A stretch of DNA of 64,000 nt from a virus: IMG/VR virus record IMGVR_UViG_3300050343_000256, positions 20,979-84,978 of that record. The stretch is one strand, 5' to 3'. The translations under genes and the position numbers were made by a program. Within the stretch, counting starts at the first letter, position 1, and each line of letters begins with the position of its first letter. Below the pieces are notes generated by a model, which was not told the origin of the DNA, searched no databases, and saw only the letters and a list, made by a program, of their open reading frames with translations. Of this stretch, positions 1-64,000 are shown one piece after another.

Positions 1-23
1 TGAAGAATCTAAAGTCATCGTCA

Positions 24-257
24 TTGAGACCGAGTCAAGAACTGCTTCTCGCGGCACTGAAACGTGCATCAACCAAAGAAGACGTTCGAAACCTGTTGGA
101 CACATATGGCCACGAACCAGTGTCTTCTGCATGGAATCATCTTGATTCGATTGACAAGGCTGCGTTGTCTCTAGTCAGAGTTTTCAATGGATTCCTTCTC
201 CATGACACTGGATCAGAACCTGACCCTGTTCGAGACCAACAAACAAATCCTCAGTGA
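24..257 (+). CDS. hypothetical protein
   Basis: 77-aa ORF overlapping the next ORF; no recognised motif. Confidence 0.45.
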   Translation: MRPSQELLLAALKRASTKEDVRNLLDTYGHEPVSSAWNHLDSIDKAALSLVRVFNGFLLHDTGSEPDPVRDQQTNPQ

Positions 258-633
258 ACTAAAGAACACCAATATCCAACTGCGTCAGGTAGTTATCTAC
301 CAACAGCAGACCTGCGAGCAGCTACATGCGCTCAATCAATTGATGCAGGGGTTTACTAATAACGGTGCCTCCTTAAACGGTTACATCCCTGATGCTTTCG
401 TTTCGGCCTATGTTTCTGTCCTTGGGCCTGTACTTGCAAAGCGCCTAGATAAAGACGACATTGGTCTAGAGGAACTAATGAAAGGAGCAACGCTTTTAGC
501 AAGGCGATTGCTCGAAGAACTCAACGCTTACAGGAGTGAGCAAGAAGGTCGAGACGTACTGGCTGATGTGTTGGCAAACTCCAACGATCCTTGGGAGCGA
601 CCAGACAACGCACCATCCGAGCTTGAGTCGTAA
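187..633 (+). CDS. hypothetical protein (N-terminal coiled coil)
   Basis: 148-aa ORF, helical composition. Confidence 0.6.
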   Translation: MDSFSMTLDQNLTLFETNKQILSELKNTNIQLRQVVIYQQQTCEQLHALNQLMQGFTNNGASLNGYIPDAFVSAYVSVLGPVLAKRLDKDDIGLEELMKGATLLARRLLEELNAYRSEQEGRDVLADVLANSNDPWERPDNAPSELES

Positions 634-1099
634 GTCTTGCACTCTGCAAGACAAGCTGCTAATCTTAGGGCCATCGCTACGTATATAGCGGTGACCTAGG
701 CATCAAGGTGTCTGACAATCACTGTGATGATCCATGCGCAGTGATTGGGGTTTGGAGTGTCTCACTCTCTTCAAGCCTTGCGAGGATTCAAGGGGCTCGC
801 TCAGACACACGTAGTAGCTTGTGTAAGTCCTTAAGAATCAACTGCGCGTTGAAGCCATAAGTAGATAGAGGTGGTCAGTCCTCAGCCTTTATCTGCTTTG
901 CTCAAGTAAGTCGCAAACCTTTTCATAAGTCACCAGCGTTTAGATGACTTACTTAAATAAGCAGACATACTGACAGCGAGAGCCACGCAACCGGCGACAG
1001 CAAGGAAACCCATGAGTTTTAATGCGGGTAATCAAGGGAATATTCCCTGAATAATCTAGTGCAACAAAATCGTTACATTCATTAAAAGCTTCGGCGTTA

Positions 1100-1867
1100 A
1101 TGGATGAACCAACAAGGTTCGAAATAGATGGTGCCAGGCACTACCGAACTGATAAGCCTGGAAAAATTTACCCAAGTGTGACGACTATCCTCGGCAAAAC
1201 TGCGAGCGAACATTCCAAGAAAATTCTGGCCAACTGGGGCAAGAAGAACCCCGGCGGAATGGAGAAGGCAGCGGCCAGAGGCACTGCAATACATAAAGCC
1301 TGCGAGGATTACATTCGTGGCTTTCCTGTTGACGTACCAGATGACTACCTGCCGTTCTGGCGAGGCATCAGCAAACACTTGGATAAATACGATTACTTTG
1401 TATGGTCTGAGAAACCGCTAAAGCCAGAGTGGAATTACTGCGTTGGGCATGACGGAATTGCCAGGGTCTGGAGCCACGAATACGGCTTCGTCGGTTGCCC
1501 AGATATCGTAGGAGTGAGAAGTGGGGTTGTTATCCTGGGAGATTTTAAAACCTCAAACCAACCTTATTGCCGGTACTACGGTAAGGAGAATCCAGTATGG
1601 AAAGCCAACTTTACTGGCTGGAGCAAATTAAACAAATGCGGTCTGCAGCTCGGTGCTTACGCCCTTGCGGTCGAGGAGACTTTGGGACTCAAAGTGGACT
1701 GTGCGCAAATAATTGTTTCCACGCCAGAGATCGATCAGTCGTTCATGTTCCAAGGCGACGAGCTATCTAGGTTTCAAACGAAATGGCTTCAACGAGTCAG
1801 GCGCTACAAAGAGCTCAAGGAGATCGAGCACCAGGAGGAAATTGAGCGGCAAGCTAATGAAAGCTAG
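1100..1867 (+). CDS. PD-(D/E)XK exonuclease (Cas4/lambda-exonuclease-like phage nuclease)
   Basis: YPSVTTIL, AARGTAIH, GCPD...GDFKTS and QLGAYA motifs. Confidence 0.85.
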   Translation: MDEPTRFEIDGARHYRTDKPGKIYPSVTTILGKTASEHSKKILANWGKKNPGGMEKAAARGTAIHKACEDYIRGFPVDVPDDYLPFWRGISKHLDKYDYFVWSEKPLKPEWNYCVGHDGIARVWSHEYGFVGCPDIVGVRSGVVILGDFKTSNQPYCRYYGKENPVWKANFTGWSKLNKCGLQLGAYALAVEETLGLKVDCAQIIVSTPEIDQSFMFQGDELSRFQTKWLQRVRRYKELKEIEHQEEIERQANES

Positions 1868-1901
1868 ACGAATTTAGAATAATGGATATTACTAACTGAT
1901 A

Positions 1902-2648
1902 GTGTCTAATAACTTTCTCCCAACTCTCTACGACGCACGCAACAATCGACTATTTGGTGCTCGCCCTGATGGCACATATGCTTACGTAGATCCCAACCCC
2001 ACGACAAGGAATAGTCAGAACCCTGACTACATTTACGTTTCAGATACAGAAAATATAATCGAATTCGAAGTCCCAACAGGGAAGCATTACGTTGTTTACC
2101 TACCTGATGGGACCCTCGATAATTACATCAATAACTCTTACCCAACTAACAGCGAAATCCAAGTCGTCAACATCGGACAGGGCTCGCTCGAGGTCATTTT
2201 CTTTGGTTATACCTACGAACCCAAGTCTGTAAACGGCACTCAGCTCACCGGCCAATGGGCGGAAGCAAAGCTGCGATGCCGTGGCGAAAACGACTGGATC
2301 GTCAATGGTCAAGTCGGACCATCAAACGCCAAGAATTACTCAGTAGTCAACAGTGGTTCTGGCGCCTACGCTTTTACCGGCGAGGGCCTCACAAGCGAGT
2401 CAAATCCAAGCTTGACACTCATGGTGAACCAGGAACTTATCCTTACCGTGGACGCCACTGGACATCCACTATGGATAAAAGATGTCGGAGAGACTGGCGA
2501 AGGGACTGCAAGTATTGATGGTGCGGGACCTGTCGATAACAACGGCGCACAAACAGCGGTTATCAGGTTCCGTGCGTTCACTGCTGGCACTTACTATTAC
2601 AACTGCCAGTACCACGCTGGAATGAGGGGAACAATTACGGTCAGCTAA
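1902..2648 (+). CDS. protein with C-terminal cupredoxin-like copper-binding domain
   Basis: GHPL...YYYNCQYHAGMRGTITV gives His/Cys/His/Met type-1 copper ligands. Confidence 0.7.
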   Translation: MSNNFLPTLYDARNNRLFGARPDGTYAYVDPNPTTRNSQNPDYIYVSDTENIIEFEVPTGKHYVVYLPDGTLDNYINNSYPTNSEIQVVNIGQGSLEVIFFGYTYEPKSVNGTQLTGQWAEAKLRCRGENDWIVNGQVGPSNAKNYSVVNSGSGAYAFTGEGLTSESNPSLTLMVNQELILTVDATGHPLWIKDVGETGEGTASIDGAGPVDNNGAQTAVIRFRAFTAGTYYYNCQYHAGMRGTITVS

Positions 2649-3275
2649 TTAACCCAGAGCAGCTTTCGCACTAAAGGCTGCAGTGATGTCCTCGGCAGTC
2701 TCGTCAAGAATCCAGGCGAAACTCTCGACGCAATCATTGTCAAACTTTCCGTGCGACAGATCTTCCAAAACTTCACCTGTCAACCCAAGTTTCGTGAGAA
2801 TTTTCTGGCTGACATTCTTAGCTTTTAGCTGCTCAGCTGGCCATGTATAAAGAGGGTCTTCATGAACGACCTCAACGTTTTCAGCAAAGGGGAGACTGTA
2901 AGCATCACTCGCACTGGCCGCTGCGAGGATCTTTGGCATATCAGCTTGCACGCTTTCCTTGCGTATCCAAGACGTTACATCCTCAATGGTTACCTGTGAT
3001 ACATATTCTCCTGTCTTGTAGTAAGCACTCAATGCAGTCAGGCTGACCCCTAAGGTCTTTGCAAGGTTCTCCTGAATCTCCAAACCGACCTTGAAAGGCG
3101 ATATAGAACCCCTCAAATACTTTGTCAGTGTTCCAATCGTGATCGATATTTCAGCACACAACTCTCGCTGCGACAGCCTGTTGGTGATCATGCTTTGCTT
3201 TAACGCATTAACAAAGCGTTGATTGACCTCAGAGCAACTGTCGTGTGTTAGGTGTCGTTCGATTTGCGCGTTCAT
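2649..3275 (-). CDS. XRE-like HTH transcriptional regulator
   Basis: LSQRELCAEISITIGTLTKYLRG helix-turn-helix; divergent from the primase. Confidence 0.7.
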   Translation of the reverse strand: MNAQIERHLTHDSCSEVNQRFVNALKQSMITNRLSQRELCAEISITIGTLTKYLRGSISPFKVGLEIQENLAKTLGVSLTALSAYYKTGEYVSQVTIEDVTSWIRKESVQADMPKILAAASASDAYSLPFAENVEVVHEDPLYTWPAEQLKAKNVSQKILTKLGLTGEVLEDLSHGKFDNDCVESFAWILDETAEDITAAFSAKAALG

Positions 3276-3476
3276 GAAAAGAAGTTTACGACCAACCGCA
3301 ATAGGCGTGAATGCCTAGCAGCCTCACTTTGTACATCACTTTTTATAGCTGAATGCGAAGGGTAGTAGTACAAGGCTTTATACGTTTTTTGCATTTCCGT
3401 CAGAAACACGCACTATCGGGATCAAAGCTCGTCTTACGCATTGATTGCCAAGAGCAAATAACTCGCCATAATCGAG

Positions 3477-3911
3477 GTGACATGTCACTCATTTTGTATG
3501 CCAGACCAAAGTTGTATCGTCGAATACAGTATTCATAGCACCTGCTACCAGAAACGTCATAAGAAAAGTGATTTTTCGGACTCTTGGTCCCGTGATTGGC
3601 AACCAAAGGAAACCCCTTTAGAGGAACTCAGGGACTGGGTTGGATCTGGTATGGCTTTCATTGGTGCTCGAATGTCCTCACACCATAGGTCCAGCAGTGC
3701 GTTTGAGTGCAGCGATCTTGCAGTTGTTGATATCGACCACGGCTTGTCGATCAAAGAGTTTCTCGAACACCCACTAGCTGCAAGTGCGGCCTGGTCATAT
3801 ACACGAGCTCTCGCCATGGCCAAATGCCGGAAGATCGATTTCGAGTCGTGTTCAGACTGCCGCAGCGAATCCACGATCCTGAAATCTATAAGGGTGTCGT
3901 CACCCTTTTGA
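3477..3911 (+). CDS. primase-polymerase N-terminal part (frameshifted relative to next ORF)
   Basis: DLAVVDID motif; WSYT continues in the -1 frame as TSSRHG..DRFRVVF. Confidence 0.7.
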   Translation: MTCHSFCMPDQSCIVEYSIHSTCYQKRHKKSDFSDSWSRDWQPKETPLEELRDWVGSGMAFIGARMSSHHRSSSAFECSDLAVVDIDHGLSIKEFLEHPLAASAAWSYTRALAMAKCRKIDFESCSDCRSESTILKSIRVSSPF

Positions 3912-5995
3912 TCAGGTCACTCGGCAGTGATAAGAGCTGTTCTGACCCCTGCCGCATCTTCTATGGCAGCGATCCAACAGAGCATATTTTGTGGCAGCCA
4001 GAGGCTCAACTACCTGATTCAATTCTTGACGCTGCGGAAGATCATGCTCGGAAAATGGCAGCGCGAGCAGCTGTCTCTACAAACACGATTGATCAGCAAT
4101 CAATCGACCAAGCCGTCTTCGTTCTCGAGCAAGTCCTCGAGCCGACTGTTGATGGAGACCGAGACAGATTCCGATGCATCACCGCATCAGCAGCAACTGC
4201 TGGCTCAGCACTGTTTCCGGCCTGGAGCGACTGGGCGAGCAGAGGGCATCACGGCAAAGGAAAGAATGCAAAACAATCAACTGAGAAATTCTTCAGAGGA
4301 TTCCGTGGTTCAGGCCTCGGAACTCTGTTTTTCTGGGCATCAAAAGAGGACCCTGACTGGAGATCCAGGCTCCCTGCAGAGCTTCGACGATCCAGTGAAA
4401 GCTCTTCCCAATGCTTTGGGTCGGCACTTGGTTATGACCACAGCGATTTCATTGGAGATCCTGATGATGATTTCTTCTATGAGGGACCAACTCCCAACAC
4501 CGGAACCACTCAAGGTCTCTTTGACGCCGAGCGCCCATGGACCCAAGTGGCAGTCATTGAAAGACCGCCGGTAGAAGCACCGCCTATCAACACGAGTGAT
4601 TCAGATGACGACGATGGAGGCGATGGTTTCGGGGGTGATAACGAACCGCCTACAGAAGAAGGAGTTCCTCGAGTTCGAGCTGGTCGGGGCAGACCTCGCG
4701 GAGATGGTGAGGTTCAAGTTGTCGTCGATATCAAAACGAGACTGCAGCGCCTCTATCCAGGCTTGCGAATGAACTCCATGTCTCAAGACTTGGAATATGG
4801 ATCAGTCGAGAAACCAATCAAAGTTGACGACGCATCAACCGCTTATGTCCGCATCAGCAATGGGGCGGGGCAAGTATTCCCAAAGACGCTTACTTATGAC
4901 ACCGCTTTAATTGTCGGCAGAGAAAATGCCTATCACCCAGTTACCGCCTACCTAGAGAAGTGTGCCCTTAAAGGAGAGACCTGCGGCTATTTCGATCGGA
5001 TCGCATCGGAGCTACTCGGACTCAGGGGCGACGAGCTCACTAATCCAACGATGCCCTGCGGGAATCTGCTCGCCGATGTGATCATGAAACGCTTTCTGGT
5101 GGGAGCCGTTGCTCGAGTCTTGGAACCAGGCTGCACTCATGACTGGATGCCGATTCTCATTGGCTCTCAGAACTCAGGCAAGACAACATTTTTCCAATAC
5201 CTCACTCCTCCTGCTCCTGACTCACCGGGTTCCCACCCTTGGGTAAGCACTGTGCAGCAAGGGATCAATCTCCTGAAGGACCGGCCTCACATCCTCCACG
5301 CAGGCTGGTTGGTTGTTATGGATGAATGCGAGCGCTATTTCCGGCGTCAGTACACCGAGGAGCTCAAAAACATCGTCTCAATCGGAGTCGATCGCAGCGC
5401 AAGAAAATACGAGAACGAACGCAACTTCCTCCGCTCCTTTGTCCTAGCTGGTGCAACGAACTCAACCGATTTCCTGGTCGATCCAACCGGTAATCGCAGG
5501 TTCATGCCAATCGTCGTTGACGGCAAAGTTCCCAGCAAGGAAAACCCCAACATCCGCATCATTGACCTGGACCGTCTCAAAGAAGACCGGGACAAGATCT
5601 GGACGTCTGCGTATCAGGCCTATTTAGATAAACCGGTCCATACCTTCAGCAGCTATGAGCTGTCGTTCATGAAGGAGTATATGGAAACGTTCCAGTCAGA
5701 TAGTCCTCTGGAGTACCAGCTTGACCTAGTTATGACGACCAAGCACTCGGGTGAGCATGGCTCCGACCAAAGGAAGCAGCGGTACTGGCTGATGGCTGAT
5801 CTCTTTGAATGGCTCGAGATCCCTCTCAAAGAGGAACGGTCCATGGCTCGACACATCTCAGACGCCTTGAAGAAGAAGGGATTCACAAAGCGCCGTGTCA
5901 AGGTGCGGGGCAAGGTTCTCAATATGTGGCTGACAAGCGATCCGCTTTACAACGAGAGCCTTGGATCCGCTGCTCCGATGTCTCGAAACTGGTAA
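3824..5995 (+). CDS. primase C-terminal (PriCT-like) plus VapE/VirE-family helicase
   Basis: AWSDWAS...GLGTLFFWA; Walker A GSQNSGKTT; Walker B VVMDE; FVLAGATN; DPTGNRRFMPI. Confidence 0.85.
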   Translation: MPEDRFRVVFRLPQRIHDPEIYKGVVTLLIRSLGSDKSCSDPCRIFYGSDPTEHILWQPEAQLPDSILDAAEDHARKMAARAAVSTNTIDQQSIDQAVFVLEQVLEPTVDGDRDRFRCITASAATAGSALFPAWSDWASRGHHGKGKNAKQSTEKFFRGFRGSGLGTLFFWASKEDPDWRSRLPAELRRSSESSSQCFGSALGYDHSDFIGDPDDDFFYEGPTPNTGTTQGLFDAERPWTQVAVIERPPVEAPPINTSDSDDDDGGDGFGGDNEPPTEEGVPRVRAGRGRPRGDGEVQVVVDIKTRLQRLYPGLRMNSMSQDLEYGSVEKPIKVDDASTAYVRISNGAGQVFPKTLTYDTALIVGRENAYHPVTAYLEKCALKGETCGYFDRIASELLGLRGDELTNPTMPCGNLLADVIMKRFLVGAVARVLEPGCTHDWMPILIGSQNSGKTTFFQYLTPPAPDSPGSHPWVSTVQQGINLLKDRPHILHAGWLVVMDECERYFRRQYTEELKNIVSIGVDRSARKYENERNFLRSFVLAGATNSTDFLVDPTGNRRFMPIVVDGKVPSKENPNIRIIDLDRLKEDRDKIWTSAYQAYLDKPVHTFSSYELSFMKEYMETFQSDSPLEYQLDLVMTTKHSGEHGSDQRKQRYWLMADLFEWLEIPLKEERSMARHISDALKKKGFTKRRVKVRGKVLNMWLTSDPLYNESLGSAAPMSRNW

Positions 5996-6034
5996 TATGA
6001 GACTGTTGTGAGACGGGACTCATCTGAGACTCAT

Positions 6035-6063
6035 GCCATTCCCTTGCTGGGAGTGGCTTTTTT
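6035..6063 (+). terminator. intrinsic terminator after primase-helicase
   Basis: GCCATTCCC-ttgct-GGGAGTGGC stem followed by TTTTTT. Confidence 0.7.
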
Positions 6064-6140
6064 ATTTAGGGGCTGATCCAATCACCTGCTGGTTTGCTAT
6101 CAAGACACCGCTTAATCGCTGTTCACGATATGAGTCTCAT

Positions 6141-6355
6141 CAGGTGACACTAGGTGCCATGCTCCTACAACCTTTCTCCAGGAAAATAAATTCAAATCAC
6201 CCTTCTTTTCTTGCTGTCTTCCCTCTAGCGAATAGCTTTCATTTCGCTAGACTCATCACACGATTGGAAGCGGTTTCTTGGTTGTCCGTATAAACCAAGA
6301 GGGAAAGGAATTACCTGGAGAAAGGTGGGAGGCACGCGACACCGCATGTCACCTG
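6141..6355. repeat. 42-bp imperfect inverted repeat (arms 6141-6182 and 6314-6355); candidate origin
   Basis: perfect cores CAGGTGACA/TGTCACCTG and ACCTTTCTCCAGG/CCTGGAGAAAGGT at matching spacing. Confidence 0.65.
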
Positions 6356-6550
6356 AAAGGAACCCAGTCATATCAACGGATCTGCGGTGACATGCCAAAC
6401 GGGCAGGTTACAAGATCTGCAAAGGAGGGCAAACGCATTGCAGCGCAACGAGTTACGGCGAACTGCATTTGACAAAATGACAACTAAAACCAAAACAGCT
6501 TGCAAAACGCCTGACATCTTTTACTATTCCGGCACCAGCGAAGAGCATCC

Positions 6551-6844
6551 ATGGCAAATCTGACAATCAATCACCCCCTGTACGCAACTGATCGAGAGAT
6601 AGTGGATGGGCTCCTCGCTCAATCGCAGCCAGACACGCTCGCACTCAGTCATGCAGGGCGGCTTTTCATCCGGTATGAAGGATTCCCTGGCGCATACGAT
6701 ATTAAAGAAGACTTGGCCAAATGCCTAAACAATTGGGGCATGGATCGGGATCAAATGAATGCATCCTGCATCAAGCTTTGGGGCGAAGGGTTTCGACCTG
6801 GCGATGCCTCAAATGAACTTTCTATAGGCTCTGGCGCAAGCTAA
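6551..6844 (+). CDS. DUF3288-like cyanobacterial protein
   Basis: HPLYATDREIVDGLL...RLFIRYEGFPGAYDIKEDL...W matches the family pattern as recalled. Confidence 0.75.
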   Translation: MANLTINHPLYATDREIVDGLLAQSQPDTLALSHAGRLFIRYEGFPGAYDIKEDLAKCLNNWGMDRDQMNASCIKLWGEGFRPGDASNELSIGSGAS

Positions 6845-6846
6845 CG

Positions 6847-7104
6847 ATGAACGGATCATTCGAGATAAAAGCCATGCTGCGTAGCACTGAGCCTTCCTGT
6901 CATGTGCTTCTCGAATGTCAAAGGGCATTAGAAGCCAGCAAAGACATTAAGCTCCACCGACTTATCGGCCAAGCATTGGATCGCTGGGGAATTTCGAAGG
7001 ATGAACTGAGGATACGGAATCGCCTATGTGAGCTGGACTTTAATGCTTCTCCAGTTTCCGAAGCCTGCTCTCGTGATCTTGCAATCGAGTATCAAGGGCA
7101 TTAA
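6847..7104 (+). CDS. hypothetical protein, possibly a distant paralog of the upstream gene
   Basis: ALDRWGISKDEL resembles CLNNWGMDRDQM. Confidence 0.4.
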   Translation: MNGSFEIKAMLRSTEPSCHVLLECQRALEASKDIKLHRLIGQALDRWGISKDELRIRNRLCELDFNASPVSEACSRDLAIEYQGH

Positions 7105-7246
7105 TATCCTGGCCAATATCAATACGAAGCAATTGGACTTCTTTTAATATTGCTTCCATACCGCGCTGCATTTTGCCTTGCTCGAACGCCATGCGCCACA
7201 GAGCTCCAACAGCAGCAACACCAATAAGAGCACCAACTTCAAGCAT
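7040..7246 (-). CDS. small membrane-anchored coiled-coil protein
   Basis: N-terminal hydrophobic helix, LQDHESRLRKLE tail; TAGAAT 26 nt upstream. Confidence 0.6.
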   Translation of the reverse strand: MLEVGALIGVAAVGALWRMAFEQGKMQRGMEAILKEVQLLRIDIGQDINALDTRLQDHESRLRKLEKH

Positions 7247-7286
7247 TTTATTTGCTTGTATTTTCTCCTTCTATTCTAAGAAGAAC

Positions 7287-7793
7287 ATGGACAATCTTCG
7301 TGCTCCAAAAGCTCCAACTCATTGGGATCAAAGATTTCTCGTCATCGCTTCTCACTTTGCTGGCTGGTCGAAAGATCCATCCACAAAAGTAGGCGCAGTA
7401 GCGGTACGCAATAGAAGAATTCTTGCGCAAGGGTACAACGGACTACCCGCTGGAGTTTCTGATACAGAGGCGAGACTTATGGACCGGACGACAAGACTTG
7501 CGATGACTGTGCATGCAGAAACCAATTGCATCTGTCATGCCGCACAGAACGGAGTGTCGTTGATTGCAGCCACCATGTATGTATGGCCTTTGATGACATG
7601 CAGTAACTGCGCATCAATGCTGATCCAGTCAGGAATTATCAAGGTAGTGGTTCCAAACTTTGTAGAGCCGCAGCGCTGGCAGGATTCATTTGACCTAGCT
7701 CGAACGATGTTCCTAGAAGCTGGAGTTTCGGTTGACCGAATCCCAATGTCAGGCCCAATCAATCCAATGGAAGAAGATGATTCAGCGCTCTGA
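7287..7793 (+). CDS. dCMP deaminase
   Basis: SKDPSTKVGA, GYNG, HAE and CSNCA zinc motifs; ATG at 7287 is more plausible than 7173. Confidence 0.9.
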   Translation: MDNLRAPKAPTHWDQRFLVIASHFAGWSKDPSTKVGAVAVRNRRILAQGYNGLPAGVSDTEARLMDRTTRLAMTVHAETNCICHAAQNGVSLIAATMYVWPLMTCSNCASMLIQSGIIKVVVPNFVEPQRWQDSFDLARTMFLEAGVSVDRIPMSGPINPMEEDDSAL

Positions 7794-7850
7794 AATAGCA
7801 AGCAACGAAAAATGACTAACCTATCTTGCAGAGCGCAAGACTTCTGATTA

Positions 7851-8093
7851 ATGTTGGCTTTACAGGTTGGACATCGAATCCTGCATAAGGTCACCGGCCA
7901 GGCAGGGTTTGTGACGTCCGCTTCTTCAGCCACTGGCTGGAATAAAGGATTAGTCACCGTCACACTTGAAGGTTCAACGCGATCGGAAGATTGGCCTCTA
8001 AGCCAAGTCCGCCTTCGCCAAAGCTCTGAGCAGCTGGCAATTCATGGCGGCGAGTTCATTCCACCAAAGGGTTTTCCCCTAAATACAAAATGA
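7851..8093 (+). CDS. hypothetical protein (small beta domain)
   Basis: 80-aa ORF, 4-bp overlap with next gene. Confidence 0.55.
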   Translation: MLALQVGHRILHKVTGQAGFVTSASSATGWNKGLVTVTLEGSTRSEDWPLSQVRLRQSSEQLAIHGGEFIPPKGFPLNTK

Positions 8094-8386
8094 GCACAAA
8101 AGAGTCAAGACGACAGGCGCCGCGCTTTGGTATTGGCGACCGTGTCGTCGAGGTAAAAAACTTTGGCGACCACTGTATTCGGCCAAGTCATCCTGACTTT
8201 GAGAAAATTACACGGATGATTCACCACCGCCGGCAAGGCTGCGTTGTCGGATTTAAGACAGCGAAGAACACTCGTGGCCATGCCATTAATTATGCGCTTG
8301 TGATTTGGGATCAATTCAAAACACCAACTCAACACTGTGTGTCGAGATTGCGCCGAATGGAAGCACCCGAAACTGTCAACGCATGA
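8090..8386 (+). CDS. hypothetical protein (SH3-like pattern)
   Basis: FGIGDRV...GCVVG...YALVIWD pattern. Confidence 0.6.
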   Translation: MSTKESRRQAPRFGIGDRVVEVKNFGDHCIRPSHPDFEKITRMIHHRRQGCVVGFKTAKNTRGHAINYALVIWDQFKTPTQHCVSRLRRMEAPETVNA

Positions 8387-8418
8387 AATCGATACATTCT
8401 CAGCATTAGGAATCACAT

Positions 8419-9108
8419 ATGGCACAGTGGCCGCTACCACCTGATCTGCATTCAAGAACAGAGGCTGGTCCGCTGTGCCCTTTCAGCGACCACTCCCTTG
8501 GGAGTAGAGACGGACGAATCGCGAGATATGACGACAGCCATGCTTGCGTGAGATGCGTCTCAGCACTAACAGAGGGAAGGCTGACTCTGGATGTTCACAA
8601 GATTCACCGCAATCATCGTCGTCGTTTTCTCGAGTTCTGGTCGTTCGTAGAAATAAATGAACCAGATGAATGCTGGCCATGGCGAGGCAAGCAGCATTCA
8701 AAGACTCACTCTACATATTTCTCTATCCCACGATTCTGGGGAAGCGCACGTCAATACTCCGCTCAGCGTGCTGCTTTCTGGTACAGCTGGGGTGACGTTG
8801 GGAGACTTCCCATTAAGGCAGTTTGCGGAAATAATCAGTGCTGCAATCCGTTACATCTGAAAGCAAAGGGAGTTCCCCACTTTCATCACAACAGACATAT
8901 GAGCAAAATTGACTTGGAGTACAACTCAAACAAACTCGAGCACGATACGCTTTTATTCTTAGAAGCAACCAAGGAGAAAGACTCAAGACGCTTTGAAAAG
9001 ATTCAAAAAACCAACAAGCTCTGGATTGATTTCCGGATGTCATCAGACAAGCCAGTCCAAATTGAAGACCTGATAAAGGCTGCGATGACAGAAGAAGACA
9101 GTCCTTAG
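8419..9108 (+). CDS. HNH/His-Cys-box endonuclease-like protein
   Basis: DECWPWRG...CGNNQCCNPLHL; the usual AHR is AQR here. Confidence 0.65.
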   Translation: MAQWPLPPDLHSRTEAGPLCPFSDHSLGSRDGRIARYDDSHACVRCVSALTEGRLTLDVHKIHRNHRRRFLEFWSFVEINEPDECWPWRGKQHSKTHSTYFSIPRFWGSARQYSAQRAAFWYSWGDVGRLPIKAVCGNNQCCNPLHLKAKGVPHFHHNRHMSKIDLEYNSNKLEHDTLLFLEATKEKDSRRFEKIQKTNKLWIDFRMSSDKPVQIEDLIKAAMTEEDSP

Positions 9109-9152
9109 AATTAGTCAATTAGAAAAGAAACTTACACAGTACGTTTAGAGCT

Positions 9153-9851
9153 ATGGGATCAAGCGCAAACTACGACACCAGAACAGGCAATTCAAACAAC
9201 TACGATGCAGGGCATTGGGGAAAAGGCAACTTTGATATCAAGGAATTAGCCGAGCGCTATGGCCTTGACACCAGTAATCCAGGCAGAACAGAGCATGACA
9301 TCTACGGGAAAGATGCAGATGGCAATGAGGTCTACATTGGGCGATCCAATATGGGCATGGCGTCCAACAAGGATCTAATCAGAGCACACTCAAATCAAGC
9401 GCATCCAGATGAGGGCGATCATTTCGCTGAAGGCTCAAACCTAAGCAGCAGTGGAGATATTCGAGGTGCAATTCTCAATCAATGGAATAGAGGTGCAGCT
9501 GCTAAAGCAGAGCCAGAGCCAGAGCCAGAACCCGACCTTGTCCTTGAAGAGTCGACTCAAAAGTACAAAGACACTCGACTAGATCTACCTGAAAACGCGC
9601 AACCAGAATTCGGTTACTCAGACGACGTTTACAAGGACGCCATCAGCCACGGAGACGATTTAAACAAGCACTATGCACGAAAATTTCTTCCAAGTCTTGA
9701 AGCAGAAGCGAAGCTGACTGCTCACGAGATAGGAAGAAGCGGCCTAAAGCACATGCAAAATATGAAGGGCACAGTCGGAGGGCAACTAGGTGACGGAAAA
9801 GATTTGTTTGAGTATTACGCCAACTATTTAAATGACGCCTACGACGCGTAA
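9153..9851 (+). CDS. hypothetical protein
   Basis: 232-aa ORF with EPEPEPEP linker. Confidence 0.6.
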   Translation: MGSSANYDTRTGNSNNYDAGHWGKGNFDIKELAERYGLDTSNPGRTEHDIYGKDADGNEVYIGRSNMGMASNKDLIRAHSNQAHPDEGDHFAEGSNLSSSGDIRGAILNQWNRGAAAKAEPEPEPEPDLVLEESTQKYKDTRLDLPENAQPEFGYSDDVYKDAISHGDDLNKHYARKFLPSLEAEAKLTAHEIGRSGLKHMQNMKGTVGGQLGDGKDLFEYYANYLNDAYDA

Positions 9852-9922
9852 CAATTCTTTGCACGACTGAGCAAGCATTTTGCACGACAACCCGGTAACT
9901 TCTGCTCAGTTGCATTTCCGAC

Positions 9923-10648
9923 TTGGAAGCCCCGGCATTCGAACCGTTCAAAGCCACTTTTGTTGATGGCAATCAGTTCCCCCAGCGATTGGCCTATACG
10001 GCTTTGCATGCTGATTACTCAGAGAACTTTTCTGATAGCAGCGAGCTCCCTGAAGACAAAGCTGGACGAATCGTTGTTGATCGATTACTGAAGGGCGGCA
10101 AAGGCCACTGGGGGCCTCTCGAGCACCCGTCCATGAGCCTGATGCTTAGGGCAGATCACAACACCATGATGCAGCTGCGAACTCACCGCGTGGGCTGCAC
10201 GTTCGATTATCAGTCAATGCGGTATAGCGGTGAGCGCATTCGTAAATGTGCCCAACGAAAAATCAGGCCTGAAGAAGTCTTTTACGTGCGGCCACCTGGC
10301 ACTTATTGGGACCGCCAGGGCGATAAATATATCTGGACAAATAGTCAAGCCGAAGAGACATTGGCGATGTGTCTTTCGTCTGCAATTGATTACGACCGTC
10401 TACGACAATCAGGAGCCTCAGAAGAACACTCGCGGTCAGTGCTGGCAACTGGATACCTTCAGCATGGGCTAGTAACTGGAACGCTCAGGTTCTGGCTTCA
10501 TCTTCTAGATGTACGAGCGAAAGCCGATGCTCAAATGGAAATTCGAGACTTAATGAACTTAATCGAGTTACAAGTTCAGCGCTGGGTCCCCGAAATATGG
10601 GGATGGTATCAACAACACCGCCACCACAAAGCACTACTCGCTCCGTAA
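9923..10648 (+). CDS. thyX: flavin-dependent thymidylate synthase
   Basis: GHWGPLEH, QLRTHRVG-x-SMRY signature, AQMEIR. Confidence 0.92.
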   Translation: MEAPAFEPFKATFVDGNQFPQRLAYTALHADYSENFSDSSELPEDKAGRIVVDRLLKGGKGHWGPLEHPSMSLMLRADHNTMMQLRTHRVGCTFDYQSMRYSGERIRKCAQRKIRPEEVFYVRPPGTYWDRQGDKYIWTNSQAEETLAMCLSSAIDYDRLRQSGASEEHSRSVLATGYLQHGLVTGTLRFWLHLLDVRAKADAQMEIRDLMNLIELQVQRWVPEIWGWYQQHRHHKALLAP

Positions 10649-10909
10649 ATGCCATTGAACGCCACTCGCAATTCCATTGTTATGGATCAAATAAAAAAAG
10701 CTGAACTCTATGGTCCCGTAAAAACTGACGAGACCGAACAGCAGATCATGCTGATATCCGCTTACGGAGAGTTGCAGGCTTTCTGCCAAGCGACACAAGA
10801 CAATCCGTGGCAACGCGAACTACGAGGTACTGCACAAGCTGCGCTGTTAATCGTGGACAACCTTCTCGACACTTTTGAATCTTTAAGGGATCTTAGAAAA
10901 AATGATTAG
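10649..10909 (+). CDS. hypothetical protein
   Basis: abuts thyX; operon packing. Confidence 0.55.
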   Translation: MPLNATRNSIVMDQIKKAELYGPVKTDETEQQIMLISAYGELQAFCQATQDNPWQRELRGTAQAALLIVDNLLDTFESLRDLRKND

Positions 10910-11345
10910 ACCAGAACCAATTGAAATGCTTGCAAGCTTGTTCCCAGAGCTGCTTAAGGCGAAATCAAAATCTGAACGCGAATCTACAGTCAAGTACAGC
11001 CTTCTGGCTTCTGAGGTTGTATGCCTGGACCTAATCCGACTATTCGACCAGGGCCTGCAGCGCTATGGCCGTGGCGTCTTGGTGATGCGTCTAAACAAGG
11101 GAGCAAGGGACTCAACCTATCTCACTAATAACGACTTAAGCCAGGACTATGAAATAGCTAAAGCTGATGGCGACAAGAAGACGGCTGAGGCCTTGAAGCA
11201 GGTAATCAAATTGATCGACAGCACAAATCCTGAGAAGTGGGCAATTCTGATGCGTGTCGACAATTCAGGTATCTCTGCGATGCGAATCAACCGAGAAAAT
11301 CCGACTGAAAACCTCGAAGCAAAATTGGAGCAAATCGCAGAATGA
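10902..11345 (+). CDS. hypothetical protein
   Basis: 147-aa ORF with overlapping start/stop. Confidence 0.6.
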   Translation: MIRPEPIEMLASLFPELLKAKSKSERESTVKYSLLASEVVCLDLIRLFDQGLQRYGRGVLVMRLNKGARDSTYLTNNDLSQDYEIAKADGDKKTAEALKQVIKLIDSTNPEKWAILMRVDNSGISAMRINRENPTENLEAKLEQIAE

Positions 11346-11449
11346 GTGACTCCAGTCTTGGCTATTTCACAGTTGGCATATTACTGGGCCTGGTAATTGC
11401 CATCACAGCCGATCTTGCACTCACACCCTTAATGGCATATGGGGGTTGA
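11342..11449 (+). CDS. small membrane protein (35 aa, not in ORF track)
   Basis: ATGA overlap; MSDSSLGYFTVGILLGLVIAITADLALTPLMAYGG. Confidence 0.45.
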   Translation: MSDSSLGYFTVGILLGLVIAITADLALTPLMAYGG

Positions 11450-12071
11450 ACATCGGATCGAGCTTGGCCCTCCAAAGAATTTAGTGGAAGCCGCTAAAGC
11501 AGTGATGGGGGCAATCGACTTTGACCCCTTCTCTACAAAAGACATTAATCGTCTTGTTCAAGCGGCAAGGTTCTTAGACAGAGACCGTGACGCTGAGCCA
11601 GAGATTGCGCTTGAAAACGTATTAGCTCCTGACTGGGATCTACCTGGAGAGAAACGAGCCTTTATCGCACCAGCTCATGGGGCTCAGTGGAGTCGCAAAC
11701 TGATTAATAAAACTCTGCGGGAATACCAAAGAGGCAGAGTTGATCAGGCTGTTATCTGGATAAGCAATAACGAAACGCTTACCAAAGTCCCCTGGATCTG
11801 GAATTTTCCAGTCTGCATACCATTCAAGCGATTACGTGCAACATGGTATGACGACGAATTGGAAAAATTTAAGAACACAGTCCCTGCAAGTTGGTCATCG
11901 GTTGTTTATCTGCCGCCTTCAGATCCACAACGCTTTCATTCCAAGGTCTCGCTTTTTCATGCCTCATTTTTCACGATGGGCGCGATCATCTTCAACGAGA
12001 TGAGCGGGCACACTGACTGGGAAAAAGCTTACGAGCTAGGCATGAAAAAGAAATACAACTATTACACCTAA
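11439..12071 (+). CDS. phage DNA adenine methyltransferase-like protein with degenerate catalytic motif
   Basis: LVEAAKAVMGAIDFDPFS motif I; FIAPAHG where FxNPPYG is expected. Confidence 0.55.
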   Translation: MGVEHRIELGPPKNLVEAAKAVMGAIDFDPFSTKDINRLVQAARFLDRDRDAEPEIALENVLAPDWDLPGEKRAFIAPAHGAQWSRKLINKTLREYQRGRVDQAVIWISNNETLTKVPWIWNFPVCIPFKRLRATWYDDELEKFKNTVPASWSSVVYLPPSDPQRFHSKVSLFHASFFTMGAIIFNEMSGHTDWEKAYELGMKKKYNYYT

Positions 12072-12499
12072 TGCTCTTACCATTTTCACATTCGGAATTA
12101 GATGAGTTCTGCATGCCGGACGGGGAAATTTTCTACGTCTTGCGCTCTATCGTGTACGACTCATGGCTTACATGGCAAGACGCACTGCCTGAGCCAATAG
12201 AACAGAGAACGCTGCTTAACGAAGACGTAGTTTCTAATGTCGTCAAGTTGGCATCTTCTCTTCATTCGTTTCATCAAAGCCTTCCCGACTATCGACCTCT
12301 TACAAAAACACCTTTTAAGGTGACTCGATGGTGGGACCCAGACGATAGAGATGAACGCTGGAATAGCGGATCCGCTTGTTTATTTTCAATGACAGACTAT
12401 TCTGCCACTGATTTAGTACGGCTGATTCAGAAGAAGACAGAGCTAGCAGTAACACCAGTATCTAAGCGCTACGTTGAGGCATACCTTCCTGACTCGTAA
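12071..12499 (+). CDS. hypothetical protein, weak peptidase M15-like pattern
   Basis: NVVKLASSL...PFKVTRWWDP...GSACLF. Confidence 0.45.
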   Translation: MLLPFSHSELDEFCMPDGEIFYVLRSIVYDSWLTWQDALPEPIEQRTLLNEDVVSNVVKLASSLHSFHQSLPDYRPLTKTPFKVTRWWDPDDRDERWNSGSACLFSMTDYSATDLVRLIQKKTELAVTPVSKRYVEAYLPDS

Positions 12500-12504
12500 A
12501 AGGT

Positions 12505-12687
12505 TTGTACGTAATACTGAACTTTGTAAGCTCATTCTTTACGACCGTTGTCCTGTCCTGCGCAGATCCAGTCAACTGGGACAACTGCTATCCGCCTGAC
12601 AAGTGGCTTGTCCCTTGGATACACGATGTGGTCCACTTGCATAAAGATGGCGCTTATCACGAAGAGAAATGTGCGCTAAATCAATAA
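12505..12687 (+). CDS. small hypothetical protein
   Basis: hydrophobic N-terminus, CADPVNWDNC. Confidence 0.5.
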   Translation: MYVILNFVSSFFTTVVLSCADPVNWDNCYPPDKWLVPWIHDVVHLHKDGAYHEEKCALNQ

Positions 12688-13154
12688 GCGGAATAAGTAC
12701 CACCACTTAGACCACTCAACCCAGTCGAGTCCAGACCAGTTGAGTCGGCCTTGGGCTCGTCATCAAAATCGTCTCGATCTTTGCTGAACTGTCTATCGAT
12801 CATTGCTTTGCGCTGCTCAGGATCGAATTGCTTGCCAATCCATGACTCCTTGCGAGCACCGAAGCGGCCAGTTCCTTGCTGATCAAAGATCTTACGGTTA
12901 TCGGCTTGCTTGGCTTGGCGCTGCTGGATAACACGAGTACCGGTTCTTCTGCCTTCTAGAGATTTTCTTCCTCCTGTACTGCCACCATAATTTTCGGCCT
13001 TACGTGCCGTAGCTTTGATATTGCTCATGTAACGACCAAGCAAAGCTTCACGTTGATCTACGGTTTTATTAGAAGCTTTGACTCCGTTATAGAAGCGCAT
13101 CCCTGAATATCTTCTATCCATGACCAGTCTTTTTATCTGAGGTATCCACGACAT
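12681..13154 (-). CDS. hypothetical basic protein
   Basis: 157-aa ORF; true start may be the internal MDRRYSG. Confidence 0.55.
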   Translation of the reverse strand: MSWIPQIKRLVMDRRYSGMRFYNGVKASNKTVDQREALLGRYMSNIKATARKAENYGGSTGGRKSLEGRRTGTRVIQQRQAKQADNRKIFDQQGTGRFGARKESWIGKQFDPEQRKAMIDRQFSKDRDDFDDEPKADSTGLDSTGLSGLSGGTYSAY

Positions 13155-13192
13155 ATCACATACGTCTCATCTATCCTAGTTCTAATAGCAGA

Positions 13193-13537
13193 ATGTTCTT
13201 GACGGTGAAGACGCGATACGACCTTATCCCCTTCAAATCCATAGGAGAAATCGCAGACGTTCTCGCCTATGGAGCTGATAAATACACAGCCAACAACTGG
13301 TGTCGAGGCACAAACTGGGGCCGGTATTTCGCTGCTCTGTGCAGGCACATCTTTGCCTGGTGGGCTGGAGAAGACAAAGACCCAGAGACTGGCTTCTCCC
13401 ATCTCGCTCATGCAGGGTGCTGCTTGATCTTCCTAATGGAATATCAACGCAATCAGTGGGGAGAAGACGATCGCTTCTCCGGTCCCGATGGGAAACACTT
13501 CACTAAATACGACGGTATCGATTTAGATCTCAGCTAG
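13193..13537 (+). CDS. dATP/dGTP diphosphohydrolase (DUF5664) domain protein
   Basis: RYDLIP, VLAYGADKY..NNW, ALCRH, DPETGFSHLAHA. Confidence 0.85.
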   Translation: MFLTVKTRYDLIPFKSIGEIADVLAYGADKYTANNWCRGTNWGRYFAALCRHIFAWWAGEDKDPETGFSHLAHAGCCLIFLMEYQRNQWGEDDRFSGPDGKHFTKYDGIDLDLS

Positions 13538-14150
13538 TATGAATCGCTCTTGCGTTGAAGGCAATAGACCACCGCTCACCCTCACCTTTGAACGGACCTA
13601 CCGAATGCTGCTGTAAAGCAGGGAACACATAGAAGTCTCGCTCAACAGGTGTAAACGTAGTTTTCATTCCCATTTGGAACTTGTCTGGGTTGAAGCTTTC
13701 TGGCCCATGGAATTCAATACAGCCTCCTTGTTGTTCCAAGATTTGCTCCGGTACTTTTAGATACAAAACACCAGAAAATTCTTGACTATGAACATGGGGA
13801 GGGTTGTAATCACCAGCCTCCTGCACATTCAGCCACATATCATTTACTTGGATTGAATATGTACCTGCAGTCCAATACATTTGCCCCATAAGCGGCCAGT
13901 CTTTCTTGGATTCTTCAATCCAATCGACGCATGACTTGCTAAAGAGAATGTCTAGCTCATTCCACGTGAAATGATTGGTTGGTATTGCAAGCTGCTGCTT
14001 AAGGCTCCCTGCAAGATCGTTCGATTTGTCAATGGCATCCGGGCTATCTATGAGCTCTTCACAGAGGACAACTAGATCCTCATGCAGCACTTCGCTGATC
14101 ACACCTTTCCCGACGTTCCTCGGGAACAAGTGAAACATTTTCGCAAGCAT
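13530..14150 (-). CDS. 2OG-Fe(II) oxygenase
   Basis: YNPPHVH..FSGVLYLKVP...FPALQQHSV...RWSIAFN. Confidence 0.85.
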   Translation of the reverse strand: MLAKMFHLFPRNVGKGVISEVLHEDLVVLCEELIDSPDAIDKSNDLAGSLKQQLAIPTNHFTWNELDILFSKSCVDWIEESKKDWPLMGQMYWTAGTYSIQVNDMWLNVQEAGDYNPPHVHSQEFSGVLYLKVPEQILEQQGGCIEFHGPESFNPDKFQMGMKTTFTPVERDFYVFPALQQHSVGPFKGEGERWSIAFNARAIHTS

Positions 14151-14503
14151 TACTCTGGAGCGAACTGACTATTTAGTTGGTTCATCCGCTCACCAAGAGC
14201 AGCAAGCTGTTCATTGATCTTCTTATTCATTGCAGCAGGTGTCTGTTCGTTCCCACCGAAAACTGCTGATTGCCTAGCAATCTGCTGTTGCTGCTGTTGC
14301 TGTTGTGCCATTCGTTGGGCCTCGATCTGAGCTACTTGCTGAAATGCGCTCTGCACTTCGTTTCGGGTAATCAGCTCAGGAACAGATTCTTCGAGCAATG
14401 CAAGTCGCTTACTAAGTTGACCGCTACGAAACACGGCGCTCATTCCTTGCCCGGAAAGAACGCCGATCAGCGCAGCTAGCGCTCCAATTGCAACTGAGCC
14501 CAT
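14150..14503 (-). CDS. membrane-anchored coiled-coil protein
   Basis: N-terminal TM helix, poly-Q coiled coil; follows the muramidase. Confidence 0.6.
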   Translation of the reverse strand: MGSVAIGALAALIGVLSGQGMSAVFRSGQLSKRLALLEESVPELITRNEVQSAFQQVAQIEAQRMAQQQQQQQQIARQSAVFGGNEQTPAAMNKKINEQLAALGERMNQLNSQFAPE

Positions 14504-14535
14504 GAATAAATATGATTCTCAGCTGAATGTAACAA

Positions 14536-15174
14536 CTAAAGACCTACGATCTCCCTGACACGATTCAAGACATTACCTATAGCCCCAAAGCGTTGTACCT
14601 CTTCGGGAGGGATATTTTTCATTTTATCCATTGCCATTCTGTTCTTTCCCGCAGGTGATGAAGGCAAGTTGAGAGAAGCCCCTCCCATGTTCTGATACTG
14701 ACCTCCATACACTGCTTGCAGCTCGTTAAGAGACTTGCCCCCTTGGCCGTAATACGAGGTGCCTGTTGCTGCTGTGGGGAATGATGCCCATTCCGGAGCT
14801 AAGGCATCAGCTACCCTCTCGCTCATCCCGTCACTTGTAATTACATCCAAGCCTCCCAACCCTTGTAGCCGGCGATCCGCTAACGCCAACGCAGCAATAT
14901 CTTGATTGATCGGAGAGAAATCGTTGAGGCCTAGGCTTTTCGCCAAGGGCTCATATGTCGTGCTTAGGAATTGGTACGCTCCTGCCGCATCGCTAGAAAG
15001 GCCATTACCAGATTGAATAAGCCGTGGGTGCCTACTTAAATCATTAAACTTGGCACCTGTGAACATGGTGTTATAACCATCCTCCCCCGCTGTCCCTTCA
15101 GCGAACCGTATCGTTTGCAGAAGCTTTTGCCCCGCAGGAGTATTTCTAAATTGTTCGTAGTAACCCCTACTCAT
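14536..15174 (-). CDS. lambda-R-like muramidase/lytic transglycosylase (GH104-like)
   Basis: IRFAEGT...YNTMFTG...HP...SDAAGAYQFL..T...QD...EWASFP. Confidence 0.88.
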   Translation of the reverse strand: MSRGYYEQFRNTPAGQKLLQTIRFAEGTAGEDGYNTMFTGAKFNDLSRHPRLIQSGNGLSSDAAGAYQFLSTTYEPLAKSLGLNDFSPINQDIAALALADRRLQGLGGLDVITSDGMSERVADALAPEWASFPTAATGTSYYGQGGKSLNELQAVYGGQYQNMGGASLNLPSSPAGKNRMAMDKMKNIPPEEVQRFGAIGNVLNRVREIVGL

Positions 15175-15508
15175 TGTCTACGCCTAAAACAATTTCGTCC
15201 ATGTCCAACTCCATTGTGGCAGATTCATAGACATCCTTTATGTAATTAACAGCTTCTTCTTCTGTAGGTTCGTAGCCAAATATTGATTCCAGATCTTCCA
15301 TGCTGTCAGGGGAGAAAGGATCCCTTTGCTCATCAACCCGGAAAACTATTCCAGCCCCTCTACTGAATTCCATGAAGCTCTGCTTCAGCTGAAACCTCAC
15401 CTCCCAACAACCCAGCAAGGCTTCGACGAGTTCCTCCCTGTTGAGATCTTTCGCTTCTAGCTCGACCCGTTTTAGGATGAACTTCTGTTCTTGCGTTAGT
15501 TCGTACAT
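15167..15508 (-). CDS. NblA-like protein with acidic C-terminal extension
   Basis: ELTQEQKFILKRVELEAKDLNREELVEALL resembles the NblA L(S/T)xEQxF helix-loop-helix. Confidence 0.55.
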   Translation of the reverse strand: MYELTQEQKFILKRVELEAKDLNREELVEALLGCWEVRFQLKQSFMEFSRGAGIVFRVDEQRDPFSPDSMEDLESIFGYEPTEEEAVNYIKDVYESATMELDMDEIVLGVDNE

Positions 15509-15881
15509 TTAAAGCCTCGCCGATTGTCCAATGCGTCGAGATGGGCGCGACCCACGCGGACACCTTGTCGGCTCGCTTTTGACAAAACCAAGACGTCGAC
15601 CTCCACCAATCTAAGTAATTCGGACTAGACCCTTTGGCCCGATTGCAGCGAACGCAGCATGGAACGATGTTGGTTCGAGCCCATCGGTCACCGCCCCACC
15701 TTCTGGGTAGAACGTGATCCAATGTCATTTCCAATGTAGTGCCTTCAGAATCTTGGGATCGACCGCAGTAAGCGCATCCGTCCCAGGCATCTTTTATTGC
15801 TTGCCTATATCTTCTGATCGCTGCCCTTGGTTGCAAATCTTGCAGAGTGATTATGTACCACTCGGGATGTTCAGGCGTCAT
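15360..15881 (-). CDS. HNH endonuclease
   Basis: CAYCG...TLDHVLPRRWGG...NIVPCCVRCNRAKG. Confidence 0.88.
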   Translation of the reverse strand: MTPEHPEWYIITLQDLQPRAAIRRYRQAIKDAWDGCAYCGRSQDSEGTTLEMTLDHVLPRRWGGDRWARTNIVPCCVRCNRAKGSSPNYLDWWRSTSWFCQKRADKVSAWVAPISTHWTIGEALNVRTNARTEVHPKTGRARSERSQQGGTRRSLAGLLGGEVSAEAELHGIQ

Positions 15882-16119
15882 AAGCTAGCAATAGCTATAT
15901 GGCAACCCTAAATATATTTTTTAGTGAACAAAATACATCAACACCCAAGCTCGATTAGCCTGGGCATTCGACTTAATTCTTCCAGGTGCGGCTAAGGCCC
16001 CATCAAAACCTTGAAGTCCTTACGGATACTTCACACCTGGAGGCTCAGAGGCTTCGCCACCCCACCGAGCTCCCAAAGCATAGCGAGTAAGCATGCATAG
16101 TGCAAGAGCTTTCTCGCAT

Positions 16120-16160
16120 AAAAAAGCCCCTCTGGTGGCGGCCAGAAGGGCTTTCGTTTT
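16120..16160. terminator. bidirectional-type terminator hairpin
   Basis: AAAAAAGCCCCTCTGG-tggcgg-CCAGAAGGGCTTTCGTTTT just downstream of the minus-strand porin-like gene. Confidence 0.75.
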
Positions 16161-16168
16161 GAATGCTA

Positions 16169-16528
16169 CTAGAACGAGTACTTGGCTCCGAGCTTAGTGC
16201 CGTAGGAATTAAGCTCGTCTCCGGTCAAAAATGCTGCTTCCCAATAGGCAGAAAGCTTTTCGGTGACGCCAATACTGCCGCCCACCTTGCCGCTGAGTTC
16301 TACCTCCCCGTCAGCTCCTGCAGGAGTCACGTAGGCCGGTCCAGCCTGGGCGTAGACAGCCATTGCGCCGAGCTGGCCTTCAGCACCAATGGCCAGCTCA
16401 GTGATCGCACCGGAGTGGTCTTGTCCAACGAATCCGTCGTTGCGTTCGCCGTTCACGTAGAAGCCACCGGCTTGGGCGGGAATAGCCAGGGCGAAAGCAC
16501 CGGCCAAAGCGAAAATAGATTTAAACAC
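16169..16528 (-). CDS. small outer-membrane beta-barrel/porin-like protein (picocyanobacterial/cyanophage type)
   Basis: signal peptide (AQA), GFYVNGE, YAQAGP, terminal GAKYSF. Confidence 0.8.
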   Translation of the reverse strand: MFKSIFALAGAFALAIPAQAGGFYVNGERNDGFVGQDHSGAITELAIGAEGQLGAMAVYAQAGPAYVTPAGADGEVELSGKVGGSIGVTEKLSAYWEAAFLTGDELNSYGTKLGAKYSF

Positions 16529-16637
16529 TGCGTAGGTAAAAATACGTCAATACAATTTTAGTAATAATCTTGCGTTATGAAATCCTTGTCATGCGGACAA
16601 GCAATCGCTACGCTGCACGACAAGTCACACACGGCGC

Positions 16638-16913
16638 ATGACCGATAACGCCACAGCTGCTCGGCTCCGTCGAGAGTTTTACCTTGCCAAGGCGCAAAAG
16701 GTCCGCGACCGCCCTGGGCTCAAGTACTCATTTACTGAGAACGGCAAGATACGCTTCGGCTTCGCTTCAGGCAGCTGCAAGCGCCAGATTCGTGATGCTG
16801 TGCTGAAGGCTCACCCCGACGCCACTTTTATTCCGTCAGGGTCACACCTTCCTCGGTCGTCACAGTCGTTAAAGAGTGACCGCCCTCTGCAAGCAGCTCA
16901 TAAGCGGCACTGA
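16638..16913 (+). CDS. hypothetical basic protein convergent with the recombinase
   Basis: 91-aa ORF. Confidence 0.4.
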   Translation: MTDNATAARLRREFYLAKAQKVRDRPGLKYSFTENGKIRFGFASGSCKRQIRDAVLKAHPDATFIPSGSHLPRSSQSLKSDRPLQAAHKRH

Positions 16914-18603
16914 AGTCGATTGGCTGCCAGTCGATCTCCCCCTCGCCAATCGAAAGGCCAAGAAGCAATGCTTCGCTGTCGACATGAATGCCAATGCCGA
17001 GTTGCTTTAAAGCTGCATTGGCTTGATGACGTTGCTCCTGAGAGCTAGTTCCGTTAATTAGATCAAACTTCAGGGGTTCAATAATTGTCTCCACAGCTTC
17101 GAGAGCTAATGGATTTTCGTTCCTCGACAGCTTGGCCCGTATATCAGCCAGCCGTATGTCGACACTTCGCTCTTCCTGATCTTTGTCTGCGATCCGATGC
17201 TGCAGAGTGCTGAAAATACTGTCGAAAGCTGGACCTCCAATTTCAGCGGCACGGCCAATGCTTTCCTGAATGTTTAAACGTTCGGTGTTGACCTGTTCTT
17301 TCTTAAGTAAAAGTCGATCTACTTGAGATCGCAGGTTCACAGCTTCTCCTTCTACGTTTCCACTGCCGCTTAATTGCAGCAAGGAATTTAGGTTTATCCG
17401 GGACAAGACAATTGCCAATACGTCACGCATCGGCAAGTAGGGACGTCGACATTCTTCGCTGTTCATTCGTGAGCGACATGCGATATATCTGATCAATGCA
17501 TTCGGTGGATGGCCTCCGACACACGTGGACATCGAGCCGCCGCATGCACAACGAGTCAGGCCGCGCCCAATCCAATGCATCTTGGTGTTTGGGCCTGGAC
17601 GATTTTTTGTTCTATTCCGAGCGGCGATGATCGAGATCACTTCTTCGACTTCTCGCTTTGGAAGAACAGGAGGAAATACGCCCTCAACGATTTCTTTTGG
17701 CTCTTGCGCAGCTCCACGAACAACGCCTTGCTGAGCGCGTGGGTCGTAGTAATTACCACTGCCATCCTTCAGCTCTCCATTTGGACCCCGCTTAAGAGGC
17801 TTCCACGCCCCTTTCGGCTTGATCGCTACAGCTCCATAAATCTGGTGTGACGCACGGATCATTGAAGAGAGATTGCTAGCCGTCCACATAGATGCCTTCA
17901 TCGGCTTGTGGCCCTCTTCGTTGAGAACTTTTGCCGTCTGCGAGTACCCGTAATTCTTAAGCAGTTCCATCGCCTTGGCGATAGCAACCGCCTTTTCGTT
18001 CAGCTCCCAACGCTGACGCTTCTCATCCCAGCTCACCCAACAAGGAGCGTTTTGCTTCTTCCTGCTTACAACACCACTGGCTAATTGTTTACGAACCTCT
18101 TCCCAGTTGTATTCCTGTCGACGCGCAAGCCGCAGCGAATACTCATGAGCAGCTTGACATTTCAGGACCAGCATTATGAGTGCTGCGCCATCCCCATCGA
18201 TTTTCTCTTTGTTGTAAAAATTATTGTCTTCTATCGTCACGATCGTGACGTCTGCGTTGATGAGCCTTAGGAAGACTCCTTCCAGCGCCTTGCGACTCTT
18301 CATCCGAGATACCCGATCGACAGCTTCGATAAGAAGTACCGGGTTAGTACCAAGCAAGCGCCGATCAGCCATCTCTAGAAAGCGGTCCAGGGGGCTTCCT
18401 TTCCGCATGTGCTTGGCGTGATATGCCGATTTACCTGGATCGCTTAGCGCTCGATCGTCAGCCAGTTCGAGCCCATGCCGATCGCACCAGTTGAGAGCGT
18501 CGGATCCCTGCCGGGCAAGGCCAGAACCTTTGGTCTGAATGATATGAGAGACCCTCTCGAAAGACCAGATCGTGCCTGCCTTGAAGCCCAGATCTCTGTC
18601 CAC
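16828..18603 (-). CDS. large serine recombinase (integrase)
   Basis: ERVS catalytic Ser, GLARQ, DPGKSA, IEAVDRVSR, recombinase domain, zinc ribbon CACG...C, coiled coil. Confidence 0.9.
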   Translation of the reverse strand: MDRDLGFKAGTIWSFERVSHIIQTKGSGLARQGSDALNWCDRHGLELADDRALSDPGKSAYHAKHMRKGSPLDRFLEMADRRLLGTNPVLLIEAVDRVSRMKSRKALEGVFLRLINADVTIVTIEDNNFYNKEKIDGDGAALIMLVLKCQAAHEYSLRLARRQEYNWEEVRKQLASGVVSRKKQNAPCWVSWDEKRQRWELNEKAVAIAKAMELLKNYGYSQTAKVLNEEGHKPMKASMWTASNLSSMIRASHQIYGAVAIKPKGAWKPLKRGPNGELKDGSGNYYDPRAQQGVVRGAAQEPKEIVEGVFPPVLPKREVEEVISIIAARNRTKNRPGPNTKMHWIGRGLTRCACGGSMSTCVGGHPPNALIRYIACRSRMNSEECRRPYLPMRDVLAIVLSRINLNSLLQLSGSGNVEGEAVNLRSQVDRLLLKKEQVNTERLNIQESIGRAAEIGGPAFDSIFSTLQHRIADKDQEERSVDIRLADIRAKLSRNENPLALEAVETIIEPLKFDLINGTSSQEQRHQANAALKQLGIGIHVDSEALLLGLSIGEGEIDWQPIDFSAAYELLAEGGHSLTTVTTEEGVTLTE

Positions 18604-18617
18604 GTCCCAAACCGGTA

Positions 18618-18665
18618 ATGTACTTCGATCACCGTAGTGAGGACACTGCCACCGGTCAAGTACAT
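18618..18665. other. candidate attP site
   Basis: 48-bp dyad: ATGTACTT...AGTG-a-GG-a-CACT...AAGTACAT, 14 bp upstream of the integrase start. Confidence 0.55.
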
Positions 18666-18685
18666 CGCTTAAGTGCCTGGTATCA

Positions 18686-18877
18686 CTACATCCAGGGCCA
18701 ACTAATTACTACATCTCCCTTCCAGAGCTCGGGGTCGATGGGAGTCTTCTTGACATAATTTCTAAATGCCTGCTGAAATTCAGCCAGCGGCATCCCGACA
18801 TTTTTCGCCGCATGGGCGACATTTGTTTGGCCTCTGTAGCAATCGTGCAGGGCTTCCTCCAGAGAGGTAATCATCAA
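18686..18877 (-). CDS. small HTH-like protein
   Basis: NVAHAAKNVGMPLAEF. Confidence 0.55.
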   Translation of the reverse strand: MMITSLEEALHDCYRGQTNVAHAAKNVGMPLAEFQQAFRNYVKKTPIDPELWKGDVVISWPWM

Positions 18878-18939
18878 GAAAAATCCGTAGAAAGAACGCT
18901 AACGATTTCGCTAAGGCCTACTCGGCACTGCCCCTGGAT

Positions 18940-19140
18940 TTAGCACTCCATATTTTCAAGGTTGTAATCCAGTAGACATCGGTAAACCTGATCCTTTTTC
19001 TTAACGAGAAATGCTTGCTCAGCTGGGTCCCCTCCAGGCCAGAGCTCAAGCGCCTTGCATGTCGTTCTGTACTCAAGCCTGAGGCTGTTAATGCAGTAAG
19101 AGAAACTAGCGACTGGCTGAGAGTCCATTACTAATAACAA
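18940..19140 (-). CDS. small cyanophage-type hypothetical protein
   Basis: WPGGDPAEQ motif. Confidence 0.6.
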   Translation of the reverse strand: MLLVMDSQPVASFSYCINSLRLEYRTTCKALELWPGGDPAEQAFLVKKKDQVYRCLLDYNLENMEC

Positions 19141-19164
19141 TTAGTTGAGTTCATCACAGTTATT

Positions 19165-20037
19165 TTATGGAATCCTAATGTCAATGTCATACGGCTTGGG
19201 CTTGAACGGTGACAAATACAAGGCTGCACGCGCTGCTCGAGTCAGCGGAGATGCGGTTGAGTCTTTACCAGCGGCGTGCATTTTTTGCTTGTAGTTGCGA
19301 CTGTCCGCAGGAGGACGCATCATCATTCTCTCTGGCGTGTTTTGCTCTTCTGAAATCAAGTTATTAAGTCGAACCTTGGCTTCAGGGTCGTAGATGCTTT
19401 GGACCTGCAGCAAGGCCTTGTCGGGGCGGAAGGAGCCTGAAACAAGATCGGGATCCTCTGCCTCATTGACCATGTCGTAGGTATCTTTAATTCGAACAGA
19501 ACCGTCATCACCGACGTCAGCCATGAAACGACCCAGCGTCTGCGTAACAGCTTTGTCGCTTGTCAATCCGTAAGGATTAACAGGGCCAGACGTCGGCACA
19601 CCAGGCCCCGCTTTCATAGTGATTTTCTGAACGGGTTCTTTACTAAGGCCTCCAGGGAACAGTGAGTCAAAGTCCCCGCTTCGCGCTGCTTGGCTCTTTC
19701 GCAGCCTTTCAGCAAGCGATTGGTCCAAGGGGGTGACTTCGGGAAGCCCTAGCTGTTTGTTTTCCAGCTTGCGTGCATCGGTTTTTGCTTCATCAACCAT
19801 GGCTGCAAAACGAGATTCCTCTTCTGGGCTCATCAGGAACAAATCTCGAGCGACTTCTTTGGTGTCGACATATTCGACAGTCTGATCAGGCTGTTCCGTA
19901 GCCGCCCTGAGCGAACGGATTGTTGAGTCATCAAGCTCCAAGCTTTCATTGCCGACACCAGACACGTACCTAAGGAACAGGTTCATGCGGTCGGGAAGAA
20001 TATTTAGAGCATGACCTGCCAAACGCTTTAAGGGCAT
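19165..20037 (-). CDS. hypothetical (probable virion) protein
   Basis: 290 aa; N-terminal RLAG motif. Confidence 0.65.
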   Translation of the reverse strand: MPLKRLAGHALNILPDRMNLFLRYVSGVGNESLELDDSTIRSLRAATEQPDQTVEYVDTKEVARDLFLMSPEEESRFAAMVDEAKTDARKLENKQLGLPEVTPLDQSLAERLRKSQAARSGDFDSLFPGGLSKEPVQKITMKAGPGVPTSGPVNPYGLTSDKAVTQTLGRFMADVGDDGSVRIKDTYDMVNEAEDPDLVSGSFRPDKALLQVQSIYDPEAKVRLNNLISEEQNTPERMMMRPPADSRNYKQKMHAAGKDSTASPLTRAARAALYLSPFKPKPYDIDIRIP

Positions 20038-20043
20038 CTTTAC

Positions 20044-20331
20044 TTACCAGGAGTAATTACAGGACCAATAGCCAGGCGTCGTCTTATCTTTTTTCTCTGA
20101 ACAATTGTGGCGACTGCGAAAGTTTTTTCTCCGATCAGCATCACCATGACCGGAGCCTTTTTTTCCGCCCTCGGAATGATGCTCCATATTTGGATCACCA
20201 AAGCGGACGATTTTATCTTTACCGTTCTTGTCTTTGACTAAGACTGCAAACTTCTTATTTTCGCCAGGAGTTTTTTTGGGCTTGTTGTAGCCACTAAATA
20301 CTTCTCCTGCATAGCGAATTTTCTTGCTCAT
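20044..20331 (-). CDS. conserved basic phage protein
   Basis: GYNKPK...KIVRFGD...FRSRHNC...GYWSC. Confidence 0.75.
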   Translation of the reverse strand: MSKKIRYAGEVFSGYNKPKKTPGENKKFAVLVKDKNGKDKIVRFGDPNMEHHSEGGKKGSGHGDADRRKNFRSRHNCSEKKDKTTPGYWSCNYSW

Positions 20332-20534
20332 GATTTACTCCGGTACGCAGTGGCACGCCGACGAGCCTCCGCTGCTGCCTTTGTGTTCTTGACCTGATGA
20401 TTCACTGGCTTGCCTTTCGACGCACGCTTCTTCTTGTCGTCAGTCGCTTTGCGCTCCTCTTTCGTCATCGAGGCCCAGGCTGCCTTGGGGAGGTAACGCT
20501 CTGTACGACCTTTCTCGCGTGCTTTATCAGTCAT
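20328..20534 (-). CDS. basic protein resembling the C-terminal half of DUF5872
   Basis: TERYLPKAAWASMTKEERKATD. Confidence 0.65.
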   Translation of the reverse strand: MTDKAREKGRTERYLPKAAWASMTKEERKATDDKKKRASKGKPVNHQVKNTKAAAEARRRATAYRSKS

Positions 20535-20896
20535 TAAAAGGGCATGTCCGAATCATTGGGTACAAGGTTTTTTGATTGCAGGTAACTTGCAATGCGGACA
20601 ATTTGCTCAGCCGCTGCTCGCTTCGTCTCAGGCGTTTTTAGGTATTCCGGTCCTTGGCCACTAGGGTCTACATATCGATAATCTGGATTAGCGCTAAGGG
20701 CCTCTAGGATCTGACGAAGTTCCAACTCATGGTCTGCAATCTCCTGGATCGATGGTGATTCGACCATGCCGTATTGGTCGTAACCAAGATCTTCGTCCGA
20801 TAAATACATCGGTCGACCCTTTGCATCTCGACCACCCTTATCTTCAGCCAAAAGCCGAAGGACATCAACATTGCCAGCCAGACGTTGAGCAATCAT
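20534..20896 (-). CDS. hypothetical protein
   Basis: N-terminal RLAG; 1-bp overlaps on both sides. Confidence 0.6.
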   Translation of the reverse strand: MIAQRLAGNVDVLRLLAEDKGGRDAKGRPMYLSDEDLGYDQYGMVESPSIQEIADHELELRQILEALSANPDYRYVDPSGQGPEYLKTPETKRAAAEQIVRIASYLQSKNLVPNDSDMPF

Positions 20897-21123
20897 TATT
20901 TCTTCCCCTCGTACTCCTCTTTAGTCTGCCAATCTTCTTTGGACCACTTACTTAATTTATTGCTAGAAGATTTCTTCCCTTCATACTGACCACCTTCCTG
21001 TTTGTAATATTTAGTGGCAAGTTGCATCGCACGAGCAGAATGCCCACCCATTTTTTTCTGGGCTTTAGCTTTTGCTTTTGCCCAAAGCTCGGGGTTCTTT
21101 TTCTTAGCAGTACCGTCTGACAT
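20896..21123 (-). CDS. basic protein resembling the N-terminal half of DUF5872
   Basis: NPELW...HSARAMQLA...YKQEGG.Y...LSKWSKEDWQTK. Confidence 0.65.
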   Translation of the reverse strand: MSDGTAKKKNPELWAKAKAKAQKKMGGHSARAMQLATKYYKQEGGQYEGKKSSSNKLSKWSKEDWQTKEEYEGKK

Positions 21124-22094
21124 CAGGAAAAACGCTGGTTGTAATAATCACGAGTCGAATTTGTCAGCCCACGAGTTAATTCGCCCCTGTTCCGCTTGAG
21201 CTGACCAGGGACGTAATTCTTAGCGGAACCTGTACTGCCGCTGATAGGTTTCACCACGCTTGAGGATTCAGCATCGCCAGGTGTCGGACCAGCTGAAGTT
21301 ACGTCCTGAACAGATACCGATGTTTTAGGCCCAGAGGAGATTTGATCGCCACCAGTATCAAAAGTTCCAGTAATATTTTCTGGCACATCTCTAGGAGACC
21401 CGTCTTCATTAAATGTACTAATTCTCCCTGAGGCTGAAATGGGAACCGTATTAGGCATGCCCCCACCTTCGGCAACAACCTCGTTGAACTTGTCTTGATA
21501 TTGCTGCGGAGCGTTGCTTGCCGCCTTAGCCCGAATGGACTCGACGTATCCAGCAGGGGCCTGGTCGCCAGGCTTCAATGAACGTAGTGGATGGGTGCTT
21601 TCCTTTGCAGCCCTGTCGTCTTTAATCTTTTTAATCGTTTTTTCGTAAGAGCTTAGTTGTGGTCCAGCTTCGACATCAGCTTGCACTTGCGAATAGTAAG
21701 CATTGTCCCGATACTTGGGGGCAACGTACTTTGAAGGCCCGACACTGGAACGCTTGGGACTCGCTACTGCCTCCTCAATGGATTCACCAACATAACCAGC
21801 TTTCCTGATCTGGTTATCATCCATCCCCCTGTATTTAGCTTGCAAGTAAGCCGCTTTGCTCGTGGCTCTCGCTCCTCGGAATGGATTGTGATACTGCTGA
21901 AAACTGGCATGATTTCCGCCCGGTGTTTGGGCGTACATGTCTTGTTTCGCCGCATGAATCTCTGCATTATGTTCTTTATGCGCTTTTGCAAAGTTGGCCA
22001 TCCTGGCCCAACCGTCAACCGCACCTTTATTAAGTTGTGCTTGACGCGCCTTAACCTTGGCCATGGCGGCGTCATAGCGGGAATAGTTAATCAC
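21123..22094 (-). CDS. probable virion protein; C-terminal paralog of 36506-37690
   Basis: shared PGDA..VVKPI segment and YYNQRFS end. Confidence 0.65.
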   Translation of the reverse strand: MINYSRYDAAMAKVKARQAQLNKGAVDGWARMANFAKAHKEHNAEIHAAKQDMYAQTPGGNHASFQQYHNPFRGARATSKAAYLQAKYRGMDDNQIRKAGYVGESIEEAVASPKRSSVGPSKYVAPKYRDNAYYSQVQADVEAGPQLSSYEKTIKKIKDDRAAKESTHPLRSLKPGDQAPAGYVESIRAKAASNAPQQYQDKFNEVVAEGGGMPNTVPISASGRISTFNEDGSPRDVPENITGTFDTGGDQISSGPKTSVSVQDVTSAGPTPGDAESSSVVKPISGSTGSAKNYVPGQLKRNRGELTRGLTNSTRDYYNQRFS

Positions 22095-22132
22095 TTAATT
22101 TGCCCTCGGCTTGTTTATCTTGAGTTGCCATA

Positions 22133-22462
22133 TCAGACTCCTTTTAAAAATCCAGGAAGCGCTGTCTTGCCTCTAATTTGCCTGTGCTTTTCTTCTGCTA
22201 AACCACTATTAGGAAGCTCCTCAAGGGCTTGTTTAGTCATGTATTCCAATCCACCCCGGCGTGGATTGATTTGACCGTAGTCTCCACCACGGAAACCACC
22301 TGCGACTAGCTCACCGGAGAGGGCATCAAGAAAACCTTCTGCAATAGCCTCCTCCATAGCAGCATCTTGCGGCCTAGCGCCCTGGGCAGCTTCACCCATA
22401 TAGACAACAACGTCAGGACTCAGTCCTAACCCTGCTCCTGCCAATCGCGAAACAGAGTTCAA
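22133..22462 (-). CDS. hypothetical protein
   Basis: N-terminal RLAG; TAGAAT 26 nt upstream. Confidence 0.6.
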   Translation of the reverse strand: MNSVSRLAGAGLGLSPDVVVYMGEAAQGARPQDAAMEEAIAEGFLDALSGELVAGGFRGGDYGQINPRRGGLEYMTKQALEELPNSGLAEEKHRQIRGKTALPGFLKGV

Positions 22463-22494
22463 AATACAACGGTCTAAGTATTGACACTATTCTA

Positions 22495-22710
22495 TTATTT
22501 TTTAACACCCAAACCTTTTTCCAGCACTGGCCTTAGCTCAGATGCAATGGGAAAATGCCGAAGCAAAGCTCTGGCTTCCCGGCGTATTTCGCCAGGAACG
22601 CGAGGACTTTCCTTGGTATCTGTAAGTCTCAGGAGAAAATCCCTAGTCGCAACCACAGCACTGACCTGCTGCATTGGATTGGAAATGAAACGACGAACTC
22701 TTTCAAGCAT
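22495..22710 (-). CDS. conserved small phage protein
   Basis: TRDFLLRL....PRVP..IRREARALLRHFP. Confidence 0.7.
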   Translation of the reverse strand: MLERVRRFISNPMQQVSAVVATRDFLLRLTDTKESPRVPGEIRREARALLRHFPIASELRPVLEKGLGVKK

Positions 22711-22891
22711 CTTTCAAATGCCAGTTACGAACTTCTTGATCAGCAGCTTCTTCACCAATGAGAAGGCAGTGAGCTTTATACAGACCCGTATATGTACTGC
22801 GAAGGCCTAGAGGCGCTTTTTCTCTGTTGTACAGGTTGTAAAGATACTGGATATGTGCGGCCCTATTTCTTTGCAGCTGTACGTCCGACAT
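22703..22891 (-). CDS. small cyanophage-type hypothetical protein
   Basis: YLY..Y.R...TYTGL motif. Confidence 0.6.
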   Translation of the reverse strand: MSDVQLQRNRAAHIQYLYNLYNREKAPLGLRSTYTGLYKAHCLLIGEEAADQEVRNWHLKDA

Positions 22892-22900
22892 CAGAGATAA

Positions 22901-23170
22901 ATGCTTTTCGAAAGCCTAGGCACTCACGAGCCGTGTCAGGCAATCAAATCGAAAGACTATTGCCATAATGTGGTGAAAATCCACGGTCCCATGACGAAGC
23001 CGACGCCAATCGAGATCGATGACTTCTACAAAACATGGTGGCTTGAAAATTACATGACGCCATTAAACAGGACCCCCATGGGGCTTGTTGAATTCGCTGA
23101 GGCTTTTCATGACAAGTATTGCAGCACTCAGGAATCAAGCGACTGCATAAAGCCAGGATTGACGGATTAA
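22901..23170 (+). CDS. hypothetical protein
   Basis: true start probably the internal MTKPTP. Confidence 0.45.
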   Translation: MLFESLGTHEPCQAIKSKDYCHNVVKIHGPMTKPTPIEIDDFYKTWWLENYMTPLNRTPMGLVEFAEAFHDKYCSTQESSDCIKPGLTD

Positions 23171-23204
23171 AAGTTTCTAGACTTGGCACAGCAAGTTACA
23201 CGTC

Positions 23205-23348
23205 ATGTCTAGCGAACACCTCGCTCTGATTGCCATCATCGTGGCAGCAGCAAGCGAAATCATCGGGATGAACAAAAAGCTCAACAGCAACAGCGTTGTT
23301 CAGCTTGTCTTGTCTGGCTTGAAGTCAGCTTTCCCGAAAAAGAAGTAG
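23205..23348 (+). CDS. small membrane protein, holin-like (47 aa, not in ORF track)
   Basis: MSSEHLALIAIIVAAASEIIGMNKKLNSNSVVQLVLSGLKSAFPKKK. Confidence 0.65.
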   Translation: MSSEHLALIAIIVAAASEIIGMNKKLNSNSVVQLVLSGLKSAFPKKK

Positions 23349-23407
23349 ACATGCGGTGACGAAAAACTGCTTGGGACTCATCATTCCAAGCGGCTTCGTG
23401 GCGTAGC

Positions 23408-23719
23408 TTGTCGCCTCTTCGCCGTCTCAAAATGTCCATCGAACAAACGGTTAAACCCAAACCAAAGACAAAAGAAAATAAATTTGAATGGGCCGACGAG
23501 GGCGTATCTGTTCTTGTACGAGTCGTCATCCTGGGCTGGTCAGCAGCAATTCTGACCCTCAACTATGTAACTGTCCCAGGGATCCCACAAAAGAATATAG
23601 ATCCGACTTTTATTGCCAGCGTCTTCACAACGACCTTGACGACATTCGGCGTCATGGCAGCTAAGAAAAAAGAAGAGAAGCAACCCGAACCCCAAAAAAC
23701 TGAAGGCCTTACCAAATGA
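23408..23719 (+). CDS. two-TM membrane protein (cyanophage/picocyanobacterial cluster)
   Basis: VRVVILGWSAAILTLNY...IDPTFIASVF. Confidence 0.75.
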   Translation: MSPLRRLKMSIEQTVKPKPKTKENKFEWADEGVSVLVRVVILGWSAAILTLNYVTVPGIPQKNIDPTFIASVFTTTLTTFGVMAAKKKEEKQPEPQKTEGLTK

Positions 23720-24231
23720 AAAAGCATCTCATTGTCTTAGCAGTGATTGGAATGGCATCGGCAATTCCAGCTCATGCTGATATCACTCATCGAATCCAGA
23801 CATCGGTCCAGATGTCAGTTGACGCTGCTGCCTCTGCGGCGACCAGAATCGGTAGCACCTATTCAGTCAGTGGTTCAAACTTGACCACGACAGATGGAAC
23901 GACTGCAGGCAACATCGGAAGACTGGGAACACTTTCATCTGGTAGCGGTGTTGGCTTTACTGGTACAACCGCCTCGGTGAAAGATGCAGGAGAAAGCTTT
24001 AACTTTGCCGAGACGTATATCGAAGGCGATGCGCATCATGCCGGTAGCTCTGTTTCATCAGGTGTTGTCGGAACTCTTCCCGTCTACGGCGTGACGGTTA
24101 CTCAAGCTGGCGGTGTGGCAGGGAATCTAGCCGGGACCATCGGTACAGACGGGGCTATGACCTTGACTCCAGGGGGAGCAGGCACTTCTATCACTGGGCA
24201 GCACGTGAGCGAAATCTCTATTTTTAATTAG
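23716..24231 (+). CDS. secreted Gly/Thr-rich protein
   Basis: signal peptide AHA|DITH; ATRIGSTYSVSG. Confidence 0.75.
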   Translation: MKKHLIVLAVIGMASAIPAHADITHRIQTSVQMSVDAAASAATRIGSTYSVSGSNLTTTDGTTAGNIGRLGTLSSGSGVGFTGTTASVKDAGESFNFAETYIEGDAHHAGSSVSSGVVGTLPVYGVTVTQAGGVAGNLAGTIGTDGAMTLTPGGAGTSITGQHVSEISIFN

Positions 24232-24236
24232 TCATA

Positions 24237-24668
24237 ATGCTGATCTTTTTCTTGGCACTGTTTGCAATAACCGCAAACGAAGCGAAAGCTGTCCCAGTAG
24301 TGCCCTCATTTACACAAGGAAGCATGAATTCCCATACGGAAACGAGCACTAAAATAACCGAGCTCATTAAGTCTGTAGATTACAACACAGGTTATACGTA
24401 CTCAGTCAGCGGAGAGAATGTTGCACCAAGCTCTGGGCGAATAAGTCCAAACGCTGCCGCAACAAACATCCAAGTTGACGCGGAGACGCAAGCAACGTGG
24501 ACACAAGCAGATTTAGCCAGCAAGCCGGATTGGAAGATCGTCAGCCCTGGCGGCAGCTTTCAATTCGTCGAACATTACACAGCACCGGGACTGGCAAACG
24601 TAACCCTGATCGATCGAACAATCGAGACGCAAAGCGTAACCGATACCGTAAGTATCTTTCAGCGCTGA
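24237..24668 (+). CDS. secreted protein
   Basis: signal peptide AKA|VPVVPSFTQGSM. Confidence 0.75.
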   Translation: MLIFFLALFAITANEAKAVPVVPSFTQGSMNSHTETSTKITELIKSVDYNTGYTYSVSGENVAPSSGRISPNAAATNIQVDAETQATWTQADLASKPDWKIVSPGGSFQFVEHYTAPGLANVTLIDRTIETQSVTDTVSIFQR

Positions 24669-25426
24669 TTGCAATCTGTGTGACACCAACTTCCGCCTTC
24701 GCCAACAACGTAGGCGGAGTTAGTGCAACAGCTAACCCTATTGCCCAGTCATCTTCTTCAGTACAGAACCAGGCCATTCAGGTACTGCAGGGGCCGTACA
24801 TCAACTCTGCGGTCACAGCGGGAGTTCAGTGCCAAGGCCCGACACTAAATATCACCCCGTTTGTGACGCATTCGCATTCGTATCAGATGCCATTCGAGGG
24901 GGTATACCAAGAGCCGGTGTACAACACAATTGATATTGTCGGCGCTTTCGATGAAGACGGGAATGCAATACCTGACGGAATACCAGACAACGGCTGGGGC
25001 AGTGTTGCTTACTACAAGCCAGTGAGAACCGGGCAAAAGGCAAGCAACAACCTGAACCTAGGTCTGTCAGCAACGGTTTCATTCCCTCTTGATGGTGGGA
25101 TTCAAGAGCGTTGCAAAGCTGCAATGAGTACTCAAAACAAGATTCAAGAGCAGATCCTTGCTAACAAAGCACTTGATTACACCTTGGCTCGATTACGTCA
25201 TTGCGGTGAACTCAGCCAAAAGGGCATTCAGTTTGCAGCCAACTCACCGTTTTATACGGTCTGCTCTGACGTGATTGCCAACCCGAAGAGAGTCAGCATT
25301 GCGCCTCATAAGCATGAGGTCACAATTACCCCATCAGATCTCGGGCTTGACGAATCAACTGATTCCTTGAACGCTGGGCAAGGGTCCTCTCCCGAAGCGA
25401 TCGAGGTTTCACCTGTTTCCCCATAG
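24497..25426 (+). CDS. secreted protein (start codon uncertain)
   Basis: signal-like RKYLSALIAICVTPTSAFA|NNVGGVSATANP; paired Cys residues. Confidence 0.7.
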   Translation: MDTSRFSQQAGLEDRQPWRQLSIRRTLHSTGTGKRNPDRSNNRDAKRNRYRKYLSALIAICVTPTSAFANNVGGVSATANPIAQSSSSVQNQAIQVLQGPYINSAVTAGVQCQGPTLNITPFVTHSHSYQMPFEGVYQEPVYNTIDIVGAFDEDGNAIPDGIPDNGWGSVAYYKPVRTGQKASNNLNLGLSATVSFPLDGGIQERCKAAMSTQNKIQEQILANKALDYTLARLRHCGELSQKGIQFAANSPFYTVCSDVIANPKRVSIAPHKHEVTITPSDLGLDESTDSLNAGQGSSPEAIEVSPVSP

Positions 25427-26081
25427 CTTTTTTAATCTTGGCAATGATCTTTTTGATCATTGGCTTAATTAGTTTTAGCAAAAAATTAGATATTGGCTTA
25501 GCTAATAGTGCAGATACCGTTGCAATAATTGCAATCGTCGCAGTAGTCGTTGCAGCCTCGAGTGGCGGCAAATATTGCGTTACTGTCTCAATAGCTTTAT
25601 TTTCTGGTTTCGCAACTGTAATACATTTGCCTTTCACTAGTATCTCTTTGTCTTTGCAACGAGGCTTTGAACTACTACTATTTTCAGTATTAGCAGTATT
25701 AATCGAATGCTTAGGCGTTGTCATTGCAGGGGGTATAGCTGGTGCTTCGGGCTTGTCCGCCTCTGCATTGCCGCCAACTTTCGGAACTTCAGTCTTTGGA
25801 TGAATTACGCTTAGCTCTGGCGTGTAATTCATTGAATTAAACGTTGGCATTCCTGCGTCACAGAAAATTGCAACTCGAGACGGATCGTTCTCAGTTAACG
25901 CTGGTGACAACTCCGAATCAATATGAGCCTCAACGCATCCAGGCATTTGAATGATTGGCAGCTGCATGCTGACACCATCTGGCAGGGACGGAATGGCTTC
26001 CGTGTAGAAGCTGATCGGAATATCCTTTATATCTACGTCTTTAACGGTATTAGCATTTATGCCAATATCCGGTATGGACAT
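25326..26081 (-). CDS. membrane protein of the same cluster
   Basis: PIIQMPGCVEAH...CDAG.P.F; C-terminal TM plus basic tail. Confidence 0.7.
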   Translation of the reverse strand: MSIPDIGINANTVKDVDIKDIPISFYTEAIPSLPDGVSMQLPIIQMPGCVEAHIDSELSPALTENDPSRVAIFCDAGMPTFNSMNYTPELSVIHPKTEVPKVGGNAEADKPEAPAIPPAMTTPKHSINTANTENSSSSKPRCKDKEILVKGKCITVAKPENKAIETVTQYLPPLEAATTTATIAIIATVSALLAKPISNFLLKLIKPMIKKIIAKIKKAMGKQVKPRSLRERTLAQRSRNQLIRQARDLMG

Positions 26082-26341
26082 TATTTAAACACTGGTAGTC
26101 CAGTCATAACCTTGCCACCTTTCGGCATAAGTTTTTCTTGAGACTTAAGCAAGTCAGTTTTCATGGCTTCCATATCTTTCGTGATATAACCAAACTCTTC
26201 CGTCAATCTTTCTTCGACTTGAAGAGCAACATCAGCCTGAAACAGCATAAGCTTCGCCAGTACAGTTTTATAAGCCCCATAAAAAACCAAGTTCAATGCG
26301 ACTAAATTTGCAGTAACTAACAACTTAAATATTAGATTCAT
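26081..26341 (-). CDS. small membrane protein
   Basis: N-terminal TM; 1-bp overlaps. Confidence 0.6.
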   Translation of the reverse strand: MNLIFKLLVTANLVALNLVFYGAYKTVLAKLMLFQADVALQVEERLTEEFGYITKDMEAMKTDLLKSQEKLMPKGGKVMTGLPVFK

Positions 26342-27459
26342 TATTCTGATCCGTCAACAATTATTCTGGCGTATTGAACAATTACCAAGCCATCGCCACC
26401 GGCAGGAACTCCAGTCATTTTGTAATACCCAGTACCACCACCACCACCGGCATTACCGCCTGATCCGGGCTGAGCGTAGCCAGGAGAACCACCACCACCA
26501 CCAAGCATCCCTCCATTTCCAGAATTTGGTGGATACTCAGTGGTGGTATATTTTCCACCACCGCCACCACCAGCTCCAGGCCCACCGTCAGTGCCAGGAA
26601 CTTGCTGTCTGTAACTGCTTTTTACGGTGTACATACCTGATGTTCCACCACCACCGCCTAAAAAAATTAAATTTGCATCGATAATCGAATTACCTTTACC
26701 TGATTCGCCTCTTGATTGGCAGCCATCTCCATAAGTGGTGTAATTCATAGAAATGCATCCAGAGCTGCCGCCGGCTCCTGAAAGTCCACCACCTGCCGGG
26801 TCGGGATGGTAGGAAGTCGAAGGAGACGCATTCTTCGGACATGTACTCATTGAGCCGCCACCTGAGCCCCCTGTGTAGTTTCCATTACTACCTACTCCTC
26901 CAATTCCGCCACCACCGCCACCTGCATATGTACTGCCTGAACCACCGGCAAAACCATCGCTAACTCCATAAGGAGCAGGGGCCGAACCGCCTCCGCCTCC
27001 ACCTGCATTGTTAGAAGCAGCGTAATAACCACTTCCTCCAGATCCACCTCTTTTATTTACATCTCCACCGACACCTAGTCCGCCAACTCCATAACCACTA
27101 GAGCCTTGATTGGCCGTATTAAATGAACCTCCATTTCCACCAGTCGCAGAGCAGTGACTGCCAAAACTTGAAGATCCTGCAACTGCATTGGCATTATTTG
27201 TGCCGCTGCCAATCGTTACCGCTTCGGTACTACCAAGTGCGCTTACGTCAATCAATTTGACCGCAAGTCCACCACCACCTCCGCCATACGCAGTAGTGGG
27301 AGAAAAACTGTAGTAGTCGTCTCCCATACCTCCAGCTCCCCAGACATGGACCAAGACTGGCTTTGTTTCGTCTATGTCAGAAGGCTTTGTCCATGTGAAT
27401 GAACCTCTGCGAGTATAGATTCTGTATTCGTTGTATAAGTAAGAATTAAAATTCGCCAT
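26341..27459 (-). CDS. glycine-rich fibre-like protein, type B
   Basis: MANFNSYLY start; VWGAGG, SSSFGSHCSATGG, GGDGLVIVQY. Confidence 0.8.
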   Translation of the reverse strand: MANFNSYLYNEYRIYTRRGSFTWTKPSDIDETKPVLVHVWGAGGMGDDYYSFSPTTAYGGGGGGLAVKLIDVSALGSTEAVTIGSGTNNANAVAGSSSFGSHCSATGGNGGSFNTANQGSSGYGVGGLGVGGDVNKRGGSGGSGYYAASNNAGGGGGGSAPAPYGVSDGFAGGSGSTYAGGGGGGIGGVGSNGNYTGGSGGGSMSTCPKNASPSTSYHPDPAGGGLSGAGGSSGCISMNYTTYGDGCQSRGESGKGNSIIDANLIFLGGGGGTSGMYTVKSSYRQQVPGTDGGPGAGGGGGGKYTTTEYPPNSGNGGMLGGGGGSPGYAQPGSGGNAGGGGGTGYYKMTGVPAGGDGLVIVQYARIIVDGSE

Positions 27460-27460
27460 C

Positions 27461-28585
27461 TCAGGCCACCTTGTACTGAATAATAATTAGGCCATGTCCG
27501 CCAAATCCGGGATAGCTGGTAGCACCACCACCACCGCCAGCGCTACCTCCATATCCTGCAGAGTTTTGTCCAGCAGCTCCACCACCACCGCCAAGGATTC
27601 CACCACCGCCGGCAACTAGGTAGGGATTGACTTCGCCATGGGTGCCGCATCCACCACCACCACCACCAGGGCCCCCTGGTGCGCCTGATGAATAAGCAGT
27701 TCCACTGCTGACCAACTTGGAAGTTCCGCCACCTCCACCACCGCCGCCAAACAAGATCTGGTTAGGAGTAAGTTTTACGCCTCCATCTCCTGATTTTGCG
27801 GGTGTCCCGTTACCGCCGCCGTAAGTGACATAGCCGTAATAGAGGCAACCTCCTGATCCACCGCCTCCTAATAAGCCTGGACCTCCATTACCGCAAGCGG
27901 CATACGAGCTGTTATCTGCGTATTGTCCTGCCCCAGCGGATCCACCGCCTCCGCCTCCTGTGTAAGACCCGTATCCACCAGGCCCTCCGATTCCGCCTCC
28001 GCCGCCAGCGCCATACGAGCTAGTACCGCCACCGGGGAAGCCATCAGAATCGCCATAAGGAGCAGGGGCTGAACCACCACCACCACCGCCACAGTTAGTA
28101 CCTGTGGAGTAATACGCACTGCCACCTGTTCCACCACGCTTATTAATATCTCCGCCGATACCTAGTCCGCCAACACCCCAATTAGCCCCAGAACCTTGAT
28201 TGGCAGTGGAATTACTACCACCATTTCCGCCAGTCGCAGAACAATGAGACCCGAAAGATGAAGATCCGCCTGTACCACTTGTCGACTGGTTTCCTGTGCC
28301 AATTGCTAAAGATTCAGAAGAACCTAAGGCGCTTGCATTTATGTATTTAACGGCGAGTCCGCCACCGCCTCCCCCATAGAGACTACTACTACTACCTCCA
28401 GAGCCTCCAGCTCCCCAAACATGAACAAGAATTCTCGATCCATCAACTAAACCAGCTGGCTTTTCCCAGGTTATAGAACCTGGATGCCAAAACATTTCAA
28501 ATTTATTAAATTCTCCTGGGAGTCCGCCACCGCCGCCGCCGCCGCCTCCGCCTGATCCACCTGTGCCCGGAAATCTTCTGCCCAT
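27461..28585 (-). CDS. glycine-rich fibre-like protein, type A
   Basis: MGRRFPG start; same core motifs; GGHGLIIIQYKV end. Confidence 0.8.
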   Translation of the reverse strand: MGRRFPGTGGSGGGGGGGGGGLPGEFNKFEMFWHPGSITWEKPAGLVDGSRILVHVWGAGGSGGSSSSLYGGGGGGLAVKYINASALGSSESLAIGTGNQSTSGTGGSSSFGSHCSATGGNGGSNSTANQGSGANWGVGGLGIGGDINKRGGTGGSAYYSTGTNCGGGGGGSAPAPYGDSDGFPGGGTSSYGAGGGGGIGGPGGYGSYTGGGGGGSAGAGQYADNSSYAACGNGGPGLLGGGGSGGCLYYGYVTYGGGNGTPAKSGDGGVKLTPNQILFGGGGGGGGTSKLVSSGTAYSSGAPGGPGGGGGGCGTHGEVNPYLVAGGGGILGGGGGAAGQNSAGYGGSAGGGGGATSYPGFGGHGLIIIQYKVA

Positions 28586-28650
28586 TTAATTAATTAACGC
28601 GCAACAATTGAGCGTCGGCTCTTGACTAAGTTTAGCGGTTACAGGAATTA

Positions 28651-29763
28651 CTAAGATTCGTGCAATCGTGCGTACTGGATGATAACAAGACCATCTCCGC
28701 CTTTTGGCGCTCGATATGACGAATAGCCGTTCCCGCCTGATCCACCAGCATTGCCGCCGTCAGCAGAGGTGTAGCCACTGCCAGAGGCACCACCGCCGCC
28801 ACCAAGAACTCCGCCGCTGCCGGGGCTTTGGAAAACGTAGTTTGCTGCATCGCTATGGCCTGTCCCCCCACCTCCAGCACCGGGGCCTCCACATGTGCCA
28901 TGTGCGTGAGCATTGCCGTTACTTGTGAAATTCATGCCGCCAGTGCCACCTCCGCCCCCGAAAAAGATTTGATTGGGGGTAAGGATCATTCCGCCTTTTG
29001 CATTTTCTGGCTCTTGCGCTACGCCGCCGCCGTAAGTTGTGTAGTGATGCCTGGGGGCGCCACCACTGCTCCCAGCCCCGAAAAGCCCACAACCACCTGG
29101 AACTTGGTTGTAAGAACTGCTAGGAGATGCTGAAGACGCAGGTGCAGACATCGAGCCGCCGCCAGAACCAGCGACATAACTCCCATTAGTACCTGATCCC
29201 CCTATACCTGCTCCACCGCCACCTGCATATGTACTGGCTGAACCACCGGTGAAACCATTACTAGTTCCGTAAGGAGCAGGGGCCGAACCGCCTCCGCCTC
29301 CCCCGGAATTTGAGTTGGTTGAGAAATAACCACTGCCACCTGTTCCACCACGCTTATTAATATCTCCGCCAACGCCCATCCCGCCGACAGCGTAATCAGC
29401 CGAAGAACCTTCATTAGCAGCGGAATATGCGCCGCCATTTCCGCCAGTCGCAGAACAATGAGACCCGAAAGATGAAGATCCGCCACGGGCATTGGAATTA
29501 TTACTACCTAAGCCGCAGACAACAGTTTCGGTAGAGCCAAGTGCGCCCACATTAACCAATTTGACAGCAAGGCCACCGCCACCACCACCATTGCGAGTTT
29601 TGGTTGATTGATGATAATTTGCGCAACCTCCCCCACCAGCTCCCCAAACATGCACCAAGATTGGCTTTGATGCATCTATATCAGATGGCTTTGTCCAGAC
29701 ATGAGCGCCTTCAAACGAGAAAATCTCAATAGCTGTATAAAGATAGGAGTGAAAGTTAGCCAT
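28651..29763 (-). CDS. glycine-rich fibre-like protein, type B
   Basis: MANFHSYLY start; same core motifs. Confidence 0.8.
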   Translation of the reverse strand: MANFHSYLYTAIEIFSFEGAHVWTKPSDIDASKPILVHVWGAGGGGCANYHQSTKTRNGGGGGGLAVKLVNVGALGSTETVVCGLGSNNSNARGGSSSFGSHCSATGGNGGAYSAANEGSSADYAVGGMGVGGDINKRGGTGGSGYFSTNSNSGGGGGGSAPAPYGTSNGFTGGSASTYAGGGGAGIGGSGTNGSYVAGSGGGSMSAPASSASPSSSYNQVPGGCGLFGAGSSGGAPRHHYTTYGGGVAQEPENAKGGMILTPNQIFFGGGGGTGGMNFTSNGNAHAHGTCGGPGAGGGGTGHSDAANYVFQSPGSGGVLGGGGGASGSGYTSADGGNAGGSGGNGYSSYRAPKGGDGLVIIQYARLHES

Positions 29764-30912
29764 TTACGCGATTACTTTGTACTGGATGATGATGAGGCCG
29801 TGACCACCTCTTCCAATCGTTACTGAGCTAGGTGAATACCCGGCGCCGCCACCGCCGCCGCCGTTACCGCCAGCACCTGCATACTGATTTTCACTGGCGC
29901 CTCCACCACCGCCAAGCATTCCTCCGTTCCCTGCGTAGTACCTGAAGGCATGCCCATTAGTGGAACCCATGCCACCACCACCACCGCCAGGGCCTCCATC
30001 AGCTGCGTTAGCTCCTACGTGATATGTAGAGCGAACAGCAGTTGTAGAACCGCCGCCACCTCCACCGCCAAACCATATGAAGTTTGGCTCGATCAAGGCA
30101 CCACCTGACCCAGTGGTCGCATTAATACCAGCACCACCGCCGTAGCTGTAATAGAGATAATCAGTAGACGCGCCTACTCCTCCAGAACCATCCCAACCGG
30201 GCCCGCCTTGAGCGCCGCCACAATAATTTTGGAAAGCATCACCACCGCGACCGCACGATCCACCGCCGCCACCACCTGCGTGATTAATAGATGTTCCGCC
30301 TTCTCCACCTATGCCCGCACCTCCTCCCGCTGCCGAGGTCGAAGTTCCGCCCCCTCCGCCGTAGCCATTTCGCAACCCGTCAGGATGTGGAGCTGATCCG
30401 CCACCTCCGCCTCCTGCATTAGTCGATCCTCCGTTATAACCAACGCCTCCAGTACCACCTCTTTTATTTACATCTCCACCGACACCTATTCCGCCAATTC
30501 CATAACCAGTAGAGCCTTGATTGGTAGTGTTATAGCATCCACCATTTCCGCCAGTCGCGGAACAATGAGAACCGAAAGATGAAGATCCGCCTAAAGTACC
30601 TGGATTTGAATTGCCAAGCCCAATAACCAAAGACTCAGTAGCTCCAAGGCTTCCTACGTCGATGTACTTAATAGCTAACCCACCGCCGCCTCCTCCATGT
30701 CCAATTGGAGTGCCTTGGTTTCCTCCACTGCCTCCAGCGCCCCAGACATAAACACGAATACGATTACCACCTAAATTAGATGGCTTCGTCCATGTGAAAC
30801 TACCAGCGTGACTGTAAGAGCGAACCATATTAAATTCGCCGAGGCCGGCTCCGCCGTCCCCGCCGGCATTACCGCCACCGCCACCGCCGCTGCCAGGAAA
30901 TCTGCGTCCCAT
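29764..30912 (-). CDS. glycine-rich fibre-like protein, type A
   Basis: MGRRFPG start; same core motifs. Confidence 0.8.
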   Translation of the reverse strand: MGRRFPGSGGGGGGNAGGDGGAGLGEFNMVRSYSHAGSFTWTKPSNLGGNRIRVYVWGAGGSGGNQGTPIGHGGGGGGLAIKYIDVGSLGATESLVIGLGNSNPGTLGGSSSFGSHCSATGGNGGCYNTTNQGSTGYGIGGIGVGGDVNKRGGTGGVGYNGGSTNAGGGGGGSAPHPDGLRNGYGGGGGTSTSAAGGGAGIGGEGGTSINHAGGGGGGSCGRGGDAFQNYCGGAQGGPGWDGSGGVGASTDYLYYSYGGGAGINATTGSGGALIEPNFIWFGGGGGGGSTTAVRSTYHVGANAADGGPGGGGGGMGSTNGHAFRYYAGNGGMLGGGGGASENQYAGAGGNGGGGGGAGYSPSSVTIGRGGHGLIIIQYKVIA

Positions 30913-30915
30913 CCT

Positions 30916-31398
30916 TTAATCCAATACTGAATTAAGCTTGTCTACGGACGATTGAGAAATAGTTTTTGCTGCAAGCAGATCGGCGATCAAATCCTTATTA
31001 TCTGCATCATCGTATTGGTAGTGATTTGTGTCTTGCATGAACTCAAGAAGTTCAACCACGTCTTCATCTGTGCTGGCTTTAAGAGCTTTACGCTCAATCC
31101 GAGTGAAACACTCTAAAAATTGCTGTCGAGTGATCCTCCGGTCAGTTTCTTTGACGATTGGAGGAGGCTCGGGAGCTACGTACTTAGTTACCTTCCCATC
31201 AGCGACAGTGTCGCCAGGCTCGGACCCATCAGGCAGGTCGACAAACTGTTTCGCAAGATCTGGGTGGAAGCTGGTAGCTACATCTCCAGAACACGTTTCA
31301 AGAACAATTCCGTCTTCTGCAAGACGACCTTTAATAGACATATCAGGACTCCAAGCCGTAAGCAACGAATGAAAGACTTCCAGCGCCAGAACCGACAA
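30916..31398 (-). CDS. tail-fibre assembly/chaperone-like protein
   Basis: FHPDLA...PGD..PEPP..ITRQQFLECFT.IER; true start probably MSIKG near 31342. Confidence 0.55.
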   Translation of the reverse strand: MSVLALEVFHSLLTAWSPDMSIKGRLAEDGIVLETCSGDVATSFHPDLAKQFVDLPDGSEPGDTVADGKVTKYVAPEPPPIVKETDRRITRQQFLECFTRIERKALKASTDEDVVELLEFMQDTNHYQYDDADNKDLIADLLAAKTISQSSVDKLNSVLD

Positions 31399-31678
31399 TC
31401 AATCGGGCGCCAGATTCAAGAGTTACGCCAGTTCTCTCCATTGCAGCATTAGCGCCCAAAGAGAAGTCAAACTCAATGTAATATTGCGTAGCGATTGCGC
31501 CAGAGCTGGCAGATTCTGAAGCAGGAACAACCGCAACCCGTACAGTGTCAGCCGCTGCAGACTGATTGCAAACTGACAAGATCAATGTTGTCGTCGCAGT
31601 CGCAGTAACTAAAGCCGTTGATGCATAGGTTGGAGCGCCACCGCCGGGTTTCGAGGTCCCCTTAATACCTGAAGCCAT
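31343..31678 (-). CDS. small beta-rich structural protein
   Basis: SVCNQ..DTVRVAV...YIEFD...ERTGVTL...SFVAYG. Confidence 0.7.
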   Translation of the reverse strand: MASGIKGTSKPGGGAPTYASTALVTATATTTLILSVCNQSAAADTVRVAVVPASESASSGAIATQYYIEFDFSLGANAAMERTGVTLESGARLIVGSGAGSLSFVAYGLES

Positions 31679-31736
31679 GTAATAAAAGCGATCAGTCGGG
31701 CAGATTCACTGCCTCTTCTCCTAAGTATAAAGTTTA

Positions 31737-31895
31737 TTAGCTCTGCTCGTTTTCCGCTTGGACATGTGAGCGTAATTGCTGCCTGGAAATGATACGCTCT
31801 CCAGGTGATTGCCTGTTCACAGCGTTTACTCTTTTCTTGCGAGCAGTAAGCGCCCGTTGCTGCTTAGCCTTTTGTGCAGCAGCTCGTTTAAACAT
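31737..31895 (-). CDS. small basic protein (52 aa, not in ORF track)
   Basis: MFKRAAAQKAKQQR...; TAATG overlap with the upstream gene. Confidence 0.45.
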   Translation of the reverse strand: MFKRAAAQKAKQQRALTARKKRVNAVNRQSPGERIISRQQLRSHVQAENEQS

Positions 31896-32623
31896 TAGCC
31901 GGAAAGACCCATGAAGAACGAATACTGCTTATCAGCAACAGAGGACGTGTACTCACCAGCAATTAGTCGTGTCCACTCGGAAGACTCAGGAGCTGTGCCA
32001 GGGTCGGCAGTGCTGTTCGAAGTGTGATCTGTCAGGCAAATGAAGTGATCGAGGTTAGGCGCAGTACCTGTCTGAACTAGATCACCTTTGAAGTAATCAG
32101 TACTAGTGGCATAAACAGTACGATTTTCAGTGCCCTGTGCATACCGTTCCCAGTTACTGCCTGACAAGTCTGCTAGGAAAGTCCCAGCTGACGTGTGATT
32201 GGTAAGGGCTCTGTAGCTCTGCCCTAAATAGACAACTGAATCGTCTTTTTTATAGGCAGTAGCGGTAACCCAAGTGCCTCGGAAGTTGTAACCACCTACG
32301 AGAACTTCCCAGAAAGAAGCATTGGGCGGGATTTCATTGGTACTCGCGGCAATTGCTCTATAGCTCGAACCGCCTTGGATTACGACATCATTGACTTGAT
32401 ATGCAGTCGCTGAGCTCCAAGCACCCTTGGCCGCTAGGCCTGATACCATCAGCGACCAATACGTGGTATCGCTTGGCGCATTCCCTACAGTTGCCGAAAC
32501 ATTGATGTAGCAGTAAACATTGCCACCATACTTGACAACATCGTTGTACTCGTACTGAGTAGTTGCAACGTAATCTCCTCGGTACTGAAAACGAAGCTTG
32601 CCGAGATCAATAATAGTACTCAT
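31895..32623 (-). CDS. tail-associated protein with carbohydrate-binding-like repeats
   Basis: IDLGKLRF; four GxW/Y..T.Y..D.V repeats. Confidence 0.75.
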   Translation of the reverse strand: MSTIIDLGKLRFQYRGDYVATTQYEYNDVVKYGGNVYCYINVSATVGNAPSDTTYWSLMVSGLAAKGAWSSATAYQVNDVVIQGGSSYRAIAASTNEIPPNASFWEVLVGGYNFRGTWVTATAYKKDDSVVYLGQSYRALTNHTSAGTFLADLSGSNWERYAQGTENRTVYATSTDYFKGDLVQTGTAPNLDHFICLTDHTSNSTADPGTAPESSEWTRLIAGEYTSSVADKQYSFFMGLSG

Positions 32624-32913
32624 ACGATCTCACAGTTCAGGTGTCCGAGGTTTGCTGTTGACCAGCTAAAATTCAAAAGCTTGTCAGACCACACAGTTGC
32701 CTTGTAGTCCTCAATATTGATTATAGAAAGGTCAGGCTGCTTGAACTCTGAACCTCCTGGGTTTCTAACGATCTGAAGATTGCCCGTAGCGACATTCAGA
32801 TTAAAACTGTATGAGTTCTTACCAGCCGGGGGAGCGAACTCATGAATTTGAGGGCTTACGACCTCTTTAATTAACTGGATAGACATTAGACGTCTTCGTA
32901 AACAGAGAGCCAA
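32620..32913 (-). CDS. structural hypothetical protein
   Basis: operon packing; start probably MSIQLIK. Confidence 0.55.
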   Translation of the reverse strand: MALCLRRRLMSIQLIKEVVSPQIHEFAPPAGKNSYSFNLNVATGNLQIVRNPGGSEFKQPDLSIINIEDYKATVWSDKLLNFSWSTANLGHLNCEIV

Positions 32914-33287
32914 ACGACGAACGTGTCAACGGAATTGCCATCAACGGTGGGGGCGTCAGACTTGACAATGTCCTCCGCACCGAGAACCATCTTCTCCATG
33001 CCAGTCAGTCGCTTTTGTTCGCCTGGGCCAACACGCAGATTCTTTGCCAAGTAATAATCGTCAGATCCGATAGTTACAAGTAAGCTGATAGGCAGCTCGA
33101 AATCAGAGACATTCGAAACAGTCAAACCAGTGACGACAGATGTCATCGAGCTGGGAACGGTGTAAACCGTCGTCGCTGAAGGTGCAGACGTTGGACTACC
33201 GACAGATGCCTGAAATCTTTTAAAAGTTGCCATCAACCAAAAGCAAGAATATCTGTCACAGAAAGCTGTGAACCCATCACAACCCAA
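32886..33287 (-). CDS. small beta-rich structural protein
   Basis: TTVYTVP...VTGLTVSN; start probably MATFKRF. Confidence 0.65.
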   Translation of the reverse strand: MGCDGFTAFCDRYSCFWLMATFKRFQASVGSPTSAPSATTVYTVPSSMTSVVTGLTVSNVSDFELPISLLVTIGSDDYYLAKNLRVGPGEQKRLTGMEKMVLGAEDIVKSDAPTVDGNSVDTFVVWLSVYEDV

Positions 33288-33730
33288 CTATTCGTTGAGC
33301 CTGCTATGTACATGCTAAAGGTCCCAAGCAAAGGCGAATACCAGATATCGCCTTGCATCATTCCCGAAGACGGGGCAGCATCCTGAACGAAAAATGTCAT
33401 CTGACACGGCACCCATTCCACCGTGCTCGCTAAGTAGACCTGTAGAAATCCATTTGTAGTGTCATACCAAAGACTTCCATTCGCTGGGGTGGTAGGAGCC
33501 GTGGGAGACACAACGACTGATCCACCTCCACCACCACCGCCGACTGACGTCCAACTAGCACCGTCGTAAACCTTTAGCAGATTATTGGCAGTGTCAAACC
33601 AAAGATCACCGGTAACTGCAGAGCCAGGAGCGGTCCCTTGACTAGGAACATTTCCCCCTCCTTCGACTCGATCTGTTGCAGATATCTCTTGAGGATATCC
33701 ATTGACAAGAACTAAGGGATAACGATTCAT
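33233..33730 (-). CDS. tail fibre-like protein with GDLWFD repeats
   Basis: three AP....G(D/S)(L/I)W(F/Y) repeats. Confidence 0.75.
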   Translation of the reverse strand: MNRYPLVLVNGYPQEISATDRVEGGGNVPSQGTAPGSAVTGDLWFDTANNLLKVYDGASWTSVGGGGGGGSVVVSPTAPTTPANGSLWYDTTNGFLQVYLASTVEWVPCQMTFFVQDAAPSSGMMQGDIWYSPLLGTFSMYIAGSTNSWVVMGSQLSVTDILAFG

Positions 33731-34302
33731 CAGGTAGTGAGCATTGGGGGCAAAGGCTGGACGTCCATAACGGTGTCTGTGATGGCTTGCCCAACCAAGA
33801 CTGAATAGATGCCACCACCCCCTGGGGCAGTGGTTGTTTTACCACCGTCGACATCTAAAAAATAATCAGAACCAACTTCAAGCCCCGTATAACCATCAAA
33901 AGGACCTCTGGCTACGATCGTTACCGGCAGGCCTGCCTCGGCGGCTGAATTTTTAGCGACTCCAACAATGTTGGCTTGTTCTCTGCTGAAAATATTAGTT
34001 GCTTTATACGCTCGTCCATCAGAAGCTTTGACATAGATCGCATCACCAGACGCGAATGTTTCACCAGATGTAGAAGGGACAAGCGTGGCTACTGACTGAG
34101 AGCCAGATCCACCACCGCTGATGGCAAGCTGTAGGTCAATTAACGCCTGAATAATGCCAGCGGTATTAGCGGGATATGCCTTCAATGAACCTCCAGCGGC
34201 TTGGATGCAAGTTGTAATTGCTGCAATAATGCCTGACGTGTTTTCAGCAAATCGCCCCTGGAATAATGGGGTTACTGAAGGATTAAGAGGCTCTGTTGTC
34301 AC
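33730..34302 (-). CDS. structural (cement/fibre-like) protein
   Basis: GE.FASGDAIYV..SDG.AYKA...IVGVA; GL..G..YFL. Confidence 0.7.
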   Translation of the reverse strand: MTTEPLNPSVTPLFQGRFAENTSGIIAAITTCIQAAGGSLKAYPANTAGIIQALIDLQLAISGGGSGSQSVATLVPSTSGETFASGDAIYVKASDGRAYKATNIFSREQANIVGVAKNSAAEAGLPVTIVARGPFDGYTGLEVGSDYFLDVDGGKTTTAPGGGGIYSVLVGQAITDTVMDVQPLPPMLTT

Positions 34303-34338
34303 GGCTTAAAAAATGCCTCCTCATGTATTCTATTAAAA

Positions 34339-35769
34339 TCACGGAACAATTACTGGACTGCCTGGATCGCCTGGGTCAAGAAAACTAATGACAGGGTATT
34401 CGACTCCACCTTTCGAAACTGTCTTACTGAACGAATTGGTTGATTGATTAAAAGATTGCAGGCTTTGGGTTCCACGTTCCATCCACCAATCATTATTTCT
34501 GCACCAGCTTGAAAGAGGTTCAGCTTTATCGTTCCACAGCATTGGCGCAACATTCGGTCTGATATTGTCACGAACGTCACCACCTGGGAAAATAACGAGC
34601 CCCGATGATTCCGCAAGAGTAAGAATAAACCTGTCCCAACTAAGTTGACGATTACGAAAATACGACATGAACTCGTCGGGTTTCATCGACCTCTCTGATT
34701 CAGACAGAAACTCAAGAAAGTCTCTATCGGTCTGAGTGGGGTAATCATCTGGCTCGAGCCAAGGACAACCGCAGGCCCACCTTTGAGCATGAATATGCTT
34801 GCACTCACGTCGATCGTCGCGCCTGTTTCCAAGCGATCTCCACTGCCTGTAATAACCAACACCTTCTTTTTCCCAAGCCGAAAAGACGCTCCTGTTGGCA
34901 TTTGGCAATGGAAATGTTTCGAGCGTTGCCTTTGGCTCAGGCGAATCTAAGTTCGCTAAAGCGCCCCCCAGGTGATCAGGGCAGCAACAGAAGAACGAGA
35001 AAGAAGAACACAAGTGCCGACTGCCATCCGTTCTCCATGTCGGAGGCTCTTCGGGGTCGTACTTCTCTTTCGACCAATACATGGTCTTATTACGCTCGAC
35101 ACGTCTATACGGCCTGGACAAGTCGAAAGTCAGTGTCATGCTGCCTAAGCTGACGCCGATCAAAGTAAAACCCAGACTGCCTACATCCTTGCGGACGAGG
35201 TCATCAGGGAAATTAGGGCCACTAGCAGAGTCTTCGAAAACATCGCCAATAACCGAGTAAAAAATAGCAAGCTGATCCGTGTTGTACTGGGAGGAGACGT
35301 TGTAAGTAAAGGTATGTTTTGTCGGGTCAGGGTCGGCATTGTTAATCGTAATATCAGATGACTGGATAGCGCCAGGGAACATAAAACTACCCCTAACTCT
35401 GGTAGCCACGTACCATGTATTTTCTGGGCTTACATCACTAGGGAAAAGGGTTACAACTTCTTTACTTCCTTGAGAGTTGATCTCATCAGTAAGAGAAGCA
35501 TTGGCGTTATGAAAACGTGCAAGGATGTTGAGTTGCAAGTCGCCCCAAGTCCTCCCTTCACCGAAATAGTATTCCTGGCCAAGTTTCCAGCGCTTGTAAT
35601 CAGACTGACGGTTGTATTGTTCAATGATCGTAGGAAACTGAATTGATCCATACTGACCAAGACCAGTTTCTGCGTTTGGATATAACCCCTTTGCCCTGCG
35701 CTTGACACTTTTCTTGAATGGGCGGAGGGCAAAGCTATTGCCCATGTCGGAGCCAAGGCCTTTAGCCAT
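34339..35769 (-). CDS. protein with SWIM-like zinc finger
   Basis: CCCPDH...ECKHIHA. Confidence 0.65.
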   Translation of the reverse strand: MAKGLGSDMGNSFALRPFKKSVKRRAKGLYPNAETGLGQYGSIQFPTIIEQYNRQSDYKRWKLGQEYYFGEGRTWGDLQLNILARFHNANASLTDEINSQGSKEVVTLFPSDVSPENTWYVATRVRGSFMFPGAIQSSDITINNADPDPTKHTFTYNVSSQYNTDQLAIFYSVIGDVFEDSASGPNFPDDLVRKDVGSLGFTLIGVSLGSMTLTFDLSRPYRRVERNKTMYWSKEKYDPEEPPTWRTDGSRHLCSSFSFFCCCPDHLGGALANLDSPEPKATLETFPLPNANRSVFSAWEKEGVGYYRQWRSLGNRRDDRRECKHIHAQRWACGCPWLEPDDYPTQTDRDFLEFLSESERSMKPDEFMSYFRNRQLSWDRFILTLAESSGLVIFPGGDVRDNIRPNVAPMLWNDKAEPLSSWCRNNDWWMERGTQSLQSFNQSTNSFSKTVSKGGVEYPVISFLDPGDPGSPVIVP

Positions 35770-35771
35770 TC

Positions 35772-36503
35772 CTATCTGAATCGAGACTGGTAATACCCGC
35801 TGGTAGAACCAGATGAAAGGCCTTGACTAGGTGCTTGCGTAGGCCCTCGCTGCCTTTGTGTATTAGTCTGCATTCGCTCAACAACAGGGCCTTTTCTGTT
35901 TAAAACGCTGTCAGTTAAACCACCTTCTGCCTTAACTCTCTCGGTCAATGATTCATTGTCCCCTGCCTGGAATCTTGGACCTCCCGCCGCAAGTCCTCCA
36001 GCTCCTCCGCCTGTCGTCGCGTTCGAGCTTGTAGTGCTCGCGCCGCTTCGCAATGACTGCAGCTGCCTACCAACCGCCTCATTGCGATAACGCTCTGCTT
36101 CGTCGTTAGCCTTGTCGTAGTCAGCAGACTTTGTTTTAAATTGATCTTGCCAGTCATCTGATTGCTTCTTGTATTCAGCCGACTGAGCTAATGCACCTTG
36201 ATATTGATTGGTGAGATTGTTGACTTGTGATTGATAGTTTGAAAGCTGACTTTTGTATCCAGATATTTGACTTTCATACTGATTGCGTACACTCGCCGCT
36301 TGCTGCTGGGCTTGCCGCTGAGCTGCGGCTCCCGCATTGACTGCGTTAGCAGCATCCCTAAGCCTCCAGCCAACACTAAGACCTGAGCCACCAACGGCAG
36401 CTGCGATTTGCTGCGGAGAGTAACCATCATCGATGGCTCGATCCCAGGAGCCCATTCCGGTTCCGCCGCCAGGCCCTTTGTACCTTGTAAACCAATTAGC
36501 CAT
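35772..36503 (-). CDS. coiled-coil probable virion protein; paralog of 37693-38472
   Basis: shared EAERYRNEAVG.QL; ends YYQSRFR. Confidence 0.7.
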   Translation of the reverse strand: MANWFTRYKGPGGGTGMGSWDRAIDDGYSPQQIAAAVGGSGLSVGWRLRDAANAVNAGAAAQRQAQQQAASVRNQYESQISGYKSQLSNYQSQVNNLTNQYQGALAQSAEYKKQSDDWQDQFKTKSADYDKANDEAERYRNEAVGRQLQSLRSGASTTSSNATTGGGAGGLAAGGPRFQAGDNESLTERVKAEGGLTDSVLNRKGPVVERMQTNTQRQRGPTQAPSQGLSSGSTSGYYQSRFR

Positions 36504-36505
36504 GA

Positions 36506-37690
36506 CTAACCAAACCGAGACGAGTAGTAATTACGAATACGGCCAGAAGTTAATTTGCCAACATTGCTATCAAGCTGCTTAATCTCGTTCCTGGCTTCAG
36601 CTTGTACCTTAATCGGCTCGACGACGGCATTATTATCTGCATCGCCAGGAGCCGGTGCCTCGGAGGTGGGTTCTTCAGCAACTGCTTTTACCGCCGAACC
36701 CACAGTGCCGACCGGAGCTTGAGTGGGAGTACCACCACCACTTTCGACAGCTTTATTAAATGTGTCCTTATACCTTAATTCTGGTGGAGTGTTATCAGTC
36801 CCTGCAATGGCGTTGCCTCTTGCGTCGACGCTGGGGAAAGCGCTGTTGTAACCGTTCTCACCTGTAAAGCTTTTCCACTCAGGCTCCGAATAAGAGCCAT
36901 ACTCCGCTTGGCTAGGCACCGATCCATAGTTGGACATAGTCTCGCCGTCGCTCTCACCACCAGCCACGAACAAATAGTTGCTCGAAAAAGGCTTGTCGAT
37001 TAGACGGTTATAGGCGTCTTTAGGAAGTAAGACAGGCCTAGATCTTCTATCGCCAGCTTGACCAGAGTATGAATACTCTGTGTTATCAGGGCGCTGCTTT
37101 CCTTGGGGTCCTGTGTAATAAGTCTTGCCGGCCATTACACCCAGCTGATCAGCAGCTTTGCCGCCAATTGTGACACCTGACGCAGCCAATGTTGAGCGAA
37201 TTTGAGCATCGGTATACCCCGAACCTCTAGCCCGCGCTAAAGCCGAGGCCCCAAAGCCTCCATTCCCCATCGAATCATTGGTAGCACTGGAAAAATTGGT
37301 CGGGTCAAAGAATCTTCCGGTTTGCGGAAGGCCCCGATTGGCAGAATAATCAGCACCGCGATTAGCAGCATTGCTAAACATCGCCTGCGCTTTAGCGCCA
37401 ACTGTGTAGCCCTTCTGCGCTGCTTCGTTTTGAATCTGCTGCAAGCTTTTGCCTGCATCCATCTGCTGCTGGACGTAAGTGGCGCCAATGCCAGTCCTTT
37501 GGGCTGGGGCTGGAGCGGGGGCAGGGGCGCCTCCGCCTCCACCACCACCGCCGCCAGACGAAAACATCGCTGCAGCTGCTGGGCCAATTTGATATCCATT
37601 AGCAGCAGCTTCGTTTTGAATAGAAGCCATTGACCGACCTGCGGCCATTTGCCTTTGGACGTAGCTTGCGCCGATGCCTGTTCTTGCCAT
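36506..37690 (-). CDS. probable virion protein with N-terminal ~44-aa duplication
   Basis: RTGIGA.YVQ.QM.AG.S...IQNEAA..GY occurs twice; ends YYSSRFG. Confidence 0.7.
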   Translation of the reverse strand: MARTGIGASYVQRQMAAGRSMASIQNEAAANGYQIGPAAAAMFSSGGGGGGGGGAPAPAPAPAQRTGIGATYVQQQMDAGKSLQQIQNEAAQKGYTVGAKAQAMFSNAANRGADYSANRGLPQTGRFFDPTNFSSATNDSMGNGGFGASALARARGSGYTDAQIRSTLAASGVTIGGKAADQLGVMAGKTYYTGPQGKQRPDNTEYSYSGQAGDRRSRPVLLPKDAYNRLIDKPFSSNYLFVAGGESDGETMSNYGSVPSQAEYGSYSEPEWKSFTGENGYNSAFPSVDARGNAIAGTDNTPPELRYKDTFNKAVESGGGTPTQAPVGTVGSAVKAVAEEPTSEAPAPGDADNNAVVEPIKVQAEARNEIKQLDSNVGKLTSGRIRNYYSSRFG

Positions 37691-37692
37691 GA

Positions 37693-38472
37693 TTAACCGA
37701 AGCGGGAAGCGTAATAACCGTTTGTGGAGCCGGAAGCTAACCCTTGGTTTGGATTACCTTGAGGTGCGGTCTGGCGGCGTTTAGCGGTAGACATCTTCGC
37801 CACAACTGCCCCCTTAGATGACAGTGCACCACTCTCTGCAGTTATATTTTTCTCAACATCAATGCCATCATCACGTGAAGTTTGATACTGAGATCTACCA
37901 CTAGCTAATCCACCTTGCTGGGCTGTTGAATTAGAGCCACCAGAGGTAGCTCCAGACTTCATCGCACGAAGCTGTTGCCCAACCGCTTCATTCCTATATC
38001 GCTCGGCCTCATCACGAGCAGTCTCGTACTCTTGTGATTTAGTAGTGAACTGATCCTCCCAGTCACGCGCTGAAGTCTCAAATTCACCAGCTTTAGTTTG
38101 CCAAGTTTGGACTTGCCCCAAGGCATCATTGTATTGATTCTGTAACCCACTAACTTGATTCCGATAGTCACCAATCTGACTTTCAAATCCTGCGATCTGG
38201 CTTTGGTAACCACCAAGCTGTGCCTGTAAGGCAGCATTTGCAGCTTGCGCACTCGAAAGCTGGCCGGCTTGTGCTTGAGCTTGCCGCTGAGCGTTTTGGG
38301 CCTGCGTAGAGCGTCTGTTACGGGCTTCAGATGAATTCTGAATATCAGCGGCTACTTCATAGATATTATGCCCTGAATTCAGGCGATTCATGTAGTGGTC
38401 GTAGCCGCCTTGATCAGGAGCACGCCCTAAATAGTTTTGATACCATTCTCTAATATTGGCGTCGTAACTCAT
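37693..38472 (-). CDS. coiled-coil protein with N-terminal DUF4214-like motif
   Basis: WYQNYLGRAPDQGGYDHY...SSEA; ends YYASRFG. Confidence 0.7.
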   Translation of the reverse strand: MSYDANIREWYQNYLGRAPDQGGYDHYMNRLNSGHNIYEVAADIQNSSEARNRRSTQAQNAQRQAQAQAGQLSSAQAANAALQAQLGGYQSQIAGFESQIGDYRNQVSGLQNQYNDALGQVQTWQTKAGEFETSARDWEDQFTTKSQEYETARDEAERYRNEAVGQQLRAMKSGATSGGSNSTAQQGGLASGRSQYQTSRDDGIDVEKNITAESGALSSKGAVVAKMSTAKRRQTAPQGNPNQGLASGSTNGYYASRFG

Positions 38473-39008
38473 TAAAAGAATCCTCCTTGTGCGAAGACAT
38501 GAACTCGAGTAGAGGAGCTGGGTGCGGTTAGCGCAGCACTTACTCCTACGTATAAAACTGCACCAGATGGGACATATAAACCGGTATTCTTCTTGTCTGT
38601 CTCTGAAGCGAACGTCGTCGTCGTTGCAGCGGGTCCTGCCAAGTTAGGGACAGGAACGCTTAGTGGCGGGAGTGAAATATTAGTACGCTCGCCAGCAGCA
38701 CTTGAGCTAATTGCATTACTGGCGACTACGACTGTATTGGCAGAAGTAATAGATGACGCTGAACCCGCAATACTTAGAAAAACAAGAACATGAGCTGCTG
38801 TAGTACTAGCCTCATTGGACATAATTGACAAACTGTCAACTACTGCACCATCATTGCTCAAACAATCAACAAGTAAGACACAGCCGCCTCCGTTTGGAGT
38901 GTTGTAGTCCGTAGCTGTGGTCAGTGCTGCCGCGCCGCCGAGCGTTGCGAACGAATGCAGCGGTCTGTCAACCAGCAGCGGCATCTTATTAGAACTACTG
39001 GTTGCCAA
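38472..39008 (-). CDS. structural hypothetical protein
   Basis: NKMPLLVDRP...AQGGFF; beta-rich. Confidence 0.65.
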   Translation of the reverse strand: MATSSSNKMPLLVDRPLHSFATLGGAAALTTATDYNTPNGGGCVLLVDCLSNDGAVVDSLSIMSNEASTTAAHVLVFLSIAGSASSITSANTVVVASNAISSSAAGERTNISLPPLSVPVPNLAGPAATTTTFASETDKKNTGLYVPSGAVLYVGVSAALTAPSSSTRVHVFAQGGFF

Positions 39009-39060
39009 GGCATCTCCTCTTCTTTAACTATGTTACTTAATTGATTCGATCGATATTTAA

Positions 39061-39567
39061 TCAAGCAGGTCGTTTCTTGCCGCCTCTTGGTTCATTACGT
39101 CGTGCACCTGTACCGAATGCTGACATTCCAGTATTCATTCCACGAGGCGGATCCATAGACCTAGGAGTGCTCATCTCAGAGCCAGGACCTGGTGTCTGAA
39201 GAAAGTTTGGTTTGTCAACATCTTTTGCTATTTTTGATCCATAGCCGTAACCGCCCCACTGGGTAGGACGCTTATAAGTGGGACCTTGGGCTCGCTCTAT
39301 CCGCTCAGCATCACCGTAAGGATTGCGACTGAATACAACGTCAGCATCGGACTCACTATTAGGAGCGAACCGAGAAGCAACAGGAGTGAATGTCTGATAG
39401 TTGGTGGGATTATTAGGAACACCATCTTTAGTTGCTGAGAAAAAATCCTGAGCCTCCTTATGGCCTTTTGCATCCATGTACCACTCATTTATCCGAGCTT
39501 GGCGCTTAGGCCCTTCACGGTTCTTGAAGAAGTCGGTGCTTGAATAATTTCGCTTTGAATTAGCCAT
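39061..39567 (-). CDS. hypothetical protein
   Basis: 168-aa ORF in operon. Confidence 0.6.
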   Translation of the reverse strand: MANSKRNYSSTDFFKNREGPKRQARINEWYMDAKGHKEAQDFFSATKDGVPNNPTNYQTFTPVASRFAPNSESDADVVFSRNPYGDAERIERAQGPTYKRPTQWGGYGYGSKIAKDVDKPNFLQTPGPGSEMSTPRSMDPPRGMNTGMSAFGTGARRNEPRGGKKRPA

Positions 39568-39570
39568 GAT

Positions 39571-40392
39571 TTAAAAAAGACGTTCAGCTTCTGCTGCGTT
39601 CTGAAAATGCTTTCTCATTGTTTCTCGAAGCGTATTCATTCCATTGAGCCCAGGAATGCTTTGAGCTTCTGGGTTTTGCAGCTCACTAGTCTTTTGATTA
39701 TTGCTCTCGGTAATCCGCCCCGTGCCGCCCATGATCGCTGCGGCATTCTTTATTGCTGCTGCCTGGTCTGCGCCTGCGGTCATGCCGTTTGCAAGAACGC
39801 TATTGGCATCACCTGAACCCTCACCTTCGTATGAGTTGCCGAACTTCTTGTTGTATTCACGCATCGCCAAAGCTGGATTGGCCTTAGCCCAAGTCTCCAT
39901 GGGGCTGCCCTTTTCGTAGCCAAGGGCCTCGATGATTTCGGGATTAGCGCCAATACCAGCTTGACGTTGCTGAGTATTGAACTGGGCTAGTCCAGCGGCA
40001 TCACCGCCGTAGCTGTTGGTCCTGGCAGCTTCGAGGATTGCCTTACCTTCATCAGTACTCCAGATGTCAGCACCTGGGGCGTACTGCTGCCTCATTGAGG
40101 TCAGCGCAGAATCACTGGAGTTGGCATCGTCACTGCGAACTGGAGGTTTTAAATCATTAGGAGGTGCTGGCTTGTCAAATTCAGCAGCTAGACGCTTAAT
40201 CGCATCCATGTCCAGGTCAGCGCCCTGGTCGTCACGGCCCGAAGAGTCGAGTACCGCCTCTGTCGGAGAAACCGGCTTAACAGGTTTTTGCCTGTTAGTG
40301 CGTGAGTACCCGTCAGGGTTGCGATTATTTATGCCGCCGCTAATGGCGTCAAAAATTTCACCAAGTAATGTGCGGCTATACCGTTCTGCCAT
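39571..40392 (-). CDS. hypothetical protein
   Basis: 273-aa ORF; WAKANPALAMR. Confidence 0.6.
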   Translation of the reverse strand: MAERYSRTLLGEIFDAISGGINNRNPDGYSRTNRQKPVKPVSPTEAVLDSSGRDDQGADLDMDAIKRLAAEFDKPAPPNDLKPPVRSDDANSSDSALTSMRQQYAPGADIWSTDEGKAILEAARTNSYGGDAAGLAQFNTQQRQAGIGANPEIIEALGYEKGSPMETWAKANPALAMREYNKKFGNSYEGEGSGDANSVLANGMTAGADQAAAIKNAAAIMGGTGRITESNNQKTSELQNPEAQSIPGLNGMNTLRETMRKHFQNAAEAERLF

Positions 40393-40395
40393 GAG

Positions 40396-40881
40396 TTACC
40401 TCCAGTTCATTGATCCTTGGGCTTGCATCACTCGAGTGCCCACGGCAGTGTCTGCGGGGCCTGGTACGGACATGATGAATTCCGAACCAGCTCTGTCGTA
40501 GGCGTAGCGCCTAACTTCATCGCGGCGATAATTAGCCACGTACAAGACTTCGGCGAGACGATCACACTCACGTGTGTAAATCTCCCAGTAATCTTTGTCC
40601 GCTTTTAACGGCTCGGACTGGAAGATTGCACGATCCGTGTCACCCGTAATGCGCTCGACACGACTGGGCTGTGGCTGATCTTCAACGCGAAAAACCTGCG
40701 AAACCTTAAAAGATTTATCGCAGCGATCCATGTGTTCCAGGATGCGCGAATAGAAATAACTATCCGGCACTCTGGCCATCGCCTCTTCCAGACGGGCAAT
40801 ATCACCCGCCGGGAGGTTAGCTCCGACGTTGTATCCCAAATGGAAGCGACAACGGCTTTTGTCGTAGTCGTTGAGCTCCAA
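40396..40881 (-). CDS. putative head completion/adaptor protein
   Basis: DKSRCRFHLGY N-terminus, helical; lies downstream of the capsid genes. Confidence 0.55.
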   Translation of the reverse strand: MELNDYDKSRCRFHLGYNVGANLPAGDIARLEEAMARVPDSYFYSRILEHMDRCDKSFKVSQVFRVEDQPQPSRVERITGDTDRAIFQSEPLKADKDYWEIYTRECDRLAEVLYVANYRRDEVRRYAYDRAGSEFIMSVPGPADTAVGTRVMQAQGSMNWR

Positions 40882-40916
40882 TGTTATTCAGCGACCTTTC
40901 AGTAATTCTATGCGAA

Positions 40917-41348
40917 TCAGTCGATGTAAATTAAGTCAGCTCCGATCACCTCGTCCCAGTCGACACGACCGATCTTTTTAAGCTGCTCAAGATTCTTGAA
41001 TCGTTCGCCAGGAAGAGACAACCTCAGCTCAACAATCTTCTTAGCCGTTGCGTAGCCGATGCCTTTGACATGCTTGGCGATACCTTCAGCAGTACCGAGA
41101 TTGAGATTCAATCTCGTGTCGGAAGGAATGATTGTTTCGGGAAGCTTGTCTTCGTCTACTTCGACCTCTGCACTCTGAGGTTCGATTGAGACTCCAGTTC
41201 TACCTTTCCCCGCCTCGTAGCCGACTAAGTCAGCAAGAGCTACATAAGCAACTGCCCCGCTGGAGTTCTTCACCATTGCCCACTCTTTGTCGTGGTGTGA
41301 AATGAACTCGACCAACTGGCCAGTCTTGGTGTTTTGAAACAGCGCCAT
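40917..41348 (-). CDS. helix-hairpin-helix (ComEA-like) DNA-binding protein
   Basis: LNLNLGTAE.IA..VKGIG.ATAKKIVELR....F.NLEQL. Confidence 0.8.
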   Translation of the reverse strand: MALFQNTKTGQLVEFISHHDKEWAMVKNSSGAVAYVALADLVGYEAGKGRTGVSIEPQSAEVEVDEDKLPETIIPSDTRLNLNLGTAEGIAKHVKGIGYATAKKIVELRLSLPGERFKNLEQLKKIGRVDWDEVIGADLIYID

Positions 41349-41354
41349 ACATGC

Positions 41355-41389
41355 AATAAAAGAGGGCGGCTGGTGGCCCAGACGCCCTC
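41355..41389 (-). terminator. terminator of the capsid operon
   Basis: minus strand GAGGGCGTCTGG-gcca-CCAGCCGCCCTC-TTTTATT. Confidence 0.75.
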
Positions 41390-41412
41390 ATACTAGAGAA
41401 AAGATTTGAGAA

Positions 41413-42060
41413 TCAGCTCTCAGTCAAGTAAGGCAGCATCGTGTTATCGGCGCTGGCTACTTCGTCATCGAGATAGTACGAGACTTCACAGATGATTGGA
41501 GTGCCGCCAGATGCAGTAGAGCTCAGAGTGTTAGAGCTGGCTACGTTGCCTGCGGATGTGCAGAGGAACACTTTCAGCGTCAGATCGCTGGAAAGAGTTG
41601 CACCTGCAGCGCTGCTTGCTCGGCCAGTGCCAGGAGCAATAGTTGTACTTGCAACGGTCAATGAAGCGGCCACAGTACCGAGAGCGGTAGCGGCGATTTG
41701 ACCAGTTGCAGTTGCAGTTGCAGCTGAAGCAAGCTTCAAGGTCTCGGTGTTAGTGCCAACGAGACCAGAAGTTGCAGTGCCTACGCCTTTTTCTTTGCGA
41801 GTGTCAGACACACGCAGTCCAAGGGAATAAACAGTTGCGCCCTGAGGCACAGTCAGTCCAGTGATGTCAGGGCGAACCTTGTCATCAGCACGCATGTCGG
41901 GGCTAGGGATGACAACGTCGAATGACGCTGCACCAGTAGAACCAACGAGCGCATAACCAACCTTGTGGTAGTACACACGGCCAGGAACGGCTACAACAGG
42001 CTGACCCTGGTAGCTACTCAGATCGGTAACCCAGTTACCGGGGAAAATTTTCTTTGCCAT
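41413..42060 (-). CDS. putative capsid decoration/minor capsid protein
   Basis: Ala/Thr/Ser-rich beta protein right after the MCP, with a strong AGGAG RBS. Confidence 0.65.
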   Translation of the reverse strand: MAKKIFPGNWVTDLSSYQGQPVVAVPGRVYYHKVGYALVGSTGAASFDVVIPSPDMRADDKVRPDITGLTVPQGATVYSLGLRVSDTRKEKGVGTATSGLVGTNTETLKLASAATATATGQIAATALGTVAASLTVASTTIAPGTGRASSAAGATLSSDLTLKVFLCTSAGNVASSNTLSSTASGGTPIICEVSYYLDDEVASADNTMLPYLTES

Positions 42061-42076
42061 TGTTTAGTTACTCCTA

Positions 42077-42523
42077 TCAATAAACGAAGGAATAAGCAAT
42101 GGTGATGAAGTCGCGGTTAAGCACTTCAAAACCAGCAAACAGCGACCAGATCATGATGATGAATCGTGAGAAATCATCATTGTTGTTCAACAAGATCTGA
42201 GCGTTGTTACCACCAATGCCAACGCCGACTGCCTGAGGACCGAAGAAAATCATCGGAGCAGCAGTGGTCACCGTGTTGGTGATCGATGCGTCGTTAACAG
42301 TTACTTGCAGAGATTTCTCAGCAAGGTTGGTGGATTCAAACCAGCGAACTCCCTCAAATAGGAATCCCGTAGGCATGATTGGCTGTCCAGCCACGAAACC
42401 AGCCTGTCCGTAAGCGGGACCCATGCCATAGAAGAAGTTGGCATTAGGAGCCTGCTCAGGTTGCAGGGGGTTGACCATGCCATTACCCGCGTAGCGAGCA
42501 ATTTCACGGAAGGCGTCATTCTG
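42077..42523 (-). CDS. major capsid protein exon 3 (148 aa, QNDAFREIARY...AYSFVY)
   Basis: in frame with exon 2 after removal of intron 2; GFLFEGVRWFES, FFGPQAVG and DDFSR capsid-like motifs. Confidence 0.9.
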   Translation of the reverse strand, partial: QNDAFREIARYAGNGMVNPLQPEQAPNANFFYGMGPAYGQAGFVAGQPIMPTGFLFEGVRWFESTNLAEKSLQVTVNDASITNTVTTAAPMIFFGPQAVGVGIGGNNAQILLNNNDDFSRFIIMIWSLFAGFEVLNRDFITIAYSFVY

Positions 42524-42779
42524 CAGTGTTGTTATCCCAGAAGCTCTTTATCTCCTGGTTCTCAATCTTTGTCATCGATTGAGCTCAGACTATATCTTCA
42601 TCCCTGTGGGATGGAGGGCACTCGTGGATCCATTACTGAGTTTCCTCTCGGGATCTAGTCGTTGAACCTTCCAGATTGTGATCTGGCTTGGCTGCTGATT
42701 CCCCGAATGTGTGAAGGGGTCCCAGCAATTCACCCTCTGTTCACCCGGCTGTTACCAACCGAGGGCGCAAGAATCGTTT
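42524..42779 (-). ncRNA. group I intron 2 (256 nt, no ORF) in the major capsid gene
   Basis: P AAUUGCUGGG, Q AAUCAGCAG, R GUUCAACGACUA, S AAGAUAUAGUC; exon ends in U (CGU) pairing GCGU/GCGC; terminal G; P10 AUUCU/AGAAU. Confidence 0.93.
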
Positions 42780-43457
42780 ACGCAGGTGCATCATTGCAGT
42801 TGGATCTGCAATGCAACGGTAATAACCATCAGCAAAGGTTGGGACGTTGCGCTTCCGCATGTCCTTAACAACCTGCAGCAAGTCTGTCTTTACGTCAAAC
42901 TTGGCTGATTCACCGGCTGCGTAGTTAAGGAACGGAGCGGCGGATGCCTTGGTTTTGCCGAGTGGGTAGTAATAACCACCAGCATTATCGCTAGCAGGAC
43001 CAGCAGCTTCTGCTTTGAAAAGTTCGTCAGCAAAAACGCGATCACGCCAACGGCGGTAATCGTCCAACAGTGTCAGTGAACCGATTGACTGGTGGAAGAC
43101 GTTCAGGTTGCCGGTATCAAGCAGCAAGCGCTGAGCGGTGAGCAGAGTTTCACGAGCAACCTTAAAGGTCGAAGGTGAAGTTGCATCGGTAGGGTCTGCA
43201 GGTCCGGTGTATTCCTTGAGGTTCACCAGAACCTTGTCTTTAACAATAGAGCGGCTAGATGCTGTGCCCAAAGTTTGATCAGCAGTGCGCTCACGGGAAT
43301 CCTTGTTACCAGGATTGCCCCAGAAGCGGTAGCGATCAAGTTGGACAGTCTGACCGGGTTGCTTCGCGAAATCGTGAACAACCACAGGCTCTACGGCCAT
43401 CTCGATGATATAACCGGGATGTGGGCGGTAGAGCTCAGCACCTAGCAGCTTAGGGAA
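42780..43457 (-). CDS. major capsid protein exon 2 (226 aa, FPKLLGAELY...AMMHLR)
   Basis: open frame between the two introns; HDFAKQPGQTVQLDRY capsid N-terminal pattern. Confidence 0.9.
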
Positions 43458-43667
43458 CGTGTATATCCACTGCTTTCGCAGGGCACCGACTATATCTTCA
43501 CCTTTAAAAGGGCTGGACGCTTAATCCTGTTATTAAGGAGACTTTACTCCTCAGGTAGTCTGTGAACGTTCCTTAGGTGTACCCAAGGCTTCGCTGCTGA
43601 TTGCCATATCTTTCGACTTAGGGTTCCAGCAATTCATCCAGTTTTACAACGACCAGGTGTTTTACCA
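43458..43667 (-). ncRNA. group I intron 1 (210 nt, no ORF) in the major capsid gene
   Basis: P AAUUGCUGGAA, Q AAUCAGCAG, R GUUCACAGACUA, S AAGAUAUAGUC; P1 AACGAU/GUCGUU with U-G at the splice site; P3 CUGGAUG/CGUCCAG; P9 CUGC-GAAA-GCAG; terminal G. Confidence 0.93.
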
Positions 43668-43685
43668 ATCGTTATCAATCCACAT
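43668..43685 (-). CDS. major capsid protein exon 1 (MWIDND)
   Basis: ATG preceded by GAGGA; joins exon 2 in frame after splicing. Confidence 0.85.
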
Positions 43686-43769
43686 GGATCGAAATTCCTC
43701 AGCTGTAAGGGTTTATAAGCACATCGTTGTGCTTCTTATTACTATAAGGGTGTTCTATAGGGAGCAAAT

Positions 43770-44477
43770 TTGGACGTAGTTGATGTCCGTGGATTACTTG
43801 GTCTTCTTTTAACCGATGGGAGTCTTGTCCCATATCGCACTCCTGGCGGTGGTTATATTCAGTTGACTCTTACAACAGGGATCAAGCAGTCGACATTTCT
43901 CGAGGAGAAGGTTGCAGAATTTAAGCAATTTCTACCTTCAAAAGCTGTAATTACTCCCTACAGGAGTTCTCCTAGGGCTAACGGCAAGCAGACGTTGGTT
44001 CTAAGGTTTCGAGTTTCGACCGACAAGCTCCGCCCTGTGTACAACTTGCTTTATCCATGTGGAGAGCGATTAATCAATCAGACGGCTCTCGACTTGTTAG
44101 GAGCAAGCGCTGCAGCATGGTGCTGGGCGCAAGGCGCTCGAGTTCACAAAGACATGAGCTCTGAGCTATCCCGCGTTGGCAATACATACGTAGAAGGCGC
44201 ACGACTGCAAGCATGGTTCGAGATGTTGACCGGCGCAGAGTCAGATCTCAGAGATCACAGGCAGAAGCCACGTCTATATTTCAAGCCGGGAGAGACCAAG
44301 AAGGTGCAAGACGCACTAATAAATTATGCGCCATCAAGTCGACTACATCTATTTACCGGAGTAACCCCAGATGTCAGCTCAATTCGTAGCTCGCGCACTG
44401 AGTTATTGCATGGGAGTGGGATCGATATCTTTAAAAGGGAGACGGCAAAGGCCTTGGCTTCAGATCGTAAGGAGTGA
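43770..44477 (+). CDS. free-standing double-motif LAGLIDADG protein (I-SceI-like), motif 2 degenerate
   Basis: LLGLLLTDGSL motif 1; YNLLYP; AAAWCWAQG in place of LAYWFMDDG. Confidence 0.8.
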   Translation: MDVVDVRGLLGLLLTDGSLVPYRTPGGGYIQLTLTTGIKQSTFLEEKVAEFKQFLPSKAVITPYRSSPRANGKQTLVLRFRVSTDKLRPVYNLLYPCGERLINQTALDLLGASAAAWCWAQGARVHKDMSSELSRVGNTYVEGARLQAWFEMLTGAESDLRDHRQKPRLYFKPGETKKVQDALINYAPSSRLHLFTGVTPDVSSIRSSRTELLHGSGIDIFKRETAKALASDRKE

Positions 44478-44958
44478 GACAGAGCGTCCCTACTTAAGTC
44501 ATCAGCTAAAACAGCTGCGAGAAGCTCACTTAGGTGCGCTGGAATTTGACCTGGACGTACTTCCTTGCGACGGCTTTTACGATGACGTTCGCCTGCGAGT
44601 CAGGAGTGACGAGCTATACCGAGCCTATGAATTGATGTACCCACGAGACAAGAAAGTGGTAACGCCTCAAATTGTCGGATTAACCGGAATCGTAGGGATG
44701 TCAGCGCTGTGGTCAGACAGAGGCAGGATCGTCGGTAAAACAGCAAAGATCAGATCACGACTAACGCCAGAAGCGAACATAGCTTTGGTCGATTGGTGCA
44801 ATAGCCACGGCTTCGAGAGCAAACACATCGCAAGACTGGACCGCAGCTACGGAGTCCAGTTCACTCCAGACGCAACTCGGAAATTTATTAGCGCCATACG
44901 GCCACACACGCACAAGATCATGAGAAAGACTTTTAAACAGGCTTCTTCTCGTCGATAA
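44371..44958 (+). CDS. second LAGLIDADG-like protein, degenerate
   Basis: ALSYCMGVGSI motif 1 lacks the acidic residue; YELMYPRDKKVV; MSALWSDRG motif 2; FISAIRPH. Confidence 0.7.
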   Translation: MSAQFVARALSYCMGVGSISLKGRRQRPWLQIVRSETERPYLSHQLKQLREAHLGALEFDLDVLPCDGFYDDVRLRVRSDELYRAYELMYPRDKKVVTPQIVGLTGIVGMSALWSDRGRIVGKTAKIRSRLTPEANIALVDWCNSHGFESKHIARLDRSYGVQFTPDATRKFISAIRPHTHKIMRKTFKQASSRR

Positions 44959-45112
44959 GATAAACGGGCTCCGAAGAAGAACTACGTCAGGAGCTCATAC
45001 ATGACATTCCAGGAGTTCGGGTTTTTGTAGTTTCAACGGACTGGCAACTGATCTGCCCCGCGTTCGGCCAATGTGGGGGTGGCACCTGGAAGATTTCTCT
45101 TACTTTTTGCGC

Positions 45113-45307
45113 ATGACTGACAGCCAAGAATGCACCGATGGCTTCTGCCCAGCGACAAGGCCCGTCGCAGAGAAGGATCCTAAGGATGTCTTTTTTCAGC
45201 CGATCACGGAAGAAAAAGCAAAGTCTGAGCCGAACATGCATGAAAAATTTATTCAGTTTTGCGACGACAATCCCAATGATGTCGAATGCAGGCTGTTTGA
45301 CGTATAG
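45113..45307 (+). CDS. cp12: CP12-like protein (C-terminal domain)
   Basis: FIQFCDDNPNDVECRLFDV matches the CP12 C-terminal Cx8C; start placed at ATG 45113. Confidence 0.75.
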   Translation: MTDSQECTDGFCPATRPVAEKDPKDVFFQPITEEKAKSEPNMHEKFIQFCDDNPNDVECRLFDV

Positions 45308-45355
45308 TCCTTTTTTGTTTTTCTTAGACTGACGCAATAACTTAGTTGCGGCAGA

Positions 45356-45796
45356 ATGGCTGTCTTTAATAAACTCAATGGCTTTGTCGAGCACTTGAGT
45401 GAGGGAGTTCACAACCTCGGCAGCGATCAACTCGTGCTCGCACTGAGTAATGTTGCCCCAGCTTCAGAGACAACTCCACCTTCATCTACTACCGCTGGCT
45501 GTGTCTTAGCAAACGTCACTGAAATCAGCTACGTCGGACTCAGCTCACGAGATCTAACAACGACAAGCTCAGCTCAGTCATCAGGTACTTATCGGCTGGT
45601 ACTTGACGATCTAACTCTTAGCTCCACGGGCACTGTTGGACCTTTCCGGTACATCTATCTCTACAACACCACGCCAGTCAGTCCAGCAGACCCGCTGATT
45701 GGCTTTTTCGATTACGGAGCAAACCTCACCCTTAATACGGGTGAGAGCTTGACAATCGACTTTGACCAAGCGTCAGGCGCAATCACTCTGGGTTGA
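45356..45796 (+). CDS. phage tail-associated structural protein
   Basis: GPFRYIYLYN...LIGFFDYG..LTL..GES.TIDF. Confidence 0.7.
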   Translation: MAVFNKLNGFVEHLSEGVHNLGSDQLVLALSNVAPASETTPPSSTTAGCVLANVTEISYVGLSSRDLTTTSSAQSSGTYRLVLDDLTLSSTGTVGPFRYIYLYNTTPVSPADPLIGFFDYGANLTLNTGESLTIDFDQASGAITLG

Positions 45797-45816
45797 TCCA
45801 CCGTTAGAGGTTAAGT

Positions 45817-47844
45817 ATGCCAGCGGTTTATTCCGATCTCGCCGCTGGGACGGCATCGTTTACATCTACATCCAGTAACGCCGAATTGATTTGTCGGCGA
45901 GAGATTGCTGGCACTGGAACCTTTAATGCAAAAGTCAACGCTGTTTACAGATTAAACAGCGATGTCGCATTCGTGGGCGCAAACACAAGCGAGAATGCGT
46001 CGGCTGTCATGCCGAGCCACGAGCCTAATGACCTGCTTCTCGTATTAGCAGTAAACGCAAGTGGGAGCACAACTCCAACAGCTCCAGCAGGGGAGGGATG
46101 GGAAACCCTGCGATCACATGGAGGGAGCCTGCTTGGCTATCGACTCGGATACAAGTTTGCCAAGACGAATACTGAAACGGTAGGCGGCTGGGCTGGATCG
46201 ACCAGGACAACAGCCGTGGTCTACAGAAACGTTCGCAAAATACCTGGGGAAACGGTTAGTTCAAAAAACTTTTTATCGACCAAAATCCTCTATCCGACTG
46301 TAGCTACAGAAAACTCTGGCGGTACTCGAGTTGTATATTTCAGCACTAGTAAGCAAAACCTAGATTCTGCCTTAACACCCGCAGATACAACCACAAGAAT
46401 ATCCACTCAAGCGATCAGTGGCTCAGCTCCAGGCATTGGAGTACACGATCGACTCCTGCCAAACGGCACTGAATCCCTAGGCGGTAGCAATACCATTGTT
46501 GCCTCAACCAAATCGCAAGTTATTGCGGTCGAGCTGCTCTCTGGCGTACCAGAGATGGATGCAGAATCGAGCACATACGCGACAAGCCTGAATGGCGACA
46601 TATTTAAAAATACGCTTCTACTTACTAGCAGGAGATATAACGTAACCCTGCCTCAAGTCTTTTGGCTATACAAAAGCTTTTTCTCTACATCTGCAGGATC
46701 ATTCTCAAGCGCCATTTCGCCGGTAGCCACGCCAAGAGGTTACTACTACGAAGGATCGGCGGGGCAGTTTAGCCTTGCAGCATCGGATGCGATCCTAGAT
46801 CGATACTTAATATTTACTCCACTAACTACAAACTTTGCATTCACTGAAGGATTAATTGAATTCGCAAAGGGATTCTTCACAAGTGCTGATCCAGCCACCT
46901 TTGCTACAACTTTCTACGCCTCACTTGTTACTCATGAAGCACTCCTGCAAACGCTGTCGGGAAGCTATAACGCCGAAAGCCGGAATACTCTTTTAAAAAG
47001 GGCGTTAATAGAAGCTCTTGCTGCAGCGATATTCAATAGCTCAACCTCGCAGGTAGGCTTCAGAAATGACACGCCATTCCCCACCAATGGCGGTCCATTT
47101 AGGCCATCCGTTCCGTTTCATCTGCAGCCGAGCCTTGTCAAGTACAACTCGGTAAGCAAGTCAAAGGACCTTGGAATCGTCAACAACTTCTTAGGTCAAT
47201 TTTCTGGACTAATAGGCTCTGAGACTGGAGCGCCAACTCTGTTCTTTAAAATCACGACACTCGGTACGGCTGATCTACGAATACTTATCAAACCTGTAAA
47301 CAGATTCACTGATAACTACATCTCGGTAGGCATTTTAGATAGCAACCGGAAGCCACTTTCTATAAATGACTTTGGCTTCGCTTATCGCAACGAGATAAGC
47401 AGCACCGAGAGAAAAGAATTCTTAGATCCAATGCCAGCTGGTGATTACTACTTCACGATAAGTAGCAGTCAATGGCAAAAGATCCTTTACAACGTGGAGA
47501 TCCAGGCCATTCGCTTTATGTCACTGACTGGGCTCGTAACACTAACCAACCAGTCGACCGCACGATTTGCCATATCGAAAATGTCTGGACCAGCGCTTGT
47601 CACTGGTCCTTTGCAAGCGATAATTCCAAGCAATGCTCAACTCAAGCAACCAACAGGACCTGTTCTACTAACTTCAGGAAGTCGTGGAGCTTTAACAACG
47701 CCAGAAGGAATAGCGACGATGCGAATGTTGCCTACAGGTCGATTAAAGCTCACTCATAAAATCGGTGGCGCTGCTTCAGTAAGCGGAGCGAATGTAGCTA
47801 CGCTTAGTTCAGCTCCGCCATACGGTGGTGGTTACGGCCCATGA
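45817..47844 (+). CDS. large beta-rich tail/fibre protein
   Basis: 675 aa, Thr/Ser-rich, flanked by structural genes. Confidence 0.65.
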   Translation: MPAVYSDLAAGTASFTSTSSNAELICRREIAGTGTFNAKVNAVYRLNSDVAFVGANTSENASAVMPSHEPNDLLLVLAVNASGSTTPTAPAGEGWETLRSHGGSLLGYRLGYKFAKTNTETVGGWAGSTRTTAVVYRNVRKIPGETVSSKNFLSTKILYPTVATENSGGTRVVYFSTSKQNLDSALTPADTTTRISTQAISGSAPGIGVHDRLLPNGTESLGGSNTIVASTKSQVIAVELLSGVPEMDAESSTYATSLNGDIFKNTLLLTSRRYNVTLPQVFWLYKSFFSTSAGSFSSAISPVATPRGYYYEGSAGQFSLAASDAILDRYLIFTPLTTNFAFTEGLIEFAKGFFTSADPATFATTFYASLVTHEALLQTLSGSYNAESRNTLLKRALIEALAAAIFNSSTSQVGFRNDTPFPTNGGPFRPSVPFHLQPSLVKYNSVSKSKDLGIVNNFLGQFSGLIGSETGAPTLFFKITTLGTADLRILIKPVNRFTDNYISVGILDSNRKPLSINDFGFAYRNEISSTERKEFLDPMPAGDYYFTISSSQWQKILYNVEIQAIRFMSLTGLVTLTNQSTARFAISKMSGPALVTGPLQAIIPSNAQLKQPTGPVLLTSGSRGALTTPEGIATMRMLPTGRLKLTHKIGGAASVSGANVATLSSAPPYGGGYGP

Positions 47845-47882
47845 TTTGGGCGCTGCCTAACACACTTAGATATTGAAAGTTC

Positions 47883-48305
47883 ATGGCATTTTCGCAGTAC
47901 TTTGCGACGCAAGTTCTTAACTGGGTGAAAGGTTCACCCTTCCCGACTGCGCTCGCAAATGTCTACGTGTCTTTGCATTCTGCAGATCCTGGCACTGCCG
48001 GTACAAGTGGTGATGTTACTAATACCATTACTAACTCAGTCAACAGGACGACAATCTCTAGCGCTGCATTAAGCGCAGTTTCAGGAGCTTCTGGAGGTGG
48101 TTTCGAAGTCACGAATACAGGCGTTGTTCAGCTAACGACTTCAGCCAACAACGTCACCCCAATCACAGTGACTCATTTTGGAGTTTGGGATGCAGCTAGC
48201 GGTGGCAACTTCTTAGCGTCAGGAGAATTGACTTCATCTGTAGACGTTGAAGTTGGAGACACTGTTCAATTCAATATCAACGCTATGGCAGTGAGAGTCG
48301 TCTGA
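47883..48305 (+). CDS. phage tail-associated structural protein
   Basis: VYVSLHSADPG...VTHFGVWDAASGGNFL..G.L. Confidence 0.75.
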   Translation: MAFSQYFATQVLNWVKGSPFPTALANVYVSLHSADPGTAGTSGDVTNTITNSVNRTTISSAALSAVSGASGGGFEVTNTGVVQLTTSANNVTPITVTHFGVWDAASGGNFLASGELTSSVDVEVGDTVQFNINAMAVRVV

Positions 48306-48433
48306 TGAAGATGAGCAAAAGTCTTACGGCAGAACCTCACAAGGACCCGGTTAAAAAACGAACAACGCAAGGCCAAGGTCAACGCAGTAGACCTAAGAGA
48401 GGCAAGAAACTTCTTCGAGGGCAGGGGCGCTAG
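48305..48433 (+). CDS. small basic cyanophage-type protein (42 aa, not in ORF track)
   Basis: KKRTTQGQG...KKLLRGQGR; TGATG overlap. Confidence 0.65.
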   Translation: MKMSKSLTAEPHKDPVKKRTTQGQGQRSRPKRGKKLLRGQGR

Positions 48434-49629
48434 TAGCCCCAGGTACAGCAGGGGGTTAGTCCGCCACGAGAAGAGAACTTACCGTGATCTCGTGTATCAA
48501 GATGGATGAATCCTTTGCGGCATCCATCACCAAGCCCGCCGCTCCAGCGCCGACTAATCCACTTATAGAAGACTGAGCAGCTTTCACCTACCGGATAAAT
48601 ATCTAAAGCCATTCCTTTTGCATGAAAGGATCCCGGCCTACCGCCTACCTCTTTGTTGATGGGTTCAGGTCTGTAGCCACTAGTCACGCCTAAGGGACCT
48701 CCCCATGCTTCCCTAATAGCGTCAAACTGCTTAGCAAGACTCATTACGGCAAGTTCTTCTTCACTGCCCTTGTCCGGCTTTCTACGGGCATCGTTTTGCA
48801 ATACCTCGCCAACAGTCAAATACTTACTGACTGGTGCGTCAAAATCATCCCAATCAACATCATCTTCGCCTGAATCGAATACCTCTACGTGATGCTCAGG
48901 CCTTGTCCACCAGTGAGGCTTGTAAATAGTCCACCGTTCACCACTTCCTTCGAGCGTCACCCACTCATGGGAGTCAGCTGGAATCTCATCCGTGGCAACT
49001 ACTCGAAGTGTTTCACCCGTTTTAAATGGACGCAAGGCAAGCTCAGAAAGCCACTCGCTTGGCAGCGGTGCTCGTTTTAAATAAGTATCGTTCACACAAT
49101 CCAAAACCCTTACGCCATCACTCTCGCCCATCCATATATCTGCTTCCATTTGACGTCTTTTAGCAAGACCTTCAAGCCGAATACCGTCAGCCATGTTGTA
49201 GAGATTTAGCGCCTCTGGCATGAGTTCATAAGCCTCAGGATTTTTAGCACCGTCCTTGAGCACTTTGGAGATGGTTTCGAACCCCTGGTGATCATAAAAA
49301 TTTGACCCCATATTCCACGCGAAACTAACCAGGACTGACTGCCTGCAGCGACCAAGCCTTTCCCAGCCTGGGATTCTGGCTAACTTTGGTATAAATTCAT
49401 TTTCAAGCATTCCTTTTAGATACGCCTGGCAGACTGGTTTACTGCAGACATCACCACTTCTCACTGGCGCTCCATCTGGATAGCGAGTCAGCCCAGCGCA
49501 AATCGTGGGCACTCCAACTGAATCGACATACGCGCTTTCTTCTATTCCCTCAAATTTTTCAATCAGCCCCATCGACAGGGCTAGCGTTCCCTGAATCATT
49601 AGAAGGTGAATCTCCATAAATAGCTGCAA
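48430..49629 (-). CDS. lysozyme (GH24) fused to peptidase M15A
   Basis: KFEG....Y.DSVGVPTI, SFAWNMG, GLAKRR..E; C-terminal VTSGYR, SFHAKGMALD, FIHLD. Confidence 0.9.
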   Translation of the reverse strand: MQLFMEIHLLMIQGTLALSMGLIEKFEGIEESAYVDSVGVPTICAGLTRYPDGAPVRSGDVCSKPVCQAYLKGMLENEFIPKLARIPGWERLGRCRQSVLVSFAWNMGSNFYDHQGFETISKVLKDGAKNPEAYELMPEALNLYNMADGIRLEGLAKRRQMEADIWMGESDGVRVLDCVNDTYLKRAPLPSEWLSELALRPFKTGETLRVVATDEIPADSHEWVTLEGSGERWTIYKPHWWTRPEHHVEVFDSGEDDVDWDDFDAPVSKYLTVGEVLQNDARRKPDKGSEEELAVMSLAKQFDAIREAWGGPLGVTSGYRPEPINKEVGGRPGSFHAKGMALDIYPVGESCSVFYKWISRRWSGGLGDGCRKGFIHLDTRDHGKFSSRGGLTPCCTWGY

Positions 49630-49828
49630 ACCTTGGACTTGCTTCCACCGCTTCTTCTGTGCCCTTCCAAATATTCAGCCCATGCTGAATTGCGGCCTGG
49701 TCTCCCAGGCCTTTAGCTCTAAGGACCTCAATCTGCTCGACCACGCTGTCAACGTGATCGGCAGTTGAGGATTGATTAGATGTAGCTGATAATTTGTCAA
49801 AGACATCATCACTACCAGCAAGACGCAC
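49559..49828 (-). CDS. hypothetical protein
   Basis: begins with RLAG. Confidence 0.55.
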   Translation of the reverse strand: MRLAGSDDVFDKLSATSNQSSTADHVDSVVEQIEVLRAKGLGDQAAIQHGLNIWKGTEEAVEASPRFAAIYGDSPSNDSGNASPVDGAD

Positions 49829-49875
49829 AGTTGGATGTCAGCTTTTGCTAGATCCTAACGACGATTTAATAATGA

Positions 49876-50199
49876 CTAAACCAGGCCAAGCTGACGCGCA
49901 ATTGAAACGGCATCCGTACCCAGGTTAGTGATAGGCAGTCCAGAGTTCTGCTGAATACCCTTCGCAGTTGCTACGGCTAACACGTTTGCGTCCTCTTGGG
50001 CGTTACGAGTATCTATAGCAGCTGTAATTCGCTTGGCTTCGTCCATAATGCTTGCCGCATTTTGCGCAGAAGTAGTGCCTGCGTTAGCTGAAGCCTTGGA
50101 TAACTCCTGCGACATTGCCATCCCAATTCCACTGGAACTAGGAGCACCTGACTGATCGTTGAACGACCGCGTTGCGTTGTGATTCGGTGGAAGATTCAT
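49876..50199 (-). CDS. hypothetical Ala-rich protein
   Basis: 107-aa ORF after the scaffold. Confidence 0.55.
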   Translation of the reverse strand: MNLPPNHNATRSFNDQSGAPSSSGIGMAMSQELSKASANAGTTSAQNAASIMDEAKRITAAIDTRNAQEDANVLAVATAKGIQQNSGLPITNLGTDAVSIARQLGLV

Positions 50200-50233
50200 T
50201 GTTTAAGCCCCGGATCACCGGGGCACGTATTGA

Positions 50234-51238
50234 TCAGTCCTCCTGAACGAGGATCTTGCTGCGAAGAGCGTCAGGGCCTGCCTGGCTTAGAAGCTGCCAA
50301 GCTGCGGCTGGATTGCGCTCACTGATTGTGCTGAATGTTGACCAGAAGTCATCACCACCTTGAGGAGCCTGAACACCTGGCTGAGGCATCTCCATCTGCG
50401 GACGCTGATAAGCGGGAGCTGGAGCTCGGAAGCTCTGCTCGCTAGCAGCAATCTCAGCAGCTAAGCGGTCTTGGGCAGTTTCCTGTGGGTAAGGACCATC
50501 AACGCCGAAGAAGTCATTGACATATGCAGCCAACATGTCGGGGTTGGTCAACATGACGTGATAAGCAGCGTTGTCTTCCGCTGCGGCATCGATCACTTGC
50601 TGAGCAGTCGTGAGATTGACGCTGAGCTGCTCGGCGACTTGCATGACTTCAGCGGTCTGCTGAGCCTGTGCAAGAAGAGCATCTTCTACGACGCAGGAGT
50701 ACTGATTAAGGAGAGCTGGTGCTTCAGCGCCGAAGTGCTGAAGAACTTCAAGACTTTCGCTGCTTACGCTTCCTAGATACTCGTCTATCGCGGGTGCGCT
50801 CTGCTCGTTGCTCCAGCTGGGCGCCTGTGTCTGCTGGGAATACGCCTGCGTTGCTTGGGGAATTGAGGTCTGCAGCCCCGAAACGGAAGGAGCCGCCTGG
50901 TACTGCGGGGCTACCGAACCCTGCCATGCCTGCTGCTGCGTAGGGGCTGCCTGAGGGGTCGGAGTTGAGTAAGCTGCCTGGTGAGGGGAGTTCTGCGTCC
51001 CGTTCAAGCTTGCGCTGAGACTCTCGAACGCCTGCTGCCATGGGCTCGGAGCCGCTGGCTGGGGAGCCGCCTGTTGGTACGCCACCGGAGCCTGCTGAGG
51101 CGCCGAAGGTGTCTGGTAAGAAGGTGGGGCGCTCTGGACCGGAGCTGATTGGTAGCCCTGCGTCTGCACGGGCACGCTCGATGGGATCGAGGCTTGAGGG
51201 GTCGCCACCGCCTGTGTCGTCTGAATACTGTCCTGCAT
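50234..51238 (-). CDS. putative capsid scaffolding protein
   Basis: Q/P/A-rich disordered N-terminus plus helical C-terminus; follows the portal. Confidence 0.65.
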   Translation of the reverse strand: MQDSIQTTQAVATPQASIPSSVPVQTQGYQSAPVQSAPPSYQTPSAPQQAPVAYQQAAPQPAAPSPWQQAFESLSASLNGTQNSPHQAAYSTPTPQAAPTQQQAWQGSVAPQYQAAPSVSGLQTSIPQATQAYSQQTQAPSWSNEQSAPAIDEYLGSVSSESLEVLQHFGAEAPALLNQYSCVVEDALLAQAQQTAEVMQVAEQLSVNLTTAQQVIDAAAEDNAAYHVMLTNPDMLAAYVNDFFGVDGPYPQETAQDRLAAEIAASEQSFRAPAPAYQRPQMEMPQPGVQAPQGGDDFWSTFSTISERNPAAAWQLLSQAGPDALRSKILVQED

Positions 51239-52973
51239 AAGTAAGCTCTTGCTTCAAGAAATCGAGCGCTCGATAGACATATGGCGTCAAGTCGAGTTTC
51301 GGGTCCGCAAGCATTGGAAGATCAGGTGCCTGCGGGTGTGGGACCTGACGCATGTTTTCAATCAGCGTCAGGAATGTGCCAATACTTTGTTGTGTGGCCT
51401 GTGCCATCCTGAATGGATAGCCACTGAGCATTGCGCTTCTCTCTTCATCAGTTTTGTCTGGGAAAAGATAACGAAGGGCCTCGATGGAATTAACACCGAG
51501 CTCCTGTAAGTTACGAACAACAATACTTGAATTAAGTATATCCTCTGTGCCATCCTCGAAGACTGGACCCTTCCACCTCCACTCAACCTTTCTATCTCCA
51601 TCGGGTATAAGTCCGACAACTCCCTCTGGTAGTTGGCGGTTTTGGACAGAGTCACCGATGGCTTGCTCTAGGGTGCCCTCATATAGACGAAGGTTTTCCT
51701 CAAATGCTTGAGTCGCTTGGCTAAATGTTTGACCGTCAGGGAATTCTTCTCTGATAGGAGCCGGAGGTCTCTCTAAGGCAATAGCAGCGGCAAACGACTC
51801 TCGAAAGATCTTTTCTTCGTTAAAAATTATAAGACTAAATAACTTGCACAATCCATAAGTCAAGAGACCACGGCAGCGACGGCTAGCTGTCGTTGCAGCG
51901 CGTCCATAGAGAGACTTGATCTCATACGCAGTTGCACCAGCCGTAATTCCCAGCTCGTCCACGCCGCCAAGGGCTGTACGAATCTCTTCACGATACTGAC
52001 GAGCATATAAGTTTTGGTCACCTGAAACTGCGTCAGGCGTCAAGTACATAGCCCTATCCGTGGACTCAACATTGGCAATAATCCGTGGCACTTTCATGCC
52101 GCCGCCAGCGCTGCCTCCCATGGGCGAACTCACTCGCGTCGAAGGTCGGTTTGCAGAATAGAAACCTGCCTGAGAACTAATCGTGGGGCGAATACCATCC
52201 TGGTCACCGTTTTCGACTAGATCATGCTTCGGGCGACTGGAGACAAGTGTGGGATTACCAAAGAAAGTAATATTGGTTCGGATGTTTTTGACTAAATCGT
52301 CATGAGTAACAATCTGTTCAGCCAGCCAATCGAATTCACCGGTCGCATCCATGCCGGTGGAGCGCATGTTATTGAATGACTCCACTGCAGGCACGAAACC
52401 AAGACTGTTTGTCAGGGTCCTTGTCTTGTTGACGGCGAAAGCTAATGACTGTGCGCCAGCATCAAATGAAGGCTTTTCCGTTGTGATTGTCTCTTTGATC
52501 TCATCTTTACGGACACGAAGCTTGACGTACCGCATTGACCCTTGCTGATCACTAGCAGCAATAGGAGCATTCATGGACTCCCTAACCGTGAAGGAGTAAA
52601 TCAGGTCTACCTCTTCCAGCTGACCAACGGAGTCGTAGTAAGCCCGGTAGTTTTCGGAGCTGAACCACATAATGCGATACGTATCGCGAACAGGCCGGAA
52701 GTAGAAAAGCCCCTTGCCGTCAATCAGAAAATCATCAACGATTCCTTCAAGACGTGTATCAATCTCATTGTCATCAATGAGTTGAATTACAAATTGCTTT
52801 CTAAAGCCAAACGTGTCCTGCGCTGGAAAAAATTCCAGTCCTTGACGGAGCATGAACAGCTTCATCTGTGATAGATGACTGTTCACGATCATCGTGTCAG
52901 TATTTGATCCTCCGTCTTTTTTCCTCGCGGCTTCGAGAATGCGACGAAAACGGTCTTGGCTAGCTGAGCTCAT
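50748..52973 (-). CDS. putative portal protein
   Basis: follows TerL; GKGLFYFR, NITFFGNP, VEWRWKGP, SIEALRYL portal-like pattern. Confidence 0.75.
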   Translation of the reverse strand: MSSASQDRFRRILEAARKKDGGSNTDTMIVNSHLSQMKLFMLRQGLEFFPAQDTFGFRKQFVIQLIDDNEIDTRLEGIVDDFLIDGKGLFYFRPVRDTYRIMWFSSENYRAYYDSVGQLEEVDLIYSFTVRESMNAPIAASDQQGSMRYVKLRVRKDEIKETITTEKPSFDAGAQSLAFAVNKTRTLTNSLGFVPAVESFNNMRSTGMDATGEFDWLAEQIVTHDDLVKNIRTNITFFGNPTLVSSRPKHDLVENGDQDGIRPTISSQAGFYSANRPSTRVSSPMGGSAGGGMKVPRIIANVESTDRAMYLTPDAVSGDQNLYARQYREEIRTALGGVDELGITAGATAYEIKSLYGRAATTASRRCRGLLTYGLCKLFSLIIFNEEKIFRESFAAAIALERPPAPIREEFPDGQTFSQATQAFEENLRLYEGTLEQAIGDSVQNRQLPEGVVGLIPDGDRKVEWRWKGPVFEDGTEDILNSSIVVRNLQELGVNSIEALRYLFPDKTDEERSAMLSGYPFRMAQATQQSIGTFLTLIENMRQVPHPQAPDLPMLADPKLDLTPYVYRALDFLKQELTYAGQYSDDTGGGDPSSLDPIERARADAGLPISSGPERPTFLPDTFGASAGSGGVPTGGSPASGSEPMAAGVRESQRKLERDAELPSPGSLLNSDPSGSPYAAAGMAGFGSPAVPGGSFRFGAADLNSPSNAGVFPADTGAQLEQRAERTRDRRVSRKRKQRKS

Positions 52974-52982
52974 AGTTCTATT

Positions 52983-54515
52983 TTAGTTCCACTCGATCTG
53001 CGCACTTCCGCGACGCATAAGGCCTTGTACCACGATATTCAATGAGTCGGCACAGTCGTCGTGAGGGGAATGTCCGAAGTTGACGATCTCATCAATCATG
53101 CAGCTAAAATCTCTGTATTTATTGAAGATAATTTTCTTATGCTCGAACAAGCCCATAATCCCCCGCAACCTAGCGAGCTTGTCGCCACGGAAACCCTTTA
53201 CCGCGCTAATGGAGAGGTTATAAAGCTGCCAGTCATTAAAGAGAATCCTCTTCATATCGCCCTCAAACGATTTTTGATAGGCGACGACTTCTGGGAAGAT
53301 AGTGACGGGTGACATCGATTTAAAATATTGGCCTTCGTCGTTAACTTCTAAAAGATTCCACTCAACGAGCAATTCGCAAAGAGCCTCAATCTTGTCGATA
53401 TTGCCCATCGACCTCATTCGCCTGTAGTCAATGATGTAGACCTTGTCGCCAACCCTGCCAGCAAGGGTGAAAACGGTCCAGTCATTCCTCTCAGTCATCC
53501 CAGCCGAGAGGTCGATACCCACACCGATACTGTCGTAATCGTCAGGTACTTCACCCTTCACAAATAGCTCAGGGGAGATACCAAGTTCTTTAGAGCGAAC
53601 GGGTTGATTCAGATACTGATATGAAAAAGCAACACGGTCGTCCATCTGCAATTTCAGCAGATACTTGGCAGACCACATGTCAGGCCAGTACGACTTTGGC
53701 CGTCCATCATCGTCGTAATGCAGCGCAGACTGGGTGATGCACTTCCAGCCCTTCTTTTCGGTGAAGATCGTTGCGAACAAATCATCGAAGTGAAACCTCG
53801 TACCCAAAGCAATCGCACGAGCGCCCTGGAACATTGTGGGGACAATCACATTTGTCCAGTTCGTTTCCATCTCACGCCGGATATCCGGGTTAGCGATACT
53901 TGCCGCACTCTTAATCGCGTCATCCACAACGATCAAGCTTGAGCGCTTGGAGGTAATCGTTCCTTTCAGTCCGGCGCAGGCAACAGTGAAAGCATCTTCA
54001 CCTCGAACATCAATCTCTGCGAAATCCCAGTCAATACTCCAGAGTTCATCTGAAGTACGCATTTTTGATAGTCGTACACAGGGGAACACCTCCTGGTACT
54101 CCTTTGAACAAATAAGATTCTTGATTGCTGCGCTTTTGTTTCTCGCGACGTCGACGTTGTATGAGACGTAAAGAATTCTCAGCAACGTACTTTGCATTGC
54201 GTGCCTTCCGATCAGCCAACCGAGCAGTAGGCCCAGGACCGTGGACTTGGCGCTACCCCTGGGGCTCAGCAGGCACGTGTTTGGGCCAGCAATGTCAAGC
54301 AAGTGTTCATTGCTTTTGCCAGTCAAGAAAACCTTGTGCCACTCGCGCATATGACGAGCAGGTTTCTTGCCCATTAATTCGCAGAAATAAGCAAAGTTAT
54401 CCCTGGCCTTCATGATGTGATCGGGTACTTCTACCTCGATCTGTTTTTTCACAATTGCCTTAGCAGCCTGCTTTGCAGACCGCATCTTGGCTTGGGCGAT
54501 TGAGCTTCCTGCCAT
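52983..54515 (-). CDS. terL: terminase large subunit
   Basis: PRGSAKST Walker A, IVVDD Walker B, GTRF, GIDLS, HDDCADS. Confidence 0.92.
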   Translation of the reverse strand: MAGSSIAQAKMRSAKQAAKAIVKKQIEVEVPDHIMKARDNFAYFCELMGKKPARHMREWHKVFLTGKSNEHLLDIAGPNTCLLSPRGSAKSTVLGLLLGWLIGRHAMQSTLLRILYVSYNVDVARNKSAAIKNLICSKEYQEVFPCVRLSKMRTSDELWSIDWDFAEIDVRGEDAFTVACAGLKGTITSKRSSLIVVDDAIKSAASIANPDIRREMETNWTNVIVPTMFQGARAIALGTRFHFDDLFATIFTEKKGWKCITQSALHYDDDGRPKSYWPDMWSAKYLLKLQMDDRVAFSYQYLNQPVRSKELGISPELFVKGEVPDDYDSIGVGIDLSAGMTERNDWTVFTLAGRVGDKVYIIDYRRMRSMGNIDKIEALCELLVEWNLLEVNDEGQYFKSMSPVTIFPEVVAYQKSFEGDMKRILFNDWQLYNLSISAVKGFRGDKLARLRGIMGLFEHKKIIFNKYRDFSCMIDEIVNFGHSPHDDCADSLNIVVQGLMRRGSAQIEWN

Positions 54516-54593
54516 GAAAACAATCTACCCAGTTTTCACTATTGGCCCCCTAGGGGAATCACAAAACGAGTATCAGAAAAATTTTGACCCTGA

Positions 54594-55106
54594 TTACTTC
54601 TCTTCGCTGAGATCAGACCAAATAGATTCGAATGCCAGCTCTAATGCAGGAAGCAATTCATCTGAGCTTTTGAAGATCACGCGCAAGTCACGCATCACCT
54701 TGTCGGCCCCGGACATGACCAGACCCCTGCGATCAAGGCTCTTTGTCAGTTTGTCCACGTCCATGACATGGCCACGCAATTCTTTTGACAAGTGAGCGAT
54801 CCTTGTCGCAGCTGCGTCAGCCTTGATCAGATCTGCTTGCACTTGTTGTCTCAAGAAGTCAATATCCCCTTCTAGCTTGACGATCTCGGCGAGCATGATC
54901 TCACGACGATTCAGCTTTGGATAAGCCTTCTTAAGCCATTTCTCAAGTGCTGGGAAGCTGCCCTCATATCCGAGCACACCCGCGTAGAGCCAAATTTCGT
55001 ACACCGAATATGTATTCTCGGCATACGCAAGAAATCCCTCGCGGTGATTGTTGTCTAGGGCAACTAAAAAATCTTGAATCTGTTCTTCGCTTGTTCTAGG
55101 CATCAA
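54594..55106 (-). CDS. putative terminase small subunit
   Basis: helical 170-aa protein immediately upstream of terL; assigned by position only. Confidence 0.45.
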   Translation of the reverse strand: MMPRTSEEQIQDFLVALDNNHREGFLAYAENTYSVYEIWLYAGVLGYEGSFPALEKWLKKAYPKLNRREIMLAEIVKLEGDIDFLRQQVQADLIKADAAATRIAHLSKELRGHVMDVDKLTKSLDRRGLVMSGADKVMRDLRVIFKSSDELLPALELAFESIWSDLSEEK

Positions 55107-55711
55107 CCAAAGAATCGAGCACCAAGAGAACGAATCGCACCACGAGCATCAGATCTCATATTGCGCTCCTCTGTATATCGCTTGCCAATATTGAGCCTTT
55201 CTTCAGACCCAGCTGTACGAATACTCTTGCGATCTTCAGATCCCTTGACTCCAAGGTTTAATCGATCCTGGATGCCTTGAGCGCCAATATTTAAACGCTG
55301 TTGCGTGCCTGTTGCTCCAATATTCAGGCGGTCCTGAGTACCTTGCGCTCCAATATTCATACGCTGCTGAGTACCAGTTTCCCTAATGCCCAATCGCTGC
55401 TGTTCGCCTTGAGCCCCAATCAGGTCTTTAGCAATTCGCCCTTCGGCGCCCATTAACTTCATGGTATTACCTGTCCTGAGATTTTCCATCCCCTGCTGTA
55501 TTCCGGCCATATGGCTGGACATCGCAGTGTTATAAGACAGTGCTGTACCCATATTCATTTGGGTACGAAAGCTATCCGCAAAGGAGCCAGCAACCAAGCC
55601 GCCGATAACTTCGTTGTCTGGATATTTATTTTTAAGCTCGCTTAAGCCTTTGGCACCCTGGTCAAAAGAAATTCCACCAATCGTGGAAGGAGTGTATGCG
55701 TGGGAGGGCAT
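55103..55711 (-). CDS. probable internal virion protein with 11-aa repeats
   Basis: about seven GxQ(Q/D)RLNIGAx units. Confidence 0.65.
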   Translation of the reverse strand: MPSHAYTPSTIGGISFDQGAKGLSELKNKYPDNEVIGGLVAGSFADSFRTQMNMGTALSYNTAMSSHMAGIQQGMENLRTGNTMKLMGAEGRIAKDLIGAQGEQQRLGIRETGTQQRMNIGAQGTQDRLNIGATGTQQRLNIGAQGIQDRLNLGVKGSEDRKSIRTAGSEERLNIGKRYTEERNMRSDARGAIRSLGARFFG

Positions 55712-55713
55712 AT

Positions 55714-56250
55714 TTAACCTAAGAGCATGACGAGGGCGCCTAACCCAAGCCTACCCATTAAATCCTTGGTGGCCTGTTTACCCGCAAACTCATAGTACTT
55801 ACTATCCCGATTTGCGGTAAACTCGTTCTGAGCAGCTATGTTGCTATCTCTTATACCAAGGGATTTATTGGCAAACTCATATTGAGGTTCCTGGAGTGTT
55901 TGAGCAGCTTGCGTTAAAGCTCCGATTGACCTTAGCTGATTGTTAGTGGAATTATCAGCCCTTGCCTTCTCCGCGTTCGTGCTCTGCTCAATCATCGAGC
56001 CTCTCCGAATCACGCCTTGATCAAAGCCCCTGCTCAGATTTTCGCTTTCGATTCCGAGCCTTTCTGCGTAATCCTTTAGAGACGTAACGGGTGGCCTTTG
56101 CTGAATACTGTCCCTCGCATCTGAAGTCTCACCTTCAAGCTTAAGCGCCAAGTCTTCTAATAATTGCTTTTGCGCTTCGCTGGCGTCAGGGTTTTGCAAC
56201 GATCCTATCTTTGCAAGAAAATTGTCTTTTACGGTTGCGGGATTGAGCAT
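55714..56250 (-). CDS. probable internal virion protein
   Basis: helical, hydrophobic C-terminus. Confidence 0.55.
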   Translation of the reverse strand: MLNPATVKDNFLAKIGSLQNPDASEAQKQLLEDLALKLEGETSDARDSIQQRPPVTSLKDYAERLGIESENLSRGFDQGVIRRGSMIEQSTNAEKARADNSTNNQLRSIGALTQAAQTLQEPQYEFANKSLGIRDSNIAAQNEFTANRDSKYYEFAGKQATKDLMGRLGLGALVMLLG

Positions 56251-56918
56251 TACTTGGTCTCCTTCTTCTTTGTGCTAAAAAAACCTGGAACTGCATTTGG
56301 GAAAGCTTTATTCAGCGAGTTCTCCCTCATTTCAATCTTAGGCGCTGCAGACGGCTGAAAATTAGAAGTCAAGCCTTGACCGCTAGCGCCGGAGCTACTG
56401 CGTTGTCTTTGTGGTTTAGCTTTAGACAAGGTGTCGACTCCCGCTTCCGTATACATCTGCGGGAATATCCCAAGGGATTGACCGAACTTATCATCAGAAT
56501 ATGTTTGTCGATCAAGCCTGTCAGTAATACCATTTAGGCCATCAAGAGGTGAAGCGAAATCCGGCATTGCAATCTGCGATGCACCGCCCACGAGCCGTAA
56601 CAAAGCATTTAGCTTATTTGTTTTTTTGTTTGCATCTCTAGCCTTTTGGTTGTCTTCAAGGTTCATAGCTAACAGTTGTTCAGAAGTTTTATTAACACTG
56701 TTTTGCTGAAGTGCACTACCTAATGCACCGAAGGCTTCACGAGTCAATGCGGATTTAGCCAAAAATTCAAGCTCAGCCGCTTTAGCCATCATCTGAGTTC
56801 CCGCAGAACTTTGTACCCCCTGATATCCTTTTGCGAGAGACGCGGCATTAAACAGAGGGTTAAAGTTAGCTGCGTAACCATAAGCAGAATTAAGAGATGG
56901 AATTGAGATAGTAGCCAT
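56250..56918 (-). CDS. probable internal virion protein
   Basis: Ala/Gln-rich helical protein. Confidence 0.55.
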   Translation of the reverse strand: MATISIPSLNSAYGYAANFNPLFNAASLAKGYQGVQSSAGTQMMAKAAELEFLAKSALTREAFGALGSALQQNSVNKTSEQLLAMNLEDNQKARDANKKTNKLNALLRLVGGASQIAMPDFASPLDGLNGITDRLDRQTYSDDKFGQSLGIFPQMYTEAGVDTLSKAKPQRQRSSSGASGQGLTSNFQPSAAPKIEMRENSLNKAFPNAVPGFFSTKKKETK

Positions 56919-57742
56919 CAGTATGCAGTTGCGGCGATAATATTATTGAAGTTGGCCAATTGGTTTTGCTGCGCAAGAGATCCTTGGTCCAAAGAATTTT
57001 GATAGTTGTAATTGGCCTGGATTGCTGCCTGCTTTTCAAATGCTCTTAAGTTTCTCGCATCCTCCATCTCTGCAAGCTTGGCGAGAATAGGGCCAATTGT
57101 TTGTGCCGATTCCGCTTTTAACGCAATGTTTTGGCGTTGTCTTGCAAGATCATTGGCAAGTCTCTTCTCGTCGTCAGTTTGCTTTGTAATTCCTGTAATT
57201 CCCGAATACAACAATTCTCCCAGGCCAGCGCCACCCTTGCCCAACTTATCTTGGACACCAATCATGGATGCGATAGCTGGCAGCGCAACAGTGCCAACTC
57301 CAGGCATCATCATCGTACCAATGGCTGCTAAGCCTCCAGTTGCCGCTAACTGAGCCAAGAAATTACCGGTGGCCTGACTTGTATTGATTCCAATCCCTTC
57401 ATCATCTGCAAACTCTCCAACCGCGCCCAGCCCTGCCCCGAGAACCGAAAGTCCAGCTATGGGCAACTTATTTCTTCCAACTAAAGCTGCGGACTTCTGT
57501 AGAAAGCCTGGCGACCCTGCAGCGCGTCCAGTCTTGAACGCTTGAGCCATAGCGTCTCTGGAATACCCATCCGCACCGAGCAACTGCTGACCACCACTCT
57601 TCCTCAGCTGGTCGAGGAATGCAGCGGCATTAGATACGTTATCCACTTGGTCTACTACAGCAAGAGCACCACCTGGCCTACCACCAGCGACTGACGTCCT
57701 CAGCTGAGGCGGGATCTGATTGCCTGAGTATCTGTACGACAT
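56918..57742 (-). CDS. probable ejection/pilot-like protein
   Basis: Gly/Ala hydrophobic segments followed by a Q/N-rich coil; start placed at MSYRYSG. Confidence 0.55.
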   Translation of the reverse strand: MSYRYSGNQIPPQLRTSVAGGRPGGALAVVDQVDNVSNAAAFLDQLRKSGGQQLLGADGYSRDAMAQAFKTGRAAGSPGFLQKSAALVGRNKLPIAGLSVLGAGLGAVGEFADDEGIGINTSQATGNFLAQLAATGGLAAIGTMMMPGVGTVALPAIASMIGVQDKLGKGGAGLGELLYSGITGITKQTDDEKRLANDLARQRQNIALKAESAQTIGPILAKLAEMEDARNLRAFEKQAAIQANYNYQNSLDQGSLAQQNQLANFNNIIAATAY

Positions 57743-57833
57743 TAAGAGACTACGCCATGGGCTTTCACCCATTCTAGATATCTTTTAGTCACGCATATAT
57801 TCAAGCCATTAGACAGCTTTTGCGGCTGTTACT

Positions 57834-58217
57834 CTAAAAAGGAAGCAGGCTTCCAGCCGCCGAACCGATCGCACCGCCAATGGGGTTGCCGCCACTAATA
57901 ACAGTGCCAAGGATTCCACCAGCGAGCCTGCCAAAACCGCTGCTACTTTTCTGCTCACTCTCTGCTTGGCTTTGTCGCTGATCCTCTCTCTCCTTTAAAT
58001 ATTCCATGACTTGCTTATCGCTCTTTGCCTGGCCAAGAAGGCCTAACGCGCCTGCCGCCATTTGACTATCTAATTCAAACTTATCTTCCTGGAGGCCGGA
58101 CAAGGTGCTAACAGCTTCATTGCTTGCTATTTGGTCGTAACCGTCAAAGCCAGAGGTGAGATCTACGCCAAACAACTCTCCCGCGTTACGTCTTCTGCCG
58201 AATGATGAGTAAGCCAT
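57834..58217 (-). CDS. probable internal virion protein (glycine zipper)
   Basis: GGILGTVISGGNPIGGAIGSAAG. Confidence 0.6.
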   Translation of the reverse strand: MAYSSFGRRRNAGELFGVDLTSGFDGYDQIASNEAVSTLSGLQEDKFELDSQMAAGALGLLGQAKSDKQVMEYLKEREDQRQSQAESEQKSSSGFGRLAGGILGTVISGGNPIGGAIGSAAGSLLPF

Positions 58218-58223
58218 AGTTAA

Positions 58224-58598
58224 TCAGAAAAAGCTTTTGCCCAAGTCGAATGCTCCAGCGCCATAGTCGCCTGAAAAGCCGCCCAAGCCCTCACTAGCGG
58301 TAACACTATCCATAAAGCTCAATCCGCCACCGCCACTATCCCCTGGCGATTTAAATAAGCTGCTGACCCCAAGTTGCAAGCCTTTACCAAGAAGGTCTCC
58401 AAGCGGGTTTGATTGCTGAGACTGACGCGGCTGAGCCTGAAGCTGTCGGTCCAAAAACCCTGAATTTATTACTGACTCCGAACTCAGCATTTGTTGCTTA
58501 GCTTTTAAAGCAGCAGAAACCATAGCACTATTACGTTTAGCATTAGCACCGCTAAATCCGCTTAATAAGTTTGTCCCCTGAGATGGATCAAAAGCCAT
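58224..58598 (-). CDS. hypothetical Gly/Ser-rich protein
   Basis: operon packing. Confidence 0.55.
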   Translation of the reverse strand: MAFDPSQGTNLLSGFSGANAKRNSAMVSAALKAKQQMLSSESVINSGFLDRQLQAQPRQSQQSNPLGDLLGKGLQLGVSSLFKSPGDSGGGGLSFMDSVTASEGLGGFSGDYGAGAFDLGKSFF

Positions 58599-59950
58599 TA
58601 GGTTTCTTCATCCTCTGAGTATTGCGGAGCGCGTCCTTTTAGTCCACGTCTTGCTGATTCTAAGACGTATCCTGCAAGCGCAGTGCCAGCAGTTGCAGCG
58701 CTGCTATTCATCAACACAGACTTAAGAACTTGGCCTTCGTTCTTTTCTGACTGATCACGATATTCGTAAAAAGCAGCTTCAACATCTTTTGGATTAGGCG
58801 GCTTACCTTTCACGTATTGCTGCGATTTTTTATAGTCATCTTTCAGGCTACGCTCGACTTTATATCCCTTATCAGCAGCTACTCGTTCAACACCTTTACG
58901 AATACCGCGACGAGCACCAATCACCGCAGCAGCCATCGGGAGAATTCCAGTAGCTAGCGGAATACTTTTACCCATGAAAGTGACCTCAGGGCCTTGAATC
59001 CCATCAGCAGTCGCCTTGATCGGAGACTTGCCACTAAACAAGTAATTCTTATATTGATTGTATTCAGCCTTGCTTACGTCGGGCCTTTCCTTTCTGAACT
59101 CGTCGTAAGGAAGTAAGGAGCCATTACGTCCCAGGAAATAGCGACTTCCAAGCTCAGCAATTGGATCAGTTGTTTGAGTTGGATCATTCTCACTTGGCAG
59201 CACTGCTTTGTATCCAGGTTGCCGCATGAAGTTGCCAATACCCATCGAGGCAGCAATCCATGCAGGAGCAGCAGCAGCCATTCGAACGCTTCTGCGTTTC
59301 AGGAGTGGCTCGTTGGCGCCTACGTAATTTCTTTGGTCAAAGCCACCCTTGTTCGGGTATTGAGCGTTGCTTGGACCAGTTGCCTTTTCACTCGCTTGGC
59401 GCATGCCCTGAAACATTGCCACCTGCGCAATTGCTTGAGGAGCATTGAGGAACCACCAGATATTGCGCATGCCATCGCTGGCCAGGTCAGCAGCTACAAC
59501 ACCTGCCGCTTGAGCTGCTTTGGCCCTGTATTGCCCAGGACCAAGAGTTGCCTCGCCCGGTCCCATTGTCGTCGGGACTTTCCCTATCTCAACCGTGTCT
59601 CGCCTGAGTTCAGCATTCTCAGGGTTAACGCGAGTTTCGGAGTACTCAGCTTTTGCTTCAGGAGTCATTCCTCCCAGCTTGATATTCCGAGCAGGCTCTT
59701 GCGCTCGTGCTGGCAGAAAGTCGGCAAGCGCATTACCAATCTCTGTGTCACCGACTCGGTTTGGGAGTGCCTGCTTGAGATAACTGGTGACCGGAGATGA
59801 CGAGGCCATCTCTGCAACTGGAGAGATCTCGTAGTCACCAGCATTCGAGCGCCTCAGCGCTTGCTCATAGCTTTTAGGTGAAGCTCTGAATGCTTGTTTA
59901 AAAACCTCAGAGAGATCACCCCAAGTAGGTTCACCAGTGAATTGCGCCAT
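58598..59950 (-). CDS. probable internal virion protein
   Basis: 450 aa; RNIWWFLNAPQA, YFLGR.G.LLP. Confidence 0.6.
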   Translation of the reverse strand: MAQFTGEPTWGDLSEVFKQAFRASPKSYEQALRRSNAGDYEISPVAEMASSSPVTSYLKQALPNRVGDTEIGNALADFLPARAQEPARNIKLGGMTPEAKAEYSETRVNPENAELRRDTVEIGKVPTTMGPGEATLGPGQYRAKAAQAAGVVAADLASDGMRNIWWFLNAPQAIAQVAMFQGMRQASEKATGPSNAQYPNKGGFDQRNYVGANEPLLKRRSVRMAAAAPAWIAASMGIGNFMRQPGYKAVLPSENDPTQTTDPIAELGSRYFLGRNGSLLPYDEFRKERPDVSKAEYNQYKNYLFSGKSPIKATADGIQGPEVTFMGKSIPLATGILPMAAAVIGARRGIRKGVERVAADKGYKVERSLKDDYKKSQQYVKGKPPNPKDVEAAFYEYRDQSEKNEGQVLKSVLMNSSAATAGTALAGYVLESARRGLKGRAPQYSEDEET

Positions 59951-60474
59951 TAAACAATTCTTCCTCCGTAGTAACCGGCATTAAGCAACAAGTTCATGAG
60001 CTCTTGATCAACCTGTTGTTCTTGCACTTCCTGCTGAGCCTGAGCGACCTCAGCTTGCGTGGCTTGGTTCTCTCGATTAATTCTTTCGTAGGCGTTTTCG
60101 AGAACAGGACGCGGTGCAAGCATCTGCAATGGAGCCTGAACTCCCATGTCTCCCAGCGTGACCGCAAGGTTGCCTGCGTCAGAGCCGAGCTTCTTGCCCA
60201 TAGCTCTAGCGGCACCAGCGCCAGCGGTTTGGCCTAAGACTGAACCTAAAAGGCTGATAGCTAAATCTTCTGCGCCGGCTCCAACTCGCTCACCAGCCGT
60301 TGCTCCTGATGGAAGCATCCCAGACGTAAGCCCTGAGTACAGGATGTCTGGCGCATACCTAAGAGCAAGCTGCGTCTTATCGATAGTGCCAGCGGCAGTT
60401 TTAGGGACAAGAAGTTTCTGTAAAAATTGACCCGCCTTTCTCAGTTTGTTGCCATTCGCTAAAGCGCCAATCAT
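59950..60474 (-). CDS. probable internal virion protein
   Basis: Ala/Gly-rich; RKAG near the N-terminus; ends YYGGRIV. Confidence 0.6.
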   Translation of the reverse strand: MIGALANGNKLRKAGQFLQKLLVPKTAAGTIDKTQLALRYAPDILYSGLTSGMLPSGATAGERVGAGAEDLAISLLGSVLGQTAGAGAARAMGKKLGSDAGNLAVTLGDMGVQAPLQMLAPRPVLENAYERINRENQATQAEVAQAQQEVQEQQVDQELMNLLLNAGYYGGRIV

Positions 60475-60860
60475 GCTGTTTTCTCGGATCCTGGAGGTGG
60501 AGGAGGTGCTCCGTCCATCGGAGGACCAAAGGGACTAAATGGTCCACTAGCAAACAAGTTGGCCCATTGACCTAGCTGTGCCTTGGATTCAGTGTCATCA
60601 CCATTGGCGATGCCACCGAAATCACCATTAAGAAAACGCACTATTCCTTCACCTCCAGCAAACCTGGGATTCAACTTATCGCTTGCTTTCTGTTGAGGGG
60701 ACCCGAATTCGTATCCGAAAGCAGTGCCATTCTGCTCACCCTTCATCCCCTTAGCTTTAATAGCAGCATCAAGCTGCGAACCTAAAGCCTCTGGTCCACG
60801 CTCCGTAAGCTTAAAGCCAGGAGTGGAATTATTCCAGGTATATGGTCTGCTGGCTGCCAC
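60471..60860 (-). CDS. hypothetical protein
   Basis: 129 aa, Pro-rich end. Confidence 0.55.
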   Translation of the reverse strand: MAASRPYTWNNSTPGFKLTERGPEALGSQLDAAIKAKGMKGEQNGTAFGYEFGSPQQKASDKLNPRFAGGEGIVRFLNGDFGGIANGDDTESKAQLGQWANLFASGPFSPFGPPMDGAPPPPPGSEKTA

Positions 60861-60886
60861 TCAGTAAGCCGCTATGTCTACTAATC

Positions 60887-61036
60887 TTAGCTATTTTTCT
60901 TTTTCTTACCTTTAGCTTTACTCTTGAAATGCTCAAGTAGTTCTTCAGGCATCTTGCCTTTTTCACTCTTGGACTTGTTGCCACCCTTTTGGAACTTGTT
61001 GGCCTTATCTTTGGCCTTTGACTTGTCGGAATTCAT
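60887..61036 (-). CDS. small Lys-rich protein (49 aa, not in ORF track)
   Basis: MNSDKSKAK...KMPEELLEHFKSKAKGKKKKNS; ATGA overlap. Confidence 0.6.
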   Translation of the reverse strand: MNSDKSKAKDKANKFQKGGNKSKSEKGKMPEELLEHFKSKAKGKKKKNS

Positions 61037-61935
61037 CGCACAAGATTTCTCAGAGATTGCTTAATTTTATCGATCTTTGTTCTAGCGAAATTATCAGGGG
61101 CACTCGGCGCATTTAGAGGTGAATCATTTGCCTGCGCATTATCGTTAGCCATTTGGGCTATTCGTGCAACCTGACGACGTGTCGCGAAGTCCACAGGTAT
61201 GTCTTCTGCAGCTCTTCCTCCGCCCATCGCTGCATCTACCTCGGCTTGGCTGGCTACGGATTCGAGTCCTCGGAACATAGCTCGAGTTTTACTCATTTTC
61301 GCAGAAGACGGTTCGCTATCGCTACCCGCAAAGGCTTCTGCGTAATCGACAAAGCTCTTAGGGTTTGCACCAGGCACGTCCCGATATTTTTGACGCAGCC
61401 TTTGGACTTCAGGGTTAACTCCCGTAGCCTTTCTAAGATCAACGATGACATCATTCACATCGCTGACGTCACCTTTACGAATCAGCTCAGCAACGTCTTT
61501 CTCAATATCTTGCGGAGGCAAAGACCGACCAGCGCTTAAAGCTGAGATTATGTCATAAGTGGGATTTCTTTCGGGATCTTGTACGCCCTTCCCGCCCTTG
61601 AAAAGTTCACCGTCAATGTACTGATCGAGCAACGCATTTTGCATCCGATTCACAAGAGGATCCTGCAGCGGATTATTAACTGCCGCAACATAGTCAGCAG
61701 CTTGCCTGGCTGGCCCGTAAACAACATCACCCTTTTTGTTCATAGGCTCTTTGGCAAAGACACGATTCTCTGGATCTGATGCAGGGACGACTGCGCTGAT
61801 TAGATCATTAAGCTCTCGCATGCCCTCATCGGTGATTTCACCTTTGCCCATCCTTATTTCGACAAGTCCTTGTTCGGCGAATCCTTTTGGCTGATTTTTT
61901 AGTGCGGTGATCGGCTGATTGGATTCGCGCCCCAT
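61033..61935 (-). CDS. large hypothetical virion protein, C-terminal part
   Basis: appears to continue the upstream ORF across a G4 run at 61930-61933. Confidence 0.55.
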   Translation of the reverse strand: MGRESNQPITALKNQPKGFAEQGLVEIRMGKGEITDEGMRELNDLISAVVPASDPENRVFAKEPMNKKGDVVYGPARQAADYVAAVNNPLQDPLVNRMQNALLDQYIDGELFKGGKGVQDPERNPTYDIISALSAGRSLPPQDIEKDVAELIRKGDVSDVNDVIVDLRKATGVNPEVQRLRQKYRDVPGANPKSFVDYAEAFAGSDSEPSSAKMSKTRAMFRGLESVASQAEVDAAMGGGRAAEDIPVDFATRRQVARIAQMANDNAQANDSPLNAPSAPDNFARTKIDKIKQSLRNLVR

Positions 61936-63397
61936 CAGCAGTCAGCAACTTGTAATAAGGCCGTCCAGTCGTTTCACTAATTTTTTCTACAACGTCAATA
62001 CCAATCCGATAAGTGCGAATGGGGGTACGATTTCGCATGGCGATGTCTTGGACAGCCTCCCCCAACGTCATGTTCTGTCCAATCCTTATAGATGCTGGGT
62101 CAGAGCCTGCTGCGAAGCCAGGTACCTCACTGCCGCTTTCCCCTATGCCTGCGCCGTAGTAAGGCTGACGTTCGCCGGTCGGCACATTCATATTTTTTCC
62201 GGCACGTTCACTATCTGCAGACTGCTGTCTAGCTTCGCGATTAAAGATGTAACCGAGGCGTGAGTCGAGTTCTACGCTGGGATCGAGCATTGCAACCATC
62301 ATGTTGCGCGTGTCGTACTGCTTTTTATTGAAACCGGTAGCTGCACTTTTTTCCCCAGGCACAGTCGTCGAAGTTGGCTGATATACAAAGTCGCCAGCTT
62401 GATCACGCATAAACTTGAACCCAAGACTTTTGCCGCCTCTTCGCGCTTGATCCGCAGGGGCTATCAGCACTGGAACCCTGTAACCTTCGTCAACTTTGAC
62501 ATTGACAGGTTCTTTATCAAGTGGATTACGTCTACTTTGCCTGGGAATACTTCTATTACGGCCAGACTCTGCGTTTAAATCTTGGGACTGTTTCCCAGAG
62601 ATCTGATCAAATGGCTCAGACTTGTTCATAAATGCACGAACTTCAGCCTTGCCTCGTTCGTCAAGTGCCATGACAGTGGCAGCCATCTCAGCCGGAGACA
62701 TAGTTCCGGCGTCACGCTTGACTAAAGCGCTGAGCAGCTCCTGATCGCTCGTTGAAATATCAGCAGTACCGGCGTCTGAGCTGCCTTGAGCCGCTTTTTC
62801 GTTTGCAATGGCGTTAAATAGCGCCAATTCGGGCCTTAATTCGCTCATCTGGCCGATTTTATCGACCGTTTCTTGCGAAATTCGCCGATTTACATCTCTC
62901 GGATAGCGTCTTGTGGTCGGTGACCCCGCACGAAACTCGGCAGTAGCAATTTTCAATGCTCCCATTGGCCCAATTTCAGGCATCACCGCTGCTAATTCAG
63001 CTGCTCTTGATGTCACTCTGACATCTAACTCGCCTTTTCCGTAAGCATCACTAAAGAATCTGCGAGCAACTTCTGGATCTTCAGATGTGATCGAATCTTC
63101 CATTCGCATCTGATCAATCTCAGCCGTGATCAGGCGCTCTTTTTCAGCACGTTTACCAGCGTCGGATCGGCGACCACGCGGCACTGCTTCAATTGATACT
63201 CCTTTTTCAGGGCTGTAATAAACAAGTTTGCCGTCAACCGTCCTAGCAATTTCACGATCGTCTGTAGGAAGACCAGCAATCTCAGCAGATTGAGGGACGC
63301 CGCCTAAGTTACGCCGGGGGTCGTAAGGATCACCTAAGTCGCGAAATCCGCCAATACCTACAACCATTACCGCCAAGTCTTGCACTTCGTAAGACAA
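61838..63397 (-). CDS. large hypothetical virion protein, N-terminal part
   Basis: 519-aa ORF; start probably 20-30 nt downstream of the annotated one. Confidence 0.6.
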   Translation of the reverse strand: MSYEVQDLAVMVVGIGGFRDLGDPYDPRRNLGGVPQSAEIAGLPTDDREIARTVDGKLVYYSPEKGVSIEAVPRGRRSDAGKRAEKERLITAEIDQMRMEDSITSEDPEVARRFFSDAYGKGELDVRVTSRAAELAAVMPEIGPMGALKIATAEFRAGSPTTRRYPRDVNRRISQETVDKIGQMSELRPELALFNAIANEKAAQGSSDAGTADISTSDQELLSALVKRDAGTMSPAEMAATVMALDERGKAEVRAFMNKSEPFDQISGKQSQDLNAESGRNRSIPRQSRRNPLDKEPVNVKVDEGYRVPVLIAPADQARRGGKSLGFKFMRDQAGDFVYQPTSTTVPGEKSAATGFNKKQYDTRNMMVAMLDPSVELDSRLGYIFNREARQQSADSERAGKNMNVPTGERQPYYGAGIGESGSEVPGFAAGSDPASIRIGQNMTLGEAVQDIAMRNRTPIRTYRIGIDVVEKISETTGRPYYKLLTADGARIQSADHRTKKSAKRIRRTRTCRNKDGQR

Positions 63398-63419
63398 TTC
63401 TATCGACGAAATACTTAGG

Positions 63420-64000
63420 GCTTTTTAATCAGCAGCGGCCTATAGCAACAGAGGCAAAATAATTTTTTGGAAAATTTTTCAGGAGAACATAAATAGGGAG
63501 CTAAAAAAAGGACCAAAAAATAGCAAAAGAATTACCTACGAACCTTTTGTTATTAGGACTGCCCTCGCGGGACAAATCTGAAAAACGCTGCGCCGCGTGA
63601 AATACATCAAACACCCCCTCACAGCTCGAATACCGGTCAAACAAAAAAAGAAGTAGGCACTAACAGCAACCGCAGCCGCGACCGCGTTCTCGCTACGCGA
63701 GTGAACGCAGTGTCGCTGTGATGCATGTGATAACCGAGGAGTACACGAGTAAGCGACGCGATGAGCGACGCGGTTACCGCGACTGTGTTCGCGCAATTCG
63801 CTGCCGCGATTCCGCTCTCACTCGTGTCGCTGGTTACCTAAGTAAGCGACGCGATCCGCGCAAGCGACGCGTTCATTCGTACAACGATCAGTATTACTTA
63901 TGCTTCGGCTGCATCCACGCGCCCTCAACAGACACCCCGCACGCTCGCGAATGCGCGATCCGCGGTCCACCACCCCCGCGATGACGCGATACGCGCCCGC
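63420..64000. other. non-coding region: A/T tracts followed by CGCG-rich short repeats
   Basis: AGTAAGCGACGCGAT at 63748 and 63841; several GCGACGCG copies. Confidence 0.55.

Follow-up and report, generated by a model that had tools for sequence, protein, structure and literature searches.

In the 64,000-nucleotide stretch of viral DNA analysed here (the window; part of an 84,978-bp genome), the major capsid gene lies in three pieces beside two LAGLIDADG genes of the opposite strand, raising the questions of what interrupts the gene, how a capsid protein can be produced from it and whether its neighbours are involved. The three pieces correspond to exons of 18, 678 and 447 nt on the minus strand. 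Exon 1 (43668..43685) consists of six codons, with an ATG start and a GAGG motif about 11 nt upstream. Exon 2 (42780..43457; 226 codons) matches profile positions 58-222 of phrog_1357, a major head protein family, and exon 3 (42077..42523; 148 codons plus the stop) matches positions 249-344 of the same profile. Once joined, they form a coding sequence (CDS) of 1143 nt with one terminal stop, in agreement with the product of 6+226+148 = 380 amino acids predicted by an earlier, sequence-only reading of this DNA. The capsid profile A5 aligned with exon 2 over positions 6-233 (E 1.9e-151) and with exon 3 over positions 232-380 (E 2.4e-89), and an intact capsid orthologue matched phrog_1357 with an E value of 1.3e-21; the capsid profile had no match among PDB sequences. 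The gene is the HK97-type "major head protein" of an S-EIV1-like marine cyanophage. It is the only capsid gene identified by the A5 search of the 84,978-bp genome, the record of which has direct terminal repeats and a completeness rating of 100%. An 84-bp divergent intergenic region (43686..43769), with a hairpin at 43717-43734, separates the gene from the first LAGLIDADG gene. Most relatives have a stem 49-57 nt ahead of the capsid ATG, the letters of which differ while complementarity is kept. A scan of positions 41900-45500 for promoters and terminators yielded one promoter-like site, versus 3.1 expected, and nothing usable.

The Rfam group I intron model (RF00028, gathering score 50) matched both interruptions with scores above this threshold, at 43467-43696 (86.2 bits) and 42561-42789 (66.8 bits) on the minus strand, and nothing elsewhere in the genome, giving two introns in total. 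The ends of these matches are approximate, and the ends supported by the relatives are those of the sequence-only reading: 43458..43667 for intron 1 (minus strand, 210 nt; site A, after CDS nt 18) and 42524..42779 for intron 2 (minus strand, 256 nt; site E, after CDS nt 696). As that reading had also claimed, a U paired with a G of P1 precedes each 5' splice site, and the last nucleotide of either intron is G. The P1 of intron 1 takes in coding nt 10-18. The hairpin at 43673-43692, aligned by Rfam in this position, was considered for P1 and rejected, since it lacks a U.G pair whose U is on the exon side and the junction fixed by the relatives is 9 nt away from the 3' end given by Rfam. There is an in-frame TAA two codons into intron 1 and an in-frame TGA 12 codons into intron 2. 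The longest same-strand stop-to-stop frame inside either intron is 53 codons, and at 210 and 256 nt the introns are too short to hold an endonuclease gene. The scores and frame lengths thus bear out the proposal that the gene is split by two ORF-less group I introns. Contigs of a public DNA run, possibly the window's own source sample, span both introns and their flanks with zero mismatches (42440-42827 and 43392-43686).

The junctions were compared with intron-free relatives, taken from the best 80 of at least 597 related IMG/VR loci. Across junction 1, the 18 nt of exon 1 are continuous with exon 2 in the DNA of 71 of these 80 relatives; the remaining nine comprise seven with an intron at this position and two beginning inside the gene. 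Across junction 2, exons 2 and 3 abut without a gap in 79 of the 80 loci in which both exons were found, the exception (L050) having a 371-nt intron at the same site; exon 3 is missing from L053 because the contig ends. The cultured phage S-EIVl, for which there was no Rfam match, has one uninterrupted 385-codon frame, colinear with the spliced protein without insertion or deletion at both junctions, although it is annotated as two hypothetical proteins, one of them on the wrong strand. The junctions originally proposed were therefore exact.

Both introns belong to families with conserved base pairing. In an alignment (A3) of 10 related introns from site A and the adjacent site A', compensatory changes affected 19 of 41 predicted pairs, in P3, P4, P5, P6 and P9 as well as in an additional hairpin that lies between P7 and P3'; P7 was invariant and hence uninformative about covariation. 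This alignment covers 10 of the 19 site A/A' introns, and omits the copy identical to that of the window (L102), one with a 3' deletion (L080), one at a contig end (L093), the near-duplicates L048, L104, L105, L107 and L108, and L028. The intron-2 family was represented by all nine delimited copies, from five sites (A4; the site D copy of L099, cut by the contig end, was left out). Compensatory changes were observed in 32 of its 52 pairs, and 93.4% of cells were paired, versus 72.4% in shuffled alignments (none of 500 reached the observed value) and 29-48% in slid controls. The U.G pair of P1 was present in all nine copies, and the adjacent P1 pairs covaried with the exon at five different sites. 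On the pattern of compensatory change, the predicted ribozyme fold of both families is under selection. The one extra hairpin suggests an IA-like subgroup. One subfamily of the introns at site A has, as read by eye, U-A or C-G at the splice site in place of the U.G pair. A pair other than U.G is unusual in active group I introns, and we count this observation against the explanation developed below.

Since the genome has a single capsid gene and both introns contain in-frame stops, capsid production should need two splicing events, as had been proposed. A search for the spliced junctions in the contigs of three RNA runs (X12, X16 and X17) found none. The contigs of X12 and X17 cover only parts of exons, and the uncovered stretches are uninformative; in X16, contigs also fall on intron 1, and in one contig a core-like, 54-nt part of intron 2 is embedded in unrelated sequence. 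In contigs of this kind, spliced mRNA would look the same as sequence, be it DNA or RNA, from intron-free relatives whose exons are up to 99% identical. As a whole, the explanation that we consider very probable is that two ORF-less mobile group I introns reside in the sole capsid gene, the adjoining LAGLIDADG pair being independent of them. The internal guide of each intron would pair with the last bases of the upstream exon, with U.G at the cut, and each intron, with its terminal G, should splice itself from the late transcript to give the 380-amino-acid protein. The introns would be members of two mobile ribozyme families, distributed over at least eight sites of one gene and moving laterally between co-infecting relatives, with new insertion sites picked by guide pairing, perhaps through reverse splicing or an equivalent process.

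The distribution of the introns among relatives is consistent with such mobility. At least eight sites in the capsid gene are occupied, in 19 records: A' (CDS nt 12), A (18), B (107), C (144), D (about 397), E (696), F (849) and G (1049). The guide of each intron matches its own exon. Sites A and A', with 19 of about 28 intron copies, form the most frequently occupied region. The number of introns per gene ranges from none to at least three, in patchy combinations, and one contig ends where a fourth begins; in these relatives, all of the introns found were in the capsid gene. The copies of an intron resemble one another far more closely than the flanking exons do, which argues for lateral movement between co-infecting relatives: the intron 1 of L098 is 96% identical to that of the window over 210 nt, versus 75% for the exons. 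A copy of intron 1 at the same site in L102, a contig from another sample, is 100% identical. Three types of 5' intron were recognized, each present in both of the clades described below. On an exon tree of 92 rows, intron presence requires a minimum of nine changes, in a set in which introns are over-represented because 11 of the rows came from an intron-pattern search; the minimum is five in the unbiased 80-row subset. Duplicates of other records or of the window genome (L001, L002, L084-L092, L094, L096 and L097) and loci covering less than 480 nt of the exon segment used (L099, L103, L106 and L109-L111 among others) were omitted from this tree, and L016 and L049 were unlabelled. In L080, a deletion has removed the 3' end of its intron together with three codons.

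At sites B and G the exon bases are in both cases ACGACTT, the guide is in both cases TGGAGTCC, and the site G intron is closest to the B introns (79% identity, versus 63-76% for the others). Pairing with the guide sequence appears to determine which new sites are used, and the seven upstream bases and guide common to B and G suggest reverse splicing or an equivalent guide-directed step. Selection for any site fitting the guide could also account for the common target bases. Reverse splicing requires a reverse-transcription or recombination step, and none was identified among the phage genes.

The neighbouring genes are transcribed away from the capsid gene. The first, lag1 (43770..44477, plus strand; 235 amino acids), has a TTG start after GGGAG and encodes a free-standing, double-motif LAGLIDADG_2 protein (PF03161, E 6.4e-9); its start is separated from the capsid ATG by 84 bp and from site A by 102 bp. 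The second, lag2 (44371..44958, plus strand; 195 amino acids), overlaps lag1 by 107 nt in another frame. It has no Pfam match, but its profile aligned with that of lag1 over 157 columns (hhalign probability 97.7%, E 1.6e-12), and PF03161 is found on 17-34% of the members of its nearest named ESM Atlas clusters (score 0.94-0.95). The sequence-only reading was thus correct in recognizing two LAGLIDADG-fold genes on the opposite strand; they are tandem paralogues, lag2 being the divergent one, and fill a "free-standing nuclease slot" beside the capsid gene. Searches of PDB sequences with the two profiles gave no useful match. The lag1 profile search returned 311 proteins, and the matches listed (the best 120 of 311) all belong to one orthologous family (E <1e-108). 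In lag1 (alignment A2; the window and 25 of 36 distinct ORFs), the Asp of motif 1 is invariant in the 26 sequences and motif 2 ends in Glu in 23 and Asp in one, with Gln in the window and L004. In lag2 (alignment A1; the window and 23 of 33 distinct ORFs), an acid is present in motif 1 of just one of 24 sequences, and an invariant Asp of motif 2 is aligned with the catalytic position. Neither protein of the window has an acid ending each motif, as two active sites would demand; because one of the two catalytic acids has been lost from lag1 in this genome and the first is missing from lag2, at most nicking or binding would be expected of them.

Are the introns and these genes nevertheless a single unit? 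The sequence-only reading had united them in a two-intron/two-protein module, in which the LAGLIDADG proteins would act in trans, either as mobilisers, by collaborative homing of the kind described for F-CphI and the psbA intron of S-PM2, or as maturases. Several features fit this proposal: lag1 starts close to site A, the region most often occupied; a mosaic boundary falls at the capsid start, the window and L006 being 74% identical upstream and 95% downstream; both catalytic acids are kept in 24 of 26 lag1 sequences; intron 1 is kin to the psbA introns of the F-CphI story; and collaborative homing is an established pathway (PMC3984707). The window's own lag1 and lag2, each without one of the acids, fit it less well, and site E, about 1 kb from the lag genes, shows no relation to them that we could find. 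The distribution of the genes is more telling. Among the 42 loci of clade A that hold the upstream DNA, lag1 is intact in all and lag2 in 40, whereas a 5' intron is absent from 38; since the insertion sequence at site A is unchanged in these 38, a nuclease specific for this site would cut its own genome. In the sister clade (B; 32 loci), the same slot contains a NUMOD4-HNH gene and no LAGLIDADG gene, as S-EIVl also lacks the pair, and yet every type of 5' intron is present there too. A clade-B genome rated complete (G075; 80,431 bp) has intron 1 and no match to the lag2 (A1) or lag1 (A2) profiles, and the existence of intron 1 copies 93-96% identical to that of the window in clade-B phages without lag genes speaks against the maturase role. 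The frequency of 5' introns is the same with LAGLIDADG genes (4/42) as with HNH genes (3/32; Fisher p = 1.0). The lag pair is clade-wide and independent of the introns, and is not their dedicated partner; the functional link fails on this comparison, the very one by which the sequence-only reading had proposed to judge it, and we consider the module very unlikely.

The introns might alternatively be regulators, with splicing timing or limiting capsid synthesis and intron 1, inserted only 18 nt into the gene, competing with ribosome loading. The extension of its P1 over coding nt 10-18, the stop two codons into the intron and the frequent occupation of the A/A' region would all suit such a role. 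However, in the unbiased set, made up of the window and relatives, 72 of 80 labelled rows are without any 5' intron, and there is none in the relatives nearest to the window, whose exon DNA is 97% identical; the introns are therefore dispensable for the lineage, making a regulatory role unlikely. That the split gene is dead or an artefact of assembly, as in a chimeric contig or a defective phage, is hardly credible: the genome is a metagenome assembly and the deletion in L080 would fit such a view, but the record has terminal repeats and a complete rating, the contigs of the public DNA run cross both introns without mismatch, the identical intron 1 occupies the same site in another sample, every exon frame is intact and the intron structure covaries. 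A broader reading, which we find unlikely, treats the 5' end of the capsid gene in this widespread lineage as an arena for two loosely cooperating kinds of selfish element, a nuclease slot and the guide-directed intron-2 family. The nucleases of the slot, be they the LAGLIDADG pair or NUMOD4-HNH, would make breaks or nicks leading to the recombination boundary at the capsid start; these would also carry the nearby introns of sites A and A' from phage to phage, with the psbA introns of cyanomyoviruses taking part in the exchange. The intron-2 family, for its part, would use reverse splicing directed by the guide to reach further sites in the most abundant late mRNA. If this reading is true, the lineage would be a natural system for watching both routes of group I intron mobility.

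The preferred explanation, two mobile introns independent of the lag pair, can be set against known systems. In cyanophage S-PM2, the ORF-less group I intron of psbA is associated with F-CphI, a free-standing endonuclease (Zeng, Bonocora & Shub 2009, via PMC3984707). In both cases, a protein-coding gene of a cyanophage contains a small group I intron without an ORF and adjoins a free-standing nuclease gene; here, in contrast, the host gene encodes the capsid protein, the nucleases are of the LAGLIDADG type and their co-occurrence with the introns is no more than chance. The analogy with S-PM2 drawn by the sequence-only reading holds at the RNA level, the nearest cultured-phage relatives of intron 1 being cyanomyovirus psbA introns (S-SRM01, 79.5% identity over 75% of its length; S-PM2 and S-RSM88, 75.8% over 72%). 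The crAss-like phages have group I introns in capsid genes, one gene being in five fragments (Yutin et al. 2021, PMC7886860), and share with the present case the location of such introns within the major capsid gene of a tailed phage; those introns, from gut Bacteroidetes phages, were recognized by intron-encoded endonuclease domains (PMC7886860), whereas the introns described here are ORF-less, belong to a marine cyanophage lineage and are mapped across a population. Three group I introns interrupt orf142 in one isolate of Staphylococcus phage Twort (Landthaler & Shub 1999, via PMC10136302), again several small, similar introns in one phage gene; here, the window genome has two and its relatives reach at least three, distributed over eight sites. 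In the "Jug" jumbo gut phages, terL and other late or essential genes contain ORF-less introns about 206 nt long, stand-alone nuclease genes including LAGLIDADG are present as well, and metatranscriptome reads show splicing for 37 of 76 introns (PMC12880540). The short ORF-less introns and stand-alone LAGLIDADG genes are shared with our lineage, which belongs to another phage group, has introns confined to the capsid gene and is one in which splicing is predicted. Group I introns of phages found by full-text search of the literature lie in terL, DNA polymerase and psbA, and the word "intron" is absent from the main text of 10.1101/325100, a preprint devoted to the marine lineage of S-EIV1-like phages. 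Capsid genes with group I introns have already been published for phages, and the cyanophage case is another example.

This marine cyanophage joins a growing list of phages in which the capsid gene has been colonised by ORF-less group I introns. The corrected gene calls matter because the capsid gene of an abundant, uncultured marine cyanophage lineage would otherwise be annotated as fragments. The two LAGLIDADG genes 84 bp away make for a striking neighbourhood, yet such proximity is no evidence of a functional link. With three types of 5' intron spread over two clades, eight sites, retargeted guides and a pair of sites with identical target bases, the relatives provide a population data set on the movement of ORF-less introns.

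The virus record, 84,978 bp long, has direct terminal repeats and is rated 100% complete (the window corresponds to its bases 20979-84978). Its closest cultured relative is Synechococcus phage S-EIVl, with 76.9% amino-acid identity over capsid exon 2. Positions 42077-43685 of the minus strand contain three open stretches with two Rfam group I intron matches between them. Exon 2 (42780-43457) and exon 3 (42077-42523) gave colinear matches to PHROG 1357 (“major head protein”; 58-222 and 249-344 of the profile, respectively), and an intact orthologue matched this profile with an E value of 1.3e-21. A profile of intact orthologues matched the whole genome only at these two exons (profile positions 6-233 and 232-380), and the split gene is therefore the sole capsid gene of this genome. 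The S-EIVl capsid gene is one unbroken 385-codon frame, colinear and with no indel at either junction, and S-EIVl gave no Rfam match. In its annotation, the intact frame (KJ410740.1, 60784-62010; 4908-6134 of locus L003) is given as two hypothetical proteins, of which one lies on the opposite strand.

The Rfam (RF00028) matches, both on the minus strand, lie at 43467-43696 (86.2 bits) and 42561-42789 (66.8 bits; cut-off 50), and are the only two in the 84,978-bp genome. They bear out the two group I introns proposed in the sequence-only reading, the boundaries of which (intron 1, 43458-43667; intron 2, 42524-42779) give exons of 18, 678 and 447 nt, corresponding to 380 codons and one stop. The proposed U-G 5' splice site and terminal G were present in both introns: the preceding U pairs with a G of the internal guide, and the last intron base is a G. 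In-frame stops occur two codons (intron 1) and 12 codons (intron 2) past the 5' splice site, and both introns, ORF-less as claimed, are too short, at 210 and 256 nt, for an endonuclease gene. Junctions were counted in the best 80 of the 597 relatives reported in IMG/VR. Exons 2 and 3 directly adjoin in 79 of the 80 loci in which both were found, the sole exception being L050, with a 371-nt intron at this position. The codons of exons 1 and 2 are unbroken in the DNA of 71 of the 80 loci, the remaining nine comprising seven with an intron and two beginning within the gene. With homologues colinear across both junctions, the predicted 380-residue frame was upheld. Contigs from a public DNA run, which may be the source sample, span each intron and its flanks with zero mismatches, and a contig from a different sample (L102) provides independent support, its intron 1 being identical in sequence and position. 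The introns are confirmed as genuine and are very probably spliced; no spliced joints were found in three RNA runs searched as contigs. One of these runs (X16) yielded a 240-letter contig, letters 1-210 of which lie on the 210-nt intron 1 (43457-43666), offset by one base, with the same letter at both ends; the adjoining contig ends at 43486. A length of 240 (210 + 30) would be that expected of a 31-mer assembly graph for a putative full-length intron circle.

Insertion sites were surveyed with 3'-core pattern scans, Rfam searches and blastn searches with the spliced coding sequence, junctions being placed by eye. Among the best 80 relatives (out of at least 597) and the pattern-selected loci, we identified eight insertion sites in the capsid gene, spread over 19 records: A' (CDS nt 12; L028, L057 and L067), A (nt 18; the window and 15 others), B (nt 107; L099, L100, L102 and L105), C (nt 144; L099), D (about nt 397; L099, ending with the contig), E (nt 696; the window and L050), F (nt 849; L105) and G (nt 1049; L100). 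The genes of L100 and L105 each contain three introns, and that of L099 has three plus the start of a fourth at the contig end. Every match in whole-record RF00028 searches of 78 relatives and the window's genome lay inside the capsid gene. The capsid start of L095 (668-685), immediately 5' of a site A intron, is apparently TTG rather than ATG.

The ribozymes are under selection. For ten introns of the 5' sites (A and A'), RNAalifold predicted helices P3, P4, P5 and P6, a hairpin between P7 and P3', and P9, with both-sided changes at 19 of 41 pairs; the extra hairpin suggests that these introns belong to subgroup IA. By eye, the 5' splice-site pair of a site A subfamily is U-A (L047, L050 and L100) or C-G (L099 and L101), versus the near-universal U.G (columns 10 and 29-30 of the alignment), and the pair after it, formed by the first U of the intron and a G, is a wobble. 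An alignment of nine introns, drawn from five distinct sites, gave a single intron-2 family, with compensatory changes at 32 of 52 pairs and 93.4% of cells paired, versus 72.4% in shuffles (0/500 as high); control structures slid by 1-3 columns gave 29-48%. P1 lies within this consensus, with the splice-site U.G in 9/9 introns; its flanking pairs change with the exon, and every copy therefore has a guide matched to the site that it occupies. The two introns of the window have just short core blocks (19, 19 and 13 nt) in common and represent two families rather than a duplication. Intron-2-like group I introns were also observed in two unrelated phages (L110, 7590-7821, 79.1 bits; L111, 3411-3654, 104.9 bits); by eye, one lies just 5' of another capsid-like ORF and the other in a DNA-polymerase-like gene adjoining an ORF with LAGLIDADG-like motifs.

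Intron distribution was patchy. The nearest relatives of the window (L004-L006, 97% exon DNA identity) are intron-free, and 5' intron presence requires at least nine changes on the exon tree (92 rows) and five on an unbiased subset (the window and L003-L083; eight with and 72 without a 5' intron). Each of the three 5' intron types occurs in both clades. Intron copies are much closer to each other than their host genes are: L098 and the window share 96% identity over intron 1 but just 75% over the exons. The L098 intron is an intact near-twin of the copy in L080 (5817-6000; complete genome G075), which is 93% identical to intron 1 and lacks its last ~20 bases, along with three codons at the start of exon 2; the L080 capsid frame also ends prematurely at 6930, and either this gene is damaged or the sequence is misassembled. 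The cultured-phage introns nearest to intron 1 are the psbA introns of the cyanomyoviruses S-SRM01, S-PM2 and S-RSM88. The same upstream bases (ACGACTT) and the same guide (TGGAGTCC) occur at sites B and G, and the closest matches of the G intron are the B introns. This sharing is as predicted by guide-directed transposition resembling reverse splicing, a process that we only infer from the sequences.

Upstream of the capsid gene, on the plus strand, lag1 (43770-44477) matched Pfam LAGLIDADG_2. No match was obtained for lag2 (44371-44958) in Pfam or PHROG; its profile aligned with that of lag1 (97.7% probability), and its ESM Atlas neighbours bear PF03161. The suspected LAGLIDADG-fold pair consists of tandem paralogues with a 107-nt overlap, at the head of a five-gene block divergent from the capsid gene. 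The ORFs of relatives are intact wherever the contig permits (42 lag1 and 40 lag2 matches). The Asp of motif 1 is invariant among lag1 sequences, and the motif 2 position, in 26 sequences, is Glu in 23, Asp in one and Gln in the window and L004. The motif 1 position of lag2 is an acid in 1/24 sequences, and an invariant Asp aligns with the catalytic position of motif 2. In the sister clade, B, this slot holds a NUMOD4 gene and a 174-aa gene in 32 of 33 loci (L051-L083; L054 has too little upstream DNA); the NUMOD4 gene of L080 also matches HNH_3. S-EIVl carries neither set of genes. At ~1.7 kb upstream of the capsid gene, clade B relatives also have the gene for a complete sigma-70-type factor, with regions 1.2, 2, 3 and 4 (L070, 3304-4251).

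It had been proposed that the two introns and the two LAGLIDADG proteins form a functional module, and this claim was unsupported. All 42 clade A loci with upstream DNA have lag1, and 38 of these 42 lack introns at the 5' sites and retain an unaltered insertion-site sequence; such conservation in intron-free relatives is the observation that the sequence-only reading had named as refuting the functional link. Introns were present in 4/42 loci with LAGLIDADG genes versus 3/32 with HNH (Fisher p = 1.0), and G075, the complete clade B genome with the 93% copy of intron 1, had no match to either LAGLIDADG profile. In a looser role, nuclease-induced recombination near the capsid start may aid the spread of any nearby intron. 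On comparison of the window with L006, identity rises sharply at the capsid start, from 74% on the upstream side to 95% on the downstream side, and the slot therefore marks a recombination boundary. Identity is 74% over 43667-48077 (LAGLIDADG block, intergenic region and exon 1) and 91-95% over 40384-43457 (capsid exons 2-3 and two downstream genes), returning to 78% beyond 40148; the upstream edge of this mosaic block is the capsid start. The intergenic region (43686-43769) contains a hairpin (43717-43734), found 49-57 nt before the capsid ATG in most of ~90 relatives, with diverse yet complementary stems (such as ACACAC/GTGTGT, GTGACT/AGTCAC and GCGAAT/ATTCGC) and, in clade B, a conserved AAGTCGA loop. 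It may be a stem-loop of the capsid mRNA leader or a protein-binding palindrome.

Group I introns within capsid genes have already been published for crAss-like phages (PMC7886860); Twort orf142 contains several similar introns in a single gene (as described in PMC10136302); and Jug phages combine short ORF-less introns in essential genes with stand-alone LAGLIDADG genes, RNA reads having demonstrated splicing there (PMC12880540). A review covers collaborative homing (PMC3984707). The word “intron” is absent from the main text of a preprint on the marine S-EIV1-like lineage. The capsid introns described here provide a population-level example of ORF-less intron movement.

Follow-up and report, generated by a model that had tools for sequence, protein, structure and literature searches.

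The window, the 64,000-nucleotide stretch of viral DNA analysed here, contains two overlapping genes that diverge from the major capsid gene. The first, ORF1 (43770-44477, + strand), starts with TTG and encodes a protein of 235 amino acids, identified as an I-SceI-type LAGLIDADG protein by the open reading frame list, a match to PF03161 and a fold model. The second, ORF2 (44371-44958, + strand), starts with ATG and encodes a paralogue of 195 amino acids, identified by the open reading frame list, profile alignment with hhalign and a fold model. Its frame is +1 relative to that of ORF1, and the frame comparison indicates that both frames are coding in the 107 nucleotides that the genes share (44371-44477, + strand). 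The first-pass annotation, made from the letters of the window, had described two intact frames with a 107-nucleotide overlap, and the open reading frame list bears this out; the motif strings that it quoted are likewise all found, GLLLTDG and WCWAQG in ORF1, SYCMGVG and LWSDRG in ORF2.

The arrangement of the two genes is very regular. The pair, with the same overlap, is present in 79 of 80 related loci, the remaining one being truncated by a contig end; such a recurrence is not the product of chance. In 75 of 75 cases, ORF2 starts 601 or 604 nucleotides past the start of ORF1, with an overlap of 80 to 161 nucleotides, and both frames have reduced synonymous divergence across the first 15 codons of ORF2. 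Reading the sequence upstream of each start reveals a Shine-Dalgarno-like GGGAG 5 nucleotides 5' of the ORF1 TTG (43760-43764, + strand) and a GGAG, within ORF1, 9 nucleotides 5' of the ORF2 ATG (44358-44361, + strand). The motif TAGGGA is conserved upstream of ORF1 in an alignment of 55 unique upstream regions, and the GGAG falls on the codons for Gly197 and Glu/Asp198, two conserved positions of the ORF1 family. Of the 79 ORF1 orthologues, 76 start with TTG and three with GTG. A fusion of the two products by frameshifting was considered and set aside: ORF2 has its own ATG in all 75 cases, together with the GGAG just described.

On the other side, a divergent intergenic region of 84 base pairs (43686-43769), its capsid end fixed by comparison with the intron-free relative L004, separates the TTG of ORF1 from the ATG of the capsid gene. 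This gene lies on the - strand and is in three pieces: exon 1, which encodes MWIDND (43668-43685), exon 2 (42780-43457) and exon 3, which contains the stop codon (42077-42523), all placed by comparison with L004 and, for the last two, by their match to phrog_1357. The pieces are separated by two group I introns without open reading frames, also on the - strand. Intron 1 (43458-43667, 210 nucleotides; Rfam RF00028, 86.2 bits) starts after capsid codon 6, only about 100 base pairs from the start of ORF1; its ends are taken from L004, in which the capsid 5' end reads unbroken ATG TGG ATT GAT AAT GAT TTT CCC AAG, and its P1 helix is AUAACGAU/GUCGUUGU, with a U-G pair at the splice site. Intron 2 (42524-42779, 256 nucleotides; RF00028, 66.8 bits) has ends, again from L004, that give the junction MMHLR-QNDAF. 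An exon 1 beginning with GTG at 43722, as derived from the Rfam 5' end, was rejected, since L004 gives a start at 43685. The capsid protein is 77% identical in amino acids to that of Synechococcus phage S-EIVl and matches phrog_1357, a major head protein; S-EIVl is the sole named relative found in the annotated phage collection, and it was found through the capsid gene. In the relatives of the window, about a dozen different sites of the capsid gene are occupied by introns and endonuclease genes.

The assignment of the two proteins to the LAGLIDADG family relies on both profiles and folds. ORF1 matches PF03161 (LAGLIDADG_2) with 36.4 bits, the cut-off being 25; ORF2 of the window has no match in Pfam, but 30 of 54 aligned members of its family match PF03161 with an E of 0.01 or better, and hhalign relates the ORF2 family to the ORF1 family with 96% probability. 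The ORF2 profile is matched by 48 clusters, at 50% identity, with an E of 1e-30 or better. Structure prediction of each protein, which the first-pass annotation had proposed, yields a LAGLIDADG fold in both models, with a pLDDT of 94.4 for ORF2 and of 70.9, of moderate confidence only, for ORF1. The first Foldseek matches of both models are I-WcaI (6x1j) and I-SceI (1r7m), with TM-scores of 0.65-0.77 and an identity to solved enzymes of only 11-14%; further down are the bI3 maturase (2ab5), sixth for ORF1 and 42nd for ORF2, and WhiA complexes, at ranks 6 and 32 for ORF2. Searches of PDB sequences with ORF1, ORF2 and their profiles returned no LAGLIDADG entry, only chance matches above E 0.8, so the link to solved enzymes depends on fold comparison.

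Elsewhere, both proteins have only chance-level matches in PHROGs, and the annotated phage collection holds no relative of either by tblastn and no near-identical DNA. Pfam, at an E of 1 or better, reveals no extra domain in either protein, helix-turn-helix included, and both models terminate with the LAGLIDADG fold. A prediction of the complex of ORF1 with ORF2, run without controls, scored 0.00 against a mark of 0.32, a result that speaks neither for nor against binding. In ORF1, mean column identity is 0.89 in the strands of the N-domain, 0.91 in the LAGLIDADG helices and 0.57 in the strands of the C-domain: N-domain strands as conserved as the helices fit a conserved DNA half-site. By profile and fold, ORF1 and ORF2 are I-SceI-type LAGLIDADG proteins.

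In enzymes of this family, the LAGLIDADG helices contribute one catalytic acid each and a metal ion is common to both sites, according to PMC3017599; PMC3384342 states that I-DmoI needs these acids for catalysis, and that WhiA, with Arg and Gly in their place, does not digest DNA. The family alignment of ORF1 shows that the motif-1 acid, Asp16 (GAT, 43815-43817, + strand), is kept: it is Asp in 121 of 121 family proteins and in 68 of 68 unique locus sequences. The motif-2 position is Gln121 in the window (CAA, 44130-44132, + strand); it is Glu in 114 of the 121 proteins, and Gln solely in the window and in its six closest relatives, P0001-P0006, or, counted over the 68 unique locus sequences, Glu in 63 and Gln in 5. 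The same clade has a second Glu-to-Gln change, at position 40 (CAG, 43887-43889, + strand), where Gln is found in 7 of 7 members and Glu in 105 of the 114 other family members. The only further changes fixed in the clade are T57S, T66S and T103N, and comparison of its 7 members with the 114 others reveals no newly fixed acidic residue.

The situation is reversed in ORF2. Its motif-1 position is Val16 (GTG, 44416-44418, + strand), and the 65 unique virus-locus sequences have there K (32), V (14), R (7), Q (3), T (3), A (2), L (2), N (1) or P (1), and D or E in none. At motif 2, family and profile alignments identify Asp116 (GAC, 44716-44718, + strand), a residue conserved in every one of the 65 unique virus-locus sequences; the 40 protein-database sequences with coverage at this position all have it too. 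The profile-profile alignment places Asp116 opposite residue 121 of ORF1; in the fold model it sits at the end of helix 99-117, directly before strand 118-121, and the register of helix and strand in the two models is consistent with this alignment. It follows that ORF2 retains the motif-2 acid and is without the motif-1 acid only. Two more acidic positions of ORF2, after strand 2, are conserved: Glu36 (40/40), and Glu38 or Asp38 (40/40).

Neither protein has thus an acid on each helix: the residues are Asp16 and Gln121 in ORF1, Val16 and Asp116 in ORF2. The earlier statement that both proteins have lost catalytic acids is right in that one is missing in each, though not both: ORF1 keeps Asp16, as was noted there, and ORF2 keeps Asp116. 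The two losses differ in extent: that of ORF1 is recent and restricted to one sub-lineage, 7 proteins out of 121 in a family whose norm is Asp and Glu, and that of ORF2 is family-wide.

We now turn to the distribution of the pair. Among the 80 loci found through ORF1, the pair adjoins the capsid gene in 77, the other three ending at a contig end, and it is divergent from the capsid gene in each of these 77 loci with flank. Conversely, 80 loci were found through the capsid protein, 48 with a capsid identity of at least 87% and 32 with at most 86%. In the first group, 41 loci have both genes, two have ORF1 up to the contig end, and five have less than 140 nucleotides upstream; in the second group the pair is present in 0 of 32 loci, 22 of which have at least 1.3 kb of upstream DNA. 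This split, 41 of 41 against 0 of 32 between 87% and 86% identity, is not the sporadic presence expected of a mobile selfish gene. The two genes also travel together: there is no genome pair in which one is close and the other far. As in WhiA, the picture is one of vertical inheritance under purifying selection.

The same loci bear on the suggestion, made in the first-pass annotation, that the two proteins are maturases, here for the two introns of the capsid gene. The genes do adjoin an intron-split gene in the window, Foldseek lists the bI3 maturase at the ranks given above, and LAGLIDADG maturases without cleavage are known, as PMC3384342 mentions. However, the capsid gene is uninterrupted, with no insertion, in 60 of the 77 loci that bear the pair, and introns are missing from 5 of the 7 Gln-type loci. 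The two genes lie outside both introns, on the opposite strand; the residue states of ORF1 are independent of the presence of introns; and the introns of relatives occupy their dozen or so sites in different genomes, when the pair is the same everywhere. A maturase role is thus disfavoured, and we consider it very improbable.

The two genes might also be selfish homing-endonuclease genes that reached fixation and are now decaying neutrally, with the missing acids as the first lesions. The loss of catalytic residues is indeed the expected first step in the decay of a homing endonuclease, and the change of Glu121 to Gln is recent and confined to a single clade, both of which count in favour of this explanation. 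Yet every copy that is not truncated by a contig end has an intact frame, 79 of 79 for ORF1 and 75 of 75 for ORF2, with no frameshifts or stops. The dN/dS of ORF1 within the Gln121 clade, that is, after the change, is 0.03-0.07, and pN/pS between close pairs is 0.05-0.16 for ORF1 and 0.07-0.09 for ORF2. Our reading of selection relies on these binned close-pair values, and not on the median dN/dS of E-type pairs, 0.164 for ORF1 and 0.49 for ORF2, in which saturated pairs are mixed. Moreover, the ORF2 family has diverged to about 40% identity with its acid missing throughout and is still conserved, as the 48 clusters that match its profile also indicate.

Comparison of the copies shows both genes to be under strong purifying selection. 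Neutral decay, which the first-pass annotation had named as a finding that would overturn its proposal, is refuted by these measures, barring a biased sampling of intact copies, and we hold it to be the least probable of the explanations weighed here. That proposal, a retained role without cleavage, fares better: since selection maintains the frames against decay, a role with no need of canonical double-strand cleavage is likely in this lineage.

One possibility is that the two proteins are dedicated regulators of overlapping divergent promoters, that of the capsid gene and that of their own operon, with a nuclease role in no lineage. The fixed position, 84 base pairs from the capsid start in the window, is in line with this, and so are two conserved elements of the intergenic region, TACTATA and TAGGGA, found in the comparison of 55 unique sequences. 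There are precedents, given in PMC3384342: I-TevI is also an autorepressor, and WhiA, whose complexes are among the fold matches of ORF2, is a regulator derived from a LAGLIDADG protein. On the other hand, 114 of 121 ORF1 proteins keep both Asp16 and Glu121, and no ORF2 protein has lost Asp116, acids that would be needless in a pure regulator, and the Pfam search found no helix-turn-helix domain. A repeat search returned no convincing operator, repeated or palindromic, and no target-like repeat; the single dyad, which shows compensating changes, resembles an RNA hairpin, and no binding site for ORF1 or ORF2 was found in 43686-43769. We judge a purely regulatory role unlikely, while giving it more credit than the maturase role.

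A scan for sigma-70 promoters from 43400 to 45500 gave 0 sites. In three RNA libraries, contigs cover the capsid exons and not 43710-45400, a difference from which no absence can be read, since contigs cannot show absence; no spliced joint is reported in the contigs of public RNA runs. A DNA run covers the whole region.

Compared with the relatives L002, L003, L004 and L007, the window has a diverged cassette (43800-45299, + strand) that consists of ORF1, ORF2 and about 340 nucleotides downstream. Identity to these four, computed in bins of 90 nucleotides, is 57-89% in the cassette, mostly 91-100% on its capsid side, and 96-99% at 45299-45388. The pS values are 0.65-0.97 in the cassette versus 0.05-0.23 in the capsid exons, a comparison that leaves out exon 2 of L003, whose pN of 0.73 is an artefact of an intron-split match. 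In the wider set, 18 genome pairs differ by less than 2% in the capsid protein and by more than 15% in ORF1. These contrasts in the sequences place recombination breakpoints at the borders of the cassette. They could equally be explained by a recent exchange of the capsid block through intron homing, in which neither ORF1 nor ORF2 played a part.

Another possibility is that the pair is still a working nuclease system: Gln121 would be tolerated or compensated, or each protein would be a strand-specific nickase, ORF1 using its Asp16 site and ORF2 its Asp116 site. Jointly or each alone, they would nick or cut a target near the capsid gene and so drive recombination between co-infecting relatives. 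In favour are the complementarity and invariance of the acids that remain, the constant co-inheritance of the two genes, the drop of identity exactly at the cassette with its recovery at 45299, and the 18 genome pairs mentioned above. The abstract of PMC10448857 adds that phage nuclease genes are often near or inside essential genes, flanking exchanged blocks, and PMC3017599 that monomeric LAGLIDADG enzymes use a separate site per strand and are convertible to nickases. The passages of PMC3017599 on this subject, however, describe nickases engineered through changes of peripheral Lys or Gln residues or of the domain interface, and none through removal of a LAGLIDADG acid; and given its metal ion common to both sites, the loss of one acid may abolish both cuts. 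The replacement of both Glu40 and Glu121, in the same clade, by the uncharged isostere Gln resembles a coordinated removal of charge, and the clade has fixed no new acid. We therefore treat a working nuclease as a real but doubtful possibility, to be taken more seriously than a pure regulator.

There is also a more speculative conjecture. The tandem would be a two-part system for conflict between related phages, made of a nuclease and a decoy. ORF1 would be a site-specific endonuclease, produced at low level from its TTG start; ORF2, a catalytically crippled paralogue whose ATG lies inside ORF1, would sit on the DNA site of ORF1 or on one close by, and would protect or regulate the phage's own copy, at the boundary of the capsid and fibre modules. 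In a variant specific to the lineage of the window, the two proteins would be complementary half-dead enzymes, one for each strand. We find this conjecture improbable, about on a par with the dedicated regulators; if it were true, a nuclease with its decoy, or two complementary half-enzymes, would be a natural LAGLIDADG arrangement so far undescribed.

The explanation that we favour, and to which we give an even chance, is that a homing-endonuclease cassette has become resident and is now partly domesticated, and that it is maintained because its proteins bind specific DNA sequences or nick them. With one acid missing in each protein, and the pair fixed beside the capsid gene in all sampled members of the group, what has preserved it is probably some function different from the usual double-strand cleavage of DNA. 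In one clade of S-EIV1-like marine phages the tandem is fixed and passes down vertically, and it always lies about 85-110 base pairs upstream of the major capsid gene and divergent from it, introns or not. In most genomes ORF1, which has both acids, Asp16 and Glu121, and a weak TTG start, is presumably the endonuclease of the pair. ORF2, without the first acid in any member, would not by itself be a normal double-strand cutter; its residues make sequence-specific binding of DNA its most likely activity, with nicking as the upper limit. In the sub-lineage of the window, ORF1 has gone from Glu121 to Gln, and from Glu40 to Gln, while strong purifying selection persists: an acid lost under continued selection suggests that the pair acts here by binding or nicking, and not by double-strand cleavage.

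In this domestication, cleavage would be lost, the ligand would be DNA rather than RNA, and the proteins would act on nearby DNA, either the divergent promoter or the 5' end of the capsid gene. Slow cutting or nicking might still be possible with Gln, or with one Asp only. Several points count against the favoured explanation. The single acids that remain are invariant (Asp16 in all 121 proteins, Asp116 in all 65 sequences), which is easier to explain by a surviving metal-dependent chemistry than by binding alone; the conserved Glu36 and Glu38 or Asp38 of ORF2 may point the same way; the intergenic region yielded no binding site; the ORF1 model is only of moderate confidence; and the contrast between the cassette and its flanks has the alternative explanation given above.

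LAGLIDADG proteins are usually viewed as selfish passengers of introns and inteins in organelles and archaea, which invade, decay and vanish. Here, two such genes in tandem are fixed, and maintained by selection, in a widespread group of marine phages. The literature that we searched, by titles and abstract openings, yielded nothing on a LAGLIDADG pair or on capsid introns in S-EIV1-like phages. Within one gene family, the phage proteins form a natural series from intact enzyme to half-site protein, a series that could show a homing endonuclease turning into a DNA-binding or nicking protein, and its natural single-acid scaffolds may serve for making nickases. With introns and endonuclease genes at so many sites of one gene, the capsid locus is also a good place to study the effects of introns, nucleases and recombination on an essential gene.

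It remains to compare the pair with known systems. Like the monomeric enzymes I-SceI and I-WcaI (PF03161), ORF1 and ORF2 have a two-domain fold, a similar size and two LAGLIDADG helices, and most ORF1 orthologues likewise have an acid at the end of each helix. Unlike them, they are free-standing phage genes and do not reside in an organellar intron, their presence is fixed in a clade rather than sporadic, and one acid is missing: the second, replaced by Gln, in ORF1 of the window, and the first in every member of ORF2. With WhiA (DUF199) they share the LAGLIDADG fold and vertical inheritance without the full catalytic pair; the WhiA of Thermotoga maritima has Arg at an acid position, according to PMC3384342, to be compared with Lys or Arg in 39 of 65 ORF2 sequences. 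Both acids are absent in WhiA, whereas ORF1 and ORF2 keep one invariant acid each and have no extra domain. With maturases of the bI3 type, the fold is common, 2ab5 being among the matches, and cleavage is lost or reduced there too; but maturases are encoded within the intron that they help, whereas neither ORF1 nor ORF2 lies in an intron, both are on the strand opposite to the introns, and 60 of the 77 genomes with the pair have no intron to help.

In collaborative homing, a free-standing endonuclease reportedly acts beside an intron without an open reading frame, as is said of F-CphI with the psbA intron of cyanophages and of MobE with the nrdB intron. The window likewise has an endonuclease-type gene adjoining a gene with group I introns devoid of open reading frames, but the presence of the pair is independent of the introns, the pair and an intron-free capsid allele being together in those 60 of 77 genomes, ORF1 is without one of its acids, and the nuclease family is different. 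Finally, the HEG islands of Barth et al. 2023 (PMC10448857), as described in the abstract, also show a nuclease-type gene by an essential gene with a sharp change of identity at its border; these islands involve other nuclease families and are variably present, whereas ORF1 and ORF2 are fixed and partly inactivated.

The virus record that contains the window has 84,978 bases, with terminal repeats, and the window's capsid exon shares 77% protein identity with Synechococcus phage S-EIVl. Divergent to the capsid gene, two LAGLIDADG genes lie on the plus strand with an overlap of 107 nucleotides: ORF1 (43770-44477, 235 amino acids), whose TTG start has a Shine-Dalgarno-like GGGAG 5 nucleotides upstream, and ORF2 (44371-44958, 195 amino acids), whose ATG start has a similar GGAG 9 nucleotides upstream, both motifs being read from the sequence. 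ORF1 matches Pfam LAGLIDADG_2 at 36.4 bits (cut-off 25). The Pfam search gave the window's ORF2 no match of its own; 30 of the 54 aligned members of its family match LAGLIDADG_2, and profile alignment relates the two families with 96% probability. Structure prediction, proposed by the first-pass annotation, yielded models for which I-WcaI and I-SceI rank first in a PDB fold search, for ORF1 and ORF2 alike.

In the ORF1 model, helix 1 ends with Asp16 and helix 2 with Gln121. In ORF2, Val16 comes after helix 1, in an x-Gly-Ser register equal to that of ORF1, and the profile alignment sets Asp116 opposite residue 121 of ORF1; in the models, a strand starting at 118 directly follows Asp116, and ORF1 residue 121 likewise precedes a strand. 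Alignment and strand position thus make Asp116 the counterpart of residue 121, so that ORF1 is without its second acid and ORF2 without its first. The first-pass annotation had reported intact overlapping frames with eroded catalytic acids: the frames stand, and the erosion reduces to one acid per protein.

The two losses differ in extent. In 121 ORF1-family proteins, the window's and the best 120 of 256 matches, Asp16 is invariant (121/121) and at residue 121 there is Glu in 114 but Gln in 7; the bearers of Gln121, here the Gln clade, are the window and the six relatives closest to it (76-94% identity), and these seven also share a change of Glu40 to Gln, a position that is Glu in 105 of the 114 others. 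No acid occurs at position 16 in any of the 65 unique ORF2 sequences taken from virus loci (K 32, V 14, R 7, Q 3, T 3, A 2, L 2, N 1, P 1), and Asp116 and Gly118 are invariant. According to excerpts of the literature, each LAGLIDADG helix provides one catalytic acid, with a metal ion common to both sites (PMC3017599); in I-DmoI both are essential, and WhiA, with Arg and Gly in their place, does not digest DNA (PMC3384342). On this basis, normal double-strand cutting is unlikely for ORF2 in all genomes and for ORF1 in the window's clade. The invariance of the one acid that each protein retains leaves room for nicking of a single strand by the pair, which we consider possible, with the chances rather against it.

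The ORF2 profile finds 48 clusters (50% identity) at E <= 1e-30 among 1.84 billion representatives. In the genomes of 185,579 species, matches to ORF2 were found in three places only, each on a contig of a metagenome-assembled genome; these genomes are labelled Phycisphaerae and Methanobacteriota, and the contigs look like phage DNA that was binned wrongly. Scanning IMG/VR with the ORF1 alignment yielded 123 confirmed stretches, and the analysis covered the best 80: in 77 the capsid gene is divergent to ORF1 and about 104-114 nucleotides away from the ORF1 start, or more where an insertion intervenes, and the remaining 3 end at a contig edge. In all uncut loci among these 80, the ORF2 homologue starts 601 or 604 nucleotides past the ORF1 start. 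With the capsid protein as query, a second set of 80 loci was analysed. Capsid identity is at least 87% in 48 of them: both genes are present in 41, ORF1 runs to the contig end in 2, and the upstream DNA is shorter than 140 nucleotides in 5. At 86% or less, 0 of 32 loci carry the pair, and the upstream DNA reaches 1.3 kb or more in 22 of these. In the pair-bearing clade, ORF1-ORF2 stand at the head of a rightward block of structural genes, a block absent 5' of the capsid gene in the non-pair clade and in S-EIVl. With presence above this limit and absence below it, the pair is a trait fixed in one clade rather than a mobile gene of sporadic occurrence.

Within the best 80 of 123 loci, all 79 ORF1 and all 75 ORF2 sequences that do not end at contig edges, the window's included, are intact from start to stop; ORF1 starts with TTG in 76 and GTG in 3. 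Outside the overlap, ORF1 dN/dS in the Gln clade is 0.030-0.068 (8 of 10 pairs computable), synonymous sites being near saturation in pairs that include the window. Close pairs (pS <0.5) have pN/pS of 0.05-0.16 for ORF1 and 0.07-0.09 for ORF2, and the first 15 ORF2 codons show suppressed synonymous change in either frame. Neutral decay, which the first-pass annotation had named as the finding that would speak against a retained role, is not seen in these intact frames and low ratios, and a pair in decay is hardly credible. Conserved although cutting is improbable, the proteins would have retained a function in binding or nicking. If that function were binding at promoters and nothing else, both would be pure regulators, a reading to which we give little credit. 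The conservation score of ORF1 is 0.89 for the N-domain strands, 0.91 for the LAGLIDADG helices and 0.57 for the C-domain strands, which suggests a conserved half-site.

When the window is compared with its closest relatives (L002, L003, L004 and L007), identity is mostly 91-100% over the capsid exons, the intergenic region and the gene on the tail side, apart from a few lower 90-nucleotide bins (minimum 68%, at the contig edge of L002). From about 43800 to 45299 identity drops to 57-89%, and at 45299-45388 it is back at 96-99%; the capsid exons show a synonymous difference of 0.05-0.23, one faulty L003 cell left out, versus 0.65-0.97 in ORF1 and ORF2. Distances in the two genes are correlated (Spearman 0.55), no pair of the compared genomes is close in one gene and distant in the other, and 18 genome pairs differ by less than 2% in the capsid yet by more than 15% in ORF1. 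These shifts, with the recovery in the flank, place recombination breakpoints at the borders of the two-gene cassette. Such breakpoints fit nuclease-stimulated exchange, as an excerpt of PMC10448857 describes it, and fit equally well intron homing that recently spread the capsid block. The spacer 3' of ORF2 (44959-45355, about 400 nucleotides) is, up to about 45299, as divergent among close relatives as ORF1 and ORF2 are; it contains a minus-strand ORF (44987-45430, 147 amino acids), with partial matches in relatives, and, at 44966-44996, a match to the RNA family CyVA-1 that stays below threshold (20.7 bits versus 41.4).

The borders of the capsid gene, on the minus strand, were set by comparison with the intron-free L004: exon 1 (43685-43668, MWIDND), intron 1 (43667-43458), exon 2 (43457-42780), intron 2 (42779-42524) and exon 3 (42523-42077). 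Maturases were among the candidates of the first-pass annotation. However, 60 of the 77 pair-bearing loci (from the best 80 of 123), and 5 of the 7 Gln-type loci, have no capsid-gene insertion: a pair mostly beside intron-free capsid genes counts against such a role, which we consider very improbable.

The Rfam match for intron 1 overshoots 29 nucleotides upstream, reaching exon 1 and the leader (43667-43696), and takes them as a first intron hairpin, which surrounds the capsid ATG (UCGAUCCA/UGGAUUGA). Since intron-free L004 has it too, this hairpin belongs to the mRNA leader, where it may affect translation start. The first 210 letters of a metatranscriptome contig (X16, 240 letters, depth 33) equal the intron 1 span 43457-43666, within one ambiguous base, and the other 30 are unplaced; as a k=31 assembler yields a 30-letter overhang for a circle, the contig may be excised, possibly circular, intron 1 RNA. 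The capsid gene (42077-43685 in the window) is an insertion hotspot, with 1-4 insertions of about 250-1220 nucleotides each in 17 of the 77 loci (best 80 of 123), after residues 36, 40, 48/50, 62, 107/108, 132, 138/139, 233/235, 240, 283 and 291 and, as seen in the window, residue 6. Some encode sense-strand LAGLIDADG_2 proteins (L063, L054, L060), others antisense LAGLIDADG_3 proteins (L053, L060), one of which also has a weak HTH_23 match. The GenBank record of S-EIVl (KJ410740) does not label the capsid gene as one: of its 383-amino-acid ORF (3983-5134), the last 471 nucleotides alone are called as a gene, and a 381-amino-acid ORF on the opposite strand (3908-5134) is partly annotated.

In the divergent intergenic region, a hairpin at 43717-43734 (AAGCACA...TGTGCTT) keeps its pairing through compensating changes in 55 unique relatives, and conserved TACTATA and TAGGGA adjoin it; these may be a capsid mRNA 5' leader hairpin and overlapping divergent -10 boxes. 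Five loci (L033, L057, L063, L068, L072) have an insertion of about 800 nucleotides between ORF1 and the capsid start, carrying on the ORF1 strand a gene for a 174-amino-acid HNH_3 and helix-turn-helix endonuclease, with ORFs listed for the first three, Pfam run on L063, and the last two assigned from equal spacing.

We give about even chances to the pair being a resident endonuclease cassette whose ORF2 would long since have become a DNA-binding protein that is non-cleaving or nicks single strands, and whose ORF1 would have turned into one recently, in the window's lineage. Going by titles and abstracts, we found no literature on such a LAGLIDADG pair, or on capsid introns, in the group of S-EIVl-like phages. 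Among known systems, I-SceI has fold and family in common with ORF1 and ORF2. Loss of acids is reminiscent of WhiA, which, unlike the two proteins, lacks both acids and has a helix-turn-helix domain; it is also reminiscent of maturases, whose location is intronic, whereas that of ORF1 and ORF2 is not.
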